DNA of 59,735 bases from Chloroflexota bacterium (lineage in GTDB: Bacteria > Chloroflexota > Limnocylindria > P2-11E). Numbering within the stretch: position 1 is the first letter of the stretch; each line of letters opens with the position of its first letter. Shown one piece after another: positions 1 through 59,735 of the stretch. Made by a program: the position numbers and the translations under genes. The notes below the pieces were generated by a model. That model made no database searches. It worked only from the letters and a program-made list of their open reading frames with translations, and was not told the DNA's origin. The DNA lies in NCBI GenBank assembly GCA_005882765.1, contig VBDV01000113.1, positions 1 through 59,735 of the forward strand. The letters are read 5' to 3'.

Positions 1-83
1 GGCTCGAGGAGCTGCACAAGGAGCTACACGGTGAGAAGCCGAAGGACTCCGGCACGACATCGCCTCCGCCCACCGGTCGCTAG
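1..83 (+). CDS. 3' end of an upstream hypothetical gene (partial)
   Basis: Frame from nt 3 reads LEELHKELHGEKPKDSGTTSPPPTGR to TAG at 81-83 and is followed by a hairpin. Confidence 0.5.
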   Translation, partial: LEELHKELHGEKPKDSGTTSPPPTGR

Positions 84-100
84 GCGACGCGGAGCCAGGG

Positions 101-127
101 GACGCCGGACGCGAGTCCGGCGTCTTT
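101..127 (+). terminator. Probable intrinsic terminator
   Basis: Perfect 10-bp stem GACGCCGGAC/GTCCGGCGTC, GCGA tetraloop, short TTT tail. Confidence 0.6.
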
Positions 128-151
128 GGCATATCTAGGATTCGGCAGCCG

Positions 152-838
152 ATGAGGAAGGTCTTGGTCGTCGATGACGAGCCAAAAATCGTGCAGCTCG
201 CGCGCGACTATCTCGAGCACGCGGGGTTCGCGGTCATCGTGGCGCACGACGGGAAGGCGGCGCTCGCGAGCGCCCGCTCGCAGAAGCCGGATCTCGTCGT
301 TCTCGACCTCGGCCTCCCCGAACTCGACGGGCTCGACGTCGCGCGCACGATTCGACAGGAATCAAACGTGCCGATCGTGATGCTCACCGGCCGCAGCGAA
401 GAGTCCGACAAGCTCGTGGGCTTGGAGATCGGCGCGGACGATTACGTCACAAAGCCGTTCAGCCCAAAGGAGCTCGTTGCCCGCGTGCGCGCAGTCCTTC
501 GGCGAACCGAGCGCCCTCGAGTCGATACGGAGATCGTGAGGGTCGGAGACGTCATGCTGGACATACCGCGGATGCGGGCGACGGTCGCCGATCGACCGGT
601 GGAGCTGACGCCGACGGAGTTCCAGCTCGTCACAACGATGGCGCGCGAACCAGGCCGGGTCTTCACGCGCGGGCAGCTGCTCGACGCGGTGCACGGCGTG
701 GCGTTCGAATCGTACGAGCGCGCGATCGACGCCCACGTGAAGAACATCCGGCGCAAGCTCGAATCGGATCCCGCGCGACCGCGCTATCTGCTCACCGTGT
801 ACGGGGTCGGCTACCGCTTCGCGGAGCTTGACGAGTGA
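152..838 (+). CDS. OmpR/PhoB-family response regulator
   Basis: Receiver motifs (VVDDE, LDLGLP, KPF) and winged-helix C-terminus (IDAHVKNIRRKL...VYGVGY). Confidence 0.95.
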   Translation: MRKVLVVDDEPKIVQLARDYLEHAGFAVIVAHDGKAALASARSQKPDLVVLDLGLPELDGLDVARTIRQESNVPIVMLTGRSEESDKLVGLEIGADDYVTKPFSPKELVARVRAVLRRTERPRVDTEIVRVGDVMLDIPRMRATVADRPVELTPTEFQLVTTMAREPGRVFTRGQLLDAVHGVAFESYERAIDAHVKNIRRKLESDPARPRYLLTVYGVGYRFAELDE

Positions 839-1962
839 GGAACGGACGCTGGGAGGGTTCTCGCCGGCGCCCCCCGTGGTGGCCGGAAAACGAGCCGTTT
901 CCACCGCGGCAGGGCTGGGCCGGCCCGCAGGGGTGGCGGGGCGGCCGGTTCGTACGGCGCATGGCGATGTTCTTCGTCGCGGCCGCCGTTTTCTCGGTCG
1001 TGGGCGCGACGGTCCTCTTCTGGACGCTCGCCGCAGCGCTCGGAGCGCCCGACCTTTTGGGCAACGTCGCGCGTGGGGTGGCCCTACTTCTGATCCTGTA
1101 CGGCTTTGTGTTCACCGCGAGGTCTCTTCGTCGCCTCACCGCTCCGGTCGGAGATGTGATCGAGGCGGTCGGACGGGTCGCCGACGGCGACCTCTCGACC
1201 CGAGTGGGTGAAAGAGGATCGCGCGACGCGCGGTCGCTCGCCCGCGCGTTCAACGCGATGGTGAGCCGGCTCGAGACCGTCGAGGAGCAACGCCGGCGCT
1301 TGCTCGCCGACGTGAGCCACGAGCTCCGCACGCCACTGTCAGTAGTGCAGGGAAATCTTGAAGCGCTTGTCGACGGCGTTCACCAGGCGGACGAGGCGCA
1401 CCTGCTGGCGATCCTGGACGAGACCAAGGTCCTCTCGCGGCTCGTGGAGGATCTCCGCACGCTTTCGCTGGCGGAGTCCGGGGCGCTCGCTCTCCACCGC
1501 GAGGCGGTCGATGTGGGTGTCCTGGTGCGCGAGACGGTCGATTCATTTGCTTCCCAGGCTGAACCTGCGGGCGTAGCGATCGGCGCGCAGGTGCCGAGCG
1601 GGCTGCCCCAGGTCGACGCCGACCCGGTGCGCGCGCGCGAGATCCTCGAGAACTTGATCGCCAACGCGATCCGCTACACGCCGCGGGGCGGTCGCGTGAA
1701 CGTCGAGGCGCGCGCACAGGACGCGTTCGTCGCGATCGACGTGCGCGATACCGGCGCCGGCATCGCCCCGGAGCTCGTCGACCGGATCTTCGACCGGTTC
1801 TACAAGTCCGCGGAATCCCGTGGCGCCGGCCTCGGACTCGCGATCGCAAAGCAGCTCGTCGCTGCGCACGGCGGAGAGATCAGAGCGGCGAGCGTCCTCG
1901 GCCAGGGGACCGATATCACGTTCACCCTCCCCGTCGAGACCTCACCGACCGAGCCTGCTTAA
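835..1962 (+). CDS. HAMP-domain sensor histidine kinase (BaeS-like)
   Basis: Two TM helices, HAMP, H-box SHELRTP, N-box NLIANA, DTGAGI, GAGLGL; GTGA overlap with the regulator. Confidence 0.95.
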   Translation: MRNGRWEGSRRRPPWWPENEPFPPRQGWAGPQGWRGGRFVRRMAMFFVAAAVFSVVGATVLFWTLAAALGAPDLLGNVARGVALLLILYGFVFTARSLRRLTAPVGDVIEAVGRVADGDLSTRVGERGSRDARSLARAFNAMVSRLETVEEQRRRLLADVSHELRTPLSVVQGNLEALVDGVHQADEAHLLAILDETKVLSRLVEDLRTLSLAESGALALHREAVDVGVLVRETVDSFASQAEPAGVAIGAQVPSGLPQVDADPVRAREILENLIANAIRYTPRGGRVNVEARAQDAFVAIDVRDTGAGIAPELVDRIFDRFYKSAESRGAGLGLAIAKQLVAAHGGEIRAASVLGQGTDITFTLPVETSPTEPA

Positions 1963-3467
1963 AGCGCGGTCTTCATTCCTTCGGACGTATCGATCTGGGC
2001 GCGCTGGAGCTTGCCCGAGTAATCGATGTAGATCGACTTCCACTCCGAATAGACGTCGAGCGCCGCGCGGCCCGCTTCACGGTGGCCGTTACCGGTCGCC
2101 TTCATGCCGCCGAACGGAAGCTGGATCTCCGCGCCGATGGTCCCCGCGTTGACGTACACGATCCCCGTCTCCGCGTCGCGCATGAAGCGGAACGCGTTGT
2201 TCACATTTCGCGTGTAGATCGAGCTCGAGAGACCGTACTTCGTCGAGTTCACAGCCTTGATGGCTTCGTCGACGCTCGAGACCTCGATAACCGCCGTCAC
2301 CGGGCCAAAGATCTCCTCCTGAGCCACGCGCATGTTGGGCTTCACGTCGACGAGCACGGTGGGCTCGTGGAAGAACCCCTTGGCGAGCGCGCCTTCAGTG
2401 GACACGTGCCCGCCTGCCGCAATCGTGGCGCCCTCTTTCTCGGCGATGGGGATGAACGAATGAACGCGCTCGAGCTGCGACGCAGAGACGACCGGCCCGA
2501 CGTCGGTCGACGCCTCGAGGCCGTTCCCGAGACGGAGCTTCTTCGCGCGGCCGACGAGCTTGTCGACGAGATCCTTGGCCACACTCTGGTGAGCGATCAC
2601 GCGCGACGCTGCGGTGCACCGCTGCCCCGACGTGCCGAAGGCCGACCAGACGATCCCGTCGAGCGAAAGGTCCACGTCCGCGTCGTCGAGAACGACGATC
2701 GCGTTCTTGCCGCCGAGCTCGCAGGACACGCGCTTGAGAAGGCGGCCGCCTATCTCGCTGATGTGCGAACCCGTGTCGGACGAGCCGGTGAACGACACCA
2801 GGTCCACCCCGGGATGCGAGACGAGGTGGTCGCCGAGGTCTCCTCCCGACCCGAGCACAAGGTTCAGCACACCCTTTGGCAGCCCGGCTTCCTCGAGTAT
2901 TTCGACGAGCCGCACCGCCAGGAGTGGCGTATAGGAAGCCGGCTTGAAGACGATCGTGTTCCCGAGGATGAGAGCCGGCATGAGCTTCCAGGTTGGGATG
3001 GCGAACGGGAAATTCCATGGAGTGATCGCGGCGACCACGCCCACCGGGTGCCGCATGCTCATCGCCCATTTGTTGGGAAGCTCCGCGGGGACGACATCAC
3101 CGAACTGGCGGCGCCCCTCGCCGGCGATGTAATACGTCATGTCGATGCCCTCTTGGACATCCCCGCGGGCTTCGGCGAGGACCTTGCCCATCTCGCGGGT
3201 CATTTCCCGGGCGAGGTCGTCCTTCCGTGTGAGCATGATCTCGCCGGCTCGGTAGAGGATCTCGCCGCGCTTTGGGGCGGGATAGAGACGCCAACCGTCG
3301 AGGGCGCGCCGCGCGGCGTCCACCGCGCGGTCCACGTCGGCGACGGTCGATTTGGCCACGTTCGCGATGAGCTCACCGGTAGCGGGGTTCGTGTTTTCGA
3401 ACGTGCCGCCGCCGGAAGCGTCGAGCCAGCGGCCGTCGATGAAGTTCTGGAGCATTGGCGTCGCCAT
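1959..3467 (-). CDS. Aldehyde dehydrogenase family protein
   Basis: ITPWNFP, FTGS, ELGGKN, GQRCTA, EEIFGP, PFGG motifs. Confidence 0.95.
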   Translation of the reverse strand: MATPMLQNFIDGRWLDASGGGTFENTNPATGELIANVAKSTVADVDRAVDAARRALDGWRLYPAPKRGEILYRAGEIMLTRKDDLAREMTREMGKVLAEARGDVQEGIDMTYYIAGEGRRQFGDVVPAELPNKWAMSMRHPVGVVAAITPWNFPFAIPTWKLMPALILGNTIVFKPASYTPLLAVRLVEILEEAGLPKGVLNLVLGSGGDLGDHLVSHPGVDLVSFTGSSDTGSHISEIGGRLLKRVSCELGGKNAIVVLDDADVDLSLDGIVWSAFGTSGQRCTAASRVIAHQSVAKDLVDKLVGRAKKLRLGNGLEASTDVGPVVSASQLERVHSFIPIAEKEGATIAAGGHVSTEGALAKGFFHEPTVLVDVKPNMRVAQEEIFGPVTAVIEVSSVDEAIKAVNSTKYGLSSSIYTRNVNNAFRFMRDAETGIVYVNAGTIGAEIQLPFGGMKATGNGHREAGRAALDVYSEWKSIYIDYSGKLQRAQIDTSEGMKTAL

Positions 3468-3505
3468 GTTGGTTGACTCCCCCTTGTCAGGGGGATGGTA
3501 TGCGG

Positions 3506-4261
3506 CTAGATGACGCCCATGCGCAGCAGCACCGCTATGAGATGCACGATGCGCCGCTCGCGGAGCGCTTCGATGAAGGCCACTCGGGCCGTCTCGGCCT
3601 CGGCCGCCGGATCGCTCGCCTCGTCAGCTGTCTCAGCCTCGATCGGCTGCGCATCCGAACCCCGGGGCGCGGGCGCCGCGCGCTCCGCGACGGGTGGGGC
3701 CGCAGGGCGCGCCGCCTGCGCCGCGGGCGCCGGCGGCGGGATGGCGACCTTTACGGTCCCGCCCGGTCCGCCGAAGTCCGCCGCCCAATACCACTTATAG
3801 GTGGAGCTCGCGTTGTAGACGAGAGCGATGCCGACCGCGTTGTAGTTCGGATTCAAGAGGACCGCGTTGTGCGCGGGGCTCGCCTGCCATCCGGCCAGCA
3901 CGCCGCCCGCGCTTGGGTATCCCGCCCCGAGATCCTCGCCCGTGTACATCGACGTCGCTGGATAGCCGAAAGCCGACATGCGCTGCACGGGTGAGCGCCC
4001 ATCCGAGGACACATGACCGATGTAATTCTTTGCGGCCATGTCGCCGGCCATCCAGGTCGCGGCGCCGGTCAGGGCCCCGCTCGCGGACACCGCCTGCAGA
4101 CCGTTGTTCGCGCGATAGGCGTTCACGAGGGCTATGAGATCGCTCTGAGAACTCGCTGCTCCATACCCACGGTCGGTCAGCGTCGCGGCCGCGGCGGGCA
4201 CCGCCGCGCTCAGTCCCAATGTCACGATCGCGAGCACGATGGTCAGGGCGCGGCGAAGCAT
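3506..4261 (-). CDS. Secreted CAP (SCP) domain protein
   Basis: Signal peptide from ATG 4261; NAYR..NGL, GEDL, WQASPAHNAVLL CAP motifs; Pro/Ala linker. Confidence 0.85.
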   Translation of the reverse strand: MLRRALTIVLAIVTLGLSAAVPAAAATLTDRGYGAASSQSDLIALVNAYRANNGLQAVSASGALTGAATWMAGDMAAKNYIGHVSSDGRSPVQRMSAFGYPATSMYTGEDLGAGYPSAGGVLAGWQASPAHNAVLLNPNYNAVGIALVYNASSTYKWYWAADFGGPGGTVKVAIPPPAPAAQAARPAAPPVAERAAPAPRGSDAQPIEAETADEASDPAAEAETARVAFIEALRERRIVHLIAVLLRMGVI

Positions 4262-4456
4262 GCACACTCCGGTCGGTAACAATCCTGGAACGGCCTGATG
4301 ACGAAATTGATAACGGACCGTCCGCCAGGTTGTCAGCGATCCGGACGAAATCGTCCGCACATCGTGCTAGCGGACAGGCGTTCGGCATGGAATCCATGCT
4401 CGGAAGCGGCATCTTTGCGCTGTCTCTGGAACTAGCGGGGGCTCACTTGCGTGGTG

Positions 4457-4579
4457 CTAGAAGGACGCTCCGTAGAACAGCCAGATCGTCAGAGCGCCAA
4501 CCGCGACGATGCCAAGAAAAATGAGCGCGAAGGCGATGTTCGCCTGCCGCTCGGGATCGTTCTGAGTAAAGCGGTCCAC
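4457..4579 (-). CDS. 40-aa single-pass membrane micro-protein (not in ORF track)
   Basis: GTG...TAG frame MDRFTQNDPERQANIAFALIFLGIVAVGALTIWLFYGASF with one clear TM helix. Confidence 0.55.
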   Translation of the reverse strand: MDRFTQNDPERQANIAFALIFLGIVAVGALTIWLFYGASF

Positions 4580-4602
4580 CTACCGGGCAACCCCCGGTCT
4601 TG

Positions 4603-4675
4603 TGGAGCTGAGGGGGATCGAACCCCTGACCTCATGAGTGCGATTCATGCGCTCTCCCAGCTGAGCTACAGCCCC
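4603..4675 (-). tRNA. tRNA-Ala(CGC)
   Basis: GGGGCTGTAGCTCAGCTGGGAGAGCGCATGAATCGCACTCATGAGGTCAGGGGTTCGATCCCCCTCAGCTCCA; G3:U70 pair, anticodon CGC, CCA not encoded. Confidence 0.95.
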
Positions 4676-4753
4676 GATAGCGGCTGCGCCGCTATCGGGG
4701 CTGCTGCCTCGTGCGAGCGCGAATGCGCGAGCACGTGAGGCAGACCCAGCCCC
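4669..4753. repeat. Nested palindromic element overlapping the tRNA 5' end
   Basis: Perfect 16-bp inverted repeat 4669-4684/4688-4703 plus a second imperfect hairpin ~4697-4753. Confidence 0.7.
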
Positions 4754-4816
4754 GCAACCGGCGCGAGCCTCGTCGCGACTAAGGGTACCCGAGACGACCG
4801 TGTTACAGCCAGCGCA

Positions 4817-5170
4817 CTAGGCGATCCGAAGCACGACCGGAGCGTCTCCCCAGAGGCGCTCGAGCCGATAGAGCTGGCGCTCTTCGGGAACAAACGCGTG
4901 CACCACCACATCGCCAAGGTCGATCAACACCCAGCGACCCGAGCTGTAGCCCTCGACCCCGATTGGTTTGCGACCGGCCTGGATCGCCTTCTCGCGCACC
5001 GCATCCGCGATCGCCTGCACCTGGCGCTCACCTCGGCCGGTGCAGATCACGAAGAGGTCGGCGATGGTCGTGAGCTCCGAAACATTCAGCACGAGGATGT
5101 CCTCGGCCTTCTTATCGCCCGCAGCATCGACCACGACGTCTGCCATGGCTCTGGGCGAGAGGTCGGTCAT
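4817..5170 (-). CDS. rsfS: Ribosome silencing factor RsfS
   Basis: DKKAEDI..L, ADLFVICTG...RQVQAIAD, WVLIDLGDVVVHAF...YRLERLW; follows nadD. Confidence 0.95.
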   Translation of the reverse strand: MTDLSPRAMADVVVDAAGDKKAEDILVLNVSELTTIADLFVICTGRGERQVQAIADAVREKAIQAGRKPIGVEGYSSGRWVLIDLGDVVVHAFVPEERQLYRLERLWGDAPVVLRIA

Positions 5171-5721
5171 TTGTACAGGCGGTGCTCCTCGATGTAACGC
5201 AGTACTGCCTCGGGAACAAGGTAGCGCAGGGATCTACCCCGCGCGGCTCTCGCCCGCAGCTCCCGCGAGCTGATGTCCATGAGCGGAGAGTCCAACATCC
5301 GCACGCCGCTGGGTGCATTCGGTGCGCCAGGCCGCGCCGCGAGGACGACGGTCGCGAGGTCGCGGATGCGCCCCGGATCGCGCCACCGCTCGAAATCGGC
5401 GTATGCGTCGCTGCCGAGGATCAGGAACAGGTCGCCCTCACTCCGCAATTCTTCGAGCGTATCGACCGTGAACGAGGGACCCTTCCGGTCGAGCTCGATG
5501 CCAGAGACTTTGAAGCGCGGCTCGGTGGCGGTCGCCGACGTCAGCATCGCGAGGCGAGCTTCTGCGCTCGCGACCGGACCATCCTGCTTCAGTGGCGAGC
5601 GGCGCGCCGGCACGAAATAGACCCGATCGAGGCCAAGCTCGTCGAGCGCCGCGTTGGCGATCGCGAGATGCCCAACGTGGACCGGATCGAACGTCCCGCC
5701 GAACACGCCGACGCGCGTCAT
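5167..5721 (-). CDS. nadD: Nicotinate-nucleotide adenylyltransferase
   Basis: GVFGGTFDPVHVGH, ISSRELR; ATGA overlap with the obgE stop. Confidence 0.95.
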   Translation of the reverse strand: MTRVGVFGGTFDPVHVGHLAIANAALDELGLDRVYFVPARRSPLKQDGPVASAEARLAMLTSATATEPRFKVSGIELDRKGPSFTVDTLEELRSEGDLFLILGSDAYADFERWRDPGRIRDLATVVLAARPGAPNAPSGVRMLDSPLMDISSRELRARAARGRSLRYLVPEAVLRYIEEHRLYK

Positions 5722-6992
5722 TCGTCTTCTCCCCCTTCGGTCCATTCCATCTCAAGCCCGCCGATCCGGACGGTGTCGCCCTCCTTGGCACCGAGCGCGC
5801 GCAGCTCGCGTTCGATGCCGGTCCGGATCAGCTGCCGCTGGAAGTAGGCGGCCGCGTCGGGAGACCCCCAGTCGATGCCCGCGGCGAGGCGCTCCATGCG
5901 GTCACCCTCGACCCGGAAGGCTCCGCCTTCGCGCTTGACGGTCCAGTCGCGACCGCCGCCGGCGAATGCGATGCGGCGCTCGCGGGGCGCCGGCATGCTC
6001 GCCGCTTCCCGCGGCGGGCACCGATGGAAGATCTCGCGAAGGAGATCGTCGGTGCCCTGGTGCGCCGCGGCCGATATCGCGATGCTCGCGATGCCACGCT
6101 CTGAAAGCGCGCGAGCGATACGCGGCGCGGCCTCGCGCGCCTCGGGCAGGTCGATCTTGTTCAGCGCGACGAGCTGCGGACGCTCCGCCAGCCCACGCCC
6201 GTAGCTCCGAAGCTCGGCGTCGATCGTTGCGATGTCCTGGAGGGGATCCGGCCGCGATGCGTCGACCACATGCACAAGGAGCCGCGTGCGCTCGACGTGG
6301 CGGAGGAATTCTTCCCCGAGACCGAGGCCGCGGCTGGCGCCCTCGATGAGTCCAGGGATGTCGGCGACGACGAGCTCGCGATCGTCGAGACGCGCGACGC
6401 CGAGGTTCGGGACAAGTGTCGTGAAGGGGTAGTCCGCGATCTTTGGTCGTGCGCTCGTGAGCGCCGCGAGGAGAGTGGACTTCCCCGCGTTGGGTAACCC
6501 CGCGAGGCCAACGTCCGCGAGAAGCTTGAGCTCGAGATCGATCTCCCGCTGTTCGCCCTTACCGCCATCCTCGGCGATGCGGGGTGCGCGACGCGTGCTG
6601 GTCGCGAAACGCGCGTTGCCTTTGCCACCGGAACCGCCGCGGGCGATGACCAGCTCCTCACCGGGAGCCGTGAGATCCGCAACCGTCTCGCCGGTCGCGC
6701 GATCGATCACGAGCGTCCCCGGCGGAATGCTCAAGATGCGATCCGCGCCCGATCGTCCGCTGCTGTTGCGACCGCTTCCCGGCTTGCCAGGCTCCGCTTC
6801 GATCTGCTTGGTGAAGCGAAAGTCGGTCAGCGTCCCGAGCTGTGGATCCACGCGCAGGATGACGTCGCCGCCCTTGCCGCCGTCGCCGCCATCGGGGCCG
6901 CCCCGGGGAACGTGCGCTTCGCGCCGGAACGAGATGACGCCCCGGCCGCCATCGCCTCCTCGAACCACCAGGCGTGCACGGTCGATGAACAC
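5718..6992 (-). CDS. obgE: GTPase ObgE/CgtA
   Basis: Gly-rich Obg fold (GGPDGGDGGKGG), GLPNAGKS, YPFTT, DIPG, NKID, C-terminal OCT domain. Confidence 0.97.
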   Translation of the reverse strand: MFIDRARLVVRGGDGGRGVISFRREAHVPRGGPDGGDGGKGGDVILRVDPQLGTLTDFRFTKQIEAEPGKPGSGRNSSGRSGADRILSIPPGTLVIDRATGETVADLTAPGEELVIARGGSGGKGNARFATSTRRAPRIAEDGGKGEQREIDLELKLLADVGLAGLPNAGKSTLLAALTSARPKIADYPFTTLVPNLGVARLDDRELVVADIPGLIEGASRGLGLGEEFLRHVERTRLLVHVVDASRPDPLQDIATIDAELRSYGRGLAERPQLVALNKIDLPEAREAAPRIARALSERGIASIAISAAAHQGTDDLLREIFHRCPPREAASMPAPRERRIAFAGGGRDWTVKREGGAFRVEGDRMERLAAGIDWGSPDAAAYFQRQLIRTGIERELRALGAKEGDTVRIGGLEMEWTEGGEDE

Positions 6993-6995
6993 GGG

Positions 6996-8228
6996 TTACA
7001 GGCGAACGAGAGGTCGCGGCAACGCGACGATGCGCAGGTGCGCCGCGTCCGTGCGCAAACGATCAAGCATCCGCTCCATCCCGACCGGAGCATCTGCGCC
7101 GTCCGCGATCCGGAGCGTGCGCTGCGGATCAGAGGCGAGGCCGCACAGAATCAGAGAGCTTTCGGGGGGAAGATCTCCGGCCAAACCGACGAGAGCGTCG
7201 AGCTCTCGGGCGCGATCGGTGAGACCGGGCAACGTCAGCACGCGCAGCGCGACCGAGACCTTGGCTGCGATCGAAACGGCGATCGACGCGCGGACGTCCG
7301 CGAAGCGGAAGCCCTCCGGACGATGAAGGACCTCGTACGTTTCGGCCCGCGCGGAAGCGAGACGGACCGCCACCGAATCAAGGCCGGCGTCGCAGAGCCG
7401 GCGGAGCGCGGTCGGCACCGAACCGTTCGTCTCGAGGTGGATCGATCCGACTCGCGTGCGCTGACGGATGGCGGAGATCGCGGCTTCGATGAGACGAACA
7501 GCGAGGAGCGGCTCCCCCTCGCACGCGCGCCCGAACGCGACGACGGTTCCTCCGCCTTCAAGATGGCGTGCCCCCGCCTCGGCCAACTCCTCCGGAGCCG
7601 GTCTGAAGGCGGCTGGTTCGGTCGGCGACGCGTCGGCATCGTCGCTCAGCACGAGCACCTCCGGCGGTCGCTCGTTCCTGGACGCGGCGACCGGCAGCGC
7701 GCAATCGTGACGACCCAGGAACGCGTTCGCGGCGGCGCGGCAGCGATAGTCCTTCGCGCAGCGTGCGAGCTGCCGGAGCACTCGGCTCGATGGGTGGTCG
7801 CGCTGCGTGGCGGTGATCCGCGCGAGAAGGTCGGGTGTGGCCCTGCCGTCGGCCGCGCCGGCGTCCGGATCCAGCGCGACCGCCGAGACGACGAGCTCAC
7901 CGTCGGCGTCGGCGCCGACCGCTGCGTACGCGCGCGACTTCAAGGGTGGTGCGGCGAGGTCCTCCTCATATGCGGGAAGGGCCATGCGCAGATAGCCGAT
8001 CGGGACGATCGCCCCCACACCGAACCGCCCCGTCCCAAGCTCGCGGGCGCGCCCCGTTCGGTCGAGGCCGACGCTGGTCCTGCCCGGTAGCTGGACGACC
8101 TCGGTGCCGGCAGGGAGCCGGATCGTCTGTGCGAGCGGACCGACCGACGCACCGTCCGACATGGCGGCGGCGTAATCGGCCGCGACGACGAGGCGCCCCG
8201 AACGATCGCTGTGAACTGCGCTGAGCAC
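6996..8228 (-). CDS. Radical SAM-like protein lacking the CxxxCxxC motif
   Basis: FGRACEGEPLL, ETNGS, GLDSVAV, PGLTD radical-SAM barrel motifs; expected cluster motif reads AASRNERPPEV. Confidence 0.7.
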   Translation of the reverse strand: MLSAVHSDRSGRLVVAADYAAAMSDGASVGPLAQTIRLPAGTEVVQLPGRTSVGLDRTGRARELGTGRFGVGAIVPIGYLRMALPAYEEDLAAPPLKSRAYAAVGADADGELVVSAVALDPDAGAADGRATPDLLARITATQRDHPSSRVLRQLARCAKDYRCRAAANAFLGRHDCALPVAASRNERPPEVLVLSDDADASPTEPAAFRPAPEELAEAGARHLEGGGTVVAFGRACEGEPLLAVRLIEAAISAIRQRTRVGSIHLETNGSVPTALRRLCDAGLDSVAVRLASARAETYEVLHRPEGFRFADVRASIAVSIAAKVSVALRVLTLPGLTDRARELDALVGLAGDLPPESSLILCGLASDPQRTLRIADGADAPVGMERMLDRLRTDAAHLRIVALPRPLVRL

Positions 8229-8273
8229 AGATCGGAGAATAGGTGGGCCGCGGAGGGCCCGGCGTCGCTCGAC

Positions 8274-9236
8274 CTAGAGGTCGAGGCAGTTCACGAGTCG
8301 GTTTCCGAGCTTGCACTCCCAGTGGACGTGCGGCCCGGTGGTGACCCCGGTGAGCCCAATCGCCGCGATGATCTGACCGCGTGCGACCTGCTGGCCCACG
8401 CTCGCGTAGACAGCGCTCGTGTGGTAGTAGCAGGTCTCCAGGTCGCCGGCGTGTTGCACGCACACGCGGATCCCGCCGACGGCGACCCATCCGGCCGCGG
8501 AGACGACGCCGTCGTCTGACGCGCCGATCCCGGTGCCGTACGGTGCCGCGAGGTCGACGCCGGTGTGCCCCGCCCAGAAGTACTGGGTGATGACTCCGGC
8601 CACCGGCCATGCGAGGCGGCCGGTGCGGGGCGGCGTTGCGCCGATGCTCGGTCCGCGGAGTACAGAGACCGTCACGCGCTCCGGCTCCTGGAGCGCGGGG
8701 AGCGCCGCCCCTCGCACGAAGATCTCCTGACCCGCTGCACATCGTTCGGGCTCGAAGTAGCAGCGGTTGAAGGTGAGGATGACGGCCGGATCCACCTTGA
8801 ACTGGGTCGCGACCGAGTCGACGGTGTCGCCGTCCTTCATCGTGTAGAGCGCACCCTCAGCGGGCGGGATCACAAGCTTCTGACCCATCTGAAGCGTGTG
8901 CACGTCGGTGATCGCATTCGCGAACGCGATGGCCTCGACCGAGACGTCGTAGTAGTTCGCCATCGTCGCCAGAGTGTCGCCCTCGTGGATCGTCACTTCC
9001 TGGACCGACCGTGTGCCCTCGGCGGCGACGGTCAGCGGGTTCCTGCTTGAGGCGATTGCGCCGCCGCGCGCCACCGGTTGGGCGCGAGAAGCGTCCGTCG
9101 CTGTCAGCGTCGTCACGGCGACGTTCGGGCTGACGGTGCTCGCGCGCGACGCGGCGGTCGCCGCGAAGGGGAGCGAGAGGACAAGGACCGCGACCGAGGT
9201 GTTGAGCGCGAAGCGGAGGCCGCGGACGCCCACCAT
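8274..9236 (-). CDS. LysM x2 + M23 metallopeptidase (start uncertain, ORF open to 9395)
   Basis: Two LysM repeats (GDTLATMA, GDTVDSVA), HTGVD and GPHVH zinc motifs. Confidence 0.9.
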   Translation of the reverse strand: MVGVRGLRFALNTSVAVLVLSLPFAATAASRASTVSPNVAVTTLTATDASRAQPVARGGAIASSRNPLTVAAEGTRSVQEVTIHEGDTLATMANYYDVSVEAIAFANAITDVHTLQMGQKLVIPPAEGALYTMKDGDTVDSVATQFKVDPAVILTFNRCYFEPERCAAGQEIFVRGAALPALQEPERVTVSVLRGPSIGATPPRTGRLAWPVAGVITQYFWAGHTGVDLAAPYGTGIGASDDGVVSAAGWVAVGGIRVCVQHAGDLETCYYHTSAVYASVGQQVARGQIIAAIGLTGVTTGPHVHWECKLGNRLVNCLDL

Positions 9237-9667
9237 GCTCGCGAGATAGCTGCTACTTCCCTCAAGAGCGACATACGAGAGGTGCCGTGTACGGGCACCA
9301 AGCGCGGAGACTCCTTGAGAGAGGAGTCGCGCCTGTCGCTGAAGGAACCGTTTTGGGTTAGGTGTGGCCTGCGAACGTCGGCTGTGTTGTCCCAACCCCG
9401 GCGGTCCCTCCCAACTCTCTAAATGCGGCCGCGCTCGGCCGGTGTGCGTCAGTTATTCGGTTTCACCAGATCGGCCCGCGTCGACCGACCCTCCCGGCCG
9501 CGCTCATGTACTAATTGCGTACTAACGTGGTGGGAGGTCTGCACCGTACCTCTCGACCAACAAATGTGTCAACCGTGCAACGTGGTAGCACCAAGCGAGG
9601 TCTTGGTGGATATCCGGTGTCGGGCCCCGGTTTGCTCGCATGAGTACCCCTACGTAGGCTTCTTTCG

Positions 9668-10033
9668 GTGCCCGACTACAGCCTTTCGTACGTTTACGTC
9701 TTCGCATTCTTCGTGGTCGGAGCAATCTTCGTAACCGTCCTGCTAACGCTCGCTCGCCTTGTCGCTCCGCGGAAGGCCACAAAGGAAAAGCTCCGCACGT
9801 ACGAGTCGGGCGAAGAGCCCGTCGGTCAGGCCTGGGGACGATATCCGACGCACTTCTATGTGTTCGCGCTCCTCTTCGTCGTGTTCGACGTCGAAGTGAT
9901 CTTCCTTTTCCCGTGGGCCGTGCTCTTCCGCGCGCTCGGCGTCGCAGGCCTCATCGAAGTGATCGTGTTCATTGGGATCCTCGTCGTCGGACTTTATTAC
10001 GCCTGGAAGAAGGACGCCCTCAATTGGTATTGA
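9668..10033 (+). CDS. nuoA: NADH-quinone oxidoreductase subunit A
   Basis: YESGEEP, FDVEVIFLFPWA, AWKK. Confidence 0.95.
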   Translation: MPDYSLSYVYVFAFFVVGAIFVTVLLTLARLVAPRKATKEKLRTYESGEEPVGQAWGRYPTHFYVFALLFVVFDVEVIFLFPWAVLFRALGVAGLIEVIVFIGILVVGLYYAWKKDALNWY

Positions 10034-10512
10034 GCGCCCCACGATCGACGATCGATCTCGACGGACTTCGGTCGTACGTGTCATCCCGGCTCGCTGACAG
10101 GGCTCGCGTATCGACGCTGCACGACATGCTGGTGCTCGACGTGGAGCGCGACCGGCTCGTGGAAGTCGCGACGTTCGTTCGCGATGACCCGCGCACTCGA
10201 TGCGATCTGTATTCCGTGAACGCCGGCGTCGACACGGGTGCCGAGCTCCGCTCGGTAACCTTCGTTCGCGGTACGGGCACGAAGGTCTCGGTCATGCTGC
10301 GGACCTCATGCACCGAGCTCGACCCGCACATTCCGACGCTCACCTCGGTGTGGGAGGGCGCGAACTGGTGCGAGCGGGAGACCTACGACATGTTCGGCAT
10401 CGAGTTCGACGGGCACCCGGACCTACGTCGCATCTTCCTCGAGGAGAGCTTTCCCGGGCACCCTCTGCGAAAGACCTTCCTCCCACCGCGTAGCGACGCG
10501 CGGGGCGGCTAA
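10030..10512 (+). CDS. nuoC: NADH-quinone oxidoreductase subunit C
   Basis: ANWCERETYDMFGIEFDGHPDLRRI...GHPLRK; TTG start overlaps nuoA stop (TTGA). Confidence 0.9.
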   Translation: MSAPRSTIDLDGLRSYVSSRLADRARVSTLHDMLVLDVERDRLVEVATFVRDDPRTRCDLYSVNAGVDTGAELRSVTFVRGTGTKVSVMLRTSCTELDPHIPTLTSVWEGANWCERETYDMFGIEFDGHPDLRRIFLEESFPGHPLRKTFLPPRSDARGG

Positions 10513-10514
10513 AG

Positions 10515-11666
10515 ATGCCCGTCGGTCCTTTCGGCATCGACCCAGTCATCTGGGCGCCGCTGCGCCTCGTCGTAGCCGTTGGTCTCGCGCTCTTCCTTGT
10601 GCTGAACGGGGCGCTCCTGCAGATCTATCTGGAGCGAAAGATCCAGGCGATCATCCAGGACCGCCTCGGCCCGTATCACGTAGGCCCATTCGGGCTCCTT
10701 CAAACGTTCGCAGACGCTTTGAAGCTCATCTCGAAGGAGGACGTGCGCGCGCAGGCCACCGACGGCTGGTTCTTCGTGGCGGCGCCGGCACTCGTCTTCT
10801 GCCCGATGCTCGCCTCGTGGGTGGTGCTCCCGTTCGCGCAGGACATCGTCGGCGCAAATCTCAACATCGGCCTCCTGTACCTCACGACCCTCGGGTCGAT
10901 GACGGTTCTCGGCATCGTCATCGCGGGGTGGGCCTCGAACAACAAGTACGCGCTCGTCGGTGGTCTGCGCTCAGCCGGTCAGCTCATCTCGTATGAAATT
11001 CCGCAGATCCTCGCCCTCGTGTCGGTGGCGCTGGTCGTCGGGTCCCTTTCCATGATCGACATCACGCGCTCGCAGGCCGGTCCGTTCGTCAACGTGCTCA
11101 TCCTGCCGTTCTCATTCGTGATCTACTTCATCGCCGCGCTCGCCGAGACGAACCGCACCCCGTTCGATCTCCCCGAGGCCGAGTCCGAGCTCGTGGCCGG
11201 ATGGCTTACCGAGTACTCAGGCATGCGCTGGGGAACGATGCTGGCCCTTTCCGAGTACGGCAACGTCACCGTGGTCTGCGCGATCGTGACCACCCTCTGG
11301 TTCGGCGGCTGGCAGGGACCGGGCGTCGACGCGATCCCACTCCTCGGGGTTCTCTGGTTCACGCTCAAGGTCTACGCGTTCATCCTCGTCATGATGTGGA
11401 TCCGGGCGACGCTGCCTCGGCTTCGGATCGACCAGCTCATGAGCTTCTGTTGGAAGGGACTCATTCCAATGGCCCTCGTGAACATCGTGGTCGTGGCAGT
11501 CCTCGCCCTCGCGTTCCCGACGACGAAGATCCCGATCGCCATCGCGAGCTGGGTGCTCCTCGTCATCTTCGTGACCGGGATCCCTGTCGTGCAACGGCGG
11601 CGTCTCCGAACGCTTCGCGCACGCGCCCGCGCCGCGGCGGCGCCGGCGGTCCGCGCGGCCAGCTGA
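10515..11666 (+). CDS. nuoH: NADH-quinone oxidoreductase subunit H
   Basis: ERK...QDRLGP, ADALKL, ETNRTPFDLPEAESELVAG. Confidence 0.97.
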   Translation: MPVGPFGIDPVIWAPLRLVVAVGLALFLVLNGALLQIYLERKIQAIIQDRLGPYHVGPFGLLQTFADALKLISKEDVRAQATDGWFFVAAPALVFCPMLASWVVLPFAQDIVGANLNIGLLYLTTLGSMTVLGIVIAGWASNNKYALVGGLRSAGQLISYEIPQILALVSVALVVGSLSMIDITRSQAGPFVNVLILPFSFVIYFIAALAETNRTPFDLPEAESELVAGWLTEYSGMRWGTMLALSEYGNVTVVCAIVTTLWFGGWQGPGVDAIPLLGVLWFTLKVYAFILVMMWIRATLPRLRIDQLMSFCWKGLIPMALVNIVVVAVLALAFPTTKIPIAIASWVLLVIFVTGIPVVQRRRLRTLRARARAAAAPAVRAAS

Positions 11667-11673
11667 CGGTCTG

Positions 11674-12201
11674 GTGACGTTTGACTTCGTCGAGCCCGTT
11701 GTCTTCGCCCTTCTCTCGATCGGGGTGATCGCCGGCGGCGTGGCCGTTGTGATGCTCAATCGGATAACGGCCGCGGCGCTGCTCATGGCCTTCACCTTCC
11801 TCTGCATGGCCGGGATGTTCGTCCTGCTGGGGGCCGAGACGATCGCCGCCTTCCAGGTCCTGATCTACGTCGGTGCGATCACCGTCCTGATCCTGTACGG
11901 CGTGATGTTCACCAAGTTCAGCGACGGCCCTCGCGCCCTGTTCTTCCAGCGGCAGACACCGCTCGCGGCGGTCTTCGTCGCCGCGGTCGCGATTCCTGTG
12001 GCGATCATCGCGCTCTCCTTCACAAGCGCGCCACCGCGGCCCGGCGGCGGTGATCTCATCGCGCTCGCGACGAGTGTGTTCACCGACTTCGCTTTTCCGT
12101 TCGAGATCGCGTCGGTGCTCCTGCTCGCGGCGATGGTCGGGGCGATCGTGCTGACCAAGCGGGACGACCCCGACGAAGCCGCCCTGCGGCGACGCCGGTG
12201 A
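11674..12201 (+). CDS. nuoJ: NADH-quinone oxidoreductase subunit J
   Basis: QVLIYVGAITVL, PFEIASVLLLAAMVGAI. Confidence 0.95.
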   Translation: MTFDFVEPVVFALLSIGVIAGGVAVVMLNRITAAALLMAFTFLCMAGMFVLLGAETIAAFQVLIYVGAITVLILYGVMFTKFSDGPRALFFQRQTPLAAVFVAAVAIPVAIIALSFTSAPPRPGGGDLIALATSVFTDFAFPFEIASVLLLAAMVGAIVLTKRDDPDEAALRRRR

Positions 12202-12509
12202 CCGTTCCTCTCGGCGCGTACGTCGTCGTGTCGGCGGCGCTCTTCTTCATCGGGTGCGCGGGGGTGCTGGTCCGCCGCAACGCGGTCGTGATCCTCATGT
12301 GTGTCGAGCTCATGCTCAACGCCGCGAACCTCGCTCTCGTCGCCTTCTCGCGGAAGTACGGCTCGATCGACGAGCGTGGGAGCGTCTTCGTGATCTTCGT
12401 CTTCGTCATCGCTGCGGCCGAGGTCGCCGTTGGCCTCGGGATCATCCTGTCGGCTTATCGCAACCGGCCGGTAGTGAACGTGGACGAGATCCACCAGATG
12501 AGGGGCTGA
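12198..12509 (+). CDS. nuoK: NADH-quinone oxidoreductase subunit K
   Basis: RRNAVVILMCVELMLNAANL, AAAEVAVGL. Confidence 0.97.
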   Translation: MTVPLGAYVVVSAALFFIGCAGVLVRRNAVVILMCVELMLNAANLALVAFSRKYGSIDERGSVFVIFVFVIAAAEVAVGLGIILSAYRNRPVVNVDEIHQMRG

Positions 12510-12600
12510 GCGAGTGAGGAGCGGCTTTGCAGCGACGAACGAGGCCGGCAGCCCTGAGCGCGTCTCTCGGCGAAGCCGAAGATTGAGCAAGGGCTGAGCG
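12510..12600 (+). repeat. Intercistronic repeat element, copy 1 (MIRU-like)
   Basis: Homologous to 16039-16116; flanked by direct repeat GGGCTGAGCG (12503-12512, 12591-12600); contains 27-aa ORF 12514-12597. Confidence 0.7.
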
Positions 12601-14507
12601 TGATCTCGCTCGTCTGGCTCATCCCGGCGCTCCCGCTCACCGCATTCCTCGTCACCGGTCTGTTCGGACGACGGTGGCTGGGCCATCTCACAGGCGTCAT
12701 CGCGTCCGCGGCCGTTGGCGTCTCCGCCCTCCTCGCGATCGGGGTCTTCCTCGAGGTCCTCGGCGGAAAGACCCCGACCGTCGTCTCGCTCTACCGCTGG
12801 ATCGCGGTCGGCGATTTCTCGATCAACGTGTCGGCGTTGGTCGACCCACTGTCGTCGACGATGCTCCTGGTGGTTACGGTCGTCTCGTTCTTGATCTTCG
12901 TGTACGCAAACGGCTACATGGCGGACGACGCCGGGTTCTACCGCTTCTTCACTTGGCTCTCGCTCTTCGTCTTCGCCATGTTGATCCTCGTGATGGCGGA
13001 CAACTACCTGCTCATGTTCGTAGGGTGGGAGGGCGTCGGCCTGTGCAGCTACCTGCTCATCGGCTTCTGGTTCGAGCGCCCCGAGCCCTATTACGCGGCG
13101 AAGAAGGCTTTCGTCATGAACCGCATCGGGGACTGGGGCTACACGATCGGAATCATCACCATCTTTCTGGTCTTCGGGTCGATGAATTTTCTGGACGTGT
13201 TTACGCGGCTCGCGACGAGCTCGATGGCGCAAGGCCCGCTCACTCTCATCTGCCTCGCACTCTTCTTCGGCGCGACCGGCAAGTCGGCGCAGCTGCCGCT
13301 CTACTCGTGGCTGCCGGATGCGATGGAGGGCCCGACGCCGGTATCGGCGCTCATCCACGCCGCGACGATGGTCACCTCTGGTGTGTACCTCGTAGCCCGA
13401 TCCATGCCGCTCTTCGAGGCGGCGGGCCCCTCGCTACAGGTCGTCGGCATTGTCGGGGCGATCACAGCGGTCTTCGCGGCGACCATCGCGCTCGTTCAAT
13501 TCGACATCAAACGGGTGATGGCCTACTCGACCGTGAGCCAGCTCGGGTACATGTTCCTCGCTCTTGGTGTGGGCGCGCCGGCCGCGGCGATCTTCCACCT
13601 CGCGACGCACGCGTTCTTCAAGGCACTTCTCTTCCTCGGATCCGGGTCGGTGATCCACGGCCTGGGCGGCGAGCAGGACATGCGCAAGATGGGTGGTCTG
13701 CGCCGCAAGATGCCGGTGACGTTCTGGACGATGCTGATCGCCGGCGGCGCGCTCGCGGCGCTCCCGCCGCTTGCCGGGTTCTGGTCGAAGGACGAGATAC
13801 TCGGCGCCGCGTTCACCAACGGCCAGCTCGTGCTCTACGCGATCGGGATCGTCACCGCCATCCTCACCGCGTTCTACGTCACGCGCGCCCTGTGGATGAC
13901 CTTCTACGGAGAGCCGCGGGATCACCATCTCTACGACCACGCGCACGAGTCCCCGCGCGTGATGACACTCCCGCTCATGGCCCTCGCCGCCGGCTCGGCG
14001 GTCCTCGGCATCGTCATCGGCTTTCCGCCCGAAGGGGGTTTCATCCATCGGTTCCTGGCCCCGGTCGTCGAGGCCGCCGGCGTGGCCGAGCGGACACCTG
14101 AGCTCGCAACGATCGTCGTCTTGGCCTTTGTTTCAATGGTTGCGGGCCTGATCGGGATCGCGGTCGGTGTCTCGATGTACGTTCGTCATCGGCCGGACCC
14201 GGCGGCCCTGACGAGAGCGGCCGGCCCGGTCTATCGGGTCCTCGTGAACAAGTACTACGTCGATGAGCTGTATGACCACCGCTTCGTCGAGGCAGCTCGC
14301 GCGTTCGCGGGAGCGGCGTGGGCCTTCGACATTCACATCATCGACGGCCTCGCGAATCGGCTCGGCTGGGCGCTCGCGATGGGCGGCCAGGGCTTGCGTC
14401 GGGCGCAGACCGGCATCGTCGGCAACTACGCCCTCACGATCGTCGCCGGGCTGCTCCTCATCCTCGTCGCGTATGGCGGTTACGCCGCTGGGATCCTGGG
14501 CCGATGA
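12600..14507 (+). CDS. nuoL: NADH-quinone oxidoreductase subunit L
   Basis: GWEGVGLCSYLLIGFW, KSAQLPL..WLPDAMEGPTPVSALIHAATMV, HAFFKALLFL. Confidence 0.97.
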   Translation: MISLVWLIPALPLTAFLVTGLFGRRWLGHLTGVIASAAVGVSALLAIGVFLEVLGGKTPTVVSLYRWIAVGDFSINVSALVDPLSSTMLLVVTVVSFLIFVYANGYMADDAGFYRFFTWLSLFVFAMLILVMADNYLLMFVGWEGVGLCSYLLIGFWFERPEPYYAAKKAFVMNRIGDWGYTIGIITIFLVFGSMNFLDVFTRLATSSMAQGPLTLICLALFFGATGKSAQLPLYSWLPDAMEGPTPVSALIHAATMVTSGVYLVARSMPLFEAAGPSLQVVGIVGAITAVFAATIALVQFDIKRVMAYSTVSQLGYMFLALGVGAPAAAIFHLATHAFFKALLFLGSGSVIHGLGGEQDMRKMGGLRRKMPVTFWTMLIAGGALAALPPLAGFWSKDEILGAAFTNGQLVLYAIGIVTAILTAFYVTRALWMTFYGEPRDHHLYDHAHESPRVMTLPLMALAAGSAVLGIVIGFPPEGGFIHRFLAPVVEAAGVAERTPELATIVVLAFVSMVAGLIGIAVGVSMYVRHRPDPAALTRAAGPVYRVLVNKYYVDELYDHRFVEAARAFAGAAWAFDIHIIDGLANRLGWALAMGGQGLRRAQTGIVGNYALTIVAGLLLILVAYGGYAAGILGR

Positions 14508-16030
14508 CGAACGTGCTCTCGCTCCTCGTGGTCATTCCGCTCGCCGGGCTGATCCCGCTGTTCTTGTTCCGCCGCGACGAGCGCGCCGCGAAGCAGGTCG
14601 CGATCACGACGACGTTCGTCGAGCTCGTCGTGTCGCTGTGGATGGTCAAGCAGTTCGTCATCGGGGAACCCGGTTTCCAGCTCGTGGAGAAGCTTGAGTG
14701 GCTGCCGAGCCTCGGCATCAGCTACCTCGTCGGCGTCGACGGGATCTCGGTGCTTCTCGTGCCCATGACGACGCTGCTGACGTTCATCGCCGTCCTGTAT
14801 TCGAGCGGCGGGGCCATCAAGACACGGATCGTCGAATACATGACCGCGTTCCTTCTGCTCGAGATCGGCATGGTCGGCGTGTTCATCGCGCTCGATCTCT
14901 TCCTCTTCTACATCTTCTTCGAGCTGATGCTCGTGCCGATGTACCTGATCATCGGCATCTGGGGCGGACCACGCCGGATCTACGCCACGCTCAAATTCGT
15001 GATCTTCACCCTCGCGGGCTCGCTCCTCATGCTCGTGGGCATCGTCGCCGTGTATCTCCAGTCGGCGGATGCGTCGGGCTCGCGGACCCTCTCGCTCCCA
15101 GACCTGATCGAGCTGCGCGGCCGGTTTCCGGCGGACTTCCAGTTCTGGGTCTTCCTCGCCTTCGCCCTCGCCTTCGCGATCAAGATGCCGATGGTCCCGT
15201 TCCACACCTGGCTCCCTGACGCCCATGTCGAGGCCCCGACGGCCGGCTCGATCGTCCTCGCGGGCGTTCTTCTGAAGGCTGGCGGCTACGGCTTCCTCCG
15301 CTTCGGGCTGCCCCTATTCCCTATCGGGGTCCAGGCCTGGCTGCCGGTCCTCATCGTCCTCTCGGTCATCGCGATCCTGTACGGGGCGATCGTCTCTGCC
15401 GTCCAGAAGGACCTGAAGAAGCTCGTTGCCTACTCGTCGGTGGCGCACATGGGTTTCGTCACGCTCGGCATCTTCGTTCTCAACCTGCAAGGGGGCGTTG
15501 GCGCGGTGCTTCAGATGCTGAACCACGGCTTCGTCACCGGCGCGCTGTTCCTATTCGTCGGTATCCAGTACGAGAAGACGCACCGCCGGATGATCGCGGA
15601 CCTCGGTGGCCTTGCGAATATGTGGCCGCTCTTCACGACCTTCTTCGGCGTGTTCGTCCTGGCTTCGTTGGGACTGCCTGGACTGAACGGTTTCATCGGC
15701 GAGTTCCTCGTGTTGCTCGGCACGTTCAAGTTCGGCGGTGTGCCGCTCGGCGGGCTCTTCTGGGGACCGCTCGCCGCGATCGGCGTGATCCTCGCCGCGG
15801 TCTATCTGCTCTGGATGTTCCAGCGCGTGATGTACGGGCCGGTGCGCGAGGCATACCGCGCGCTGCCCGACCTCTCCCGCCTTGAGATCGCCTGCGCACT
15901 GCCGCTCCTGCTGCTCACGGTGATTCTGGGAGTCGTGCCGCAGCCCTTCATCGCGTACATCGAGCCGTCGGTCGACCGCCTCATCCGTCTCGCGACGGAC
16001 CCGTCCTTCGTGGTGGTCGCCTTCAAATGA
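14504..16030 (+). CDS. nuoM: NADH-quinone oxidoreductase subunit M
   Basis: FYIFFE, PFHTWLPDAHVEAPT, AYSSVAHMG; ATGA overlap with nuoL. Confidence 0.97.
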   Translation: MTNVLSLLVVIPLAGLIPLFLFRRDERAAKQVAITTTFVELVVSLWMVKQFVIGEPGFQLVEKLEWLPSLGISYLVGVDGISVLLVPMTTLLTFIAVLYSSGGAIKTRIVEYMTAFLLLEIGMVGVFIALDLFLFYIFFELMLVPMYLIIGIWGGPRRIYATLKFVIFTLAGSLLMLVGIVAVYLQSADASGSRTLSLPDLIELRGRFPADFQFWVFLAFALAFAIKMPMVPFHTWLPDAHVEAPTAGSIVLAGVLLKAGGYGFLRFGLPLFPIGVQAWLPVLIVLSVIAILYGAIVSAVQKDLKKLVAYSSVAHMGFVTLGIFVLNLQGGVGAVLQMLNHGFVTGALFLFVGIQYEKTHRRMIADLGGLANMWPLFTTFFGVFVLASLGLPGLNGFIGEFLVLLGTFKFGGVPLGGLFWGPLAAIGVILAAVYLLWMFQRVMYGPVREAYRALPDLSRLEIACALPLLLLTVILGVVPQPFIAYIEPSVDRLIRLATDPSFVVVAFK

Positions 16031-16119
16031 AAATGAGCGACGAGCGGCTCCGCCGTGAGGAGCGAAACCTCGCGTCTGCGGCGCGTCTCCCGGCCGCAGT
16101 CCGGAGATTGATCAAGTGA
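16027..16119 (+). repeat. Intercistronic repeat element, copy 2, carrying a 30-aa ORF coupled to both nuoM and nuoN
   Basis: ATGA overlap with nuoM stop and GTGA overlap with nuoN start; homologous to the nuoK-nuoL spacer. Confidence 0.7.
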
Positions 16120-17564
16120 CAGGAGCGGATATCGCCGCCGTCTATCCCGAGATCATCGTGACCGCGGTCGCCCTGATCGTCCTCGTCGCCGACGCCGTCG
16201 TCGATCGACGTCGCGCGGCGCTGGCCTTGCCGCTGCTCACGATCGCCGGGCTCGTGGTCGCCCTCGCTTCGGTCTTCAACGTTGTCCCGGCCGCGCAGTA
16301 CTTCCGCGGCTTCGTGACGATCGACGCCTTCACCTCGTTCTTCCGCGCGGTGTTCATCCTGCTTGCGATCTTCGCCGCGGCGATCTCGCCTGCCTATCTC
16401 GCGCGTCGGCGGGTGCCGGCAGGTGAGTACTACGCGATCATCTGCTTCTCGACGGTCGGCGCGATGACCATCGCGCTCTCCTCCGATCTCATCACGCTCT
16501 TCATCGGCCTCGAGACGATGACGATTCCGATCTACGTGCTCGCCGGGATCCAGCGGACGGACCGGTTCGCGAACGAGGCCGCGATCAAGTACTTCCTCCT
16601 CGGCGCCTTCAGCTCGGCCCTCTTGCTCTATGGGTTCGTCTGGCTGTACGGGATCACGAAGGCGACGGACTTCGTCACGATCGCGAGCGTCCTCACGGCG
16701 CAGGGGATCGCAAACGGTCCCACGATCGTGGCGCTCGCCCTCGTCACGGTGGGTCTGGGCTTCAAGGCCGCGATCGTTCCGTTCCACCAGTGGACACCCG
16801 ATGCCTACGACGGTGCACCGACGCCGGCCACCGCTTTCATGTCCGTCGGGCCGAAGGCCGCCGCCTTCGCCGCGATCCTTCGCGTGCTCTTAGGCGCGCT
16901 CGGTCCGCTGGGCGTGGATTGGAGCGCGGTCCTTGCGGTCCTCGCGGCGCTCACCATGACCGGCGGGAACATCGTCGCTCTCGCCCAAACCAATACCAAG
17001 CGGATGCTGGCGTACTCGAGCATCGCGCACACCGGCTACATCCTTGCCGCGGTCGCCGCCGCGAAGGCGGGCCCGAGCGCCGGCGCGGCGGTGCTCTTCT
17101 ACGTGTTCGCGTACGGACTCATGAACCTCGGCGCCTTCGCGTGCCTTCTGTACTTCGATCTCGAGGGGACGCGCGGCGCGTCGCTTGACGAGCTGAACGG
17201 CTTCGGGCGCAGGCAGCCGCTCGGCGCCCTCGCGTTCGCGATCTTTCTCGTGTCGCTCACCGGTATACCGCCGACGATCGGCTTCGTGGCCAAGTTCGTG
17301 GTGATCCAGCCGGTCCTCGACGCCGGGCTCGCCTGGCTCGCGGTTGTGATCGCGCTGAACGCGGTGCTCGCCGCGTTCTATTACCTGCGCGTCGTCGTGC
17401 GCATGTACATGTACGACCCCGCGGAAAAGGTCCCAAGACTCGTGAGCGGACGCACCCTTTCGCTCAGCCTGGGGATCGCCTCATTCGCCGTTATCGTCCT
17501 CGGCATCCTGCCCAACTCCATCTATCAATGGGCCTTGGATGCCGCGCAGCCTCTCGTTCACTAG
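16116..17564 (+). CDS. nuoN: NADH-quinone oxidoreductase subunit N
   Basis: EAAIKYFLLG, FKAAIVPFHQWTPDAYDGAP, KRMLAYSSIAH. Confidence 0.97.
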   Translation: MTGADIAAVYPEIIVTAVALIVLVADAVVDRRRAALALPLLTIAGLVVALASVFNVVPAAQYFRGFVTIDAFTSFFRAVFILLAIFAAAISPAYLARRRVPAGEYYAIICFSTVGAMTIALSSDLITLFIGLETMTIPIYVLAGIQRTDRFANEAAIKYFLLGAFSSALLLYGFVWLYGITKATDFVTIASVLTAQGIANGPTIVALALVTVGLGFKAAIVPFHQWTPDAYDGAPTPATAFMSVGPKAAAFAAILRVLLGALGPLGVDWSAVLAVLAALTMTGGNIVALAQTNTKRMLAYSSIAHTGYILAAVAAAKAGPSAGAAVLFYVFAYGLMNLGAFACLLYFDLEGTRGASLDELNGFGRRQPLGALAFAIFLVSLTGIPPTIGFVAKFVVIQPVLDAGLAWLAVVIALNAVLAAFYYLRVVVRMYMYDPAEKVPRLVSGRTLSLSLGIASFAVIVLGILPNSIYQWALDAAQPLVH

Positions 17565-17962
17565 CGTCGAGGCGGGACCTCCCACCGCCCGGCCGGCACG
17601 AGTCTTTCGCCAACCCAGCCACCCACCGCTCCGATCAGGACCGAGACCGCGAGCGGCGCCACCACCTCAGGAAAGTGAAGCGAGATGAGCCCGTTGAATT
17701 CATCGACCGGCGCGGTTTGCGGGCGGAAGGCCTGATGCAGCTGCGTCGCGATGAGGCTGCCGAGGAAGAGCGAGAAGAGGAACGCGACGGGGGCCGCGAG
17801 CGCTCCGCCGTTTCCAGCGATGAGGCCGGCGCAGAAGAGGATCGCGCCCGCAACACCCAGGAGGATCACCGGCGGCACCGGCAGCGGCTCGGTCAATGCC
17901 CACCAGAACGCGAGTCCGATCGCGCTCGCGGCGACCGACGCGAACACGCGCGGCCAGCTCAC
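17561..17962 (-). CDS. Hypothetical multi-pass membrane protein
   Basis: GTG start coupled to upstream stop; four hydrophobic segments. Confidence 0.7.
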   Translation of the reverse strand: MSWPRVFASVAASAIGLAFWWALTEPLPVPPVILLGVAGAILFCAGLIAGNGGALAAPVAFLFSLFLGSLIATQLHQAFRPQTAPVDEFNGLISLHFPEVVAPLAVSVLIGAVGGWVGERLVPAGRWEVPPRR

Positions 17963-18318
17963 GGTCTCGCCGTGACCGCGCGTGCACGGGCCGCGCCTCC
18001 GAGCCATCCGGCGAAGGCACCGAGGAGGATGAACGGGAACACCGCGATGGGGATGCGGAGAAAGAACGATGCGAACGCTCCCGGGTCTGCTCCTGGCTGC
18101 GTGAGCCCCGCGACGACCGCGTACAGAAACGCACCAACCAGAACCGAGAGGGCTCCGGCGGCAGCGCCGCGACGTCCGGCGAAGAAACCTGCGCCAAGGG
18201 CGGCGAATCCGATGTAGAGGAGCGCGAGCGCACCGCCGGCGCCGATCCATTGATCGAGGCGCAGGTACGGAAAGACCTGAGCGATCCCGGCGCCGAGCAC
18301 GGCGACCGCGAAACGCAT
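17959..18318 (-). CDS. Hypothetical multi-pass membrane protein
   Basis: Four hydrophobic segments; 3 nt downstream of the peptidase. Confidence 0.75.
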   Translation of the reverse strand: MRFAVAVLGAGIAQVFPYLRLDQWIGAGGALALLYIGFAALGAGFFAGRRGAAAGALSVLVGAFLYAVVAGLTQPGADPGAFASFFLRIPIAVFPFILLGAFAGWLGGAARARAVTARP

Positions 18319-18321
18319 GGT

Positions 18322-19428
18322 TTAGGCCACGGACGCGAACGCGTGGTTCGCCTTGTTCAACGGCCGCGCCGATCCGTCGGCGTCGATGACCGCGATGTCC
18401 TCGATGCGGACGCCGAAGCGGCCCGGAAGGTACACGCCCGGCTCGATCGAGAAGGCCATGCCCGGCTCGAGGCGCTCCCGATTTCCGTGGACGAGGTACG
18501 GGTGCTCGTGACCATCGAGACCGATCCCGTGCCCGGTCCGATGGATGAAGAACTCGCCGTAACCGGCGTCGTCGATCACGCGCCGCGCCGCCGCATCGAC
18601 CGACTCGGCGGATGCGTCCTTTCGCGCGGCTGCGTAGCCGGCCTCTTGCGCGCGCCGGACCACGTCGTGGACCCTCAGCTCCTCGCGGCCCGCTGTCTTG
18701 CCGACATAAACGGTGCGCGTGATATCGGAGCGATAGCCGCGCATCGCCCCGCCGAAATCGAGGACGACCGTGTCACCCTCGGCGATTCGGCGATCGCCGG
18801 CCTCGTGGTGCGGTGAGGCACCGTTGGGGCCCGACCCCACGATCGTGAACCCGACCTCGTCGTGTCCCTCCGCGCGGAGCATCTCGGCCAGATCCGCACC
18901 GATCTCGCGCTCCCTGCGACCCGCGAACGGACGCTCGACGATGCGCGCGTAAGCGCGATCCGCGGATTCGGACACGGCGCGCAGCGCCTCGACCTCGGCG
19001 GCGTCCTTGCGCATGCGCAGCCCCCGGGTGATCACTGAGGCGGCGTGGAATTCGCGACGCGGCAGCGCCTCCTCAAACCGCAGGAAGAACGCCGCCCACA
19101 TCTGATCCGCAACCGCGATGCCCCCGGAGGCCGGGACGAGTGAAGCGACGATCGCATACGGATCGTCGGTTTCTCCCCAGGTCATCCGCTCGACATCCGG
19201 CGCCGCAACCGCCGCCCGCGGCGCTTCAAACGCCGGGCAGACGAGAGTCGCCTTGCCGTCGCGATCAAGTACGAGGCACGTGAGCCGCTCGCTGGTGAAG
19301 AGCTGATAGCCCGCGAGGTATTGAAGGTCCGCGCCGGGCGACAGGAGGAGGGCGCCGAAGTCCTGCTCGCGCACCTTTGCCGCCGCGCGCGCCCGCCGGT
19401 CAGCGAAGCTCGCTCGTTCGCTCGGCAT
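18322..19428 (-). CDS. Xaa-Pro (M24) peptidase
   Basis: Creatinase-like N-domain; DFGG..GYRSDITRT, HRTGHGIG...HE, EPGVY, RIED. Confidence 0.93.
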   Translation of the reverse strand: MPSERASFADRRARAAAKVREQDFGALLLSPGADLQYLAGYQLFTSERLTCLVLDRDGKATLVCPAFEAPRAAVAAPDVERMTWGETDDPYAIVASLVPASGGIAVADQMWAAFFLRFEEALPRREFHAASVITRGLRMRKDAAEVEALRAVSESADRAYARIVERPFAGRREREIGADLAEMLRAEGHDEVGFTIVGSGPNGASPHHEAGDRRIAEGDTVVLDFGGAMRGYRSDITRTVYVGKTAGREELRVHDVVRRAQEAGYAAARKDASAESVDAAARRVIDDAGYGEFFIHRTGHGIGLDGHEHPYLVHGNRERLEPGMAFSIEPGVYLPGRFGVRIEDIAVIDADGSARPLNKANHAFASVA

Positions 19429-19454
19429 CCGTTCTGCATCGGAGGATAGCCCGC

Positions 19455-20042
19455 ATGTCTCGTCCGGTCGTCGCACTCGCTGGAATCTTGCTCCTCGCGG
19501 TTGGGGTCGCGCTCACCGCGGGCGGTGGACTTCCTCGCGCGGGGTCCGTAGCGCCGGTCGCGTTACCGAGTCCGTCCGCGACCGCAGTTCCGATCGCTTC
19601 ACCGGCGTCCACCACCGAGGCGCAGCCGATCGGGCCGATCCCAGAGGGCTACCGCATCCAGATGCCGCGTCTCGGGATCGATCTGCCGATCGCGGAAGGG
19701 GACGTCGAGCGCGACGTCGTCGTGCAGCAGACGCCCGAGAACTTCGCCTTCCACCTCCCGGGCACTGCGATCCCGGGAACGTTCGGGAACAGCTATCTCT
19801 ACGCGCACGCGCGCCGCGGGATGTTCCTGTCACTTTGGAATGCTCGCGTCGGCGACCAGGTCACGATCACGACGCCGGCCGGCACTGAACTCAAATTTGT
19901 GGTCACCGAGGTCCACCCTCGCGTACCCCCGGCCGACACGAGCTGGGTCCAGCCCTCCGCCGACGAGCGCCTCACCCTTCAGACTTCGACCGGCCCGAAT
20001 CGCGACGATCCGCGCTTCGTGGTGATCGCCGCACCGGCATAG
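19455..20042 (+). CDS. Sortase-like protein with TLQTS in place of TLxTC
   Basis: N-terminal anchor, PG..GNSYLYAH, VGDQVTI, RLTLQTS...RFVV; GGAGG RBS. Confidence 0.8.
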   Translation: MSRPVVALAGILLLAVGVALTAGGGLPRAGSVAPVALPSPSATAVPIASPASTTEAQPIGPIPEGYRIQMPRLGIDLPIAEGDVERDVVVQQTPENFAFHLPGTAIPGTFGNSYLYAHARRGMFLSLWNARVGDQVTITTPAGTELKFVVTEVHPRVPPADTSWVQPSADERLTLQTSTGPNRDDPRFVVIAAPA

Positions 20043-20177
20043 CGCCCATACGACCGCGTAGCGCTCGCTTCCTCGACGTAACGATCTCGTATCGCGAGAA
20101 AGCTCAAGCGGCCAAGAGACCAAGGTCGAGCACGCGCTGTTTATTGGTCCGCAGCGTGTTCATGAAATCGACACATT

Positions 20178-20816
20178 GTGGAATCGGTCCTGCAAAGCGT
20201 CGCGCCCGTGTTCCGGGGAGCGCTGGCGAGGGCGGGCGCATTCGTGTTTCTCTTCGCCTGCCTGGTGCCGTTCCTTCGCCCATCGTTCGCCGGCGAGGTG
20301 CACTCAATATCGGTTGCACGCGCGTTCGCGACCGCCGCGGTCGGGTCCACCGGGCCCACGCCGGAACGCGTACGCGACGTCGCGCGAGCTGAGGTCGTTC
20401 TCGGCGCGCAGGCGACGCCCGTCGCGACGGTGGAACCGGAGCCGGTCGCGACGCCCGAGCCCACACCGGTACCGACGCCCGCACCGACACGCGCACCTGT
20501 TGTTGTCGCAACTCTTCCGCCCCTTCCCGATCCGCCGACCGCCGGCATTGTCATCGCGTCCTGGTACGGGCCGGGCTTCTACGGAAACCGCACCGCCTGC
20601 GGTCAGACCTACACCCCCGAGATCGTCGGCGTCGCCCATCGCACGCTGCCCTGCGGCACACTCGTGGTGCTCGAGTACCGCGGGCGGATCCTGACCGTGC
20701 CGGTGATCGACCGCGGGCCCTACATCGCGGGGCGCACGCTCGATCTTTCGTCTGCCACCCACATCGCGATGGGCTGTCCCGATCTCTGCACGCTTTCGAT
20801 GCGGATCGGGCCGTGA
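20178..20816 (+). CDS. RlpA-like (DPBB) lytic transglycosylase family protein
   Basis: ASWYGPGFYGNRTACG, AHRTLPCGT, VIDRGPY..GRTLDLS; Pro/Thr linker. Confidence 0.9.
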   Translation: MESVLQSVAPVFRGALARAGAFVFLFACLVPFLRPSFAGEVHSISVARAFATAAVGSTGPTPERVRDVARAEVVLGAQATPVATVEPEPVATPEPTPVPTPAPTRAPVVVATLPPLPDPPTAGIVIASWYGPGFYGNRTACGQTYTPEIVGVAHRTLPCGTLVVLEYRGRILTVPVIDRGPYIAGRTLDLSSATHIAMGCPDLCTLSMRIGP

Positions 20817-20953
20817 GTGTCCCCCGACCGTCCGCCTAGCCGCCCGGATACTCACCGGGCTGCCGAGCGCTGGCATACGACTTGCAGCCTGCCTTTGCCA
20901 CCTAGCCCGGGCAGCACACGGCCAACTTCCATGGGCGAGAGAAAGGGTGCGCG

Positions 20954-21292
20954 ATGACGCGGAACAAGGGAGCGATGACGGTCGCGGAGGCGGGTCGCCG
21001 CGGAGGCGCGACCACGGCACAGCGACACGGCCCGGAGTTCTACGAGCAGATCGGCAAGAAGGGCGGGAAGACGACCGCGCAGCGTCATGGCTCCGACTTC
21101 TACGAGCAGATCGGAAAGCAGGGCGGGCAGAAGGTGAAGGAGCTCTACGGACCACGCTTCTACGGACGCATCGGAAAGATCGGTGGCGACACCGTCTCAG
21201 AGAAATACGGACACGAGCATTTCGAGGAGATCGGCAAGAAGGGCGGACAGAAAGTCGCCGAGCTCATCGCAAGAGGCAGGCAGGCGACATAA
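20954..21292 (+). CDS. KGG-repeat general stress / hydrophilin protein (GsiB/YciG-like)
   Basis: MTVAEAGRRGG start and ~22-aa repeats FYEQIGKKGG. Confidence 0.9.
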   Translation: MTRNKGAMTVAEAGRRGGATTAQRHGPEFYEQIGKKGGKTTAQRHGSDFYEQIGKQGGQKVKELYGPRFYGRIGKIGGDTVSEKYGHEHFEEIGKKGGQKVAELIARGRQAT

Positions 21293-21393
21293 CGACCTTC
21301 GTCGACGGCACGCTGAGCGAGCGAGGAACCGAGGTGCGGCTCTCTTCAGACCCGCATGATCCGATTCCGATCGCGATCCACCGTCGCTTCCCA

Positions 21394-21421
21394 TTGACAC
21401 GCATGGGGCGCTCTATATCGT
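21394..21421 (+). promoter_or_regulatory. Putative sigma70 promoter
   Basis: TTGACA-16nt-TATCGT upstream of the next ORF. Confidence 0.45.
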
Positions 21422-21477
21422 CGCGATCTGTACGCGGAGGTTCCGTTCTGGACCCTCTTTGTACCGAGAAGCGAACG

Positions 21478-21801
21478 ATGAGGAAGGTCGTAGAGGGAAG
21501 GGCAGTGGATCAGGTCGCGGCACCGCTCGTGGCCGTCGAGTGGGAGGACATCACCGCCTACTCGCGGACCGCACTCCCCGAGGACTTTGAGCCATACCGT
21601 CTGCGAAAGCTCACCTGCGGGCTCTTGTGGAAAGACACCCCCGAGTATGTCGTCGTGGTCGGCGACTACGACATCACCAACGAGGGCCGTGACTACCGTC
21701 ACAACGACTTCCATATCATTCCTCGCGGCGTCATCCGCCAGCTGACCTATCTCCGCGAGACGTCGAGCCCACTCGTTTCCCTCGACGTCGAAGCCAGCTA
21801 A
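21478..21801 (+). CDS. Small beta-rich hypothetical protein (start 21478 or GTG 21505)
   Basis: Protein-like composition VAVEWEDI...TCGLL...VVV...IPRGVI; purine-rich RBS before 21505. Confidence 0.7.
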   Translation: MRKVVEGRAVDQVAAPLVAVEWEDITAYSRTALPEDFEPYRLRKLTCGLLWKDTPEYVVVVGDYDITNEGRDYRHNDFHIIPRGVIRQLTYLRETSSPLVSLDVEAS

Positions 21802-21945
21802 AGAGGCTCTAAGAAACCGCGGCAAACTAAAACCGCAGCGCCCGGTGATGCGTATCTAGGGATACGGAAACCGAAATGGCCGATCGATGGTATTGGAACA
21901 AAGGATCGGTCTTTGCCGTTTCCTTCCCTGGAGGTTTCGCGATAA

Positions 21946-22203
21946 ATGGCCCTTCGAGCTGAGCTTTATTGCTATTTCTGCGGCCACGGCCTGGGTGAAG
22001 TGCTTGTCCCAACGAGCGCCCGCCGGCCGACCGTTGAGCAACTGCGTACCGCCTACGACAACGTCCGCGGTCGCGAGGCGCCGGTCTGGAATGACGGCGA
22101 CCAGCCCCTGTGCCCGCGCTGTGGTGGGCAGCTCTTTCTCGAGCGTTTCGAGCACGAGGTCGTCCGCACCAACGAGCGTCGCGCCCTGAAGCGCGCGAGC
22201 TAA
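21946..22203 (+). CDS. Small zinc-ribbon protein
   Basis: CYFCG...CPRCGG; GGAGG RBS. Confidence 0.8.
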   Translation: MALRAELYCYFCGHGLGEVLVPTSARRPTVEQLRTAYDNVRGREAPVWNDGDQPLCPRCGGQLFLERFEHEVVRTNERRALKRAS

Positions 22204-22231
22204 GCGCAAGGCGCGGCCGCTCACCTTCACG

Positions 22232-22753
22232 GTGCAGCGCGCCGGTTCCATGGTGGTCGGGGTCATTGCCGGCTATGTCCTGGCGCGACGTATCCTCGCG
22301 CGCCGTGCCAGGTCGGTTGCCGCGCTGACGGACCGTCAGCGCGAGGTGCTGCGCGCCGTCGCGGGCGGCCTATCGACGAAGGAGATCGCTCTGCTTCTCG
22401 GAATCACGGAGGCCAGCGTGAACACTCACATCCGTCGCGCGCGGACGACCCTTCGTGCGCCGACCCGTGCGGCCGCCGCCGCACGCGTCACGGGTCATGT
22501 GGTCGTGGTCCCCTCGAGGCCGAGGCGCTCTGCCGCGTCATCCAAGGCGCGAACGACCTCGTTGATGAGGTCGTCGAACGGTACGCCCATCTCTTCGGCA
22601 CCCTTCAGCATCATGTCGCGGCTCACGGCGCGTGCGAAGGCCTTGTCCTTCATCTTCTTCCGGACGGAGCTCGCATCGACGTCGCGCACGGCCTTCGACG
22701 GCTTGACCAGCGCGACCGCGGTCACGAACCCGCAGAGCTCATCGACCGCGTAG
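22232..22753 (+). CDS. LuxR-type HTH protein with N-terminal hydrophobic segment (3' end overlaps the HD gene)
   Basis: LTDRQREVL..VAGGLSTKEIA..LGITEASVNTHI. Confidence 0.75.
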   Translation: MQRAGSMVVGVIAGYVLARRILARRARSVAALTDRQREVLRAVAGGLSTKEIALLLGITEASVNTHIRRARTTLRAPTRAAAAARVTGHVVVVPSRPRRSAASSKARTTSLMRSSNGTPISSAPFSIMSRLTARAKALSFIFFRTELASTSRTAFDGLTSATAVTNPQSSSTA

Positions 22754-23058
22754 AGGGTCTTCTCCATCGCGCTGACGCGTGGTACGCCGGTGTGATCGCC
22801 GTGGCTCTGGATCGCGTGCACGATCAGGCCTGGTACGCCGGCCTGCTCGAGGATCGGCTTCCCGTTCTGGGGATGTCCCTGGGGATCCCGCTCGTAGTCA
22901 AAGTCGTGCAGGAGGCCGGTGATGGCCCAGGTCTCCTCGTTCTCGCCGTTTTCGCGCGCGAAGCGGCGCATCGCGGCCTCCACGGCGAGGCCGTGCTTCC
23001 GCAGGCTCTCCGACTTGGTGTGCTCGCACAGAAGATCCCAGGCCTCATCGCGCGTCAT
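22495..23058 (-). CDS. HD/HDIG-domain metal-dependent hydrolase
   Basis: SLRKH.LAVEAAM, GLLHDFDYE, DELCG, KKMKDKAFA. Confidence 0.9.
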   Translation of the reverse strand: MTRDEAWDLLCEHTKSESLRKHGLAVEAAMRRFARENGENEETWAITGLLHDFDYERDPQGHPQNGKPILEQAGVPGLIVHAIQSHGDHTGVPRVSAMEKTLYAVDELCGFVTAVALVKPSKAVRDVDASSVRKKMKDKAFARAVSRDMMLKGAEEMGVPFDDLINEVVRALDDAAERLGLEGTTTT

Positions 23059-23105
23059 TCGCCACACCTCCCGCGCGATCCTAGCGAAGGCGTTACCGTC
23101 GGCGG

Positions 23106-23297
23106 GTGACCGGTTGCGGTTGCCTCGTGCTCGTGGCCGGCGTCGTCGCGCTTCTCGTCATCTTCATTCGCGGCTCGTTCGATTCCGGCGAGCCGATCGA
23201 CACGGCGGTCGCAGTGCTTGCCGTCCTGGCGCTAGCCATCGAGCGATGGCAGCGGAAACGGCCCGCGAACGAGCTCGTACGCGCGCGCCGCGCGTAG
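23106..23297 (+). CDS. Small two-TM membrane protein
   Basis: 63-aa ORF with two hydrophobic helices. Confidence 0.55.
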   Translation: MTGCGCLVLVAGVVALLVIFIRGSFDSGEPIDTAVAVLAVLALAIERWQRKRPANELVRARRA

Positions 23298-24638
23298 AGC
23301 CGCGGCCTCGTCCCACATTCGGGCGGCGAACTGGAGACCGATCGGCAGGCCATCCCCGTCCATGCCGCACGGGACCGAGATCGCCGGTTGGCCCGTGAGG
23401 TCGAAGATCCGCGTGATCCGGGTCCACTCGCTCGGCCTCGCGACCTCTTTCGCTTGCTCGATCGTCCACGCGCGCGTCGGCACGGTCGGCATCGCGAGGA
23501 CGTCGATGCCCTCAAGGTCGCGATCAGCCCCTCCGGCGCGCGCTTCGAGGAGAAGCTTCATTGACCGGGCGTACGTTTCCGCATCGACGTCACCCTGCGA
23601 CGCCAAACGGGCTCGGACCAGCGGTCCGTACTCGGACGACCGTCCGGGGAACGCACCCTCGTGGTATGCGCGGGCCTCGACACCGAGGATCGCGCTCGCC
23701 GCCTTCGCGTAGTCCGCCGCGCGAGCCCAGCGGATCTCGCGGACCTCGGCGCCGGCGCGCGCGAGGGCCTCGATCGCATCGCGCACGGCCGCTGCGATCG
23801 CCGGATCGCAGTCGTCCCACACGTGATCGGTGGGCACACCGACGCGAAGCTGCTGCGCGCCCCGATCGATGCCTTCGAGAAGATCCGGGACGGGGCGATC
23901 CGCCGAAACCGGATCACGCGGGTCGTATCCCGCGATCGCGATCAGCGCAACGGCGACGTCTCGCGTGGTGCGCGCGAGCGGGCCCGGATGATCGAGCGAC
24001 CAGGAGAGCGGGACGGCACCGAAAAGGCTTGCGCGGCCGAACGTTGGCTTGAGGCCGACGCAGCCGCAGAGCGCCGCGGGGATGCGGATGCTGCCCCCGG
24101 TATCGCTTCCGAGCGCGGCGAACGCCTCGCACGCCACGACGGCCACCGCGGACCCGCCCGAGGAGCCGCCCGGGATCTTTTTCGTGTCCCACGGATTGCG
24201 GACGTCTCCGAAATGCGGGTTGACAGAGCTGATGCCGTACGCGAACTCGTGCATTCCGAGCTTGCCGAGGAGCACCGCGCCCGCTTGTCGCAGCTTCCGC
24301 ACGACCGTCGCGTCCTCATTTGGGACCCAGTCCGCGAGGATTCGCGAGCCCGCGGTCGTGCGGATCCCCTTTGTCGCGAACAGATCCTTCACCGCGACGG
24401 GCATCCCGTGCAGTGGGCCTTTGTATCGACCCGTCTCGATCTCGCGCTCGGCCTGGCGCGCTTGCTCGAGCGCGAGCTCGGCTGTGACGGTGATGAACGC
24501 GTTGAGCCGAGGTTCGACCGCCTCTATGCGTGCGAGGCACGACTCGACGAGCGAGACGGGCGACACCCGGCGCGTGCGTATCGCCTCGGCCGCCGCCTCG
24601 AGTGTCATGCGAAGAGTGTCTTGCGTGGTAGCGGGCAT
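23232..24638 (-). CDS. Amidase signature family protein
   Basis: AVKD, GGSSGGS, GSDTGGSIRIPA, GLKPT. Confidence 0.95.
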   Translation of the reverse strand: MPATTQDTLRMTLEAAAEAIRTRRVSPVSLVESCLARIEAVEPRLNAFITVTAELALEQARQAEREIETGRYKGPLHGMPVAVKDLFATKGIRTTAGSRILADWVPNEDATVVRKLRQAGAVLLGKLGMHEFAYGISSVNPHFGDVRNPWDTKKIPGGSSGGSAVAVVACEAFAALGSDTGGSIRIPAALCGCVGLKPTFGRASLFGAVPLSWSLDHPGPLARTTRDVAVALIAIAGYDPRDPVSADRPVPDLLEGIDRGAQQLRVGVPTDHVWDDCDPAIAAAVRDAIEALARAGAEVREIRWARAADYAKAASAILGVEARAYHEGAFPGRSSEYGPLVRARLASQGDVDAETYARSMKLLLEARAGGADRDLEGIDVLAMPTVPTRAWTIEQAKEVARPSEWTRITRIFDLTGQPAISVPCGMDGDGLPIGLQFAARMWDEAAALRAARAYELVRGPFPLPSLDG

Positions 24639-24651
24639 CGACCCGCGATCG

Positions 24652-24804
24652 CTAGCGGCGCTTCTCCGTCGGTCGCGCGTTCCGCGCCCGGACCGTGAAG
24701 ATCACGGCGAGGATCACCGCGACCAATGAGCCGGCGATGAGGGCCTCGAGTGTTCCGCTGCCGGCGTCAGGAGAAAGGCCAAAGAGCTCCTCGATCCAGT
24801 CCAC
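24652..24804 (-). CDS. Small membrane protein
   Basis: GGAGGA RBS then GTG-DWIEELFGLSPDAGSGTLE plus one TM helix. Confidence 0.65.
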   Translation of the reverse strand: MDWIEELFGLSPDAGSGTLEALIAGSLVAVILAVIFTVRARNARPTEKRR

Positions 24805-24861
24805 GTGTTCCTCCCCAGGTGACGTAGCTCGCATGATCGCATTTCACGCCCACCGGCGGCC

Positions 24862-25401
24862 TCAGGCCGAGACGGCGTCAACGACGAGCGCGCCGGCCAC
24901 CACGGTCAGCGAGGTTACGCGTACGCCCGATGGGATGTTCGCGGCGAGGACACGCGCGAACGTGTCGGCGACCTCCTGCTTCGTCGAGTCGGGAAGCCCC
25001 AGACCGGCGAAGGTGGCCGACTCGATCTTCGCAGCGGCCTTTCCGTCGCTGACGAGCGGGGACGCCACCACCACGATCGGACCGGCGAGGATGAACGCCC
25101 GGCCCGTCGCGGTAAGCGTGAGCCTTCCCGGCTCGAGCTTGATCGTAGGATCGGCCACCGTGATTCCGCTCACCGTGAGCGGTGTGTAGCTCTGGGCGGC
25201 CTTGGTGAGCTCCTGTTCGGTGAGCGTGACCGTGATCGTGCGCGGTCCGCTCGGTCTTGCCGTCGCCGCTGCGGTCGCCGAACTCGTCGGCCGAGCGGTG
25301 CTGCGGACGACCGACGACGCTGTGGGCGCGAACTGCCCGAGCGCGGCCATTCCGATCAGCCCGGCGGCGAGGATCGCGACGAGCGCGGCGAGGACGCGCA
25401 T
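24862..25401 (-). CDS. Secreted/anchored hypothetical protein (DUF2993/LmeA-like, tentative)
   Basis: Signal anchor, Ser/Thr linker, VTLTEQEL... beta-rich domain. Confidence 0.6.
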   Translation of the reverse strand: MRVLAALVAILAAGLIGMAALGQFAPTASSVVRSTARPTSSATAAATARPSGPRTITVTLTEQELTKAAQSYTPLTVSGITVADPTIKLEPGRLTLTATGRAFILAGPIVVVASPLVSDGKAAAKIESATFAGLGLPDSTKQEVADTFARVLAANIPSGVRVTSLTVVAGALVVDAVSA

Positions 25402-25410
25402 CGCTAGACG

Positions 25411-26904
25411 CTAATGGGAGAGAGGATCGATGATCCGTCCGTTCTCTTTCACTTCCCAGTGCACGTGCGGCCCGGTGGTGGCGCCGGTCATGCCGACGAG
25501 CGCGATGGGTTGGCCGCGCGCAACGCGGTCGCCGATCGCCACGAGCGCGGCGGACGTGTGGTAGTAGCAGCTCTCGATGCCTTCGGCGTGCTGGACGCAG
25601 ACGCGCCGGCCGCCGACCTGGACCCAACCCGCGGCGTCGACGACACCGTCGTCCGCGGCGACGATGATCGAACCGAACGGAGCGGCGAGGTCGATCCCGG
25701 TGTGACTGCCCTGAAGGAATTGGCTGACCGCGCCAGCGACCGGACGGACGAAGCGGCGCGAGGCGCCCTCGATGCGCGCGAGGCGCGAGCGGGAGGCTGG
25801 GTCGGCGCGCAGGTCGACGCCCTGTCCGCTCGCGACGCCGCAGCGGTAGAGCTCGAGCTGCGTCTCGTAAAGGCCGGTCCGGCTCACGCCGGTGAACCAG
25901 CGTCCATCCGGGCTGAAGGAGCGGGTGCCGAAGAGATTGGGGAGCGTCGCGATCGCTCGGTCCTGTTCGTCGGTCGGATCCCACACCGGTATCCGATCGA
26001 AGACGTTGCCACCCGGCACCGTCGCGGAGACCGCGCCGACCAGGAGACGACCGTCGGCGGTCCACTCGTGCACTGGGCCCGGAAAGCTCGATAAGGGCGC
26101 CGACTCCTCGGTCCCGCTCGGGTCCATCACGGCGAGCTTGTCGTTCGAGCGCACGAGCAGGGTCTCGCCCCGCGGCGACCATTCAGTGAAGGTCGCGTCC
26201 TCGGCCTCGAGCCTCGTCATCACTCCGGTCGCGGTCACGCCGATGTACCGCTCCGTCGTGCCGTCGAGGTGGTAGCGCGTGACGGTGAATCGCTTCGCGT
26301 CCGCGCTGAAGTACGCGTCGTCGCGGGGATACCGCGGGATGAGGTCAGAGTCGACGTGGGCGACCGTCTCTCCGACCCCGTCGCGCCAGACGCGGATCTC
26401 GTCGTCATACCAGAAATACAGATCGTCGCCGCTCCAGCGGACTTCCGGTGAGGACGCTTCGATGGTCCCCGCGATCGTGCCGTCTAGGTAGATATAGAGC
26501 AAGCCATCGTCGCGCCAGTAGGAGAGATAGGCGCCCGACCCGGACCACTGCGGTCGGCTGCCCTGTCCGATCTCCTGCACCCTTCCGCTGCGAACGTAAT
26601 AGACGGTGAGCTGGAGCTGCTCTTCGTAGCCGGTGATCGTGGTGTGGGAGGGGATCACGTTGATTCGCGACATGGCGACCGCGCTTGAGTCTGCGGACCA
26701 CGCCACGCTCGTGACGTTGTCGAGAGCGGGAATAGTCGTGCGGTCGGTGCACCGCAGCATGTCGACGGGCGCCGTCGCGCGAAGTGGCCGATCGTCGGGC
26801 AGAGTGATGTCGGAATCGGTGTCGCTTGCTCGTGGAGCTTGCGCACACCCGGAGAGGGCGAGGGCGAGCATGAAGAAATACGCGAGACCCTTCCCCCTGC
26901 TCAC
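25411..26904 (-). CDS. Lipoprotein: beta-propeller + M23 peptidase
   Basis: Lipobox LSGC, repeated WS/FS-PDG-type propeller motifs, HTGID and GPHVH. Confidence 0.85.
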   Translation of the reverse strand: MSRGKGLAYFFMLALALSGCAQAPRASDTDSDITLPDDRPLRATAPVDMLRCTDRTTIPALDNVTSVAWSADSSAVAMSRINVIPSHTTITGYEEQLQLTVYYVRSGRVQEIGQGSRPQWSGSGAYLSYWRDDGLLYIYLDGTIAGTIEASSPEVRWSGDDLYFWYDDEIRVWRDGVGETVAHVDSDLIPRYPRDDAYFSADAKRFTVTRYHLDGTTERYIGVTATGVMTRLEAEDATFTEWSPRGETLLVRSNDKLAVMDPSGTEESAPLSSFPGPVHEWTADGRLLVGAVSATVPGGNVFDRIPVWDPTDEQDRAIATLPNLFGTRSFSPDGRWFTGVSRTGLYETQLELYRCGVASGQGVDLRADPASRSRLARIEGASRRFVRPVAGAVSQFLQGSHTGIDLAAPFGSIIVAADDGVVDAAGWVQVGGRRVCVQHAEGIESCYYHTSAALVAIGDRVARGQPIALVGMTGATTGPHVHWEVKENGRIIDPLSH

Positions 26905-26994
26905 GCAACTGATTAAAGGTGCGGATCGGCCAATGCGAAATGGTCATGAGGTATCGAACGAATTTGTTACCCGAGCGAGCGAGCGAGCGACGCC

Positions 26995-27372
26995 CTATGC
27001 GCGCGAAGAAGTCGAGCGCATCGCGAAGATGAAGACTGCCCCGAGTACTAGATGGATGAGAAGGCCTGGTGCGGCTTGACCAGGCAGATCGCCAGCAACG
27101 ATTTCGTACGTGTTGATGACGAGCTCGAGGGCTTGGACGACCACGTTGCCGACGAGGAGGGCGCGGACGGCCTCGCCGCTGGCGTTTCGCGCCATCCAGT
27201 TGATCACTCCGAGACCGATGAGGGTCGCCCCGACGTCGCGCGCGAGGACCTTCGTGGACGCCGGGGCAACGACGCCGAACCCAGCGAGCATCGACTCGGG
27301 GGATACGAAAAGCGCGAGCCCGAAGACGACAGCGGCGATGCCGCCGATCATGAGGGCGAGGCGCGGGGTCAC
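26995..27372 (-). CDS. Four-TM membrane protein
   Basis: Hydrophobic pattern; ARDVGATLIGLG. Confidence 0.75.
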   Translation of the reverse strand: MTPRLALMIGGIAAVVFGLALFVSPESMLAGFGVVAPASTKVLARDVGATLIGLGVINWMARNASGEAVRALLVGNVVVQALELVINTYEIVAGDLPGQAAPGLLIHLVLGAVFIFAMRSTSSRA

Positions 27373-27410
27373 GGCGCGGAGAGTAGGTCAAGGAAGTAGC
27401 CTCCGTCTCC

Positions 27411-28343
27411 GTGCCGAGGGGCCAGCGCTTCGACATCCTCAGCTTCCCCATGCCGGACTACGACGCGATCGAGCGAGAATGGCAATGGGCGGAGCGGCTC
27501 GGCTTCGACCAGGGCTGGATTCCGGAGACGTGGACGATGTCCAATCGTTCGTATCTGGAGCCGTGGACGATTCTTTCGGCGCTCGCACGCGCGACCAGCA
27601 CCTTGCGGCTCGGTACCTTGGTCGCCCTGCTCGTGCCGCGGCACCCAACGCTGTTGGCTGGGCATGTGCTCACCGTGGACCAAGTCTCGAAGGGTCGGGT
27701 CGAGCTCGGGATCGGCGCGGGAGACGTACCGACGGACAGTGGCATCTTCGGGACGGCGCAGTGGTCAGCCGGTGAACGTGTGGAACGTCTGGAGGATCAG
27801 CTTCAACTGCTAGACGCGCTTCTGCGCGGACGATCTGTGACGAGCACGGGCCGGCACTATTCGGTGACGGGGGCTCACCTGCCGGAACCGGTGCAACGGC
27901 CACGACCGCCTCTCGTCGTCGCCGCAGAAGGAAGAAAGAGTCTCCGTCTGGTCGCCCGTCACGCTGATGCCTGGGTAACGCTGGGCGGTCAGCCTCAGAC
28001 GCCGGAGCGCGGTGTGCCGACCATCAGCGAGGCGGAGGGTCTCCGGACGACACGGGAGCGGGTAGGGATGCTCGAGTCCGACTGTCGCGAGATTGGACGC
28101 GATCCGCGAGAGATCCGCCGCATCGTCCTTGCGTACCGCAGGCACGTCGATCCGCTCTCGTCACTCGAAGCATTCGATGAATTCGTGGGGTCCTATGCGG
28201 AGATGGGGTTCGAGGAGTTTGTCTTCTACTGGCCGTCAATCCTCGCGACCTTCAGGGAACAGCGCGGGATGACGGCGTCGGAGCGGAGTACCGCCGAACG
28301 AATTGCCGCCGTGAGGTTCTCAAAGGCACAGCCCCGCGCGTAG
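27411..28343 (+). CDS. LLM-class flavin-dependent oxidoreductase
   Basis: EPWTILSALA..T..LRLGTLV, DQVSKGRVELGIGAG, PVQRPRPP. Confidence 0.9.
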   Translation: MPRGQRFDILSFPMPDYDAIEREWQWAERLGFDQGWIPETWTMSNRSYLEPWTILSALARATSTLRLGTLVALLVPRHPTLLAGHVLTVDQVSKGRVELGIGAGDVPTDSGIFGTAQWSAGERVERLEDQLQLLDALLRGRSVTSTGRHYSVTGAHLPEPVQRPRPPLVVAAEGRKSLRLVARHADAWVTLGGQPQTPERGVPTISEAEGLRTTRERVGMLESDCREIGRDPREIRRIVLAYRRHVDPLSSLEAFDEFVGSYAEMGFEEFVFYWPSILATFREQRGMTASERSTAERIAAVRFSKAQPRA

Positions 28344-28473
28344 GCGATGAAAGGTCGCTAGATCGCGGTCCCGATCGGGGTTGGATCCGCCACACTGAAC
28401 TCTTAGGCATCGAAGTGGAGGGCATCAACGACTTGCTGGGCAGGCTCGACGCGCTAAATATGGCGTCGCGCTG

Positions 28474-28755
28474 TTGACCAAGCGAGCGACGCGGCTGCGT
28501 ACGCCCGCCGACCTGCGTGCGCGTCTTTCGTCCTCCGCCGCGGATGCGCGCGCGTGGCGCGCGCTCACGCCATCCGCACGGCGGATCGCCGCGCACTGGA
28601 TCGACGGCGCGAGGCAGCCCGACGTGCGCAATTGGCGGATCGCTGATGTGCTCCGACGCGCGCATCGATACCAGCGGGGCGACGGACCTTTCTATCCGAG
28701 CGACCAGGAGCAGCACCTTCTGTCAAGGCGCGGGGCCGCAAGACGCGGCCGATGA
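28474..28755 (+). CDS. YdeI/OmpD-associated family small protein
   Basis: PADL...AW.ALTPS.R....WI..A.....R..RI pattern. Confidence 0.65.
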   Translation: MTKRATRLRTPADLRARLSSSAADARAWRALTPSARRIAAHWIDGARQPDVRNWRIADVLRRAHRYQRGDGPFYPSDQEQHLLSRRGAARRGR

Positions 28756-28845
28756 AAGGTTCTCATCATCGGCTCCGGTCCGATCACAATCGCCTCGCCG
28801 CTGAGTTCGACGACGCCGGATCGCAAGCCTGGCGTTCCTTCGGTC

Positions 28846-28922
28846 TGGCGGTCCCGACCGGATTCGAACCGGCGATCTCGTCCTTGACAGGGACGTATGC
28901 TAGGCCGCTGCACCACGGGACC
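28846..28922 (-). tRNA. tRNA-Asp(GTC)
   Basis: GGTCCCGTGGTGCAGCGGCCTAGCATACGTCCCTGTCAAGGACGAGATCGCCGGTTCGAATCCGGTCGGGACCGCCA; anticodon GTC, CCA encoded. Confidence 0.97.
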
Positions 28923-28966
28923 GAACAGAAAAAGCGCGCTTTTGCGCTCTCCCCTCAGACCATTAT

Positions 28967-29009
28967 GAAGAAAAAGAGGCGGCGAGTGCGCTTCCTTTCA
29001 CTCGCCGCC
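28967..29009 (-). terminator. Intrinsic terminator after the gene at 29034-29342
   Basis: 11-bp stem GGCGGCGAGTG/CACTCGCCGCC followed by TCTTTTTCTT on the minus strand. Confidence 0.75.
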
Positions 29010-29033
29010 CCGCCGGTGTGGCCAAACTGATCG

Positions 29034-29342
29034 CTAGCTCGCCGCGAGGAGTCCCTCCCGCAACGGCGTTCCCCCAATGCGCACCTGCCGCACGACCTCG
29101 TTCGCGATCCGGCTCGTCTTTACGAGGCCGCTGAGCGCGAGGTCGAGACCGACCTCGCGAAGCTCCTCATATCCGAGCCCTCGATAGAGCTTGTTCGAGG
29201 CCACGTAGCACATCTCGTCGTACAGGAACGGCCAATCGACTGCCCGTCGTGACAAGCAAAACGAGATGAAATCGATCGCCACCTGAGCGATCCGATCTTC
29301 GGGCACCCCTTCCTTCCCCTTTGCCTTGTCGGCCTCGCGCAT
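29034..29342 (-). CDS. Hypothetical protein (~102 aa; ORF open to 29456)
   Basis: Protein-like segment DFISFCLSRRAVDWPFLYDEMCYVAS...YRGLGYEEL; followed by a terminator. Confidence 0.7.
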   Translation of the reverse strand: MREADKAKGKEGVPEDRIAQVAIDFISFCLSRRAVDWPFLYDEMCYVASNKLYRGLGYEELREVGLDLALSGLVKTSRIANEVVRQVRIGGTPLREGLLAAS

Positions 29343-29375
29343 GATCGTCAGGTGGTCGTCCGCGAACAAGACGAT

Positions 29376-29442
29376 CTGTCCACCAACTTCTCCACAGACT
29401 TCTCCACACGCTCGCGTGCGGCGGTCCACCGAGATATCCACA
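29376..29442 (+). promoter_or_regulatory. DnaA-box-like array
   Basis: CTGTCCACC 29376, TTCTCCACA 29388, TTCTCCACA 29400, CGGTCCACC 29422, ATATCCACA 29434. Confidence 0.6.
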
Positions 29443-29452
29443 GATGTGATAG

Positions 29453-30658
29453 TCATCGCGACCGGTGTCCGCTGAAGCGACGCCGCTCTTTTACCTCGCG
29501 TGCACTCGCGCGATCGAGCGCGCCGTCGCCGAAACGCGAGCGAACTGCATCTAACGCGGCGTTGAGCCGCGCGTGACGGGCGGCGTCGAATAATCCGAGC
29601 TGCTCGCCCGCGGTCACGCCCGAGACCGAAACGCCGATGAGCCGGACAGGGCTGGTTCGACCGCCTTCGCGATCCTGCGCAAGGGCGTCGCGAAGGAGCT
29701 GACGCGCGGTTCGATAGATCGTGACGTCGTCATCGGTTGGTTCACGAAGCGTGCGTTGACGCGTGCGGGTTTCGAACGGCGCGACGCGGAGCGTCATGGT
29801 GATCGTCCGCCCACGGAGGGTGTGATCGCGCAGGCGGCGACCGACTCCTTCCGCAAGGCGGAGAAGCGTCGACTCGATCTTCGCCGTGTCGAGCGTGTTC
29901 GCATCGAACGTATGCGAATGTCCAACGGATTTCGGCGTGTGCTCGCTCTGGACCTCGCCCTCGTCGATCCCGTTCGCGCGCTGCCAGATGTCCGTTCCGT
30001 GCTCCCCCAGGCGCGTCTCCAAGACCGACCGGTCGAAGGCGGCGAGCTGGCCGATCGTCCGGAGATCCCACCCCGCGAGCACTTCCCGCGTCCGCGGGCC
30101 GACGCCCCAAAGCCGCTCGAGGGGGAGTGGCGCGAGGAACGCCCCCTCGCCACCGGCGGGCACGATGACAAGGCCGTCCGGCTTCCGGAGGTCGGAACCG
30201 ACTTTCGCGCAGAGCTTGTTCGTGGCGACGCCGACCGAGACGACCAGTCCGCAGCGCTCCCGGACCGCCCGCTTGATCTGCGTGGCCATCGCGACAGCGC
30301 CGCCGAATAGATGTTCGGTCGCGGTGACGTCGAGGAAGGCCTCGTCGAGGGAGATCGGTTCGACCAGCGGTGTCTGCTCCTCGAATATCGCCATGACCGC
30401 GTCCGACGCTTCGACGTAGCGATCGAAGTTACCCGGCACGTAGATCCCGTCCGGGCAGAGCCGTCCAGCGATCGCGAGCGGCATCGCGGACCGGACGCCG
30501 AAGGCGCGTGCCTCGTAGGACGCGGCCATCACCACGCCGCGTTCGTTCGGGCCGTCGCCGCCGACGATCACCGGTTTGCCGCGGTACTCGGGATGGTCGC
30601 GCTGCTCGACCGACGCGTAGAAGGCGTCCAGGTCGCAGTGCAGGATGGCGCGCGTCAT
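29453..30658 (-). CDS. dinB: DNA polymerase IV (Y-family)
   Basis: HCDLDAFYASVE, AASYEAR.FGV.SAM, SLDEAFLD, SVGVATNKLCAK, QLGLF clamp motif. Confidence 0.95.
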   Translation of the reverse strand: MTRAILHCDLDAFYASVEQRDHPEYRGKPVIVGGDGPNERGVVMAASYEARAFGVRSAMPLAIAGRLCPDGIYVPGNFDRYVEASDAVMAIFEEQTPLVEPISLDEAFLDVTATEHLFGGAVAMATQIKRAVRERCGLVVSVGVATNKLCAKVGSDLRKPDGLVIVPAGGEGAFLAPLPLERLWGVGPRTREVLAGWDLRTIGQLAAFDRSVLETRLGEHGTDIWQRANGIDEGEVQSEHTPKSVGHSHTFDANTLDTAKIESTLLRLAEGVGRRLRDHTLRGRTITMTLRVAPFETRTRQRTLREPTDDDVTIYRTARQLLRDALAQDREGGRTSPVRLIGVSVSGVTAGEQLGLFDAARHARLNAALDAVRSRFGDGALDRASAREVKERRRFSGHRSR

Positions 30659-31785
30659 GCGAACCGCACCCCCACCGTCGTCGCGTCCGGCGCCAGGAAG
30701 CGCAGAAGGTCGTGGCCCTCCGCCTCGACGGCAACGAGTTCCCGTGGCGGGAGCCGAGCGAACGGGGCGACGCGCAGGACTGCCTCGCCCTTCGCGCGGA
30801 TGAGGCCCCACGTCGCGGCAGCGAATCCATCCACCAGAACCACGGCCTCGACGATGCCGTTTTTGGCGTAAATCGCAGGCCGATGCGCCGGCGCGATCAG
30901 GCGATCCCGATGCTGGTAGGCGATGAGCAGCTCGTCGTAGCGCGGAAGGAAGCGCACCGGCGCCTTTACCGCGGAGCTGGGACGGATCGCGCGCGGCATG
31001 TCGTAAAGGATGCGCCCCGTTTCGTCCTTGAAGATCAGAAGCTTCGAGGCCGTGCCCTCGAGCGCGGGCCGCACTCGCGGCGGCGCTTGGCCCGCGAACT
31101 TCGCGACGTCAGCGAGTGTGACTGGGCCGAACGCGGAGACGCACCGACGCACGAGGATCTCGAGCGCGTCTTGCTCAGATGGTCGTTTGCCCCGTGAGAT
31201 CCAGTGGCGCGCGGCCACATAGGGAGCGTCGGTTCCGCCGTATTCCCAATGTCCGCCGGGTGGTGCGGTCACCAGATCGGCATGGGCGCTCACGAAGCGC
31301 CAGACGAGCCAGTTGAAGGGACCGCCGAGCGCTCCTCCGAGCCGCTCCCGGATGTGTTCGAGCACATCCTCCTTTGGACGGGGCGTGCGGGCGAAGGCGA
31401 TCGCCAGTGCGGCCACCTTCTTCGGGTCCACGCCCCTGCCGATCTGCAAGCGATTCCACGCGCCACGCTGGAGGTCCTGCGTCGCGACCGCGTAGGCATA
31501 GAAGTCCCGGGCCGAGACGAGATGAAGCGTGCCCCGCATGAGTCTCGCGCGGACCACGTCGTGCCGCTCGATCGCCGACCAGAGCTTCTCGCGTCGGAAG
31601 CCCGCCAGGCGCGACCAGAGTGCGATGTATGGAGAGGGCGACGATTGTGCCTGCAGTGCCGCGAGTCGCTCGATCGCGGGCACCACGCCGATGTCCGCCC
31701 GCTCGAGGAGGAGCTGTCGCGCGAGCATCGCGCGGTTGAGCTCGCGGAGCGTGAGAACGGCATGAGCGGTAGACGTCTTCGTCAT
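30655..31785 (-). CDS. AlkZ-like (HTH_42 winged-helix) DNA glycosylase
   Basis: LNRA.LARQ.LL.R, QAQ, LWSRL, RGTLHLVS, FGP....D, RFLPRYD. Confidence 0.9.
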   Translation of the reverse strand: MTKTSTAHAVLTLRELNRAMLARQLLLERADIGVVPAIERLAALQAQSSPSPYIALWSRLAGFRREKLWSAIERHDVVRARLMRGTLHLVSARDFYAYAVATQDLQRGAWNRLQIGRGVDPKKVAALAIAFARTPRPKEDVLEHIRERLGGALGGPFNWLVWRFVSAHADLVTAPPGGHWEYGGTDAPYVAARHWISRGKRPSEQDALEILVRRCVSAFGPVTLADVAKFAGQAPPRVRPALEGTASKLLIFKDETGRILYDMPRAIRPSSAVKAPVRFLPRYDELLIAYQHRDRLIAPAHRPAIYAKNGIVEAVVLVDGFAAATWGLIRAKGEAVLRVAPFARLPPRELVAVEAEGHDLLRFLAPDATTVGVRFA

Positions 31786-32900
31786 CCGCGCACTCCGTGC
31801 GTTTTGGACTGCGGCGCGTAGAAACGGACGAGCTTTTCGCCCTCCTCGGCCAGAGCAGCGCGATCGGCCCGCGCGAGCGGTTTGAAGGGCCGGAGCTCGA
31901 GTACCGCCTCCTTCGGCCGAACGGCGATCGTCCACCGGCCGGCGACGAAGCCATCGACGACGAACGTGGTCCACACCTCGGCCGAGAAGATGACCTGCTT
32001 GCGGAAAGCCTCGGGGAGGATGCGCGTCCGCTCCGGCGCGGCGTGGCCGAGTAGCGCCGCGTCGAACCGTGCGAGGAATCGCACCGGTGCAGGCACGTCG
32101 GCGGCCGGTCGCGGGGCGCTGGCGAGGTCGATCAGGTCGCGTCCGCGCTCGTCGGTGAAATGTCGCAGGTCCGTCATCCGCGCGAGGGCCGCGCGGATGT
32201 TCGGAACGCGAACGCTGCTCCATGTCGCGATGTCGGCAACAGTCGCCGGGCCGAAGGCGCCGAGATGCCGCCGCACCACGAGGTCATACGCGGCATCAGG
32301 CTTGGGGGCCTTCCTGAGCTTTGCACGCGGCGCGACGTGCCGGGCCAGTTGCCGGTGGTCGAAATGCGCTCCCGTAGCGTCCCAAATGAGTCCGCTTGTC
32401 GCGACCGCGGCCCACGTGAACCAGTTCCGGAGCCTGGGGTTCCTTGCGGCACTCGGCGGAAGGTGGGCCGCGCTGAATTCCTCGATCTCGGTGCGGGTTC
32501 GGGGGGTCTTGGCCGCGAACGTCATGACCTTCTTATGCAGCCCCTCGAGATCAGCCAGTGCGGGGCCGCCCGGCGGGCGCCACGCGCCGAAGCGGCCTTC
32601 CATCGTCGCGAGCGAGTACGCCGGATACTCGCCTGCCGAGACAAGATGCAGCGTCGCCCGCATCAGGGTCGCTTTCACGACCTGCCCGCGGTCGATAGCA
32701 CGCGTGAGCTCGTCGCGCTTGAAGCTCGCAAGACGAGACCAGAGCGCGACATACGGCGACGGCGCCCACTGACCCTGAAGGCAGCCCAGACGCTCGACCG
32801 CGTCGACCACATCGATCTTCTGGCGTTTCAGCAGGAACTGCCGCGCCAGGAGCGCGCGATTCAGCTCACGAATGGTGAGCGAGGGAACGCGTAGCGGCAT
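31782..32900 (-). CDS. AlkZ-like (HTH_42 winged-helix) DNA glycosylase, paralog
   Basis: LNRALLARQFLL, QGQ, LWSRL, RATLHLVS, FGPATVAD, RFLARFD. Confidence 0.9.
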   Translation of the reverse strand: MPLRVPSLTIRELNRALLARQFLLKRQKIDVVDAVERLGCLQGQWAPSPYVALWSRLASFKRDELTRAIDRGQVVKATLMRATLHLVSAGEYPAYSLATMEGRFGAWRPPGGPALADLEGLHKKVMTFAAKTPRTRTEIEEFSAAHLPPSAARNPRLRNWFTWAAVATSGLIWDATGAHFDHRQLARHVAPRAKLRKAPKPDAAYDLVVRRHLGAFGPATVADIATWSSVRVPNIRAALARMTDLRHFTDERGRDLIDLASAPRPAADVPAPVRFLARFDAALLGHAAPERTRILPEAFRKQVIFSAEVWTTFVVDGFVAGRWTIAVRPKEAVLELRPFKPLARADRAALAEEGEKLVRFYAPQSKTHGVRG

Positions 32901-32912
32901 CGATCGACGAAG

Positions 32913-33524
32913 CTAGGACAGTTTGCGGATTACGCCGATGACCTTCCCTTGGATCTGCACATCCCGCGCGTAGATGGGGGACATGGCGCCGTTCGCGGGC
33001 TGCAGCCGGATACGGTCCTTCTCTTTGTAGAACCGCTTGAGCGTCGCGACATTGTCCTCGAGCACCGCGACGACGATGTCGCCGTCGCGCGCTGTGTTCT
33101 GCTCCTGCACGACGACGAAGTCGCCATCGTCGATGTGGTCCTCGATCATCGACTTACCGCGAACTTTCAGCACGAAGGTCTCGCGTCCGCGCCCCGCCGC
33201 GAGCTCGCTCGGGAGTCCGATGGTTTCGGAGCGGTCCTCGTAGGCGTGGATTGGCTGACCTGCGGCGATCTCGCCGACGACCGGAGCCTGCACCACCCGA
33301 CCGCCGTTCATGCCAGGGAGACTGAGGGCTCGTGACCGAGTGGCCTCCTTGTTGAGGCGCCCGTCCTTCTCGAGCTTGGTGAGGTGGTGATGAACGGCCG
33401 ATGTCGAGGCGAGCCCCACCGCCTCCGCGATCTCGCGCACGCTCGGGGGATATCCCCTTTCGGCGACGGCCTCGCGGATAAACGCCAGGATGCGGTCCGC
33501 CCGCTGCTGGTCTTGCTTTGTCAC
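32913..33524 (-). CDS. lexA: SOS repressor LexA
   Basis: GYPPSVREI HTH, AG cleavage site (IAAGQP), catalytic GKSM and TLKR. Confidence 0.97.
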   Translation of the reverse strand: MTKQDQQRADRILAFIREAVAERGYPPSVREIAEAVGLASTSAVHHHLTKLEKDGRLNKEATRSRALSLPGMNGGRVVQAPVVGEIAAGQPIHAYEDRSETIGLPSELAAGRGRETFVLKVRGKSMIEDHIDDGDFVVVQEQNTARDGDIVVAVLEDNVATLKRFYKEKDRIRLQPANGAMSPIYARDVQIQGKVIGVIRKLS

Positions 33525-33535
33525 GCTTGTTCCTG

Positions 33536-33565
33536 AGGGTAACCGAACGGATGTTCAGTTGTCAA
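33536..33565 (-). promoter_or_regulatory. lexA promoter with SOS box
   Basis: TTGACA(33565-33560)-18nt-TACCCT(33541-33536), with GAAC-ggat-GTTC (33545-33556) in the spacer. Confidence 0.85.
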
Positions 33566-33587
33566 GCGCGCCCGTATTCTCCGCCCG

Positions 33588-34355
33588 ATGCCGCTCGATC
33601 CGGTCGTTATCCGGGACAACCTCTTGGACTACGGCGCGCGGACCTTCTGGGCCCTCATCGTGGCCGCGATCACCCTACTTATCGCGCGGGGCGTCCGCGG
33701 CGCGACGATGCGCATGCTCGCCCGCAATCGCGCCCAGGCGAACGTCACGATCCTTCTCGGCAACCTCGCGCAGCTCGTCATCATCACCGTCGGCATCCTC
33801 GCGATCGTCGCGATCTACACCCGCGACGCCTTCGGCTGGATCCTCACCTCGTTCAGCGTCGTTGGTCTGGTCATCGGCCTCTCGCTACAGGACATCCTCA
33901 AGAACTTCTTCGCCGGCGTATGGGTCCTGGTCGAGCGGCCGTTCCGGATCGGGGACGCGATAGAGGTCGCCGGATACAGCGGCTCGGTTGAGGAGATCTC
34001 CTTCCGCACGACGCAGCTGCGCACCGACGACGGTCGCGAGGTCATCGTGCCGAACGGCACGTTCATGACGTCCGCGGTCGTCAATCTCACCCGCTTCCCG
34101 ACCCGAAGAGCCTCGGCATGGCTCGTCCTCCCCGCGGACGAGAAGGCCGTCACCGCCGAGGACGTTCGCGCGGCGCTGCAGAAAGCCGAGGGGGTGTCGC
34201 CCGAGCCGCCGCCATCGGTCGAGCTGCGCAGCGTTTCCGACGGCAAAGCTCAGTACGTCGTTTCGTTCTGGGCTGCCAATCGCGATGCGGCCCTCGCTCC
34301 CGCCCTGCGCGCGCTTCGGGCACGGTTCCCGCAGGGAGAGGTCCACGTTGGCTAA
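33588..34355 (+). CDS. Small-conductance mechanosensitive channel (MscS family)
   Basis: Three TM helices, GLSLQDILKNFFAG, RPFRIGD, IVPNG. Confidence 0.9.
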   Translation: MPLDPVVIRDNLLDYGARTFWALIVAAITLLIARGVRGATMRMLARNRAQANVTILLGNLAQLVIITVGILAIVAIYTRDAFGWILTSFSVVGLVIGLSLQDILKNFFAGVWVLVERPFRIGDAIEVAGYSGSVEEISFRTTQLRTDDGREVIVPNGTFMTSAVVNLTRFPTRRASAWLVLPADEKAVTAEDVRAALQKAEGVSPEPPPSVELRSVSDGKAQYVVSFWAANRDAALAPALRALRARFPQGEVHVG

Positions 34356-34821
34356 CCGCATACGCGTTCCGAAGGACATGACCGAGGTGGTGGACATCGT
34401 CCGGCGCCTGCCGACGTACATCCGTCTGGTGTGGGCGCTGCTCCGTGATGGCCGCGTCCCCGCACAGCAAAAGCTCATCCTCGCGGGGATCGGCGCTTAT
34501 CTCTTCTTTCCGATCGATCTCATCCCGGATTTCGTCCCCGTCCTCGGCCAGCTGGACGACCTCGCCGTGGTACTGCTCGGCCTCGACCTCTTCATCCGCA
34601 GCGCGCCGCCGGACATCGTGGAGGAGCACCTGGCGAAGATCTCGCAGGACAAGGATCAGCTCAGCCGCGACATCGCCACGGCCGAGCGGCTCCTCGGAGA
34701 CCGTCTCGGCGACGTCCGCGATACTGTGGACAAATTCCGCACCCGGGGGGAGGGGCCCCCGATGGGGCAGGGGCCCCAGGGTCGTAAGGCGGCGGGTCGG
34801 AAGAAGAGGGAGAGCACATGA
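34348..34821 (+). CDS. YkvA/DUF1232 family protein (start approximate)
   Basis: YLFFPIDLIPDFVPVLGQLDD. Confidence 0.88.
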   Translation: MANRIRVPKDMTEVVDIVRRLPTYIRLVWALLRDGRVPAQQKLILAGIGAYLFFPIDLIPDFVPVLGQLDDLAVVLLGLDLFIRSAPPDIVEEHLAKISQDKDQLSRDIATAERLLGDRLGDVRDTVDKFRTRGEGPPMGQGPQGRKAAGRKKREST

Positions 34822-34997
34822 GCGACCGCGACTCCGGTCCCGGTTTCTTCGGCGTCATCGAGGCGCTGCTCGCGATCGTCGGCGCTCTCACGGTCATGGG
34901 CGTCCTCGCCGTCGCGGCGTCGGTGCTCGCCTGGGAAATGGAGCTGCGGCGCAGCGAGCAGGACACGGCGCTCGACGAGGCGTCCACCTCCTCCTAG
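34818..34997 (+). CDS. 59-aa membrane micro-protein (not in ORF track)
   Basis: ATGA-coupled start, RBS GAGGGAG, MSDRDSGPGFFGVIEALLAIVGALTVMGVLAVAASVLAWEMELRR... Confidence 0.65.
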   Translation: MSDRDSGPGFFGVIEALLAIVGALTVMGVLAVAASVLAWEMELRRSEQDTALDEASTSS

Positions 34998-35003
34998 CTT
35001 CGC

Positions 35004-35450
35004 GTGCGCGTCATCCTCAAAGCGGAAGTCCCCGGTCTCGGCCGGACCGGTGACATCAAGGATGTCGCCGACGGCTATGCCCGCAACTACCTGCTGCCGA
35101 AGGGCCTTGCCATCGAGGCGACCGGCGGGGAGCTCAAGCATCTCGCCCAGGAACGCCAAGCCGAGCGAACGAAGAAGGATCGCGCGCATCAGGACGCCGA
35201 GGAGCTCGCGAGTCGTCTCGCCGAGGTCACGCTTGTGTTCCGGCTCAAGGCGGGGGAGCACGGAAAGACGTTCGGTAGCGTGACCGCAAAGGAGGTGGCC
35301 GAGGCTCTGAAGAAAGAGGCGAAGGCCGAGATCGACAAGACCAAGATCGTCCTCCACGAGCCGCTCCGGTCGCTCGGTATCCACAAGGTCGAGGTGCGTC
35401 TCCTGGCGGACGTCCGAGCTGACGTGACGATCGCGATCGAGCCGGCCTAG
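35004..35450 (+). CDS. rplI: 50S ribosomal protein bL9
   Basis: MRVIL...LG..GDI.DVADGYARNYLLP, FGSVT, LGIH. Confidence 0.97.
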   Translation: MRVILKAEVPGLGRTGDIKDVADGYARNYLLPKGLAIEATGGELKHLAQERQAERTKKDRAHQDAEELASRLAEVTLVFRLKAGEHGKTFGSVTAKEVAEALKKEAKAEIDKTKIVLHEPLRSLGIHKVEVRLLADVRADVTIAIEPA

Positions 35451-35453
35451 GCC

Positions 35454-37496
35454 GTGGCCCAAGCGCTTCGCCGGCCGGGGGTGCGCCTCGTCCTGACCAG
35501 CGCGACGCTGCTCTTTGTCGAGCTGGTGCTCCTGCGCTGGATCCCAGCCAACGTGACGTACATCGGTTTCTTCTCCAACTTCCTCTTGATGGCGAGCTTC
35601 CTCGGTATCGGCGTCGGGATCCTCTTCGGACGGCGTCTCGCGAACGCCGCGTGGTCACCCTTCCCGTTGCTGCTTCTGCTCGTCGTCGCCCTGATCCTCG
35701 GCGCGAAGCTGGACGTGCAGATCCGCGCGAGCGACGAGATCTTCTTCGGACTCGCGGAGAGCCACGCGGCCGACACGAACTTCCTGGTGCTCCCGCTCGT
35801 CTTCGTCCTCGTCGCCGCGGTGATGGGCGCGCTCGCGCTGCCGCTCGGCTCGCTCCTCCGCTCGATGCCCCCTCTCCGCGCGTACGCCCTCGATATCGCA
35901 GGGTCGATCGGCGGCATCGCGCTCTTTGTGGGCCTCTCCGTCCTGAGCTTGCAGCCGCCGGTCTGGTTCGGCGTCCTCGGAGCCCTGCTGGCCGGCCGCG
36001 CGCTCGCGTATCCGCTGAGCCGCTTCTCCATCGTCAACGGCGCATTCGTCATCGCGACCTGCGGACTCGTGATCGGCGCGACGGCCAGTGGCGATCTCTG
36101 GTCTCCCTACTACCGGATCAGCGTGCAGCGCCCGGCGGGATCGGATGCGACGATCTCGGTGAACGGGATCCCGCACCAGGCGATGCATGCGGTAGACATC
36201 GACCCGCCCGCGGCCGAGCCCTTCTACGATCAGATCTACCAGTGGTTTCCGGGCCGGAGCTTCGGGCACGCGCTCGTCGTCGGCGCCGGAAGCGGGACGG
36301 ACACGGCGTATGCCCTCGCCAACAAGGTCCAGGCCATCGACGCCGTGGAGATCGACCCGCGCATCCTGGAGCTTGGCGAGCGCGAGCATCCCAATCATCC
36401 GTACTCCGACCCGCGCGTCCGCGAGTACGTCGACGACGGGCGCGCATTCCTTCGGTCCAGCGGGGATCGCTACGACCTGATCGTGTTCGCCCTTCCCGAC
36501 TCGCTGACGCTCGTGAGCACGAGCGCGAACGTCCGCCTGGAGTCCTTTCTCTTTACGCGCGAGGCGTTCGCGAGCGCGCGCGACCACCTCGCGCCGAACG
36601 GCGTGTTCGTCCTCTACAACTACTACCGGCAGCCGTGGCTCCTCGCGAAGATCGAGGGAATGCTGACGGACGTCTTTGGGACCGAGCCGCTGGTGCGCGA
36701 GTACGACGCTCCGATTGGTTCCGCGGCGGTGCTCGCGGCGAGCCCCGGCGACCTTCAGGTGTCGGGTCAGGCGGCGCTCCTGAGCGCGGCGATCGCGAAC
36801 GACCGACCTGCCGCCGCGACGGATGACTGGCCCTTCCTCTATCTACGCGATCGTGTGATCGCGCCCTACTACATCCTTGCGCTCATCTTCGTCCTTCTGG
36901 TCGCCGGCATAGCGACCGTGCTCGCCGCGCGCCTCGTGTCCGCACCGATTGCGGCGTTCAGTCCGCACTTCTTCCTCCTCGGCGCGGCGTTCCTACTCCT
37001 CGAAACCCGGAGCCTCACCATGTTCAGCCTTCTGTTCGGCACGACCTGGACGGTCAACGCGATGGCCTTCGCGGCGATCCTTACCAGCGTGCTGCTCGCG
37101 ATCGGCGTGAACGCGATGACGAAGCCGCCGCGCGCGGTGCTCTACTCGGGTCTTGGGGTCACGCTCGTCATCGCGTATGTGCTCCCACCGTCGGCGCTGC
37201 TCTTCGATCCGGCGTGGCTCCGCTACCTCGCGGCGGCGGTTATCGCTTTTGCCCCGGTGTTCTTCGCGAACCTCGTGTTCACGGCGTCGTTCCGAGAAAC
37301 GCGGACCGCCGACATGGCGTTCGCCTCGAATCTCATCGGCGCGATGATCGGCGGCGTCCTCGAGTACGCCGCGCTCGTCACGGGTTACCAGGCGCTCCTG
37401 ATCATCATCGCCGCTCTCTACGTGGCGGCGTATCTCGCGGGTTCACGCGTCCGGCTCTTGGCGGATCGCCGCCTGGTCACGGCCGAGCCGGCTTAG
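35454..37496 (+). CDS. Membrane-embedded spermidine synthase-like SAM-dependent protein
   Basis: N- and C-terminal TM bundles around VVGAGSGTD, VEIDP, DDGRAF, ATDDWPFLY. Confidence 0.85.
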   Translation: MAQALRRPGVRLVLTSATLLFVELVLLRWIPANVTYIGFFSNFLLMASFLGIGVGILFGRRLANAAWSPFPLLLLLVVALILGAKLDVQIRASDEIFFGLAESHAADTNFLVLPLVFVLVAAVMGALALPLGSLLRSMPPLRAYALDIAGSIGGIALFVGLSVLSLQPPVWFGVLGALLAGRALAYPLSRFSIVNGAFVIATCGLVIGATASGDLWSPYYRISVQRPAGSDATISVNGIPHQAMHAVDIDPPAAEPFYDQIYQWFPGRSFGHALVVGAGSGTDTAYALANKVQAIDAVEIDPRILELGEREHPNHPYSDPRVREYVDDGRAFLRSSGDRYDLIVFALPDSLTLVSTSANVRLESFLFTREAFASARDHLAPNGVFVLYNYYRQPWLLAKIEGMLTDVFGTEPLVREYDAPIGSAAVLAASPGDLQVSGQAALLSAAIANDRPAAATDDWPFLYLRDRVIAPYYILALIFVLLVAGIATVLAARLVSAPIAAFSPHFFLLGAAFLLLETRSLTMFSLLFGTTWTVNAMAFAAILTSVLLAIGVNAMTKPPRAVLYSGLGVTLVIAYVLPPSALLFDPAWLRYLAAAVIAFAPVFFANLVFTASFRETRTADMAFASNLIGAMIGGVLEYAALVTGYQALLIIIAALYVAAYLAGSRVRLLADRRLVTAEPA

Positions 37497-38821
37497 ACGA
37501 CTTCGCGCGTCTCGCCGAGGTCGCGGAACCGGGTGAGGTCGGACTGGAAGTGAAGGTCGAAGTCGCCGGTCGGTCCGTTGCGATGTTTCGCGAGCTTGAG
37601 GCGGACGACACTCTCTTCGCGGTCCTTCCGGTCCTTTTGCCAAAGGAACAGGACGAGATCGGCGTCCGCCTCGAGGGCGCCGCTCTCTCTGAGGTCAGAG
37701 AGCATCGGCTCGGTCCCACGCTGCTCGATCTGCCGCGAGAGCTGCGAGATCGCGATCACCGGGACCTCGAGCTCGCGCGCGATCGCCTTCAGCGCGCGGC
37801 TGATACGGGCGACCTCCAGGACGCGACTCTCTTCGTTCCCCACGCCTTCGATGAGCTGCAGGTAGTCGATCACGACCAGGTCCAGGCCGCGCTCGGCCTG
37901 GAGGCGGCGCGATTTCGCGAGGATGTCGGTGACCGTCAGGCGGCTCGACTCCTCCACGAAGATCGGCGCCTGCTGTAGCTCGCTCGACGCCGCGGAGATC
38001 GCGGTGAACTCCTGCGTGGAGAGGCGACCGCGGCGCATGCGGTTGCCGTCGATCTCCGCGAGCATCGACACAAGGCGCTGGACCACCTGCATCTCGCTCA
38101 TCTCCATCGAGAAGAACGCGCATGTCTTCCGCTGCACGACCGCCGCATGCTCGACGACGTTCAGCGCGAGGCTCGTCTTGCCGAGACCCGGACGGCCCGC
38201 GATGAGGATGAGATCAGAGGCCTGGAGTCCACCGGTCTTCTTGTCGACCGACTCGATGCCCGTCCGAATCCCGAGGCGCATGTCGCCACGCGCGTCGATT
38301 TGCTCGGCGTAGCGGCGGAGCGCGACGTCCAGAGGGACGATGTCCCGATGGAGCGTCGATTCGCTCACCGCGAACAGCAGCTCCTGCGCGTCCGACACCG
38401 CGGCGGCCGATTCCTCGCGGGTCAGCGCGAGACGGGCGATCTCGTTGGCCACCCCGATCAGCCGACGAAGGAGCGCGGTGCGTTCGACGATCGCCGCGTA
38501 GCTCGACGCGTGCGCGACCGTCGGCACGTTCTGCATGAGGCCGACCAGGAACTGCGAGCCCCCGATCGCATCGAGCTCAGCGTGCGCGACGAGGTCCGAC
38601 TGCACGTTGGCGAACCCCACTTGCTCGCTGCGCTCGGCGACGCGGGCGATGGCCGCGAGCACGATCCGATGCTGCTCGCGTGACAGGTCCGCAGGCCCGA
38701 GGCGTCCGCGCGCGACCTCGTTGTAGAGGGCGCCGTCCATGAGCATCGCGCCGAGGAGCGATGCCTCGGCCTCGGGCTTCTCTGGCGGCGGCTTGACGCC
38801 GCGGTCGGTCTGCACCGTCAT
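37493..38821 (-). CDS. dnaB: Replicative helicase DnaB paralog 2
   Basis: N-terminal EAEASLLG, GRPGLGKT, SMEM, DYLQL, SQLSR, LRESG, KHRNGP; ATGA-coupled to paralog 1. Confidence 0.93.
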   Translation of the reverse strand: MTVQTDRGVKPPPEKPEAEASLLGAMLMDGALYNEVARGRLGPADLSREQHRIVLAAIARVAERSEQVGFANVQSDLVAHAELDAIGGSQFLVGLMQNVPTVAHASSYAAIVERTALLRRLIGVANEIARLALTREESAAAVSDAQELLFAVSESTLHRDIVPLDVALRRYAEQIDARGDMRLGIRTGIESVDKKTGGLQASDLILIAGRPGLGKTSLALNVVEHAAVVQRKTCAFFSMEMSEMQVVQRLVSMLAEIDGNRMRRGRLSTQEFTAISAASSELQQAPIFVEESSRLTVTDILAKSRRLQAERGLDLVVIDYLQLIEGVGNEESRVLEVARISRALKAIARELEVPVIAISQLSRQIEQRGTEPMLSDLRESGALEADADLVLFLWQKDRKDREESVVRLKLAKHRNGPTGDFDLHFQSDLTRFRDLGETREVV

Positions 38822-41403
38822 GCCGGCGGGCCGCCCTCGTCGGAGGCTTTGGAGAAGAACTTCGCCTGCTCGCTCTCGAAGAGGAGCTGGAATCCGCCGG
38901 TCGGACCATTGCGGTTCTTCGCGACGGAACCGTTGATGAGCCGCGGCGCGCCCGCCGGCGTCTCCTCGCGGTCGCGCCACAGCATGATCACGATGTCGGC
39001 ATCCTGCTCCAGCGCGCCCGAGTTGTGGCTCACGATTCCGTCCGCCAGCCAGCACGAGGTGTCGGGGACGGTAAGGTCGTACACGAGTTGCTCGCCATCA
39101 GCTACAACGTCGATCACCTCGTCCCAGAAGAGATCGTTTGTGGCAAGACCCATCAGCGCGGAATCTTCGAGGAGCACCGCGTACGTCGCTAGATGCGGCC
39201 GCGAAGGTGAGAACGTGAAGTGCCCGTTCCCGCTGTGTGAGGTTCCGCGGAGGCGCGCCATTTCGCGAGTTGTGATCTCTCGGTCACGCATCCGTCCGCG
39301 AACAAGAGCAAACACCTCGCGCGGAATGGTGTCGACATTCGTGTTCGGGGCGATGCCCGCTGTCGCGGCCATCACCGCGGCTGCGGGCTCCACCCGAGGC
39401 CCGAAGGTGCCGATGAGCTCGATGAATCGTCTCTGAGCTTCGGTCCCAGAAACGTGGACTTGGTAGCCGGGAAGATATCCCGCCTCTTCGACCCGCACCG
39501 TTCTCGTGACAATGTCGAACCGCAGGAGCAGCGCTGCGACGTCGCCGGCGAGTCCGATGCTGTTCGTCGCGTAATACACGCTGTGACCCCCGCCACCTTT
39601 GTGGACGCTAATCGATCCGTCTGTCGCCCAGAGGTGTCGCAGCAGGATTGCGAGTTGCTTGTTTGCCAGACGGAACGCATCGCATGGCACACGCTTCTGA
39701 TATGAGCGTTGGCCGAAAATGCCGAGATCGCGAAGCCATGCATTCACGCCGGCGGGATGCCAGCGATTCCCATTTCCGCTAATGAGTAGTTGGTGCCAAT
39801 TGCCGACCTCCAAATAGCGAGTCACTTTGGCGCCGAACTCGTTGATCGCAGCCGCGGCGACGAAGCGGCTGTTCTCCTCCGAACTTGTCGTATACCGCAT
39901 CGGCGCGCCTTTGATGTAGCTTCCGTCTCCGATCATCTGGCCAAGAAGGCCGACTCTTTCGCTTGGCCACTCGGTGATCGATTTGGGTTCGGGGAGTCGC
40001 CGCGCGATGGCAAGTCGGTCGCCGGTCGTCAGATCGCGAACGTGACGCCATCCTGCGAACGCCCGAAGCCGATGGTCGGCTGTAGCGCGGATGGATCGGC
40101 CGCTCGTGAGACGCACTCTGAAAACTGGCCGTCGACCGACTGCCCAAATCTTCTCGGTTCGCGCGGTCACGATGCGGTCGTTTTCGACCGAGAGAACCTC
40201 TGGGCAGGTACCGACGAGTTCGGAGATGGGCACGCGGCGTCCATCCGCGAGACAAACGATGGTGTCTCCGGTCACGCATTCGCGAAGGGTGGAGAGCTTG
40301 GGCTCCCCGCCCGAGTCTCCGGCGGCGCGTGATAGTTGCGAGAGACCAATGATGACCACTCCGAGCTCGCGGGCCAATGACTTCAGATTCCTCGTGATCG
40401 TCGCGATCTCTTGAACGCGGTTCTCCTCGTCGCCGCCGCCTCGAACGAGTTGCAGGTAGTCGACGATGATGACTTCGATCTTCTCGTGCGTGCTCGCGCG
40501 GCGGGCCTTCGTTCGCAGCTCCATGATCGAGATGCCCGGCGTGTCGTCGATGAACACGGGCAAGCCGTGCAGGGCCGCGGCGGCATCCGTGTCGATGATG
40601 TTCCCGGTCCGGAGCGCGAGCAGGTCCATGCGCGAGTTCAGCGCGAGGTAGCGCGAGACGATCTGCTTCGCGTCCATTTCCAGCGAGAAGAGCAACACCG
40701 GGTGGCCGCGGCGTGCGACGTTGAAGCTCATCCCGAGCGCGAGGCTCGTCTTGCCGACGGACGGCCGGGCGGCGAGGACGATGAGGTCGCCGACGGTGAA
40801 CCCTTCGGTGTAGTAGTCGACCTCGCGGAACCCTGACGGGATCCCGCTCACCTCGAACGGGCGCTCCATGCGGTCGGTGAGGTGCTCGTAGTTGGACTGC
40901 AGCGAGGCGGTGATGTGACGGAGCTGTGCATTTGCCGACTCGTCTCGAAGCGCGAAGAGTCGCTGCTCGGCGCGGTCGAGCGCGAGGGCGATGTCGGTCG
41001 GTTCGTCGTACGCATCCGCCGCGATCGACGTGGCCGCACCGAGCAGGCGCCGCAAGATCGCCCGGTCGCGGACGATGTGGCCGTAGCGGTCGATCTCGGC
41101 CGCTGTCGGAACGCCATCCGCGAGTGCGCGGAGGTAGGCCTGGCCGCCCGCTCGGTCGAGCTCCTCGCGCCGGGAGAGCTCCATCTGGATGGTGAGCGGA
41201 TCGATCCGCTCACGCCGTTCGAGAAGGGCCTGGGCCGCGTCGTAGATCCGCTGGTGCCGCGCGATGTAAAAATCATCGACGCGGAGCAGGTCCGCGACCT
41301 TGAAGATGGCATCACGGTCGATGAGGAGGCTTCCGAGTACCTGCTGTTCCGCGCTCTCGTCGAACGGGACCTGCCGGTCGGGCGCGCGAGTCTCGACGGT
41401 CAT
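38818..41403 (-). CDS. dnaB: Replicative helicase DnaB paralog 1, intein-containing
   Basis: AEQQVLG, ARPSVGKT, SLEM, DYLQL, SQLSR, LRE|intein|SGALEQDAD, KNRNGP. Confidence 0.95.
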   Translation of the reverse strand: MTVETRAPDRQVPFDESAEQQVLGSLLIDRDAIFKVADLLRVDDFYIARHQRIYDAAQALLERRERIDPLTIQMELSRREELDRAGGQAYLRALADGVPTAAEIDRYGHIVRDRAILRRLLGAATSIAADAYDEPTDIALALDRAEQRLFALRDESANAQLRHITASLQSNYEHLTDRMERPFEVSGIPSGFREVDYYTEGFTVGDLIVLAARPSVGKTSLALGMSFNVARRGHPVLLFSLEMDAKQIVSRYLALNSRMDLLALRTGNIIDTDAAAALHGLPVFIDDTPGISIMELRTKARRASTHEKIEVIIVDYLQLVRGGGDEENRVQEIATITRNLKSLARELGVVIIGLSQLSRAAGDSGGEPKLSTLRECVTGDTIVCLADGRRVPISELVGTCPEVLSVENDRIVTARTEKIWAVGRRPVFRVRLTSGRSIRATADHRLRAFAGWRHVRDLTTGDRLAIARRLPEPKSITEWPSERVGLLGQMIGDGSYIKGAPMRYTTSSEENSRFVAAAAINEFGAKVTRYLEVGNWHQLLISGNGNRWHPAGVNAWLRDLGIFGQRSYQKRVPCDAFRLANKQLAILLRHLWATDGSISVHKGGGGHSVYYATNSIGLAGDVAALLLRFDIVTRTVRVEEAGYLPGYQVHVSGTEAQRRFIELIGTFGPRVEPAAAVMAATAGIAPNTNVDTIPREVFALVRGRMRDREITTREMARLRGTSHSGNGHFTFSPSRPHLATYAVLLEDSALMGLATNDLFWDEVIDVVADGEQLVYDLTVPDTSCWLADGIVSHNSGALEQDADIVIMLWRDREETPAGAPRLINGSVAKNRNGPTGGFQLLFESEQAKFFSKASDEGGPPA
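39022..40278 (-). mobile_element. Intein with LAGLIDADG homing endonuclease (419 aa)
   Basis: Starts CVTGD, block B TADH, LLGQMIGDG and LLRHLWATDG motifs, ends VYDLTV...SHN before Ser+1. Confidence 0.95.
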
Positions 41404-41409
41404 GCGGGA

Positions 41410-41428
41410 AGTCTAGAACACGCGTTCT
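41410..41428 (-). promoter_or_regulatory. SOS box abutting a leaderless -10 element of the dnaB operon
   Basis: AGAAC-acgc-GTTCT (41415-41428); TAGACT (41415-41410) lies 6 nt before the ATG. Confidence 0.75.
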
Positions 41429-41581
41429 AATGGCCGAAGAGCGTACGCGCGCAGGCCGTGAAAGGCCGGTAGACCACTAGAACGCTGTTCTGTCGGCATG
41501 AGTCACATCCGAACTGGCTGCCCGGCGGAAGCTCGCCCGACAATTCCTCTTTAGCTGACATTGGGCATGACGGCTAGCAAT

Positions 41582-41646
41582 TCGTCCACCATCTTCTCCA
41601 CCAACTCATCCACGATTGCTCCACCAGTTTTCGCGAACGTGGACAA
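41582..41646. promoter_or_regulatory. DnaA-box-like array
   Basis: TCGTCCACC 41582, TTCTCCACC 41594, TCATCCACG 41606, TGCTCCACC 41617, inverted TTGTCCACG 41646-41638. Confidence 0.5.
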
Positions 41647-41682
41647 CGAAGCGGATCTTCATTGCGTAGTCTCGGCACTGTC

Positions 41683-42594
41683 TTGCATGTTCTTGTGACC
41701 GGCGGCGCGGGATTCCTCGGCAGCCATGTGGTCGATGCGCTCCTCAAGGCCGGCGACGACGTCGTGGTGGTGGACGATCTCTCGACGGGAGATCGCGCGA
41801 ATCTCGATCCGCGCGCCGAACTGCGCATCGCCGATATCGCCGACCTCTCGGCGCTTCAGCGCGAGCTCGGCAGCCGACGGATCGATGCGGTCGTGCATTG
41901 CGCTGCGAAGACCAAGGTCGTCGAATCGATGACGAAGAAGGACCTCTACGAGCGCGTGATCGTCGGCGGGACGCGGAACGTGATCGAGACCACGCGACGG
42001 CTCGGCGCGTCGATCGTCGTGAATATCTCCACCGGTGGGGCGATCTACGGCGAAACGCCAATCTGTGCCGACGAGAACGTCCCGGTCGATCCGCAATCGA
42101 ACTACGGCAGATTCAAGGCTGCGGCGGAAAAGCTCGTCGAACTGTCCGACCTTCGGGCGGTGACCCTTCGGCTTGCGAACATCTACGGTCCACGCCAGCG
42201 CACCGATCTCGAGGGCGGCGTGATCGCCATCTTCCTCGGCTGCTGGAAACGGGGCGAGCCGATCACCCTGTTCGGCGATGGCAGCTACGAGCGTGACTTC
42301 GTGTATGTCGCGGACGTCGTCGAGGCCGTACTCGCGGCGCTTGCCGGGACATACGCGGGCATCTTCAACATCGGCACCGGCATTGCGACGAGCGTGAATG
42401 AGCTCGTCTCGGCGTTCAGCATGATCCTCGGACCCCCACCCAGCGTGCGCCAGGCGCCAGCGCGTCCAGCCGAGGTGTTGCGTGCCTGTGTGAACCCGAC
42501 GAAAGCGGCGCGGGAGGGACTCTGGCGTCCAACGACCGCGCTGGCCGAAGGACTCCGGCGCACGGCGGCCGCTGAAGGAGTCTTGTTGGCGTAA
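41683..42594 (+). CDS. NAD-dependent epimerase/dehydratase (GalE-like)
   Basis: VTGGAGFLGS, STGGAIYG, YGRFK, RLANIYGP, RDFVYV. Confidence 0.93.
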   Translation: MHVLVTGGAGFLGSHVVDALLKAGDDVVVVDDLSTGDRANLDPRAELRIADIADLSALQRELGSRRIDAVVHCAAKTKVVESMTKKDLYERVIVGGTRNVIETTRRLGASIVVNISTGGAIYGETPICADENVPVDPQSNYGRFKAAAEKLVELSDLRAVTLRLANIYGPRQRTDLEGGVIAIFLGCWKRGEPITLFGDGSYERDFVYVADVVEAVLAALAGTYAGIFNIGTGIATSVNELVSAFSMILGPPPSVRQAPARPAEVLRACVNPTKAAREGLWRPTTALAEGLRRTAAAEGVLLA

Positions 42595-42651
42595 AGCCGT
42601 GATCCATTTCCTCCTGTGCCCGAAGTACAGAGGGAGAAATGGAGGCTTTTC

Positions 42652-43692
42652 ATGAAGCTCGCTTGGCTGCGGCACTTTTCGCTGCCCGTCGCGATGGTCC
42701 TGCTGATGGGAGTCCCCGCCGCGCCGACGTTGGCGGCGGCCGACAACGCGTACACCGTCCACCCACTCGTATCCAACGTCGCCGGCACTGCGCCGACGAC
42801 GGACGCCAATCTCGTGAACGCCTGGGGTCTTACCGCTTCAGCGACGTCGCCATGGTGGGTCGCCGACAACGGCACGGACCTCTCGACCCTCTATCGCGCC
42901 GATGGGTCGATCGTCCCGCTCGTCGTGCACGTCCCGGTGCACCCGACCGGCGCGGTCTTCTGGGGGACCGGCATCCGAGCTAGGTTCGTCTTCGATACAG
43001 AAGCCGGTCAGATTCGCGGCTGGCTCCCGGCGCAAGGAAATCAGACAATCGTCCTCGCAGACCGTTCCGCGGTCGGCGCGATCTACAAGGGACTCGCGCT
43101 CGCAACGACGGCGACGGGCGACCGGTTTTACGCGACCGACTTCCACAACGCCCGCGTCGATGTCTTCGATGCGAACTTCAATCTCGTGACGATCAATGGC
43201 GCCTTCGTCGACTCGGATCTGCCCTCCGGCTACGCGCCGTTCGGGGTGCAGACGATCGGCTCGCGCGTGTTCGTGACTTACGCGAAACAGGACGCCGAGG
43301 CCACCGACGAGGTCCACGGACAGGGACGAGGGTTCGTGGACGCCTATGACACCTCGGGCACGCTGCTCGCGCGTGTCGCGCAACACGGCCAGCTCAACGC
43401 ACCGTGGGGACTCGCGCTCGCACCCGCGAACTTCGGTCGATTCAGCGGCGATCTGCTCGTCGGTAACTTCGGCGACGGCAAGATCAACGCCTACGAGGAA
43501 ATGTCGAACGGAAGATTCGAGCACCGTGGAGAGCTGCGAGACGCGGGCGGGAAGCCGCTCTCGATCGACGGCCTCTGGGCCCTGCAATTCGGCCACGGAT
43601 CTCCGAACAACGGTCCGACCAACACCCTGTTCTTCACAGCCGGTCCGAACGACGAGTCCGGCGGCCTGCGGGGCTCGATCACCGCACCCTGA
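42652..43692 (+). CDS. Secreted TIGR03118-family beta-propeller protein
   Basis: Signal peptide, LVNAWGL...PWWVADNG, YKGLA, APWG, GNFGDG, IDGLW, FTAGP. Confidence 0.85.
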   Translation: MKLAWLRHFSLPVAMVLLMGVPAAPTLAAADNAYTVHPLVSNVAGTAPTTDANLVNAWGLTASATSPWWVADNGTDLSTLYRADGSIVPLVVHVPVHPTGAVFWGTGIRARFVFDTEAGQIRGWLPAQGNQTIVLADRSAVGAIYKGLALATTATGDRFYATDFHNARVDVFDANFNLVTINGAFVDSDLPSGYAPFGVQTIGSRVFVTYAKQDAEATDEVHGQGRGFVDAYDTSGTLLARVAQHGQLNAPWGLALAPANFGRFSGDLLVGNFGDGKINAYEEMSNGRFEHRGELRDAGGKPLSIDGLWALQFGHGSPNNGPTNTLFFTAGPNDESGGLRGSITAP

Positions 43693-43699
43693 GCCGGGC

Positions 43700-43725
43700 G
43701 GCGGCGCGGCAATCGCCGCGCCGCC
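43700..43725 (+). terminator. GC-rich hairpin after the TIGR03118-family gene
   Basis: GGCGGCGCGGC-aatc-GCCGCGCCGCC; no U-tract. Confidence 0.4.
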
Positions 43726-43808
43726 GGCCCCCGCCGGGCCGACCACGACACAATGCCGACAGGACGCTTGACTCCCCGGCATAGGATTTCGCCCGGGGGA
43801 GCGCGCGA

Positions 43809-44120
43809 ATGGCAATGGCGTTGACCGACAAAGACCTAACCTGCCGGGAGTGCGGGAATCCTTTCGTATGGACCGCCGGCGAGCAGGAGTTCTATGCCCA
43901 GAAGGGCTTGCTTCATGAGCCGCAACGTTGCCCCGAATGCCGTCGCCGCGCAAAGGCGGAGCGGGCAGCAAGCAGAGCGCAGAGCATGCACGACATCGTG
44001 TGCTCGAACTGCGGTCGCACGGGCCAGGTCCCATTCGCGCCGCGCAGCGACCGTCCCGTGTACTGCTCCGAGTGCTTCGAGGCGCGCCGCACGGCGACCG
44101 TTCCTATCTCCGCGAACTGA
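43809..44120 (+). CDS. Zinc-ribbon + CxxC-x17-CxxC domain protein
   Basis: DKDLTCRECG..F.WTAGEQEFY..KG...P.RCPECR and CSNCG...VPF.P...RPVYCSECF. Confidence 0.9.
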   Translation: MAMALTDKDLTCRECGNPFVWTAGEQEFYAQKGLLHEPQRCPECRRRAKAERAASRAQSMHDIVCSNCGRTGQVPFAPRSDRPVYCSECFEARRTATVPISAN

Positions 44121-44153
44121 CCGACCGGTCCCTTTTCTGCATCCACATCCTCT

Positions 44154-44735
44154 GTGAGGCGCTTTCTTCTTGGCTTCCTTTTCGGCGCGTTCTCGATCGT
44201 CGCCCTCCTCGTCGGGGTGGGGCACTGGCTTGACCTGAGCGATCCCCTCGGGCACGCCGACGCCATCGTCGCCATTTCCGGCGACACCGGTGCGCGGGCC
44301 GAGAGCGCGATCGCGCTCTGGAAGCAGGGATATGCGCCGGTCCTCATCTTCTCCGGCGGCTCCAGCGACCCCGAATCAGTCGCGTCCGCCGAGCTGATGA
44401 AACGGGCGGCGGTCGCGGCGGGGGTGCCGGCGAACGCGATCATCGTTGAGGGCTCGTCGGCGACGACCGAGGAGAACGCTCAGCGGGTCGCCGAGCTCAT
44501 GAAGACCGCCGGCCTCCGTTCGGCGATCCTTGTCACCAGTCCTTATCACCAGCGCCGGGCCGCTCTCCTGTTCGAGCGCGAGTTCGACCGCGCCGGGTTG
44601 TCGTTTCGAAATCATCCCGCGGACGATCCGGATTGGGATGCGAACCTCTGGTGGACCAGCGAACCATCGCGCAGCCTGACCCTTGTCGAGCTCGCGAAGC
44701 TCGGAGCCCTGGTCGCGGGGCAGCACCCGGGATAG
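44154..44735 (+). CDS. YdcF/DUF218 family protein
   Basis: ADAIVAISG, FSGG, TEENA, LVTSPYHQRRA. Confidence 0.88.
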   Translation: MRRFLLGFLFGAFSIVALLVGVGHWLDLSDPLGHADAIVAISGDTGARAESAIALWKQGYAPVLIFSGGSSDPESVASAELMKRAAVAAGVPANAIIVEGSSATTEENAQRVAELMKTAGLRSAILVTSPYHQRRAALLFEREFDRAGLSFRNHPADDPDWDANLWWTSEPSRSLTLVELAKLGALVAGQHPG

Positions 44736-44746
44736 CATTCGAATAC

Positions 44747-46009
44747 GTGCCGGTGACGGCCATCGTCGGTGCTCAGTGGGGCGACGAGGGCAAAGGGAAG
44801 ATCACTGACCTCCTGGCGCAGGAGGCGGATGTGGTCATCCGATTCCAGGGCGGAAACAATGCCGGCCACACCGTCGTCAACCAGCACGGCACCTTCAAGC
44901 TTCATCTCGTGCCGAGTGGAATATTCAATCCCGATGCGGTTTGCGTTCTCGGTCCCGGGTGCGTCGTCGATCTCGCGTTCCTCTGTCGCGAGCTCGCTGA
45001 GCTCGAGAAGAGCGGGATCTCCACCGCGAACCTGCGCGTAAGCGACCGCGCGCATCTCGTCATGCCGTGGCACATCGCGCTCGACCGTCTGGATGAGCGC
45101 GAGCGCGGCCGGAGGAAGCTCGGCACGACCGGGATGGGCGTGGGGCCCGCGTACTCGGACAAAGTCGGCCGTCACGGCATCCAGGCATACGAAGTGCGCG
45201 ATGTGAAGAGCTTCCGCGCGCGCGTGAAGCGAGAGCTCGAGACGAAGAACGCGATACTCGAGCGGTTCGGTGACGCCCCTCTTGATGCGACGGAGGTGGC
45301 CGACGGTGTTCTCGCCGCCGCGGCGAAGCTCGGTGACCGCATTGTCGACACGCTTCCCCTCGTCGAATCCGCGCTTGCCAAAGACGCGCGCGTCCTGCTG
45401 GAAGGGCAGCTTGGCGCGATGCGCGATCTCGATTGGGGCATCTACCCGTACGTGACCAGCTCGAATCCGCTCGCCGGCGGCGCGAGCGTCGGGGCCGGGA
45501 TCCCGCCGCGCAAGATCACGCGCGTCATCGGGGTCGTGAAGGCGTATTCGACCGCCGTGGGCGAGGGTCCCTTTCCGACCGAGCTCCGTGGCGACGAGGC
45601 CACCGCGCTCCGCGAGCGTGCCCATGAATACGGCGCGACCACCGGGCGTCCGCGGCGCGTCGGCTGGTTCGATGCCGTCGCGGCGCGGCATGCGCACCGG
45701 CTCAACGCCTTCACCGAGCTCGCCGTGACGAAGCTCGACGTCCTGGACGTCTACGACCGCATACCGTTTTGCGCGAGCTACGAGCTCGACGGGAAGCGCA
45801 CGACGGACATGCCGACGACCCTTGTGCTCGAGAAAGCTCGTCCGTGCTACGAGACCCTCGAGGGCTGGTCGACTGATATCACGGGAGTGACTGAGCGTCG
45901 AGCGCTACCGGCGAGGGCCGTCGCGTACCTGGATCGGATCGCGGTAACGGTCGGCGCCCCCGTCGGAATGATCGGCGTTGGACCCGAGAGGGCGGCGACC
46001 CTCCTCTAA
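44747..46009 (+). CDS. purA: Adenylosuccinate synthetase
   Basis: GAQWGDEGKGK, GGNNAGHT, YPYVTSS, TTGRPRR, TKLDVL. Confidence 0.97.
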   Translation: MPVTAIVGAQWGDEGKGKITDLLAQEADVVIRFQGGNNAGHTVVNQHGTFKLHLVPSGIFNPDAVCVLGPGCVVDLAFLCRELAELEKSGISTANLRVSDRAHLVMPWHIALDRLDERERGRRKLGTTGMGVGPAYSDKVGRHGIQAYEVRDVKSFRARVKRELETKNAILERFGDAPLDATEVADGVLAAAAKLGDRIVDTLPLVESALAKDARVLLEGQLGAMRDLDWGIYPYVTSSNPLAGGASVGAGIPPRKITRVIGVVKAYSTAVGEGPFPTELRGDEATALRERAHEYGATTGRPRRVGWFDAVAARHAHRLNAFTELAVTKLDVLDVYDRIPFCASYELDGKRTTDMPTTLVLEKARPCYETLEGWSTDITGVTERRALPARAVAYLDRIAVTVGAPVGMIGVGPERAATLL

Positions 46010-46021
46010 CATCCGGGCGGC

Positions 46022-46345
46022 GTGAGCAGCATCATCGACATCGCCTTTCCATACCGCCGAAGGCGCTCGTACGGCGCCGCCTCGTTCGCGTTTACCTTTC
46101 TGGTGCTGTTCATGGAGGTCGAGATTCTCGCGTTCGTCGGGGTGGCGATCGCGGCACGCCAGCTTCAGCTCTGGTGGGACCTGCAGCCGATCGTGTTCCC
46201 GACCGCCTGCCTCATCAGCCTCGCTGCGTCCGCCGTCTTCTGGTGGCGCGCGCGCTCGTGGAGCAAGCACCGCGTCGAAACGCTCGAGGCGTGGGCTCGT
46301 GGCGGCACCACCTTCGGACAGCAGCTCGCGCAAAAGCGCGACTAG
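46022..46345 (+). CDS. Hypothetical two-TM membrane protein
   Basis: Fills the gap between purA and guaB; two hydrophobic segments. Confidence 0.65.
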
Positions 46346-46386
46346 TTCGCTCTGACCGATACACTTGCCCGGGTGAGGGCGGCGGA

Positions 46387-47484
46387 TTGACCCGGGAGGA
46401 CAAGTTCGCCAAGGAAGGTCTGACCTTCGACGACGTCCTCCTGATCCCTGCCCGTAGCGACATCCTCCCGACCCAGGTCTCCACCGAGACGCGCCTCACG
46501 AACGAGATCCGCCTCGACATTCCCATCCTCTCCGCCGCCATGGATACGGTCACGGACGCGCGGCTCGCCATCGCGCTTGGTCGCCTCGGCGGTCTCGGTG
46601 TCATCCATCGGAATCTGACCGTGGCGGAGCAGGTCGGAGAGGTGCGGCGGGCGAAGGACGCTGACGTGATCGTCGGCGCAGCGGTCGGCGTCTCCGGCGA
46701 CGCGGATGAGCGCGCGGCGGCGCTCGTAGGGGCGGGTGTCGACGTGATCGTGGTCGACACCGCGCATGGCCACTCCGCGGCCGTCGTGCGGATGGTCGAA
46801 AAGGTGAAGGCGCGGCATCGTGTCGACGTCATCGCTGGAAATGTGGCCACGGCCGAGGGTACCGAGGAGCTGATCGCGGCCGGCGCCGACTGCGTCAAGG
46901 TAGGTATGGGCCCGGGGGCGATCTGCACCACGCGGATCGTCGCGGGAGCTGGAATGCCGCAGATCACGGCGGTCTTCGACTGCGCGGAGGCGGCGGACCG
47001 GCACGGCATTCCCGTGTGCGCCGACGGTGGGATCCAGCATTCCGGCGACATCGCGAAAGCGATCGGCGCCGGTGCGTGGACCGTGATGCTCGGTGGACTT
47101 TTCGCGGGCGTGGACGAATCGCCCGGCGATGTCGTGGAAACCGAGGACGGCGCGTTCAAGTCGTATCGCGGGATGGGCTCGCTTGGCGCGATGGAGGCGC
47201 GGCGTTCGCGCGACCGCTACGGACAGGCCGACGTCGGCGAGTTCTCCAAGCTCGTCCCCGAGGGCGTCGAGGGTCGTGTTCGCGCGCTCGGTCCGCTCGC
47301 GGCGGTCGTGCATCAGCTCGTCGGTGGACTCCGCGCGGGCATGGGCTACGTCGGCGCGGCGACGATCGACGATCTTCGCGCCCGCGCGCGATTCGTTCGC
47401 ATATCCGGTGCGGGCCTTCGCGAATCCCACCCGCATGACATCCGCATCATGTCGGAACCACCGAACTATCGGGTCCGGGCCTAG
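46387..47484 (+). CDS. guaB: IMP dehydrogenase lacking CBS domains
   Basis: [41 protein letters not shown]. Confidence 0.93.
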
Positions 47485-47487
47485 TCA

Positions 47488-49071
47488 GTGAGCCGCTCAC
47501 AGATCGACCGCCCCGACGCCGGGGCGAAAACCGGTCCGTCCGCACGCGCAACGATCGCGATCCTCGACTTTGGATCTCAGTACACGCAGCTCATCGCTCG
47601 TCGCGTGCGCGAATCACGCGTGTACTGCGAGATCTTCCCGCACGACATCACGCCGGCCGAGCTTCGCGCGAAGAACGTCATCGGCGTGATCCTTTCCGGC
47701 GGTCCGGCCAGCGTCTACGACGAGGGCGCGCCGAGCGTCGACCCGCGCGTCATCAACGGGGACTTTCCGGTCCTCGGCATCTGCTACGGCATGCAGCTCA
47801 TGGCGCACCTCTTGGGCGGGGACGTGGTCGCCGAGGGAAAACGCGAGTACGGACCCGCCACAGTCGAAATCGCAGACCGCGCCGGCATCTTCGAGGGACT
47901 CTCGGCGCAGGAGCGCGCCTGGGTCAGCCACGGCGACACCGTCCGCCGACCACCGGACGGATTTTCAGTCGTCGCGCGCACGACCAGCGTGCCTATCGCC
48001 GCTATTACCGACGGTAAGACCCGCTATGCGGTGCAGTTCCATCCGGAGGTCGCCCACACGCCGCACGGCGCGGAGATCCTTCGCAACTTCCTCTACCGCG
48101 TCTGCGGCGCGACCGGCGATTGGACCCCCGCGGCGTTCGTGGAGGAGGCCGTCGCCGAGATCCGCGACAGGATCGGCGACCGTCGCGCGATCTGCGCGCT
48201 TTCCGGCGGGGTCGACTCCGCCGTGGCCGCTGCGCTCGTCGCGCGCGCGATCGGCGATCGCCTCACCTGCGTCTTCGTCGACACCGGTCTGCTGCGTGCA
48301 AATGAGGCGGAGGAGGTCGTCGCGGCGTTCGGCCCGCGGCTGCGGCTCATCCATCTCGACGCGGCCGATCGGTTTCTCGAGAAGCTGAAGGACGTCGCGG
48401 AGCCGGAGCGGAAGCGGGCGCTTATTGGCGAAGAGTTCGTGCGCTGCTTCGAGGAGCAGGCCGAGCGGGTGGGGCACGTGGACCTACTTGTGCAGGGCAC
48501 GATCTACCCGGACGTCATCGAATCGCGATCGCGGGACTCGAAGACGAGCGCTCGCATCAAGACGCATCACAACGTCGGGGGCCTTCCCGAGGTCATGGCG
48601 CTCGAAGTCGTCGAGCCACTCCGGCGCCTCTTCAAGGATGAGGTCCGCCGCGTCGGCGCCGAGCTCGGTATCCCTGAGGACATCCTCTGGCGACATCCGT
48701 TCCCCGGGCCTGGTCTCGCGGTGCGCGTGATCGGATCCGTCGATCGCGAAAGCCTCGAGACGCTCCGGCGCGCGGACGCGATCTTCCTCGAAGAGCTGCG
48801 TGCCGCGGATCTGTACCGCACCGTCGCGCAGGCGTTCGCGGTCCTCACCCCGGTGCGCAGCGTCGGTGTGCAGGGCGACTACCGGACGTACGGGGCACTT
48901 GTCGCGCTTCGCGCGGTGACGACCGAAGACTTCATGACGGCGGACTGGGCGCGGCTTCCATACGACCTGCTCGAGCGCGTCTCCGCGCGCATCGTGAATG
49001 AGGTGCCCGGCGTGAATCGTGTCGTCTACGACGTCTCGTCGAAGCCACCAGCGACGATCGAGTGGGAATGA
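47488..49071 (+). CDS. guaA: GMP synthase (glutamine-hydrolysing)
   Basis: [31 protein letters not shown]. Confidence 0.97.
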
Positions 49072-50216
49072 GCGCCGTGGCGACCGCGGACGCGCGTGAG
49101 CTTCGCGGGGCGATGGTGGACGCGCTGAAGAAGCGCGGCGTTCGGTTACGTCCGCGGATAGAAGAGGCATTTCGCAGCGTCCCGCGCGAAGCGTTCCTGC
49201 CCGGCGTCGGCCTCGATCGCGTCTATAGCGGCGACGCCATCGTCACGAAGCAGGATGGCGAAGGCCGGCCCATTAGCTCTTCGAGCGAAGTCGGAATCAT
49301 GATCGACATGGCCGAGCTGCTCAATGTCGCGCCCGGTCACCGGATCTTGGAGATTGGCGCGGGAACCGGCTACAACGCCGCCGTTCTTTCGCAGCTTTCC
49401 GGTGACCGAGGCGCCGTCACGACTGTTGATCTCGATCCCGAGATCGCCGCACAAGCACGACAGAACCTCGCGGCCGCGAGCTTTCATCGTGTCGCAGTCA
49501 TTGCGGGTGACGGATGGGCGGGAACCGCCGACAGCATTTCCTTCGATCGAGTCGAGGTGACTGCGGGCGTCTCCGATCTCTCGCCGGCCTGGGTCGCGCA
49601 GCTCGCCGACGGCGGCACAATTGTGTTTCCGTTCGTGCTGCCGGCCGGGATGCAGACGGTCATGGCACTCCGGAAGCAAGGCACCGACCTTGTGAGCACC
49701 GGCCTAACTCCCGGCGCGTTTATGAGACTGCGCGGCCACGGCGGCGCGCCGCCCCGCATACGCACGGTCGGCGTGTTCGATATCGAGCTCAGCGATGAGC
49801 TCGTCGGTGTCGCGAACGAGAAAATCGCCGCGCTGATGCGGGAACCCCCACGGCGTCTGATCGCGCCGCCCCTCCGTTGGGAGGTCATGACCTTACTGGC
49901 GCTGTTCGGGGCCAACATCAGCGTGAGCAAGAGAGGCCGGCTCGGGCTCACGGTCGGCATCCTCGATCCGGCCGGAAGCTTGGCTCTCGTCGATCTGTCG
50001 CGGGATTCGATCGCCGGTCCTTTCAGCCTCGTTGTCTCGTTTGGTTCAGAAGCTGCCGAGTCTCGACTGTTCGACGCGATCGAGCGCCTCCGCACGGCAA
50101 GACTCGAAAATCTGCATGTGCTCGCGAGGCCGACGCGATTGCCCGCCCCCGTCGGCGATGTCGTGGTCCGGCGCGCTGAATTCACGTTCGCTTTCACGAC
50201 GAAGATGTCCGGGTGA
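49068..50216 (+). CDS. Protein-L-isoaspartate O-methyltransferase-like protein with C-terminal extension
   Basis: [26 protein letters not shown]. Confidence 0.85.
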
Positions 50217-51571
50217 AGGGCCTGTTTGGCGGCGAGGCCGTCTACAAGAAGATCTGGGAGCAGCGCAAGCAGCGCAGCCCGCGCCGATCGGCGGGCGCGC
50301 CCGGTCTCAACTGTCTCGTGCTCGGCGGGGGCGGGCGCGAGTACGCCATCGCCTGGCGCCTCGCGAACTGCAACAGCGTGACGACCATCGACGCCGTCCC
50401 GGGGAACGCCGGCCTGTCGCTTTTCACGCGCGTGATCGACCAGTCCCCCGACAACGTGAGCTGGCTCGACGAGCACGTCCTCGCGTCGTTCATCGACCTC
50501 GCGATCGTCGGCACCGACGAGCTCGTCGCCGCGGGGATCGGCGACGCGCTGCGCCGCTCGGGCATCTCCGTGGTCGGACCGTCCAAAGACGCATCGAAGG
50601 TCGAGTGGTCCAAATCGTTCGCCAAGGAGCTCATGGCGGAGGCCGGCATTCCCACCTCGAGGTCCGAGTCGTTCGCCGACGCCGGCGCCGCAAAGGAGGC
50701 CCTCGCGCACTGGCGAGCGCCGGTCGTGGTGAAAGCCGACGGTCTCGCGCTCGGCAAGGGCGTGACCGTCGCGCGGACGCTCGAGGAGGCGGCAGAGGCC
50801 CTCGCGACGCCGCCCGCGAATAGCGGCCGCGTCCTTCTGGAAGAGCTGCTCGAGGGGGAAGAAGCGTCGCTGCAGGCACTCGTCGACGGCGAAGTGGTCG
50901 TCGCGCTCCCGCCGGCGCGCGATCACAAGCGCGCCCACGACGGGGACACCGGGCCGAACACCGGTGGCATGGGTGCGTTCTCGCCGACGGTGGTCTTGCC
51001 CGACGACCAGGCGCAGGCCGTCGCCGAGGAGCTGATCGCGCCGATCGCGGCCGCGCTCGCAAAGCGCGGGACGCCCTATCGCGGTGTCCTCTACGCGGGG
51101 CTCATGAAGACCGCGGCCGGCTGGAGGGTGCTCGAGTACAACGCTCGCTTCGGCGATCCCGAGGCCGAGGTCACGCTCCCGCGGATCGAAGGCGACTTCG
51201 CGAAGCTCCTGTTCGCTCTCGGCGAAGGCCGCCTCGCGGAGTACATCGCCGCGGAGCCGATCCGGTTCAGCAAGCGCCACTACGTCGACGTGGTGCTCTG
51301 CGCCGAGAACTATCCGGGGCCGCCGAAAACCGGCATGCCCATCGTGGGACTCGATCGTCTACCCGAGAACGTGCTTGCATTTCACGGCGCGACCAAACGG
51401 AACGCGACCGGCGACGTCGTCGTGGGTGGCGGCCGCGTCATGCATATCGTTGCGAGCGGCGACAGCATCGCGGAAGCGCGCGATCGGGCGTACGCCGGCG
51501 CGGAGCGCGTGAGCTTCGAGGGCAAGTTCTATCGTTCGGACATCGCGCAGCAGGAGGTGGCGGTCGCTTGA
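50213..51571 (+). CDS. purD: Phosphoribosylamine-glycine ligase
   Basis: GGGGRE, KADGLA.GKGV, GPNTGGMG, EYNARFGDPE. Confidence 0.95.
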   Translation: MKGLFGGEAVYKKIWEQRKQRSPRRSAGAPGLNCLVLGGGGREYAIAWRLANCNSVTTIDAVPGNAGLSLFTRVIDQSPDNVSWLDEHVLASFIDLAIVGTDELVAAGIGDALRRSGISVVGPSKDASKVEWSKSFAKELMAEAGIPTSRSESFADAGAAKEALAHWRAPVVVKADGLALGKGVTVARTLEEAAEALATPPANSGRVLLEELLEGEEASLQALVDGEVVVALPPARDHKRAHDGDTGPNTGGMGAFSPTVVLPDDQAQAVAEELIAPIAAALAKRGTPYRGVLYAGLMKTAAGWRVLEYNARFGDPEAEVTLPRIEGDFAKLLFALGEGRLAEYIAAEPIRFSKRHYVDVVLCAENYPGPPKTGMPIVGLDRLPENVLAFHGATKRNATGDVVVGGGRVMHIVASGDSIAEARDRAYAGAERVSFEGKFYRSDIAQQEVAVA

Positions 51572-52050
51572 CGACATCGAAGGTCGCGATCGTCATGGGC
51601 TCCACGTCCGACCAGACCACGATGCGCTTTGCCTCCGAGACTCTCGAGAGCCTCGGCGTGGACAGCGAGACGCGGGTACTCTCGGCGCATCGCACCCCCG
51701 AGGCGCTCCGTGACTGGGTCGACGGACTCGAAGGACGTGGCGTCCGCGTCGTGATCTGTGGCGCCGGCGGTGCGGCGCACCTCGCCGGTGCGGTCGCGGC
51801 GCTCACCACGCTTCCGGTGATCGGCGTGCCACTCGTCGCGCCGAACGCGATCGCCGGCGGGCTCGACGCGCTCCTCTCGACGGTCCAGATGCCGCGAGGC
51901 ATTCCGGTCGCGACCGTCGCCGTCGGTGACGCGGGTGCGGTGAACGCGGGCATCCTCGCCGCTGAGATACTCGCGACCAGCGACGAGCTGCTGGGCGGCC
52001 GCATCAAAGAGATGCGTAGGCGCAATGCGGCGAAGATCGTGTCGGGATGA
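51568..52050 (+). CDS. purE: N5-CAIR mutase / AIR carboxylase
   Basis: MGSTSD, SAHRTP, AAHLAG, QMPRGIPVATV. Confidence 0.95.
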   Translation: MTTSKVAIVMGSTSDQTTMRFASETLESLGVDSETRVLSAHRTPEALRDWVDGLEGRGVRVVICGAGGAAHLAGAVAALTTLPVIGVPLVAPNAIAGGLDALLSTVQMPRGIPVATVAVGDAGAVNAGILAAEILATSDELLGGRIKEMRRRNAAKIVSG

Positions 52051-52241
52051 TCGTCGCGTTGGATAGTGCCGCGGGTCCTGTCCCGCTTCGCGGTCAGGGG
52101 CCCCTGCCCCTTGGGTCGGGGGTTGCCCGCTCGCTACCGGTCGGCTTCATCCGCGAGACCAACCGATCCGCGCGACGCCGCCGGATGGACGCTCGCGGGC
52201 AACCCCGCTCCCCCGTGCCACCCGCGGCGCAAATGCAATGA
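52047..52241 (+). repeat. Palindromic intercistronic insert with a 64-aa ORF coupled to purE and purB
   Basis: Inverted repeats 52068-52076/52220-52228 and 52119-52130/52195-52206; ATGA overlaps at both ends. Confidence 0.7.
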
Positions 52242-53644
52242 CGATCACCAATCGCTTTGACACCGTGTCCCCGCTGGACTCTCGTTTTTATGGCGGCGAT
52301 CCCGCTCTGTACAAGGCGCTCCATCCATATCTTTCGGCGGCGGCCGCTATCAAGTACATGGCGCGGGTCGAAGGAGCTTTGGCGCTTGCACTCGCGGACG
52401 TCGGCATTACCGACAAGAGCGTCGCGAACGCGATCGCCAGCGCAGCCGACCGCATCACCGCGCAGGAGGTGGCGGACGAGGAGTCGCGCACGCGTCACGA
52501 CGTGCGCGCACTTGTGAACGTCATCCGCGCGCAGGTTCCCGACGAGGCCAAGCGCTTCGTCCATCTCGGCGCGACGAGTTACGACATCGTCGACACGGCA
52601 AACGCGCTCCGCTATCGGGAGTGCATCGATCGTGTCGTTGTGCCCACCCTCGCGGTGCTCATCGCCAAGTGCATCTCCATCGCCGAGGCGGAGGCCGACA
52701 CCGCGCAGATCGGCCGCACCCACGGCCGCCACGCCGAGCCCGTGACGTTCGGCTTCGCGATGGCCGAGTACGTCTCGCGCCTCGGCGATCGACTCGAGCA
52801 GCTTCGGCTCTCCGCCAGGCGGCTTCCCGGCAAGCTGTCCGGTGCGGTCGGCGCGTACAACGCGCTCGCGCTCTTAGCCTCGGATCCGCGCGCGCTGGAG
52901 CGCAGGTTCCTGGGGAGCCTGCAGCTCCATCCCGCTCCGGTGTCCACCCAGATCGTGCCGCCCGAGGGCTGGACCGACCTCGCGCACGCCTGCGTGAGCG
53001 CGCTCGGCGTCATGGCCAACCTCGCCGACGACATGCGGCAGCTGCAACGGAGCGAGATCGGCGAGGTGGCGGAGTCGTTCGCCGCGGAGCAGGTGGGATC
53101 GTCGACCATGCCGCACAAGCGCAACCCGGTCTCCTTCGAGAACGTGAAGTCGATCTGGAAGGCGATCGCGCCGCGCATGCTCACGACCTACATGGACCAG
53201 ATCAGCGAGCACCAGCGCGATCTCACGAACTCGGCGTCGCAGCGCTTCCTCGGGGAAATACTCGCGGCCACGACGTACGCCGCGGGCCGCCTCGCGGCGT
53301 CGCTCGACGGCATGCGCGTCGACCGCGAGCGCCTGAAAGCGAACCTCGCGATGTCGCGCGGCGCGATCGCGGCCGAGCCGCTCTACGTCCTCCTCGCGAA
53401 ATACGGTCATCCCGACGCTCACGAGGCGGTGCGCCGGCTCACCCTCGAGGCCGAGCGCGGTTCGCGCTCGCTCCTCGAGGTGGCGACGCTCGATGGCGAT
53501 CTTCGCCCCTATCTTGTGAAGTTCACTCCCGACGAAAGGCGCATCCTCGAGCGTCCCGACGAGTACCGCGGTCTCGCACCGGAGGTCGCGCGCGAGATCG
53601 CGTCGGCCTGGCGCGAGCGGCTCAAGGGCATCCTCCCCGAGTGA
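52238..53644 (+). CDS. purB: Adenylosuccinate lyase
   Basis: HLGATS, GRTHG.HA, GSSTMPHKRNP, HQRDL. Confidence 0.95.
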   Translation: MTITNRFDTVSPLDSRFYGGDPALYKALHPYLSAAAAIKYMARVEGALALALADVGITDKSVANAIASAADRITAQEVADEESRTRHDVRALVNVIRAQVPDEAKRFVHLGATSYDIVDTANALRYRECIDRVVVPTLAVLIAKCISIAEAEADTAQIGRTHGRHAEPVTFGFAMAEYVSRLGDRLEQLRLSARRLPGKLSGAVGAYNALALLASDPRALERRFLGSLQLHPAPVSTQIVPPEGWTDLAHACVSALGVMANLADDMRQLQRSEIGEVAESFAAEQVGSSTMPHKRNPVSFENVKSIWKAIAPRMLTTYMDQISEHQRDLTNSASQRFLGEILAATTYAAGRLAASLDGMRVDRERLKANLAMSRGAIAAEPLYVLLAKYGHPDAHEAVRRLTLEAERGSRSLLEVATLDGDLRPYLVKFTPDERRILERPDEYRGLAPEVAREIASAWRERLKGILPE

Positions 53645-54528
53645 GCGTCCTCCTCGAATCGCGGGTCGACGGCGCCACCCTCTTCCGCCGCGGCAAGGTC
53701 CGCGATGTCTACGAGGCAGGCGGCGACAAGCTGGTCATCGTCGCGAGCGATCGGCTCTCGGCATTCGATGCCGTCCTGCCGACGCCGATTCCCGACAAGG
53801 GCCGCGTCCTGACCCAGCTCTCGAACTTCTGGTTCCGCAAGACCGAGAAGATCGTGCCCAACCACCTTGTCTCCACCGACCTTCGCCGTTTCCCCAGAGC
53901 CTTCAAAGACGCGAAGTCGCTCGCCGGGCGGGCGGTGCTCGTGCAGCACTGCGAACGGATCGACATCGAGTGCGTCGCGCGCGGCTACATCTCGGGCTCC
54001 GCCTGGACGGAGTACAAGGCGCTCGGAACGGTCGCAGGCGACGAGCTTCCGAAGGCGCTCATCGAGTCGGAGCAGCTCGCCGAGCCGATCTTCACGCCGG
54101 CCACGAAGGCCGAGTCGGGCCACGACCAGAACATCAGCCGCTCACAGCTCGCGGGCATGATCGGCACCGAGCTCGCCCGGGAGCTCGAACGCCTCACGCT
54201 CGCGCTCTACCGGTTCGCCCACGACTACGCCGCGTCGAAGGGTCTCATCCTCGCCGACACGAAGTTCGAGTTCGGAATGTTCGACGGCCGGATCACGCTC
54301 ATCGACGAGATCCTGACCCCGGACTCGTCCCGCTACTGGGACGCGGAGTCCTACAAGCCCGGAACCTCGCCCGCCTCGTTCGACAAGCAATACGTGCGCG
54401 ACTTCCTCGTGCAAAGCGGCTGGAACAAGGAGCCGCCTGCGCCGGCGCTTCCCCCGGACGTGGTGAAGGGCACGAGCGAGCGGTATCGCGAGGCGTACAA
54501 GCGCATCGTCGGGAAGGCGCTGTCGTGA
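53641..54528 (+). CDS. purC: SAICAR synthetase
   Basis: RGKVRD, SDRLSAFD, ECVARGY, ADTKFEFG, TPDSSR, DKQ. Confidence 0.96.
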   Translation: MSVLLESRVDGATLFRRGKVRDVYEAGGDKLVIVASDRLSAFDAVLPTPIPDKGRVLTQLSNFWFRKTEKIVPNHLVSTDLRRFPRAFKDAKSLAGRAVLVQHCERIDIECVARGYISGSAWTEYKALGTVAGDELPKALIESEQLAEPIFTPATKAESGHDQNISRSQLAGMIGTELARELERLTLALYRFAHDYAASKGLILADTKFEFGMFDGRITLIDEILTPDSSRYWDAESYKPGTSPASFDKQYVRDFLVQSGWNKEPPAPALPPDVVKGTSERYREAYKRIVGKALS

Positions 54529-54788
54529 GATTCGTCGCGCGCGTCCTCGTGCGGCCGAAGGCCGAGGTCCGCGACCCGCAGGGCGAGGCCGTATTCGCGG
54601 CGCTCCGCTCGCTCGGCCATGACGTCTCCGAGGTGCGTACCGGCAAAGAGATTCTCGTCACCTTCGACGCAGCGGACGAGGAGTCCGCGCGCACCGCCGC
54701 CGAGCGCATGGGGGATCAGCTGCTCGCGAACCCGGTGATCGAGAGCTACGCCGTGGAGGTCGCTCGCGAGGCCGCTAAGGCCCGTTGA
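54525..54788 (+). CDS. purS: FGAM synthase subunit PurS
   Basis: DPQG, VRTGK, LLANPVIE. Confidence 0.93.
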   Translation: MRFVARVLVRPKAEVRDPQGEAVFAALRSLGHDVSEVRTGKEILVTFDAADEESARTAAERMGDQLLANPVIESYAVEVAREAAKAR

Positions 54789-55383
54789 GTCGCATCTCGG
54801 CGAGCTCGCGCTCGCTGAACACGCTCGGACAGATCGGGTCGCTTCCTCTGCTGGCGCGGCAGTTCATGGGCGAGTACATGAGGCCCACGCTCGAGAAGTC
54901 GGTGGGCGTCTCCGCCCAGTGGCCGTCCTTCGTTCCCGGTCCGAAGCAGCACCAGATGTGGCCCAGCTCGTGGAGGACGGTCGCCATGAGCTCGGGCACG
55001 GCGAGGTGCCGACTCCCATCGACGGTGTGGACGGCGATCTTCCGCGAGGTCACCTTGCCGCCGCTCGAGTGCTGCGTGAGCGCCGAGGTGCCGTTCGTAC
55101 CGTCGAGCTCCACATCGATGTCGCCGTCGGTGCGAAGCGAGAGCTGCCCACGCCCGGCCGTTGCCGTCGCCCAGGCGTTCGGCAGCGCGGCCGCTAGCGC
55201 GTCGCGGAGGTCAGGTAGGCGCGAGCGCTCCTGCGCGTCCCCCTGGTCGCCGACGAAGAGATGGACGCTCAGGAACGCCGCAGAAATGAGTGGCGCGATC
55301 GTGGGAGCGGGGCGCAAGCTGCCGATCAATCCGCATGACGACGTAAAGATGAGCGCGAACGCGAGCGCTGCGGCCTTCACCAC
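54775..55383 (-). CDS. Lipoprotein zinc metallopeptidase (HExxH, metzincin-like)
   Basis: Lipobox-like TSSC, VLHELGH...GH, Met-turn-like LMY. Confidence 0.75.
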   Translation of the reverse strand: MVKAAALAFALIFTSSCGLIGSLRPAPTIAPLISAAFLSVHLFVGDQGDAQERSRLPDLRDALAAALPNAWATATAGRGQLSLRTDGDIDVELDGTNGTSALTQHSSGGKVTSRKIAVHTVDGSRHLAVPELMATVLHELGHIWCCFGPGTKDGHWAETPTDFSSVGLMYSPMNCRASRGSDPICPSVFSERELAEMRLNGP

Positions 55384-55425
55384 CCGAAATTACTTCCCAT
55401 CTTCTCGCGCGCATGCATCAAACTG

Positions 55426-56145
55426 GTGGTGATGACGAGAGTCGCGATTCTTCGGTATCCGGGGACCTGGAGCGAGCGCGATTTCGCGCACGCGCTCTCC
55501 CTCATCGAGGGCGTCGACGCAGAGATCCAGTGGCACGAGAACGCCGATCTGCGCGGCTTCGACGCCGCAATCGTTCCGGGAGGGTTCAGTTACGGCGATT
55601 ACCTGCGGGCCGGTGCGATCGCGAAGCTCTCGCCCGGCACGAAGGAGCTTCGTCGCTTCGCGTCCGAGGGTGGCGCGATCCTCGGGAGCTGCAACGGATT
55701 TCAGATCCTCTGCGAGGCCGGTCTTCTTCCCGGCGCCCTCATCCGCAACTCCGATCTCGCCTATCGCTCCGACTGGGTCCGCATACGCGTGGAGAGTGAA
55801 GAGACCCCGTTCACGAGAGGACTTCGCGGAGCGGTGCTGCGCATGCCGATCGGCAACGGCGAGGGCTGCTGGGTCGCGGACCCCGAGACGCACGCCCGCG
55901 TCGAAGCCGCGGGCCGCGTCGTCGTGCGCTACGTCGACGAGCGCGGCGTCGTGACGGCCGACGCGAATCCGAACGGCTCCCTCGCAAACATCGCCGGGGT
56001 AGCGAATGAAACCGGCAACGTCGTCGGGCTCATGCCGCACCCCGAACGGTGCGTGGAAGCCATCCTTGGGGGTACGGATGGGTATCGGATGCTCGCAAAC
56101 CTGGTCGGCGCACGGCACGGCACGGCGCCTGCCCTATATAGATAG
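55426..56145 (+). CDS. purQ: FGAM synthase glutaminase subunit PurQ
   Basis: PGGFSYGDYLRAG, CNGFQIL, MPHPER. Confidence 0.96.
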   Translation: MVMTRVAILRYPGTWSERDFAHALSLIEGVDAEIQWHENADLRGFDAAIVPGGFSYGDYLRAGAIAKLSPGTKELRRFASEGGAILGSCNGFQILCEAGLLPGALIRNSDLAYRSDWVRIRVESEETPFTRGLRGAVLRMPIGNGEGCWVADPETHARVEAAGRVVVRYVDERGVVTADANPNGSLANIAGVANETGNVVGLMPHPERCVEAILGGTDGYRMLANLVGARHGTAPALYR

Positions 56146-56147
56146 CT

Positions 56148-56999
56148 ATGGACCTCTTCGAAAAACAGGCCCAGCTGCAGAGTCTCTTCCAGACCTCGCC
56201 GGTCGACGCGGCCTACGCACAGGGCACCCCCACCGGTAGGCGCATCGCGGGGAAGTACCAGGATCTCGACGTCGCCTTGCTGTTGCTTCAGCGCGTGAAC
56301 GCGAGCGAGTTCTTCGACTACCAGGTGTATTTCGTCAGCGAGCTCTCCAAGACGCTCGAGATCGAAGGCCTCGACGTGGTCATCCTCAACCAGGCTTCGT
56401 TGCTCCAGCGCGCTCAGATCATCCGTAGCTGGAGCCTCCTCTACCAGCGCGATCAGAAGCGGCGGGTGCACTTCGAGGCGCGCTCGGTGATGGAGTACCT
56501 CGAGTTCAAGAAGTACGACGACGTGCAGTCGAAGGCACTCGCCGAGCGAACGCGTGGCGAGCGGTTCGCCATCGACTCCGCGTACGTCCGCGCCCGCATC
56601 GCCCGCCTGCGCGAGTACACGACGCTTCTCGCGGACCTTCGCCAGATCGAGCACACCAAGTTCAAGGCGGACCCGAAGCTCTACGGCCTCGCGCAGTGGC
56701 ATCTTCAGCAGGCGGTCGAGCTACTCCTTGGCACCGGCGCCTACCTCGTAACGGCGCTGGCGCTGCCGAAGCCCGAGGCATACCACGACATCCTTGACGC
56801 GCTCGCGGGCCATGCCGTGATTGAGCGAGCGCTCGCGTACCGGCTCGAGCACCTCGCGAATCTGAGAAACCTCCTCGCATACGACCGCGAGCAGACCGAC
56901 ATCGATGACGTCTACGGCCAGATCCAGACGCGGATTCCGGACCTCGTCGCATTCGCCGATCAGGTCGAGAAATTCGTGGGTACCGGAGACCTCTCCTAG
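56148..56999 (+). CDS. Fused MNT nucleotidyltransferase-HEPN (DUF86) protein with degenerate motifs
   Basis: G(T)x11DLD plus LDVVILNQA MNT domain; C-terminal LQQAVE...P..Y...LRNLLAY HEPN domain. Confidence 0.75.
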   Translation: MDLFEKQAQLQSLFQTSPVDAAYAQGTPTGRRIAGKYQDLDVALLLLQRVNASEFFDYQVYFVSELSKTLEIEGLDVVILNQASLLQRAQIIRSWSLLYQRDQKRRVHFEARSVMEYLEFKKYDDVQSKALAERTRGERFAIDSAYVRARIARLREYTTLLADLRQIEHTKFKADPKLYGLAQWHLQQAVELLLGTGAYLVTALALPKPEAYHDILDALAGHAVIERALAYRLEHLANLRNLLAYDREQTDIDDVYGQIQTRIPDLVAFADQVEKFVGTGDLS

Positions 57000-57037
57000 C
57001 GCGACGCGTCCGGCGAGCCGACCATAGCGTCCAGCCA

Positions 57038-58264
57038 GTGACCAAACCAGATGTCGTCGTGATCGGCGCCGGGCAGGCCGGTCTCTCCGTGAGCCACGAG
57101 CTGTCGGCCGCCGGCGTGGACCATGTTGTCCTGGAGCGCGGACGCGTCGGCGAGACCTGGCGTGGACGCTGGGACACCTTCTGCCTCGTCACGCCGAACT
57201 GGACGGTTCGACTTCCGGGCGGCGCATATGCGGGCGACGATCCGGACGGATTCATGCCGCGCGACGCGATCGTCGCGCACCTCGAGTCATACGCGCGCTC
57301 GTTCAAGGCGCCTGTCCGCGAGCGCGTAGCCGTGACCGCGCTCCGTCCGATCGCCGACGGATTCGTCGTCAACACGTCCGAAGGCGAGCTGCGTCCAAAA
57401 ACGGTCGTCGTCACGACTGGCGCGTACCAGAAGGCACATCGTCCTGCGGCCGCCGCGTCCTTGCCGCGCGGCCTGTACGCGATCGACGCCGAACGCTACC
57501 GCAACGCTGAGGCACTTCCGGCCGGAAAGATTCTGATCGTCGGCAGCGGACAGACAGGGTGCCAGATTGCCGATGAGCTCCACGAGGCAGGACGAGACGT
57601 GTTCCTCGCCTGCGGGCGCGCCCCGTGGATCACCCGTCGGCTCGGTGGCCGTGACTTTCTGGCGTGGCTGTCCGAGACGCCATTCTTCGACTTCGCCCTT
57701 CGCGATCTCCCGTCACCGGAGGCGCGCCTCATCGCCAACCCCCAGGCGACCGGACACGGCGGCGGCCGTGACCTCCACTACCGCACCCTGCAGCGGCTCG
57801 GTGTGAACCTTGTAGGGCACTTCGTCGGCGCCGACTCGACGCGGCTCCAGTTCGCGGACGATCTCGCGGAATCCGTCGCGTTCGGCGACGCGCGCTATGT
57901 CGATCTATGCCTGCTCATTCGGAGGACCTGCGAGAGCCGCGGCGTGGCGCCGCCGGATCTGCCGCCACCGAGCGCGTTCACCGCGGCCGCAGCCGAGAGC
58001 GTTGATCTGGCGGGATTTGGAGCGATCATCTTCACGTCTGGTTTTCGTCCGGATTACCGCTCTTGGATCCACGCCGACGATGCCTTCGACGCTCTTGGTT
58101 TCCCGATCACGCAGGACGGGCAAAGCACCGTCGTACGAGGACTCTACTTTTGCGGGGTTCACTTTCTGCGCAAGCGGAAGTCGTCGATCTTCCTGGGCAT
58201 CGGCGAGGACGCGGCGATCGTCGCGCGTTCGATCGCCGGCGCACCCGCGGTGACGACCGCTTAG
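57038..58264 (+). CDS. Flavin-containing monooxygenase family FAD/NAD(P) oxidoreductase
   Basis: GAGQAG, W..RWDTF...TPNW, GSGQTG.QIA, GLYF. Confidence 0.9.
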   Translation: MTKPDVVVIGAGQAGLSVSHELSAAGVDHVVLERGRVGETWRGRWDTFCLVTPNWTVRLPGGAYAGDDPDGFMPRDAIVAHLESYARSFKAPVRERVAVTALRPIADGFVVNTSEGELRPKTVVVTTGAYQKAHRPAAAASLPRGLYAIDAERYRNAEALPAGKILIVGSGQTGCQIADELHEAGRDVFLACGRAPWITRRLGGRDFLAWLSETPFFDFALRDLPSPEARLIANPQATGHGGGRDLHYRTLQRLGVNLVGHFVGADSTRLQFADDLAESVAFGDARYVDLCLLIRRTCESRGVAPPDLPPPSAFTAAAAESVDLAGFGAIIFTSGFRPDYRSWIHADDAFDALGFPITQDGQSTVVRGLYFCGVHFLRKRKSSIFLGIGEDAAIVARSIAGAPAVTTA

Positions 58265-58333
58265 GGCTCCCGTCCGCGGCGGCGAGGCGCTACTCTTTCA
58301 ACTGATGGCGTCCCACGGAGCGATTTCCCGGTC

Positions 58334-59735
58334 GTGAGTGCGTCCCCAGCCCTGGGGACGACGAAAACGGCGCAGCCTAACCAGATTCCACAAGACGCGG
58401 GCCTCACCGAATACGAGGCTGCCCTCGTGCGCGAGCAGATCGGCCGCGAACCGAACGGGCTCGAGTGGGCGATGTTCGGGGCCATGTGGAGCGAGCACTG
58501 CGCATACAAGCACTCCAAGAAGCTCTTGCGCACGCTGCCTTCACGTGGAGCGTCAGTTGCCGTCGGTCCCGGCGAGAACGCCGGAGCCGTCGATCTCGGC
58601 GGCGGTCTTCTCTGTGTCTTCAAAGTCGAGAGCCACAACCATCCGTCCGCCATCGAACCGTTCCAGGGAGCTGCCACCGGTGTCGGCGGGATCCTGCGCG
58701 ACGTCTTCGCGATGGGCGCGCGCCCGACCGCGGTGCTGAACGCGCTCTTCTTCGGCGATCCGGCCGATCCCGCCGTCCGCCGCACGATCTCGGGCGTGAC
58801 CGGCGGCATCTCCTTTTACGGAAACTGCGTCGGCATCCCCGACGTCGCCGGGCACATCTCGTTCGAGCCGTGCTACGCCGATAACCCGCTGGTCAACGCG
58901 ATGTGTGTCGGTTTCGCACGCTCCGAAGATCTCCGCAAGGCGAGCGGCGCGCGACCGGGCAGCGCGGTGTACCTGGTCGGTAGCGACACCGGCCGCGACG
59001 GGATCGCTGGCGCGTCGCTGCTCGCGTCGTTCGAGCTCGGCTCCGGGTCGGATGCCAAGCGTCCGTCGGTCCAGGTGGGTAATCCGTTCCTTGAAAAGCT
59101 GCTGCTCGAGGCCACGCTCGAATTGGTCGACGCCGACGCGATCGAGGCGGTGCAAGACCTCGGCGCCGCCGGACTGACGTGCGCCGTCAGCGAAGTCGCG
59201 GCAAAAAGCAGGGTCGGCATGCGGATCGACGTCGCGCTCGTGCCGCGCCGAGCGCAGGCCATGACTCCATACGAAGTGATGCTCAGTGAGTCGCAGGAGC
59301 GAATGCTCGTCATCGCGCGCCCCGGCCGCGAGCGCGATGTCGAGCGGATCTTCAAGAAATGGGAATTGCATGGCAGCCGCATCGGCGAAGTCACCGCCGA
59401 GCCAACCCTTCTGATCTACGACGGCGATAATCCCGTTGCGTCGCTCCCGCCGCGATCGCTAGCAGACGATGCGCCTGAGTACGACGTCGCATCGTTGGCT
59501 GACGCGTTCGCGGCTTCGGGCGAGGGGTCCGTCGTCCTCGGGGGGCCCTCCCTCGACCACGTAGGGTCTCGGGTCCCCCTGCGGGCGCCGGCCCCCTCGC
59601 CCGAACCGCAAGCGATGACCGCCAAGATCGGCCTCGAGCTTCTCGATCTGCTCGCGTCGCCGGCGATCGCGAGTCGGCGTGTGATCTATCGGACGTACGA
59701 CCAGATGGTCGGCACGGACACCGTCGTCGGTCCGG
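58334..59735 (+). CDS. purL: FGAM synthase subunit PurL (partial, runs off the window)
   Basis: MWSEHCAYK, KVESHNHPS..EPFQGAATGVGG..RD, DLGAAG, SESQERM. Confidence 0.96.
   Translation, partial: MSASPALGTTKTAQPNQIPQDAGLTEYEAALVREQIGREPNGLEWAMFGAMWSEHCAYKHSKKLLRTLPSRGASVAVGPGENAGAVDLGGGLLCVFKVESHNHPSAIEPFQGAATGVGGILRDVFAMGARPTAVLNALFFGDPADPAVRRTISGVTGGISFYGNCVGIPDVAGHISFEPCYADNPLVNAMCVGFARSEDLRKASGARPGSAVYLVGSDTGRDGIAGASLLASFELGSGSDAKRPSVQVGNPFLEKLLLEATLELVDADAIEAVQDLGAAGLTCAVSEVAAKSRVGMRIDVALVPRRAQAMTPYEVMLSESQERMLVIARPGRERDVERIFKKWELHGSRIGEVTAEPTLLIYDGDNPVASLPPRSLADDAPEYDVASLADAFAASGEGSVVLGGPSLDHVGSRVPLRAPAPSPEPQAMTAKIGLELLDLLASPAIASRRVIYRTYDQMVGTDTVVGP
59491..59628 (+). repeat. In-frame palindromic insert within purL
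   Basis: GCGGCTTCGGGCGAGGGG (59510-59527) pairs with CCCCTCGCCCGAACCGC (59593-59609); further nested stems. Confidence 0.7.

Follow-up and report, generated by a model that had tools for sequence, protein, structure and literature searches.

A predicted LexA-controlled operon linking two AlkZ-like glycosylases to DNA polymerase IV in Limnocylindria

Known relatives of the locus

The locus that I discuss here has described relatives of two sorts, DNA glycosylases of the AlkZ (HTH_42, DUF1006) family and LexA-controlled operons of DNA damage tolerance. Among the glycosylases, the AZL subfamily (Streptomyces sahachiroi AlkZ, HedH4, TxnU2/U4 and LldU1/U5) carries a motif published as (Q/H)-Phi-Q, the middle residue being aliphatic; its genes are reported to be frequently multi-copy, and the TXN and LLD clusters contain pairs of AZL paralogs (PMC9040887), where each enzyme is described as active alone, with unequal roles (PMC8934636). 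The YQL subfamily, including Escherichia coli YcaQ and Acinetobacter baumannii AlkX, has the motif QxD and a general repair role outside gene clusters, and E. coli ycaQ is reported to be constitutive and unresponsive to mechlorethamine (PMC7367128). As for the operons, the lexA-imuB-C-polY unit of Geobacter sulfurreducens (Jara 2003, cited in PMC6511836) begins with lexA, is autoregulated and ends in a Y-family polymerase, damage is reported to induce the Geobacter lexA-polymerase operons as one unit (PMC6511836), and the main text of that paper nowhere mentions a glycosylase. No SOS link for the AlkZ/HTH_42/DUF1006 enzyme family was found in the literature searched.

The window analysed, that is, the whole stretch of 59,735 nucleotides, comes from an uncultured soil Chloroflexota bacterium, a Candidatus Limnocylindria MAG that is 87% complete, and on its minus strand lexA, AlkZ-like 1, AlkZ-like 2 and dinB follow one another (33565 to 29453), flanked by genes for an MscS-type channel, a DUF1232 protein, ribosomal protein L9 and DnaB. 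The two AlkZ-like proteins resemble the AZL enzymes in matching PF06224 over its full length, in their (Q/H)-x-Q motif, in the AlkZ-like fold predicted for paralog 1, in forming a diverged pair like those of the TXN and LLD clusters (PMC9040887, PMC8934636) and in coming from a multi-copy genome (9 PF06224 matches, with QLD and QID paralogs encoded elsewhere, on contigs C147 and C189), but their genes lie inside a lexA operon and outside any biosynthetic gene cluster, and in Chloroflexota rather than Streptomyces. With YcaQ and AlkX they share superfamily, fold and a place outside gene clusters that goes with general repair, but they have QxQ instead of QxD, and their genes stand behind a LexA box whereas ycaQ is constitutive (PMC7367128). 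Like the operons of lexA and a Y-family polymerase, to which a bare lexA-dinB form within Limnocylindria is akin, the cassette opens with lexA behind a predicted autoregulated promoter and closes with the polymerase gene, but it has one or two intervening glycosylase genes, and it differs from the Geobacter operon in having a LexA box of the Cheo type known from Gram-positive bacteria. The imuA-imuB-dnaE2 cassette is likewise a LexA-controlled damage-tolerance module, but in this genome it is separate, unlinked to lexA and without a glycosylase. The cassette is a variant of known damage-inducible operons and not a new kind of system; a conserved GTGGA-repeat array and predicted promoter 3' of dinB are a new side finding.

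The lexA promoter and the four genes

As read from the sequence, the lexA promoter (33536-33565, minus strand) consists of a -35 element TTGACA (33560-33565), a predicted LexA box GAACATCCGTTC (33545-33556) within the 18-nt spacer and a -10 element TACCCT (33536-33541), and since the GTG start lies 11 nt past the -10 the lexA mRNA leader would be short or absent. The same -35/box/-10 architecture was found upstream of lexA in 33 of the 33 loci examined across the class. The gene itself (32913-33524, minus strand, 203 aa, nearly leaderless) scores 202.6 bits against TIGR00498 (cut-off 110.95), with LexA_DNA_bind and Peptidase_S24 domains, and its translation contains the Ala-Gly cleavage site (IAAGQP), the Ser (GKSMIED) and the Lys (ATLKRF); no second lexA was found in the genome, which is 87% complete. 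The box is of the GAAC-N4-GTTC type, and boxes of this type in promoter context also stand upstream of uvrB, imuA'-imuB, dnaE2 and a gene for an MrfA-like helicase; no perfect GAAC-N4-GTTC box was found for recA of the host genome. Genome-wide the pattern is not enriched (29 observed against about 26 expected from composition), so that box calls rest on promoter context and conservation. The original prediction had presented the cassette as an alternative to lexA-imuABC, and this part fails, because imuA'-imuB and dnaE2 are present and retain their own LexA boxes (GAAC-N4-GTTC at C147:1762 and C147:8632), which makes the cassette an addition to the usual mutasome.

Only 12 nt, read from the sequence, separate the lexA stop from the ATG of AlkZ-like 1, and the following two junctions are ATGA overlaps (31782-31785 and 30655-30658), leaving no room for intergenic promoters; the one ahead of lexA is the only promoter recognised for the four genes, although an unrecognised one may lie within lexA. 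Gene spacing and conservation fit one tightly packed transcription unit. In one soil metatranscriptome (Logan contigs) matches were confined to the 5' half of lexA and the small gene downstream of the cassette, and no junction was bridged.

Paralog 1 (31782-32900, minus strand, 372 aa) and paralog 2 (30655-31785, minus strand, 376 aa) both match PF06224 over profile positions 1-329 of 329 (E 9.6e-58 and 196.8 bits for paralog 1, E 3.5e-63 and 214.7 bits for paralog 2, cut-off 25.9). Their motifs, LQGQ at residues 41-44 (Q42-G-Q44) and LQAQ at residues 44-47 (Q45-A-Q47), align with VQAQ of S. sahachiroi AlkZ (PDB 5UUJ), to which the sequences compare with E 2.3e-16 and E 4.7e-9, respectively. 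Both motif glutamines are invariant in the 39 and 38 aligned orthologs of paralogs 1 and 2; the middle residue is Gly in most paralog 1 orthologs, and since Gly is not aliphatic this motif deviates from the published definition. The predicted structure of paralog 1 (pLDDT 78, pTM 0.77) finds 5UUJ as its best Foldseek match (E 2.4e-16, TM 0.70, 22% identity in the fold alignment) and AlkX/YcaQ 9ZD6 as its second (TM 0.63). Judged from sequence, then, the paralogs are full-length AZL-type HTH_42 proteins and predicted glycosylases, and their substrates, crosslinks included, are guessed from family membership. The two are 42% identical and each forms its own clade with support 100; 88 alignment columns are conserved alike and another 39 are conserved but fixed differently between the clades. 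The paralogs are old, each retained under its own constraint. In-place duplication (AU p 0.49) and a second insertion (0.54) both fit the origin of paralog 2.

The unit continues with dinB (29453-30658, minus strand), which starts with an ATG overlapping the paralog 2 stop and encodes a DNA polymerase IV of 401 aa with IMS, IMS_C and IMS_HHH domains, scoring above the cut-offs of the NCBIfam Pol IV models (PRK03858, 375.7 against 367; PRK02406, 352.4 against 256). Its translation contains the catalytic stretches DLDAFYASVE and SLDEAFLDV and, as QLGLF, a motif of the clamp type. The four co-oriented genes, tight junctions, lexA promoter and QxQ motifs (QGQ and QAQ) of the original prediction are thus borne out by the sequence, by profile matches and by the glutamines invariant in all orthologs.

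The region 3' of dinB

A further ATGA overlap, which the original prediction did not include, joins the dinB stop to an ORF of 140 aa (29034-29456). The frame from 29456 is open in the window and holds in-frame stops in relatives, and its first ~50 codons are probably non-coding. The small conserved gene ORF5 is placed at 29034-29306 on the minus strand, with about 90 aa from a GTG at 29306; it has 359 homologues, there is no Pfam domain and no name among the 120 matches listed, its predicted structure reaches pLDDT 61, and an Atlas look-up of it returned nothing informative.

Directly 3' of dinB (29379-29442, minus strand) stands an array of five same-strand, DnaA-box-like GTGGA repeats, with TGTGGA at 29437-29442, 29403-29408 and 29391-29396 and GGTGGA at 29425-29430 and 29379-29384. 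Such an array arose in 0 of 100 shuffled sequences. Of the 56 cassette loci 44 have one, in each case immediately past dinB, against none of the 24 other loci. A DnaA-box cluster would show several matches to TTATCCACA or TTGTCCACA within a conserved non-coding stretch; relatives have perfect TGTGGATAA and TGTGGACAA copies where the window has 6-of-9 to 8-of-9 versions, and TGTGGATAA boxes also occur in the dnaA-dnaN spacer of the host; the 12-nt direct phasing of the array would suit another repeat-binding regulator too. Between array and ORF5 lies a putative internal promoter (29341-29369, minus strand; TTGTTC at 29364-29369, a 17-nt spacer and GATCAT at 29341-29346), which is inferred from an alignment of 19 sequences: the blocks CTTGT and GATGATGCG show little or no variation there, and the spacer that separates them varies in sequence. 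The first terminator 3' of the lexA promoter is an intrinsic one at 28966-29009 (minus strand; 13-bp stem, 10-nt loop and U-run, -30.9 kcal/mol, z -3.78), missed by the consensus terminator scan because its loop exceeds 8 nt, and two other loci (L102 and L105) have the identical hairpin sequence after the small gene.

History and possible function of the cassette

The conserved synteny that was originally predicted holds. In GTDB species genomes, 56 of the 80 nearest AlkZ relatives adjoin lexA and/or dinB, 38 of them in the two-paralog form, and the remaining 24, from other lineages, adjoin neither; the layout is common to the class Limnocylindria. A survey of 40 relatives included 21 same-genus genomes, of which 18 hold all four genes on a single contig (17 of 19 when the unpublished G011 and G021 are left out); in the remaining three a contig end interrupts the cassette. 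Both genomes from a second family also have it, two genomes carry just one AlkZ gene, G024 keeps a 41-codon AlkZ remnant abutting dinB, and in a further family (f4) lexA and dinB are directly adjacent in five of seven genomes, the other two (G028 and G038) holding broken AlkZ pieces. One more genome (G033) has the order dinB-lexA without an AlkZ gene. Cassettes with one AlkZ gene, which there also overlaps dinB, number at least 15 (paralog 2 in L090, paralog 1 in L119 and L134, and a third type in 12 loci), and TnpB-type IS elements have landed in the lexA-alkZ gap, which therefore tolerates insertions. The AlkZ-free, single-gene, remnant and broken forms together suggest that AlkZ genes were inserted into a pre-existing lexA-dinB operon, a direction that is not rooted. 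Of 29 two-paralog loci, 28 have a 4-nt overlap between AlkZ1 and AlkZ2, and 23 have one between AlkZ2 and dinB; with the promoter architecture present in every locus examined, this puts the layout beyond chance.

The reading that I consider probable is that of an SOS master locus, in which a LexA-repressed unit would supply two independent monomeric glycosylases and Pol IV in addition to the mutasome. In the undamaged cell LexA would occlude the lexA promoter; upon DNA damage, RecA-stimulated self-cleavage of LexA would de-repress the whole unit, and the stop/start overlaps would couple translation of its genes. The glycosylases, acting independently and as monomers, which fits the 39 clade-fixed differences together with the kept QxQ motifs, may hydrolyse bulky or cross-linking N7-alkylguanine adducts, with chemistry differing between the paralogs and with environmental or microbial soil genotoxins as the probable source, and the co-produced Pol IV would handle lesions, unhooked remnants or gaps encountered by replication in the meantime. 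The unit would thereby add inducible excision and Pol IV to the imuA'-imuB/dnaE2 mutasome. A hand-over from glycosylase to Pol IV is inference only, and the adjacency of dinB may be partly historical, because lexA-dinB exists without an AlkZ gene.

That the dinB link is purely historical is possible, if rather unlikely: AlkZ-like genes would have entered the lexA-dinB operon, gained SOS control and served ordinary base-excision repair with AP endonuclease, Pol I and ligase, without handing over to Pol IV. The AlkZ-free arrangements in the f4 family and G033, the repeated loss or breakage of AlkZ in this slot and the tolerated IS insertions agree with this, but the overlaps with dinB, in single-gene cassettes as well, suggest selection for coupled expression, and the arrangement persists across at least two families. 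It is very unlikely that one paralog is non-enzymatic, a lesion-binding or regulatory partner such as a sensor recruiting the other paralog or Pol IV; the Gly of paralog 1 would suit such a role, and TxnU4 and LldU1 are reported to need one motif residue only (PMC8934636), which makes motif presence an imperfect guide to activity, but the invariant glutamines and the 88 shared columns speak against it, and most single-gene cassettes carry the lineage of paralog 1. Least probable of all is the originally proposed heterodimer, each subunit cutting one side of a crosslink with Pol IV filling in, since the constant adjacency and overlap of the genes, the 38 loci that keep both and clade-specific differences that could reflect complementary surfaces are outweighed by the one-AlkZ cassettes, by a complete catalytic motif in both paralogs, by reports that YcaQ and AlkZ each excise from both strands alone (PMC13705206) and that a single protomer engages DNA in the AlkX-DNA crystal (PMC13303869), and by the TXN and LLD paralogs, each active alone, for which the word heterodimer is absent from PMC8934636.

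Vertebrates possess a crosslink repair route that combines NEIL3 with translesion synthesis. Within the preferred reading of independent glycosylases produced together with Pol IV, a full division of labour is improbable, in which crosslink repair would be damage-inducible and begun by the glycosylases, one paralog would unhook the crosslink, the other would remove the remaining bulky monoadduct or a second adduct class, the translationally coupled Pol IV would copy past the products and the small gene that lies behind the GTGGA array would link the locus to the control of replication; if it were true, Limnocylindria would hold a bacterial counterpart of the vertebrate route.

A probable SOS operon carrying two AlkZ-like glycosylase genes

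The lexA-AlkZ-AlkZ-dinB arrangement is genuine and kept in relatives, an apparently novel variation on the known SOS operons. The family assignments of its four minus-strand genes are unambiguous: lexA (32913-33524) scores 202.6 bits against the TIGR00498 cut-off of 110.95, AlkZ-like 1 (31782-32900) and AlkZ-like 2 (30655-31785), hereafter paralogs 1 and 2, match the whole PF06224 (HTH_42) profile with E-values of 9.6e-58 and 3.5e-63, and dinB (29453-30658) scores above the cut-off of the Pol IV models. The lexA stop and the ATG of AlkZ-like 1 are separated by 12 nt, and ATGA overlaps join AlkZ-like 1 to AlkZ-like 2 and AlkZ-like 2 to dinB. Reading the minus strand ahead of lexA, a -35 element, TTGACA (33560-33565), is followed by the palindrome GAACATCCGTTC, the LexA box (33545-33556), and by a -10 element, TACCCT (33536-33541), with the GTG start of lexA 11 nt past the -10; from this order, LexA is predicted to seat itself between -35 and -10, and the lexA mRNA to be almost leaderless. 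The same promoter and box architecture is kept in 33/33 loci, and a consensus promoter scan of 28700-33750, which returned no promoters, missed this one because its -10 is TACCCT. The original prediction described the cassette correctly in every detail checked.

Distribution of the cassette and divergence of its paralogs

Synteny of lexA-AlkZ-AlkZ-dinB was looked for in the 40 nearest genomes and is conserved in the same genus and in a second family. Within the genus, the four genes lie on a single contig in 18 of 21 genomes (17/19 without the unpublished G011 and G021), the remaining three being interrupted by contig ends, and both genomes of the second family carry the four-gene cassette. 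A single AlkZ gene occupies the slot in G022 and G023, and in G024 lexA and dinB are separated by a 295-nt gap holding the final 41 codons of an AlkZ-like gene, which continue up to where dinB begins (58% identity, E 2e-8). In family f4, lexA and dinB are adjacent in five of seven genomes and AlkZ pieces in different frames are found in the other two; G033 has the order dinB-lexA, and family f3 has lexA and dinB separate in 6/6 genomes.

Across GTDB species genomes, a scan gave 260 more distant glycosylase relatives beyond the 80 closest, and it is these 80 that were classified. Both paralogs are present at 38 of the 80 loci (lexA can be seen at 35 and dinB at 36 of the 38, contig ends cutting off the others), one locus has paralog 2 at the contig start, one reads lexA-paralog 2-dinB (L090), two read lexA-paralog 1-dinB (L119, L134), two have lexA-paralog 1 and then the contig end, and 12 carry just one gene, which belongs to a third type. 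Neither lexA nor dinB is nearby at the other 24 loci; most of these belong to different taxa (Actinomycetota, Myxococcota, Acidobacteriota, Bacillota, Dormibacterota), and several bear other Chloroflexota titles (L118, L127, L132, L141, L145, L147). In two loci of unlike cassette type, a co-oriented TnpB/IS605-OrfB-type gene is inserted precisely in the gap that separates lexA from the AlkZ-like gene next to it (L046 1109-2362, the same as L091, and L123 2982-4208; 417 and 408 aa), and L104 has a gap of a size comparable to the TnpB-bearing loci.

Paralogs 1 and 2 are 42% identical to each other, orthologs inside each clade share 64-88% identity, and each clade has a support of 100. The single-copy cassette genes are the sister of paralog 1 (support 92) in trees built by a quick LG+G4 method without the fragments L060 and L068 or the near-duplicate C180 copy; in one of these trees the two large clades were each represented by one row in three. 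Since AU tests are compatible both with one clade that unites every cassette gene (p 0.49) and with a sister relation between paralogs 1 and 2 (p 0.54), in-place duplication and a second insertion are both possible origins of paralog 2. The second-family copies (group g5: L052/L059, L102/L105) nest within the genus of the window for both paralogs. The LexA and DinB of g5, at 73% and 60-62% identity, are far more diverged than their AlkZ pair suggests, and it is possible that the pair was transferred or recombined between lineages.

Both motif glutamines are invariant in all orthologs and align to the QAQ of AlkZ, a motif carried by three of the other PF06224 genes of the genome, while two have the YcaQ-like QLD or QID and one has neither. 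The best fold match of the paralog 1 model (pLDDT 78, pTM 0.77) is AlkZ (5UUJ, TM 0.70), followed by AlkX/YcaQ (9ZD6, TM 0.63) and the AlkZ-like C-terminal domain of Lhr. A comparison of the two clades gives 88 alignment columns with shared conservation and 39 that are conserved within each clade yet differ between them, the latter concentrated at paralog 1 residues 91-125, 164-195, 277-286 and 304-322, and this split is the pattern of two enzymes apparently retained for different jobs. The proposal that the paralogs act as a heterodimer cutting both sides of a crosslink is unlikely, considering that at least 15 loci have cassettes with a single AlkZ-like gene, that one enzyme alone is described as cutting both strands (PMC13705206), that DNA is contacted by one protomer only in the AlkX crystal (PMC13303869), and that paired paralogs of the AlkZ-like (AZL) subfamily are reported to be active each by itself (PMC8934636). 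The further proposal of a hand-over from glycosylase to Pol IV is plausible, its sole basis being operon membership, and lexA-dinB exists without AlkZ too. In E. coli, Pol IV carries synthesis past the remnants of N2-guanine crosslinks and contributes to alkylation-damage tolerance.

The repeat array and small gene after dinB

The stretch directly 3' of dinB (29341-29442, minus strand) shows class-wide DNA conservation even where the 140-aa frame joined to dinB by ATGA is broken, and given the in-frame stops in the same stretch of 10 other contigs, the ATGA start of this frame is probably not real. Five DnaA-box-like GTGGA repeats lie within it on the same strand, the last three 12 nt apart, the versions in relatives being TGTGGATAA and TGTGGACAA, also DnaA-box-like; past the repeats come two promoter-like blocks, an invariant CTTGT (TTGTnC) and GATGATGCG (GATGAT), with a 17-nt sequence-variable spacer between them, and then a GGAGG-type site and the conserved core of a ~90-aa gene. 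The strict triple repeat occurs once per locus in 44/56 cassette loci, always just after dinB, and in none of the 24 other loci (870 kb scanned). As tRNA was the sole match in an Rfam search of 28700-33800, the stretch is not a known RNA family. Four GTGGA repeats with 11-12-nt spacing form another array (41585-41625, minus), ~180 nt ahead of dnaB. The dnaA-dnaN spacer of the same genome (C68:9172-9560; L158), likely its replication origin, has the boxes TGTGGATAA, TGTGGATAA and TGTGGACAT together with two reverse boxes. TGTGGA clusters at C23:36054 and at 47075 of the window fall within coding regions and were judged to be chance occurrences.

The small gene (29034-29306, minus) has the strongly conserved core WPxLYDEMCxVA..RLYRGLGYEEL and always stands after dinB, including in G024, which is without an intact AlkZ gene. 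It has 359 homologues, the 120 listed having no Pfam domain and no name; searches of Pfam and NCBIfam gave no match, its structure model (pLDDT 61, pTM 0.35) is too poor for fold searching, and the Atlas gives no family, DsrD at 0.89 being a lead only. Among 46 loci, no LexA box with up to one mismatch was found at promoter position before it, two matches lying elsewhere. Read-through from the SOS promoter into the small gene is possible, since the first intrinsic terminator downstream of the lexA promoter stands after it; a consensus scan of 28700-33750 reported one in-gene terminator-like site and missed the real terminator, which has a 10-nt loop. In the contigs of one soil metatranscriptome (X20), which carry no strand, ends or level, no piece falls on either AlkZ-like gene or dinB, and an RNA contig over 29030-29429 is compatible with an internal promoter or with SOS read-through; two of the pieces over the small gene derive from relatives, as 21 to 24 of their positions do not match the window. 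In family f4 (L060, L062-L066, L068), where lexA and dinB are adjacent, two LexA boxes follow right after dinB, 30-42 nt apart, and in L062 (2385-2743) they lie within a TTGACT/TATCAT promoter ahead of an unrelated ~88-aa ORF without a Pfam match.

The cassette within the damage response

The assembly of the window (2.75 Mb, 195 contigs, 87% complete) has one lexA and nine PF06224 matches. The palindrome GAAC-N4-GTTC shows no genome-wide enrichment, with 29 sites where ~26 are expected, and its reading as the LexA box is supported by TA-flanked copies in promoter context ahead of identifiable genes for damage response and replication, namely uvrB, imuA'-imuB, dnaE2, an MrfA-like DEAD/MZB helicase and dnaB. 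A Cheo-type box is known already in Chloroflexi from Dehalococcoides. The LexA-type box GAACACGCGTTC (41416-41427) is 13 nt ahead of the start of the window's dnaB, whose intein has a LAGLIDADG domain, and no perfect LexA box was found near the other PF06224 genes of the genome. The cassette had been offered as an alternative to lexA-imuABC, which is not borne out: the classical mutasome is present in the same genome with boxes of its own (imuA'-imuB, dnaE2), so the cassette is no substitute for it. Another SOS-linked crosslink-repair candidate in this genome would be the DEAD-box helicase (C112:3615-5980; L075) that bears an MrfA Zn-binding domain and has a LexA-type box upstream, MrfA being a mitomycin-repair helicase of B. 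subtilis.

AlkZ-type glycosylases serve in the self-protection of antibiotic producers, and YcaQ/AlkX enzymes are constitutive housekeeping or virulence-linked. Unlike these, the one or two Limnocylindria glycosylases are placed in the predicted master SOS operon, beside Pol IV. E. coli ycaQ has been reported as constitutive (PMC7367128), AZL genes have been described as cluster-linked self-resistance genes that are often multi-copy (PMC9040887), and operons that join lexA to polymerase genes have precedent (PMC6511836, citing Jara 2003); no published link between any HTH_42 gene and LexA was found in the literature searched, where coverage of subscription journals is thin. The bacteria with this placement make up a class that is uncultured and abundant in soil. 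Current views are not overturned; the practical value is a defined set of proteins for expression and assay, in which the diverged paralog pair is natural material for finding the determinants of substrate choice in the AlkZ family. The prediction that follows is that base-excision unhooking can be a regulated component of the bacterial damage response.

Follow-up and report, generated by a model that had tools for sequence, protein, structure and literature searches.

Bacterial DnaB is the textbook case of a homohexamer encoded by a single gene, and the assembly of a ring from paralogous subunits is seen as the distinguishing mark of eukaryotic MCM2-7. What, then, is made by two dnaB genes that overlap in the genome of a soil Chloroflexota bacterium – two helicases, one helicase and an accessory protein, or the two kinds of subunit of a single ring? 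The window examined here spans positions 1 to 59,735 of contig VBDV01000113.1 (assembly GCA_005882765.1) from a MAG that is 87% complete; its two dnaB genes are referred to as P1 and P2, and the features discussed are collected in Table 1.

Two overlapping dnaB genes, one interrupted by an intein

P1 and P2 lie in tandem on the minus strand, the TGA stop of the former and the ATG start of the latter sharing the four letters ATGA. A sequence-only reading of the window had singled out this overlap, which the ORFs, their translations and the sequence itself bear out, as well as the strong divergence of the two products, whose identity is indeed 34% over 385 aa. It had also taken both genes for full-length DnaB genes: each does encode both domains, but P1 is longer than it should be, owing to an intein that had been missed. 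In Pfam searches, P1 matches DnaB N (PF00772, 101.8 bits) and DnaB_C (PF03796, 235.8 bits, split over two stretches), and P2 matches DnaB_C (299.6 bits) and DnaB N (63.2 bits), with all four scores exceeding the curated cut-offs.

Table 1. Features of the dnaB locus and its surroundings, in window coordinates
Feature	Position	Strand	Basis or remark
dnaB paralog P1 precursor, 861 aa including intein	38818..41403	-	ORF and translation; stop TGA 38818-38820
P1 N-extein, residues 1-375 (N-terminal domain, linker, Walker A/B, SQLSR, end LSTLRE)	40279..41403	-	
P1 intein, residues 376-794, 419 aa	39022..40278	-	Pfam and alignment against intein-less orthologues
P1 C-extein (SGALEQDAD ... KNRNGPTG ... 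end)	38821..39021	-	
dnaB paralog P2, 442 aa, ATG 38819-38821	37493..38821	-	Translation; start fixed by conserved NTGA junction
ATGA stop/start overlap, translational coupling signal	38818..38821	-	Sequence
GAACGCGTGTTC palindrome, predicted LexA operator	41416..41427	.	12 nt upstream of P1 ATG
TAGACT, -10-like hexamer abutting operator	41410..41415	-	Sequence; ends 6 nt before P1 ATG
DnaA-box-like 9-mer (1 mismatch), then GGTGGA repeats	41638..41646	.	P1 upstream intergenic region
rplI	35004-35450	+	~2 kb from P2 end
purA	44633-46009	+	
lexA, 203 aa	32913..33524	-	Pfam LexA_DNA_bind and Peptidase_S24; box at 33545-33556

The intein sits between LSTLRE and SGALEQDAD, splitting the RESG loop. 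It starts with Cys1 (CVTGD...), contains a TADH block and two endonuclease motifs of the LAGLIDADG type, and ends in HN followed by Ser at +1 (...VSHN/S), with Pfam matches to Intein_splicing (PF14890, 65 bits) and LAGLIDADG_3 (PF14528, 66.8 bits). All the features expected of an intein are present, and its excision would be clean relative to intein-less orthologues – among them a 442-aa P1 that is 96% identical across the exteins. Because the intein interrupts it, the RESG loop of this particular P1 would exist only after protein splicing. Inteins are found in either paralog (in 15/59 P1 and 4/59 P2 orthologues), as expected if both paralogs are needed.

Both P1 and P2, by domain architecture and by catalytic motifs, are members of the DnaB family, with the proviso that the RESG motif of the window's P1 needs splicing. 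The shared motifs comprise Walker A GKT, FS(L/M)EM, DY(L/I)QL, SQLSR, RE-SG and K-x-R-N-G, and the earlier statement that both paralogs keep their catalytic residues extends well beyond the window: across 59 P1 and 59 P2 orthologues, the Walker A/B motifs, catalytic Glu, Gln sensor, RESG loop and K-x-R finger are 98–100% conserved. Neither protein shows the loss of half the sites by which some obligate hetero-rings are recognised, the Walker motifs and arginine finger being intact in both, and a comparison of P1 and P2 for net charge, made for the N-terminal head, the hairpin, the linker and the C-terminal domain, gave no charge complementarity.

Outside these motifs, the deviations from consensus quoted in the sequence-only reading are real and fixed in their clades. 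In P1, E362G (98% of the clade), R364S (47%) and D372T (98%) all lie near the DNA-binding loop, and P2 carries Q385A (93%). Beyond those quoted, P2 also has F46L, Y47S and D69G in its N-terminal domain. The supposed complementarity of the deviations fared less well, being no better than chance: a set of 125 canonical DnaBs yields 85 positions with a conservation of 85% or more, of which nine are altered in P1, eight in P2 and none in both, and the hypergeometric probability of such zero overlap is 0.39, for which reason the argument was dropped.

Judged by profile scores, the divergence of the two proteins is reciprocal by domain, with Pfam bits for the N- and C-terminal domains of 115–124/342–354 in single-copy DnaBs, 103/254 in P1 and 67–72/299–305 in P2. 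The dN/dS ratios of P1 and P2 lie between 0.03 and 0.13 (ten comparisons with dS<0.75) and dN is almost the same in the two, values that place both paralogs, over their whole length, under strong purifying selection.

Distribution, descent and surroundings of the pair

A DnaB_C profile search of the source genome returned P1 and P2, plus a 21.9-bit unannotated match on another contig (C140), and thus no separate canonical dnaB within this 87%-complete assembly. The pair is by no means peculiar to it. Of the 94 genomes from its order (Ca. Limnocylindria), 80 have at least two DnaB_C matches at E<=1e-30, eight have one and six have none (75 of 89 have at least two if five unpublished genomes are left out). 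The 14 that fall short of two are all fragmented drafts of 120 to 490 contigs, 58–91% complete; in the sole single-match genome that is at least 90% complete, G058, the match lies at a contig end, and the near-complete, few-contig relatives G005, G044 and G054 also give two matches. In the sister families of the same class, on the other hand, 33 of 34 genomes have one DnaB match at E<=1e-50.

The arrangement of the genes is inherited along with them. P1 is followed in tandem by P2 in 59 of 64 related loci, and the NTGA overlap (ATGA, GTGA or TTGA) is kept in 58 of the 59 loci with both genes, a conservation that lends weight to the coupled expression proposed earlier. The exception, the family-f2 genome G025, has a P1–P2 spacer of ~240 nt, so tight coupling is not universal.

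In the tree, two lineage-wide DnaB clades are recovered, as would not be the case for a pair confined to one genome: P1 and P2 each form a clade with 100% SH-aLRT and a long stem (0.57 and 0.64), both adjoining the single-copy DnaBs of the class, and branching inside the two clades is broadly alike, with G025 deepest in both. In the unconstrained tree, P2 falls just outside a clade of P1 and the class's single-copy DnaBs, and a single clade of P1 and P2 is not rejected (p-AU 0.218, 35-row set). Orthologues within the order are 54–98% identical, and P1 and P2 are each 41–48% identical to the nearest single-copy DnaBs of the class, above the best phage match, which reaches at most 40% for either protein. 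With such low phage identity and order-wide occurrence, the earlier view that the pair is no prophage remnant holds.

Its surroundings agree. The flanks are of the housekeeping kind (an epimerase, DUF218, purA, guaB, guaA, rplI and lexA), and the Pfam scan of flanking ORFs matched no phage-type families, as the sequence-only reading had supposed. That reading had also pointed to rplI and purA as usual neighbours of dnaB; both are near, but rplI is on the opposite strand, ~2 kb from the P2 end, so this is not the classical rplI–dnaB operon. A conserved neighbour is lexA, ~4 kb from the pair.

DnaG, DciA and DnaA give a single match each in the source genome, and nothing here hints at a second helicase system working in parallel; the idea that one paralog serves as a helicase loader was set aside as unnecessary, given a DciA gene on contig C68 near dnaA. 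On this distribution, the pair is the lineage's only replicative-helicase locus and would act as the cell's replicative helicase, two old, diverged dnaB paralogs having, to all appearances, jointly replaced the usual single dnaB across an order of soil Chloroflexota.

The region upstream of P1

An exact GAAC-N4-GTTC box, with the consensus TnGAACnnnnGTTCTAnAnT, is present in all 58 P1 upstream regions (at -18 to -52 in 57 of them and at -128 in one). In all 49 related loci with a lexA gene the same box stands upstream of that gene, and in the source genome it also precedes uvrB, a DnaE-type polymerase, a RecA-fold ImuA-like ORF and an MrfA-like helicase. The P1 operator motif is therefore that found before lexA, as expected of a member of the LexA (SOS) regulon, and LexA binding is predicted from the position and conservation of the box. 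There is no genome-wide enrichment of the exact motif (29 found versus 26 expected by composition), no box in the ~70 nt of upstream sequence available for recA before its contig ends, and none before P2. To judge from its absence upstream of dnaB in sister families (0/14 genomes), the predicted operator arrived with the dnaB duplication.

Right next to the box, the loci share a TAnAnT consensus, and a TTGACA -35 element stands 17–18 nt upstream in three of them (L038, L041 and L085), a layout that suggests a putative promoter giving a leaderless or near-leaderless P1 transcript. Further, 46 of the 58 P1 upstream regions have at least one 9-mer within one mismatch of TGTGGACAA, the genome-wide density being 0.074 per kb. 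The region was considered and rejected as oriC: the strongest DnaA-box cluster lies beside dnaA (C68:9238-9434), and the window region holds only one such 9-mer.

Does the operator make this a stress-specialised helicase, as the sequence-only reading offered as an alternative? The conserved LexA-type site before P1 speaks for a predicted link to stress, but P1 and P2 are, as far as the genome reveals, the only DnaBs, and must then also serve normal replication.

One mixed ring or two, and comparison with known systems

Our preferred inference, at a probability of roughly 0.45, is a mixed DnaB ring in which both proteins take part and whose genes LexA controls. The genes would be transcribed as one operon, P1 then P2, from a promoter that has the LexA-type operator in its spacer and -10 region and DnaA-box-like sites beyond it on the upstream side; given this operator, expression at the basal level would be for replication, and would go up upon DNA damage. 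Translation of P2 would be coupled to that of P1 via ATGA, an overlap that points to near-equimolar amounts, and the P1 of this genome would become a helicase once its intein splices, rejoining the RE/SG DNA-binding loop. P1 and P2 would assemble in one ring, plausibly alternating 3:3, with a 'trimer of dimers' collar in which every N-terminal hairpin dimer is a P1–P2 pair, and with all six ATP sites active. A stricter version is advanced with more reserve: an obligate alternating 3:3 ring, with two conformers frozen into the genes (P1 retaining the ancestral collar surface and P2 the ancestral motor), dosage set by LexA and DnaA, and intein gating in some genomes. If true, such a ring would have no known forerunner among bacterial replicative helicases, being the first that is heteromeric. 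In the openly searchable literature, no chromosomal co-conserved DnaB pair or heteromeric DnaB appears in the titles and abstract openings covered, and no paper mentions both Limnocylindria and DnaB.

The genes co-occur as the paralogs of a heteromeric ring would be expected to (at least two matches in 80/94 genomes, tandem order in 59/64 loci, overlap in 58/59). Complex modelling was done on the P1–P2 pair of locus L007, whose proteins share 96% identity with those of the window, and gave a score of 0.61 against 0.00 for the best control. Of 80 solved complexes, 58 attained this mark, as did 2 of the 110 mismatched pairs; the pass may stem from likeness to solved DnaB homohexamers (2r6a, 4esv, 6bbm and others). 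P1–P2 was the sole pairing scored; the runs have at least 84% of contacts in common, the partner pLDDT is at least 78, and the modelled contacts, made by both N-terminal hairpins and between the linker helix of P2 and the C-terminal domain of P1, would reproduce canonical DnaB packing.

All the results obtained are compatible both with a mixed ring and with two separate homohexamers. In the latter case, which we consider less likely, although it fares best among the alternatives, the proteins would divide the labour, for instance between oriC loading via DnaA/DciA and fork restart or repair, and share an operon for co-regulation only. Each could work alone, since every catalytic motif is kept in both; their different patterns of domain-level divergence could reflect different partners, and the genes do stand without overlap in G025. 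The predicted LexA operator likewise points to a damage-linked role, but divided labour would favour separate regulation, and there is a single box region with none before P2. Two independent rings also sit uneasily with a stop/start overlap conserved almost throughout, with the single matches to DnaG, DciA and DnaA, with nearly equal dN in the two genes, and with shortfalls in match number that fall mostly in fragmented assemblies, the match of G058 itself being at a contig end.

Less probable by far is that helicase work falls to one paralog, with the other as an accessory that aids assembly or loading or acts as a brake, by binding the ring or by poisoning it in a controlled manner, as in the 'regulatory paralog' variant of the sequence-only reading. 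Such a part could be imagined for either protein: for P1, having lost three near-invariant residues by the DNA-binding loop (E362G, R364S and D372T), or for P2, with its weakened N-terminal domain (F46L, Y47S and D69G; 63–72 Pfam bits versus 115–124), and an intein does gate one of the two in some genomes. However, inteins are not confined to one of the paralogs, the genome already has a DciA gene for the loader, and the variant is weakened because P1 and P2 keep all their catalytic residues, at 98–100% in both clades, under purifying selection equally strong over the whole length. As for one copy being a phage or plasmid DnaB captured beside the host gene, or else a redundant duplicate of recent date that is about to be lost, extra bacterial dnaB copies are usually of the mobile-element kind and P2 does branch just outside P1 and the single-copy clade, but housekeeping flanks, phage matches below those to the class's single-copy DnaBs, order-wide co-inheritance of orthologues 54–98% identical and low dN/dS have already largely refuted it.

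A mixed two-protein helicase ring is thus a real, testable possibility. As P1 and P2 are small proteins without cofactors and expressible in E. coli, the central question, that of co-assembly, can be put to a direct test.

Among known systems, the canonical homohexameric DnaBs (Geobacillus stearothermophilus 2r6a/4esv, G. kaustophilus 2vye and E. coli 6bbm) have the same two domains and the same catalytic motifs; in a search against solved DnaB chains, an intein-less P1 orthologue scored 322 bits and P2 316 bits. The modelled P1–P2 contacts would also repeat their hairpin-dimer and linker-helix packing. The difference is that here there are two genes, with 34% mutual identity between their products, fixed and overlapped in an order-wide operon.

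Accessory DnaBs of phages, plasmids and phytoplasma mobile units likewise provide a second DnaB-family protein per cell, and even a precedent for mixed oligomers, as Ban of phage P1 is reported to form these with E. coli DnaB. P1 and P2, by contrast, are both chromosomal, the sole copies and co-inherited across an order between housekeeping flanks, with phage identity of at most 40%.

A replicative helicase with ties to DNA damage and to inteins is found in mycobacteria: the dnaB promoter of Mycobacterium tuberculosis has a LexA-binding motif, with damage induction described as partly RecA-dependent (PMC3381160; PMC8151990), and the DnaB inteins of M. smegmatis have been proposed as stress sensors (PMC6195587). 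There, however, the dnaB gene is single, the LexA motif is another and so is the phylum, whereas the predicted P1 operator is perfectly conserved, so that few predicted cases of a replicative helicase under SOS control would be as clear as this one.

Eukaryotic MCM2-7 and the MCMs of multi-MCM archaea are hetero-oligomeric ring helicases built from paralogs, and the P1–P2 pair compares with them by functional analogy rather than as a member: ring-helicase paralogs are retained together, all of them with the ATPase fold. They differ in that P1 and P2 are DnaBs of the RecA type rather than AAA+ MCMs and only two in number, with a co-assembly that is predicted. The pair, in an abundant soil lineage, would offer a natural bacterial system for asking how a homomeric ring motor turns heteromeric, whether the two conformers of the collar need different sequences, and how DnaG and DciA read a mixed ring.

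Anatomy of the dnaB pair

The two diverged dnaB paralogs, P1 and P2, are joined by an ATGA tetranucleotide in which the P1 TGA is overlapped by the P2 ATG. The sequence-only reading, which saw here a candidate hetero-hexameric or stress-specialised helicase, had reported this overlap correctly, and both open reading frames carry both DnaB domains. The proteins are 34% identical over their first 385 residues. A stop/start overlap – ATGA, GTGA or TTGA – recurs in 58 of the 59 loci with both genes, the exception being genome G025, where the P1–P2 spacing is ~240 nt.

P1 is 861 aa long because of an inserted intein, which opens with Cys1, contains a TADH block and two LAGLIDADG motifs, and closes with HN before a Ser; the sequence-only reading had left this intein unmentioned. 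The orthologue at locus L007, from a related MAG, is intein-less, has 442 aa and is 96% identical over the exteins. Inserts of 175–423 aa, mini-inteins of 175–202 aa among them, occupy one shared site (LRE/C...HN/SG) in 15/59 P1 and 4/59 P2 orthologues, and at L057 both paralogs are intein-bearing. Besides the window, inteins occur at L018, L024, L030, L031, L034, L037, L039, L040, L042, L043, L055–L057, L060, L062, L065 and L083; in the sister-family single-copy DnaBs L086 and L087, an intein lies two residues downstream of the P1/P2 site (RESG/C...HN/SIEQ).

Features of the dnaB region (window coordinates)
Feature	Position	Strand	Details
Two ORFs with AlkZ-like DNA glycosylase domains	30655-32900	-	directly downstream of lexA, same strand
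lexA	32913-33524	-	neighbour of the dnaB pair
GAAC-N4-GTTC box at lexA	33545-33556		20 nt upstream of lexA
rplI	35004-35450	+	precedes spermidine-synthase-like ORF
Spermidine-synthase-like ORF	35454-37496	+	680 aa; convergent with P2
dnaB paralog P2	37493-38821	-	442 aa; DnaB N-terminal and DnaB_C domains
dnaB paralog P1	38818-41403	-	861 aa including intein; DnaB N-terminal and DnaB_C domains
Intein in P1	39022-40278	-	residues 376-794, 419 aa; between LSTLRE and SGALEQDAD
Predicted LexA operator GAACGCGTGTTC	41416-41427		twelve bases upstream of P1 ATG; TAGACT directly after
DnaA-box-like 9-mer and GGTGGA repeats	within 41404-41661		~110-250 nt upstream of P1 across related loci
NAD-dependent epimerase gene	41662-42594	+	divergent from P1

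Distribution and descent

In its own MAG (2.75 Mb, 195 contigs, 87% complete), P1 and P2 are the only DnaB genes, apart from a 21.9-bit candidate match on contig C140. The P1-then-P2 tandem is found in 59 of 64 related loci, the other five being cut by contig ends; by their record titles, the related contigs are mostly of soil origin and belong to Ca. Limnocylindria, Chloroflexota. Across the order, 94 genomes were surveyed for DnaB_C matches (E<=1e-30): 80 show two or more, eight show one and six none; without the unpublished G011, G021, G045, G068 and G088, the figure is 75/89. All 14 genomes below two matches are fragmented drafts (120 to 490 contigs; 58–91% complete), and in G058, the only one at 90% completeness or more, the lone match lies at the end of a contig. 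Six order genomes have three matches. A single match (E<=1e-50) is the rule in the sister families of the class (33/34 genomes), and the 265 other high-quality Chloroflexota genomes – including the unpublished G131, G252, G255 and G347, with one match each – comprise 243 with one match, 18 with two or more and four with none. The sequence-only reading had proposed such a count, and the distribution case for the pair is stronger than it stated.

The sister-family exception, G031, has an additional full-length, very divergent DnaB (L082, G031:C16:11700-13900; end branch 1.88; 31–33% identical to P1/P2), which may be a mobile-element copy. The sister families f3 and f4 each contain an ORF of ~370–490 aa with a full-length but weak DnaB_C match (82–95 bits; L088 on G028:C1, L089 on G031:C23); two were scanned against Pfam, both without a DnaB N-terminal domain, and no match of this weak type occurs in the order having the pair. 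Four records (L006, L008, L028, L049), whose P2 is 71–96% identical to the window's yet filed under the unrelated names Bathyarchaeia, Udaeobacter, Acidiferrales and Saccharimonadales, look like mis-binned or mislabelled MAGs.

Identity to the class's single-copy DnaBs is 43–48% for P1 and 41–46% for P2. The proposed DnaB tree has 80 rows – the window pair and 10 of the 59 pairs, 14 single-copy DnaBs, the extra copy of G031, 40 of 114 length-filtered library representatives and three enterobacterial outgroup rows – and recovers the two lineage-wide clades envisaged, each paralog forming one clade (100% SH-aLRT) on a long stem (0.57 and 0.64). The two share broadly one internal branching order, and in each the deepest branch is that of the family-f2 genome G025. 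The class's single-copy DnaBs group with P1 as its sister (93, not starred), which leaves P2 just outside that group. Constraining the two paralogs to one clade lowers the log-likelihood by 3.17 units (p-AU 0.218, 35-row subset); the data are therefore compatible with a duplication in the common ancestor of the order, without proving it.

One mixed ring or separate helicases

At a probability of roughly 0.45, we rank first the reading that P1 and P2 form one mixed ring, because they are the sole DnaBs, intact, equally constrained and coupled, neither has been seen lost in a well-assembled genome, and DnaG, DciA and DnaA have a single match each. Values of dN/dS are 0.03–0.13 in the 10 pairs with dS <0.75 (13 orthologue pairs compared), dN differs little between P1 and P2, and both retain all catalytic positions. 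The structural model of the L007 pair scored 0.61 (best control 0.00), a mark attained by 58/80 solved complexes and 2/110 mismatched pairs, with at least 84% contact agreement between runs and partner pLDDT of at least 78. Modelled contacts involve hairpin residues 112–156 of both chains, and the P2 linker (161–171) against the P1 C-terminal domain (245–252, 278–286). Because solved DnaB homohexamers show the same packing, this pass, as a modelling result, shows likeness and compatibility, not a preference for the mixed ring. Two specialised homohexamers rank second; set against the coupling and the single DnaG, DciA and DnaA matches, they seem somewhat less likely.

Divergence bears on the third-ranked possibility, a helicase plus an accessory paralog. 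At 85 positions (>=85% conserved among 125 canonical DnaBs), P1 departs at nine (Y107H, Q203T, L317I, P350V, A353G, E362G, R364S, D372T, F807M) and P2 at eight (F46L, Y47S, D69G, D290E, D291E, L347I, Q385A, R395Q). No site is common to both, but zero overlap has P=0.39, so that the complementary deviations once claimed are not evidence at residue level. On this point the earlier observation, though real, is weaker than stated, and its interpretation is partly supported. Judged by Pfam bits, divergence is reciprocal at domain level: single-copy DnaBs score 115–124 (N-terminal) and 342–354 (C-terminal), P1 103 and 254, and P2 67–72 and 299–305. Such divergence might suit an accessory role for one paralog, an improbable arrangement given that both are intact and equally constrained. 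A mobile or redundant copy, ranked last, is very improbable: best phage-collection matches reach at most 40% identity for P1 and P2 alike, and the flanking ORFs scanned against Pfam – several without any hit – gave no phage-type family match, in keeping with the earlier remark that phage genes are absent from the flanks. Both rplI and purA are nearby, as also remarked: past the epimerase gene come a DUF218 gene, purA, guaB and guaA. The mixed-ring reading, of a heteromeric bacterial replicative helicase, is directly testable.

Predicted LexA and DnaA sites

The exact palindrome GAAC-N4-GTTC is present in 58/58 P1 upstream regions – non-independent relatives, so that such counts overstate support – at -18 to -52 in 57 and at -128 in G025; its consensus is TnGAACnnnnGTTCTAnAnT, and the remaining intergenic sequence is poorly conserved. 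At L038, L041 and L085, TTGACA stands 17–18 nt before a -10-like hexamer, which would place the palindrome in the promoter spacer, and the -10 element lies close to the start codon, which points to a leaderless P1 message. The box is missing from the 400 nt upstream of all 14 sister-family single-copy dnaB genes compared, and the operator therefore appears to have arrived together with the duplication.

Composition alone predicts 26 exact boxes in the window's genome, G000, and 29 are present, hence no global enrichment. Start-adjacent boxes (C139:4649; C147:1762 and 8632; C112:5927/5960; C5:1440/1460; C61:9556; C62:9048; C28:18939) define a predicted SOS regulon: besides lexA, it includes uvrB (15 nt upstream), a 1124-aa DnaE-type polymerase (38 nt), an MrfA-like helicase (17 nt), a 237-aa RecA-fold ImuA-like ORF, an ATP-dependent ligase fragment, a radical-SAM ORF and two ORFs without a Pfam hit. 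The pair's conserved neighbour lexA has a box 26–33 nt upstream in 49/49 related loci holding it, and the AlkZ-like ORFs directly beside lexA make this a DNA-repair neighbourhood.

Of the 58 P1 upstream regions, 46 have one or more 9-mers that differ from the DnaA box (TGTGGACAA) by no more than one base (genome 0.074 per kb), along with GGTGGA repeats, some 110–250 nt before P1; this suggests that DnaA also acts on the operon. The genome's strongest cluster (C68:9238-9434, five boxes in 200 bp), just after dnaA and ~2.3 kb before the DciA gene, is likely oriC.

In Gram-positive bacteria and in Dehalococcoides, the LexA motif takes the form GAAC-N4-GTTC. For a LexA-linked dnaB, passages in two papers (PMC3381160, PMC8151990) supply a precedent from M. 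tuberculosis.

Follow-up and report, generated by a model that had tools for sequence, protein, structure and literature searches.

Genes for replicative helicases usually count as housekeeping genes outside the SOS regulon. The Gram-positive LexA operator has the form CGAAC...GTTCG. LexA of Dehalococcoides, which belongs to the Chloroflexota, reportedly bound a box of the Gram-positive type (a 2002 paper in J Bacteriol), and to our knowledge no dnaB target was named there.

In both Bacillus subtilis and Mycobacterium tuberculosis, GAAC-N4-GTTC is the documented motif of LexA (PMC3323433). A study of M. tuberculosis locates such a motif in the dnaB promoter region and notes that DNA damage induces the gene in a partly RecA-dependent manner (PMC3381160). 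The LexA ChIP-seq peak at M. tuberculosis dnaB was seen by its height, was unconfirmed by a formal peak caller and is possibly weak, and some LexA sites of this organism are bound without regulating, according to the same study (PMC3381160). An excerpt of another study places M. tuberculosis dnaB among the promoters regulated by an SOS box and reports that it is still induced in a recA/pafBC double knock-down (PMC8151990). In Leptospira, the excerpted expression data give no induction of dnaB, with a fold change of 0.61 (PMC3789691). The excerpted portion of an SOS review mentions dnaB only in another context (PMC9578287). Our literature search found no paper on LexA in Limnocylindria. Among the matches listed, there was no further LexA-regulated dnaB beyond that of M. 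tuberculosis and nothing relevant on LexA of Chloroflexi or Dehalococcoides or on paired DnaB paralogues.

The locus described here belongs to a member of the Limnocylindria. A 16-bp palindrome at its dnaB promoter is likely to be an operator for the organism's own LexA, placed on a probably leaderless operon of two helicase genes that would be derepressed by DNA damage.

The dnaB1 promoter and its palindrome

The window, that is, the whole stretch of 59,735 nt that was analysed, is contig C22 of an assembly of 2.75 Mb (195 contigs, 87% complete, 67% G+C). Its minus strand carries dnaB1 (38818-41403), which encodes a predicted replicative DNA helicase of 861 aa that an intein interrupts, and dnaB2 (37493-38821), which encodes a 442-aa DnaB paralogue. 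The start ATG of dnaB1 occupies 41401-41403 on the minus strand, and the predicted transcription start of a leaderless mRNA is placed at the same position.

The candidate LexA (SOS) operator is the perfect palindrome TAGAAC-acgc-GTTCTA, which reads TAGAACacgcGTTCTA on the plus strand and spans 41414-41429. Within it, AGAACacgcGTTCT occupies 41415-41428 and the 12-nt core GAAC-N4-GTTC, GAACacgcGTTC, occupies 41416-41427. The distance between the box and the dnaB1 ATG is 13 nt. Read along the minus strand, the promoter consists of the -10 hexamer TAGACT (41415 to 41410), the six nucleotides tcccgc and the ATG (41403 to 41401), and the hexamer overlaps the operator by 2 nt. The preliminary description had placed AGAAC-acgc-GTTCT at 41415-41428, with a core in common with the box at lexA, and had noted an adjoining TAGACT that ends 6 nt before the dnaB ATG; the coordinates, the sequence and the spacing are all correct, and the hexamer and the operator not only adjoin but overlap.

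The -35 region of the dnaB1 promoter is poor in this window. A scan of 41300-41750 for two-hexamer promoters and terminators returned no -35/-10 pair and no terminator, and an Rfam scan of 41250-41800 returned no match at E-values up to 1. RNA-library contigs from three soil metatranscriptome runs of one study (shares 0.07, 0.05, and 0.00) include a single 170-nt contig in dnaB1 (41108-41277). The remaining contigs comprise one within the neighbouring epimerase gene and two partial matches, and none reaches the promoter or covers 41338-41672.

Because 6 nt separate the -10 hexamer from the ATG, the dnaB1 transcript is probably leaderless, beginning at or beside the start codon. Upstream of the ATG, an in-frame TAG is found at a distance of 12 nt, and there is no purine-rich Shine-Dalgarno sequence between the -10 hexamer and the ATG. 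In addition, the N-terminus MT(V/L)ET of DnaB1 is kept from residue 1 in relatives. Across the genome, -10 hexamers often stand immediately ahead of start codons, which fits the leaderless reading of dnaB1: in 99 of 491 ORFs (20%), a TANNNT hexamer stops 5-9 nt short of the start, compared with 0.46% of random positions, when the ORFs are confined to those that are long, have a high third-position G+C and have their first start codon within 6 codons of an in-frame stop. The leaderless promoter proposed in the preliminary description is thus supported by the -10 spacing, the absent Shine-Dalgarno sequence and the genome-wide enrichment, and it remains a prediction. As a separate observation, the 99 cases among the 491 ORFs with a fixed N-terminus suggest that leaderless genes are frequent in this lineage.

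The hexamers of relatives are TAGACT, TAGAAT, TAAACT, GATACT or of the ATAATG type, mostly 6-10 nt before the start codon. In one subclade (L056, L057, L073, L076, L089, and L097), a leader of about 25 nt with GGAGG follows the same box. Therefore, the operator is the constant feature of these promoters, and the leaderless start is not.

Conservation of the box and alternative readings

All 26 loci of the order carry the exact core GAAC-N4-GTTC upstream of dnaB1, which becomes 24 of 24 when two loci from unpublished genomes, L009 (G021) and L015 (G011), are left out. A search of public sequences with DnaB2 yielded 61 Chloroflexota loci, of which five lack dnaB1 and two have the dnaB1 start off the locus. 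The other 54, with a dnaB1 start and at least 80 nt of upstream sequence, all carry the exact core at DnaB1 identities of 70-96%; the sets of 26 and 54 have genomes in common, and relatives are non-independent samples. Conservation of the box at orthologous operons, which the preliminary description had proposed as a check on its reading, is therefore found in both sets.

The sequence around the dnaB1 box diverges freely among relatives, and the position of the box relative to the -10 hexamer is kept. In 25 of the 26 loci, the box lies 19-47 nt from the predicted dnaB1 start. In the second family of the order, the box is about 130 nt upstream of dnaB1, inside a TTGACC...CATGCT promoter. In sister genera, it fills the spacer between a TTGACA -35 hexamer and the -10 hexamer, with the same geometry as at lexA. 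No LexA box was found within about 400 nt upstream of dnaB in 15 regions from 14 genomes of the sister families of the class. Judged from these upstream regions, the LexA box at dnaB is lineage-specific, not general.

A second type of site lies further upstream. Three DnaA-box-like 9-mers, TTCTCCACC, TCATCCACG, and TTGTCCACG, are located at 41594-41646, 190-245 nt upstream of dnaB1. All 30 related loci have such 9-mers (of the TTGTCCACA type) upstream of dnaB, compared with a genome density of 0.13 per 400 nt, and the 9-mers are often paired, 24 nt apart (L005-L034). The dnaA gene is 84-258 kb from dnaB in the three genomes that have both on one contig. Therefore, the sites are probably a second regulatory input to the dnaB promoter rather than a replication origin. 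Elsewhere in the window, three one-mismatch 9-mers of this kind (TTCTCCACA twice and ATATCCACA) fall within 55 nt at 29388-29442; they lie in the 5' end of an ORF of 140 residues (29034-29456), which itself overlaps the dinB stop codon.

LexA could bind the palindrome with a negligible effect on the helicases, or with basal fine-tuning, and dnaB could be mainly under the upstream DnaA-box-like sites. The 30 loci with these sites include class relatives without a LexA box, in line with such a scheme, as are the M. tuberculosis sites cited above that are bound without apparent regulation. However, in all lineages examined, the operator either overlaps the -10 hexamer or occupies the spacer between the -35 and -10 hexamers, which is the classical position for repression, and exact retention at 54 of 54 loci amid drifting flanks is not what one would expect of a site without effect. 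We consider a merely fine-tuning LexA unlikely and favour an operator that represses.

The region upstream of dnaB1 contains another palindrome, AGAAC-gct-GTTCT (AGAACgctGTTCT, 41479-41491), with N3 spacing. It is the only AGAAC-N3-GTTCT in the 2.75-Mb genome and lies about 50 nt from the N4 operator, so that a chance placement is unlikely and a second, cooperating LexA operator might be suspected. However, GAAC-N3-GTTC is found upstream of dnaB1 in none of 25 relatives, L018, which has the closest homologous flank, reads AGAACgggaTTCC at this position, and all credible sites of the genome have N4 spacing. A cooperating N3 operator is accordingly quite improbable. The palindrome is probably non-functional as an operator and may be a decayed or slipped copy of a box. 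The preliminary description was right about its presence at 41479-41491; its use as an operator is what the spacing and the relatives speak against.

The lexA gene lies in the same window (32913-33524, minus strand) and encodes a 203-aa protein with the Pfam domains LexA_DNA_bind and Peptidase_S24, starting with GTG. The LexA operator of its promoter, GAACggatGTTC, is located at 33545-33556, 21 nt upstream of the GTG (33524). On the minus strand, the promoter reads TTGACA-ac-TGAACATCCGTTCG-GTTACCCT. The order TTGACA, box, -10 hexamer is found at lexA in 30 of 30 loci of the class, with LexA identities of 55-100%, and in 28 of 28 when G011 and G021 are left out. A dinB-like gene for a Y-family polymerase (29453-30658) lies near lexA, with no GAAC-N4-GTTC upstream and no matrix match above 12 bits.

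Across the genome, 12 of the 29 GAAC-N4-GTTC sites adjoin gene starts. These sites adjoin lexA, dnaB1, uvrB, an imuA-like/imuB-like pair, dnaE2, and an Rv2578c-like radical SAM gene; further boxes adjoin a DEAH helicase gene (two), a ligase-like fragment (two), and two small genes without a family match. In NCBIfam searches, UvrB and the error-prone polymerase score above the cut-offs, and ImuA, ImuB, the radical SAM protein, and the helicase score below them, though with strong E-values. The recA promoter is absent from the assembly, as the contig ends about 90 nt upstream of the recA match. A weight matrix was built from 11 other sites, with the dnaB site left out. The dnaB site scores 24.1 bits, tied fifth among all 20-mers of the 2.75-Mb genome, and the lexA box scores 21.6 bits; the training sites top this list by construction, and apart from them and the dnaB site the best score in the genome is 18.0 bits.

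Some of these boxes stand before less familiar genes. Two boxes 20 nt apart are located in a TTGACA...TATTAT promoter (G000 C5:1440 and 1460; L147) that adjoins a 189-residue fragment resembling the core of an ATP-dependent DNA ligase of the LigD type. LexA-type boxes also precede four genes without an NCBIfam match (G000 C62:9048, C28:18939, C12:16163, and C107:7794; L149-L152). By eye, their products are Cys-rich and HNH-like or LAGLIDADG-like, and two of the promoters have GTGTCAATAGGAC in common. The four genes may be SOS-induced mobile endonucleases.

The palindrome could in principle be a chance match or the site of a regulator other than LexA. The window contains exactly two GAAC-N4-GTTC sites, those of dnaB1 and lexA, and shuffled sequences contain 0.88 on average and at least two in 21 of 100 shuffles, so that the window count alone is not significant. 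Nor is the bare core enriched genome-wide at N4, with 29 sites compared with 28-124 at other spacings. Against this stand the extended motif upstream of lexA in all 30 loci and of canonical SOS genes, the core kept at all 54 dnaB1 promoters, and AGAAC-N4-GTTCT, of which all five occurrences in the genome are in promoters. A chance match or another regulator is already disfavoured and is very improbable. We assign the palindrome to LexA because the same motif is found at lexA and at uvrB, imuA-imuB, and dnaE2, which is the usual signature of a LexA motif; the LexA-type operator that the preliminary description proposed for the helicase operon is borne out to this extent, as a prediction from sequence.

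That the box governs the divergent NAD-dependent epimerase gene (plus strand, from about 41662-41683) and not dnaB is extremely unlikely: the intergenic region 41404-41682 is common to both genes, but the box lies about 235-255 nt from the epimerase start versus 13 nt from the dnaB1 ATG, and relatives differ in what lies upstream of the box but keep about 25 nt between the box and the dnaB1 start.

The DnaB pair and its linkage to lexA

DnaB1 contains the Pfam domains DnaB, DnaB_C, Intein_splicing, and LAGLIDADG_3, and DnaB2 contains DnaB and DnaB_C. Both proteins pass the TIGR00665 equivalog cut-off of 385.25, with scores of 409 for DnaB1 and 435.3 for DnaB2, and DnaB1 scores 791.5 against NCBIfam NF005852 (cut-off 780). 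The two are about 35% identical over the N-terminal query of 380 residues. The motifs GKT, DYLQL, and LRESG are kept in both proteins; we take them to be the Walker A motif, the Walker B motif, and the arginine finger, respectively. The intein, which has a LAGLIDADG endonuclease domain, is encoded at 39022-40278 (minus strand) and comprises residues 376-794 of DnaB1 (419 aa), inserted at the LRE|SGALEQDAD motif. Mycobacterial DnaB also carries an intein. Among relatives the DnaB1 intein is sporadic: most dnaB1 frames are about 450 residues long, and frames of 860-920 residues occur in a few loci only, for example in G018, G022, G036, and G038.

The ATG of dnaB2 overlaps the TGA of dnaB1 as ATGA (38821-38818). 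Therefore, the two genes are very probably co-transcribed and translationally coupled. A DnaB_C search of the whole genome, in an assembly that is 87% complete, found dnaB1, dnaB2, and one weak match on another contig. Relatives at 90-92% completeness have the same dnaB pair alone, plus weak matches to RecA folds. A prophage or plasmid origin of the pair was rejected, given the order-wide conservation of synteny and the absence of another DnaB from these searches.

The tandem dnaB1-dnaB2 is present in every genome of the family, as judged from a search in which the first 380 residues of DnaB1 were compared with 40 relatives. The order has a second family, represented by two genomes; the more complete one has the pair, and the other has a DnaB1 fragment at a contig start. 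Sister families outside the order have one DnaB, 45-49% identical to DnaB1, with the exception of G031, which also carries another, more distant one. A tree built from about 375 N-terminal residues places DnaB1, DnaB2, and the single DnaBs of the sister families in three groups of one Limnocylindria clade, with a support of 100/100 versus three enterobacterial sequences, a thin outgroup with which the three-way split is not resolved. The tree fits an origin of dnaB1 and dnaB2 by duplication in place, and so does the N-terminus MTV(E/Q)T, which is common to both paralogues. A broad protein search with DnaB2 returned orthologues only, 76-95% identical and called 'replicative DNA helicase' where named, and gave no clue to a separate origin of dnaB2.

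The helicase genes are also neighbours of lexA throughout the class. In 38 of 41 genomes of the class, lexA and dnaB are on one contig within 8 kb of each other, with distances read by eye from match coordinates; in the other three, they are on different contigs. In families f3 and f5 (7 genomes), dnaB directly follows lexA on the same strand after a gap of about 120-440 nt; family f4 (7 genomes) has them in divergent orientation at a distance of 1.2-1.9 kb. No such proximity was found, likewise by eye, in a sample of 72 other Chloroflexota at a completeness of at least 90%; 13 of the 72 have both genes on a common contig, no closer than 124 kb.

In the rest of the phylum, the exact core is found in 2 of 78 dnaB upstream regions from 70 other Chloroflexota genomes, with about 0.4 expected at the density of the present genome. 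LexA-like boxes at dnaB were recorded in other Chloroflexota families at L188 (G042), L163 (G077), and L159 (G085). One of these promoters has TATAAT followed directly by TAGAACACATGTTCGA, another has TATACT followed by a box with one mismatch, and the third genome also has a LexA-like box with one mismatch at dnaB. Judged from these promoters, LexA control of dnaB appears to have more than one origin within the Chloroflexota.

Proposed mechanism and comparison with known systems

We infer LexA binding, repression, induction, and a physiological role at the dnaB1 promoter from the palindrome, its position, its likeness to the operators of lexA and the SOS genes, and its conservation. A LexA dimer on the operator, one half-site of which, the promoter-proximal one, overlaps TAGACT, the -10 hexamer of the promoter predicted to drive dnaB1-dnaB2, would block RNA polymerase from the -10 region and the spacer and leave the helicases at basal expression. 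Upon DNA damage, RecA filaments would promote self-cleavage of LexA, and the dnaB promoter would open. Both helicase paralogues would then rise alongside UvrB, ImuA/ImuB/DnaE2, and other SOS products. The likely benefit, and the weakest step of this scheme, would be a bigger pool of helicase for reloading at collapsed or restarted forks.

A wider reading joins the operator with the paralogues and the gene neighbourhood. The lexA-dnaB pair of the Limnocylindria might be an old functional unit; in the present order, duplication in place would have given rise to an obligate DnaB1/DnaB2 pair with its own LexA operator, the two copies being translationally coupled and each catalytically intact. The helicase dose would be set by the SOS repressor and probably by DnaA too, and the paralogues would either form mixed hexamers or divide origin loading and damage-induced reloading between them. 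We offer this combination tentatively and hold it to be doubtful as a whole.

The locus is a conserved case in which the only DnaB genes found in a widespread, uncultured soil lineage sit behind a putative LexA operator. It adds to the hint from M. tuberculosis that the supply of helicase can belong to the damage response. The tandem DnaB pair, presumably co-regulated and order-wide in its distribution, lends itself naturally to the question of what purpose a second DnaB serves, and the class-wide travelling together of lexA and dnaB is a testable clue to a coupling between replication and the SOS response.

Comparison with described systems places the locus between precedent and novelty. The dnaB promoter of M. 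tuberculosis (Rv0058) and the one described here both contain a motif of the GAAC-N4-GTTC type in front of a replicative helicase gene. Unlike the M. tuberculosis case, the motif here is a perfect 16-bp palindrome that overlaps the -10 hexamer of a predicted leaderless promoter and is conserved across an order of the Chloroflexota, and two tandem DnaB paralogues lie behind it. The preliminary description regarded damage control as unusual for a replicative helicase; given M. tuberculosis dnaB and the few other Chloroflexota boxes, this is too strong.

The core, its spacing, the autoregulatory placement at lexA, and the overlap with the core promoter are the same as in the LexA operators of B. 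subtilis and Mycobacterium, whereas the flanks preferred here are TA-GAAC...GTTC-TA. In contrast to the Gram-positive LexA regulon, the regulon predicted here includes a replicative helicase and several genes for HNH-like or LAGLIDADG-like products. Dehalococcoides LexA belongs to the same phylum and has the same kind of box. A LexA box at dnaB therefore has precedents, and the present case is a moderately novel extension of the SOS response, in which the tandem DnaB paralogues behind a perfect putative operator on a predicted leaderless promoter and the class-wide linkage of lexA and dnaB are new.
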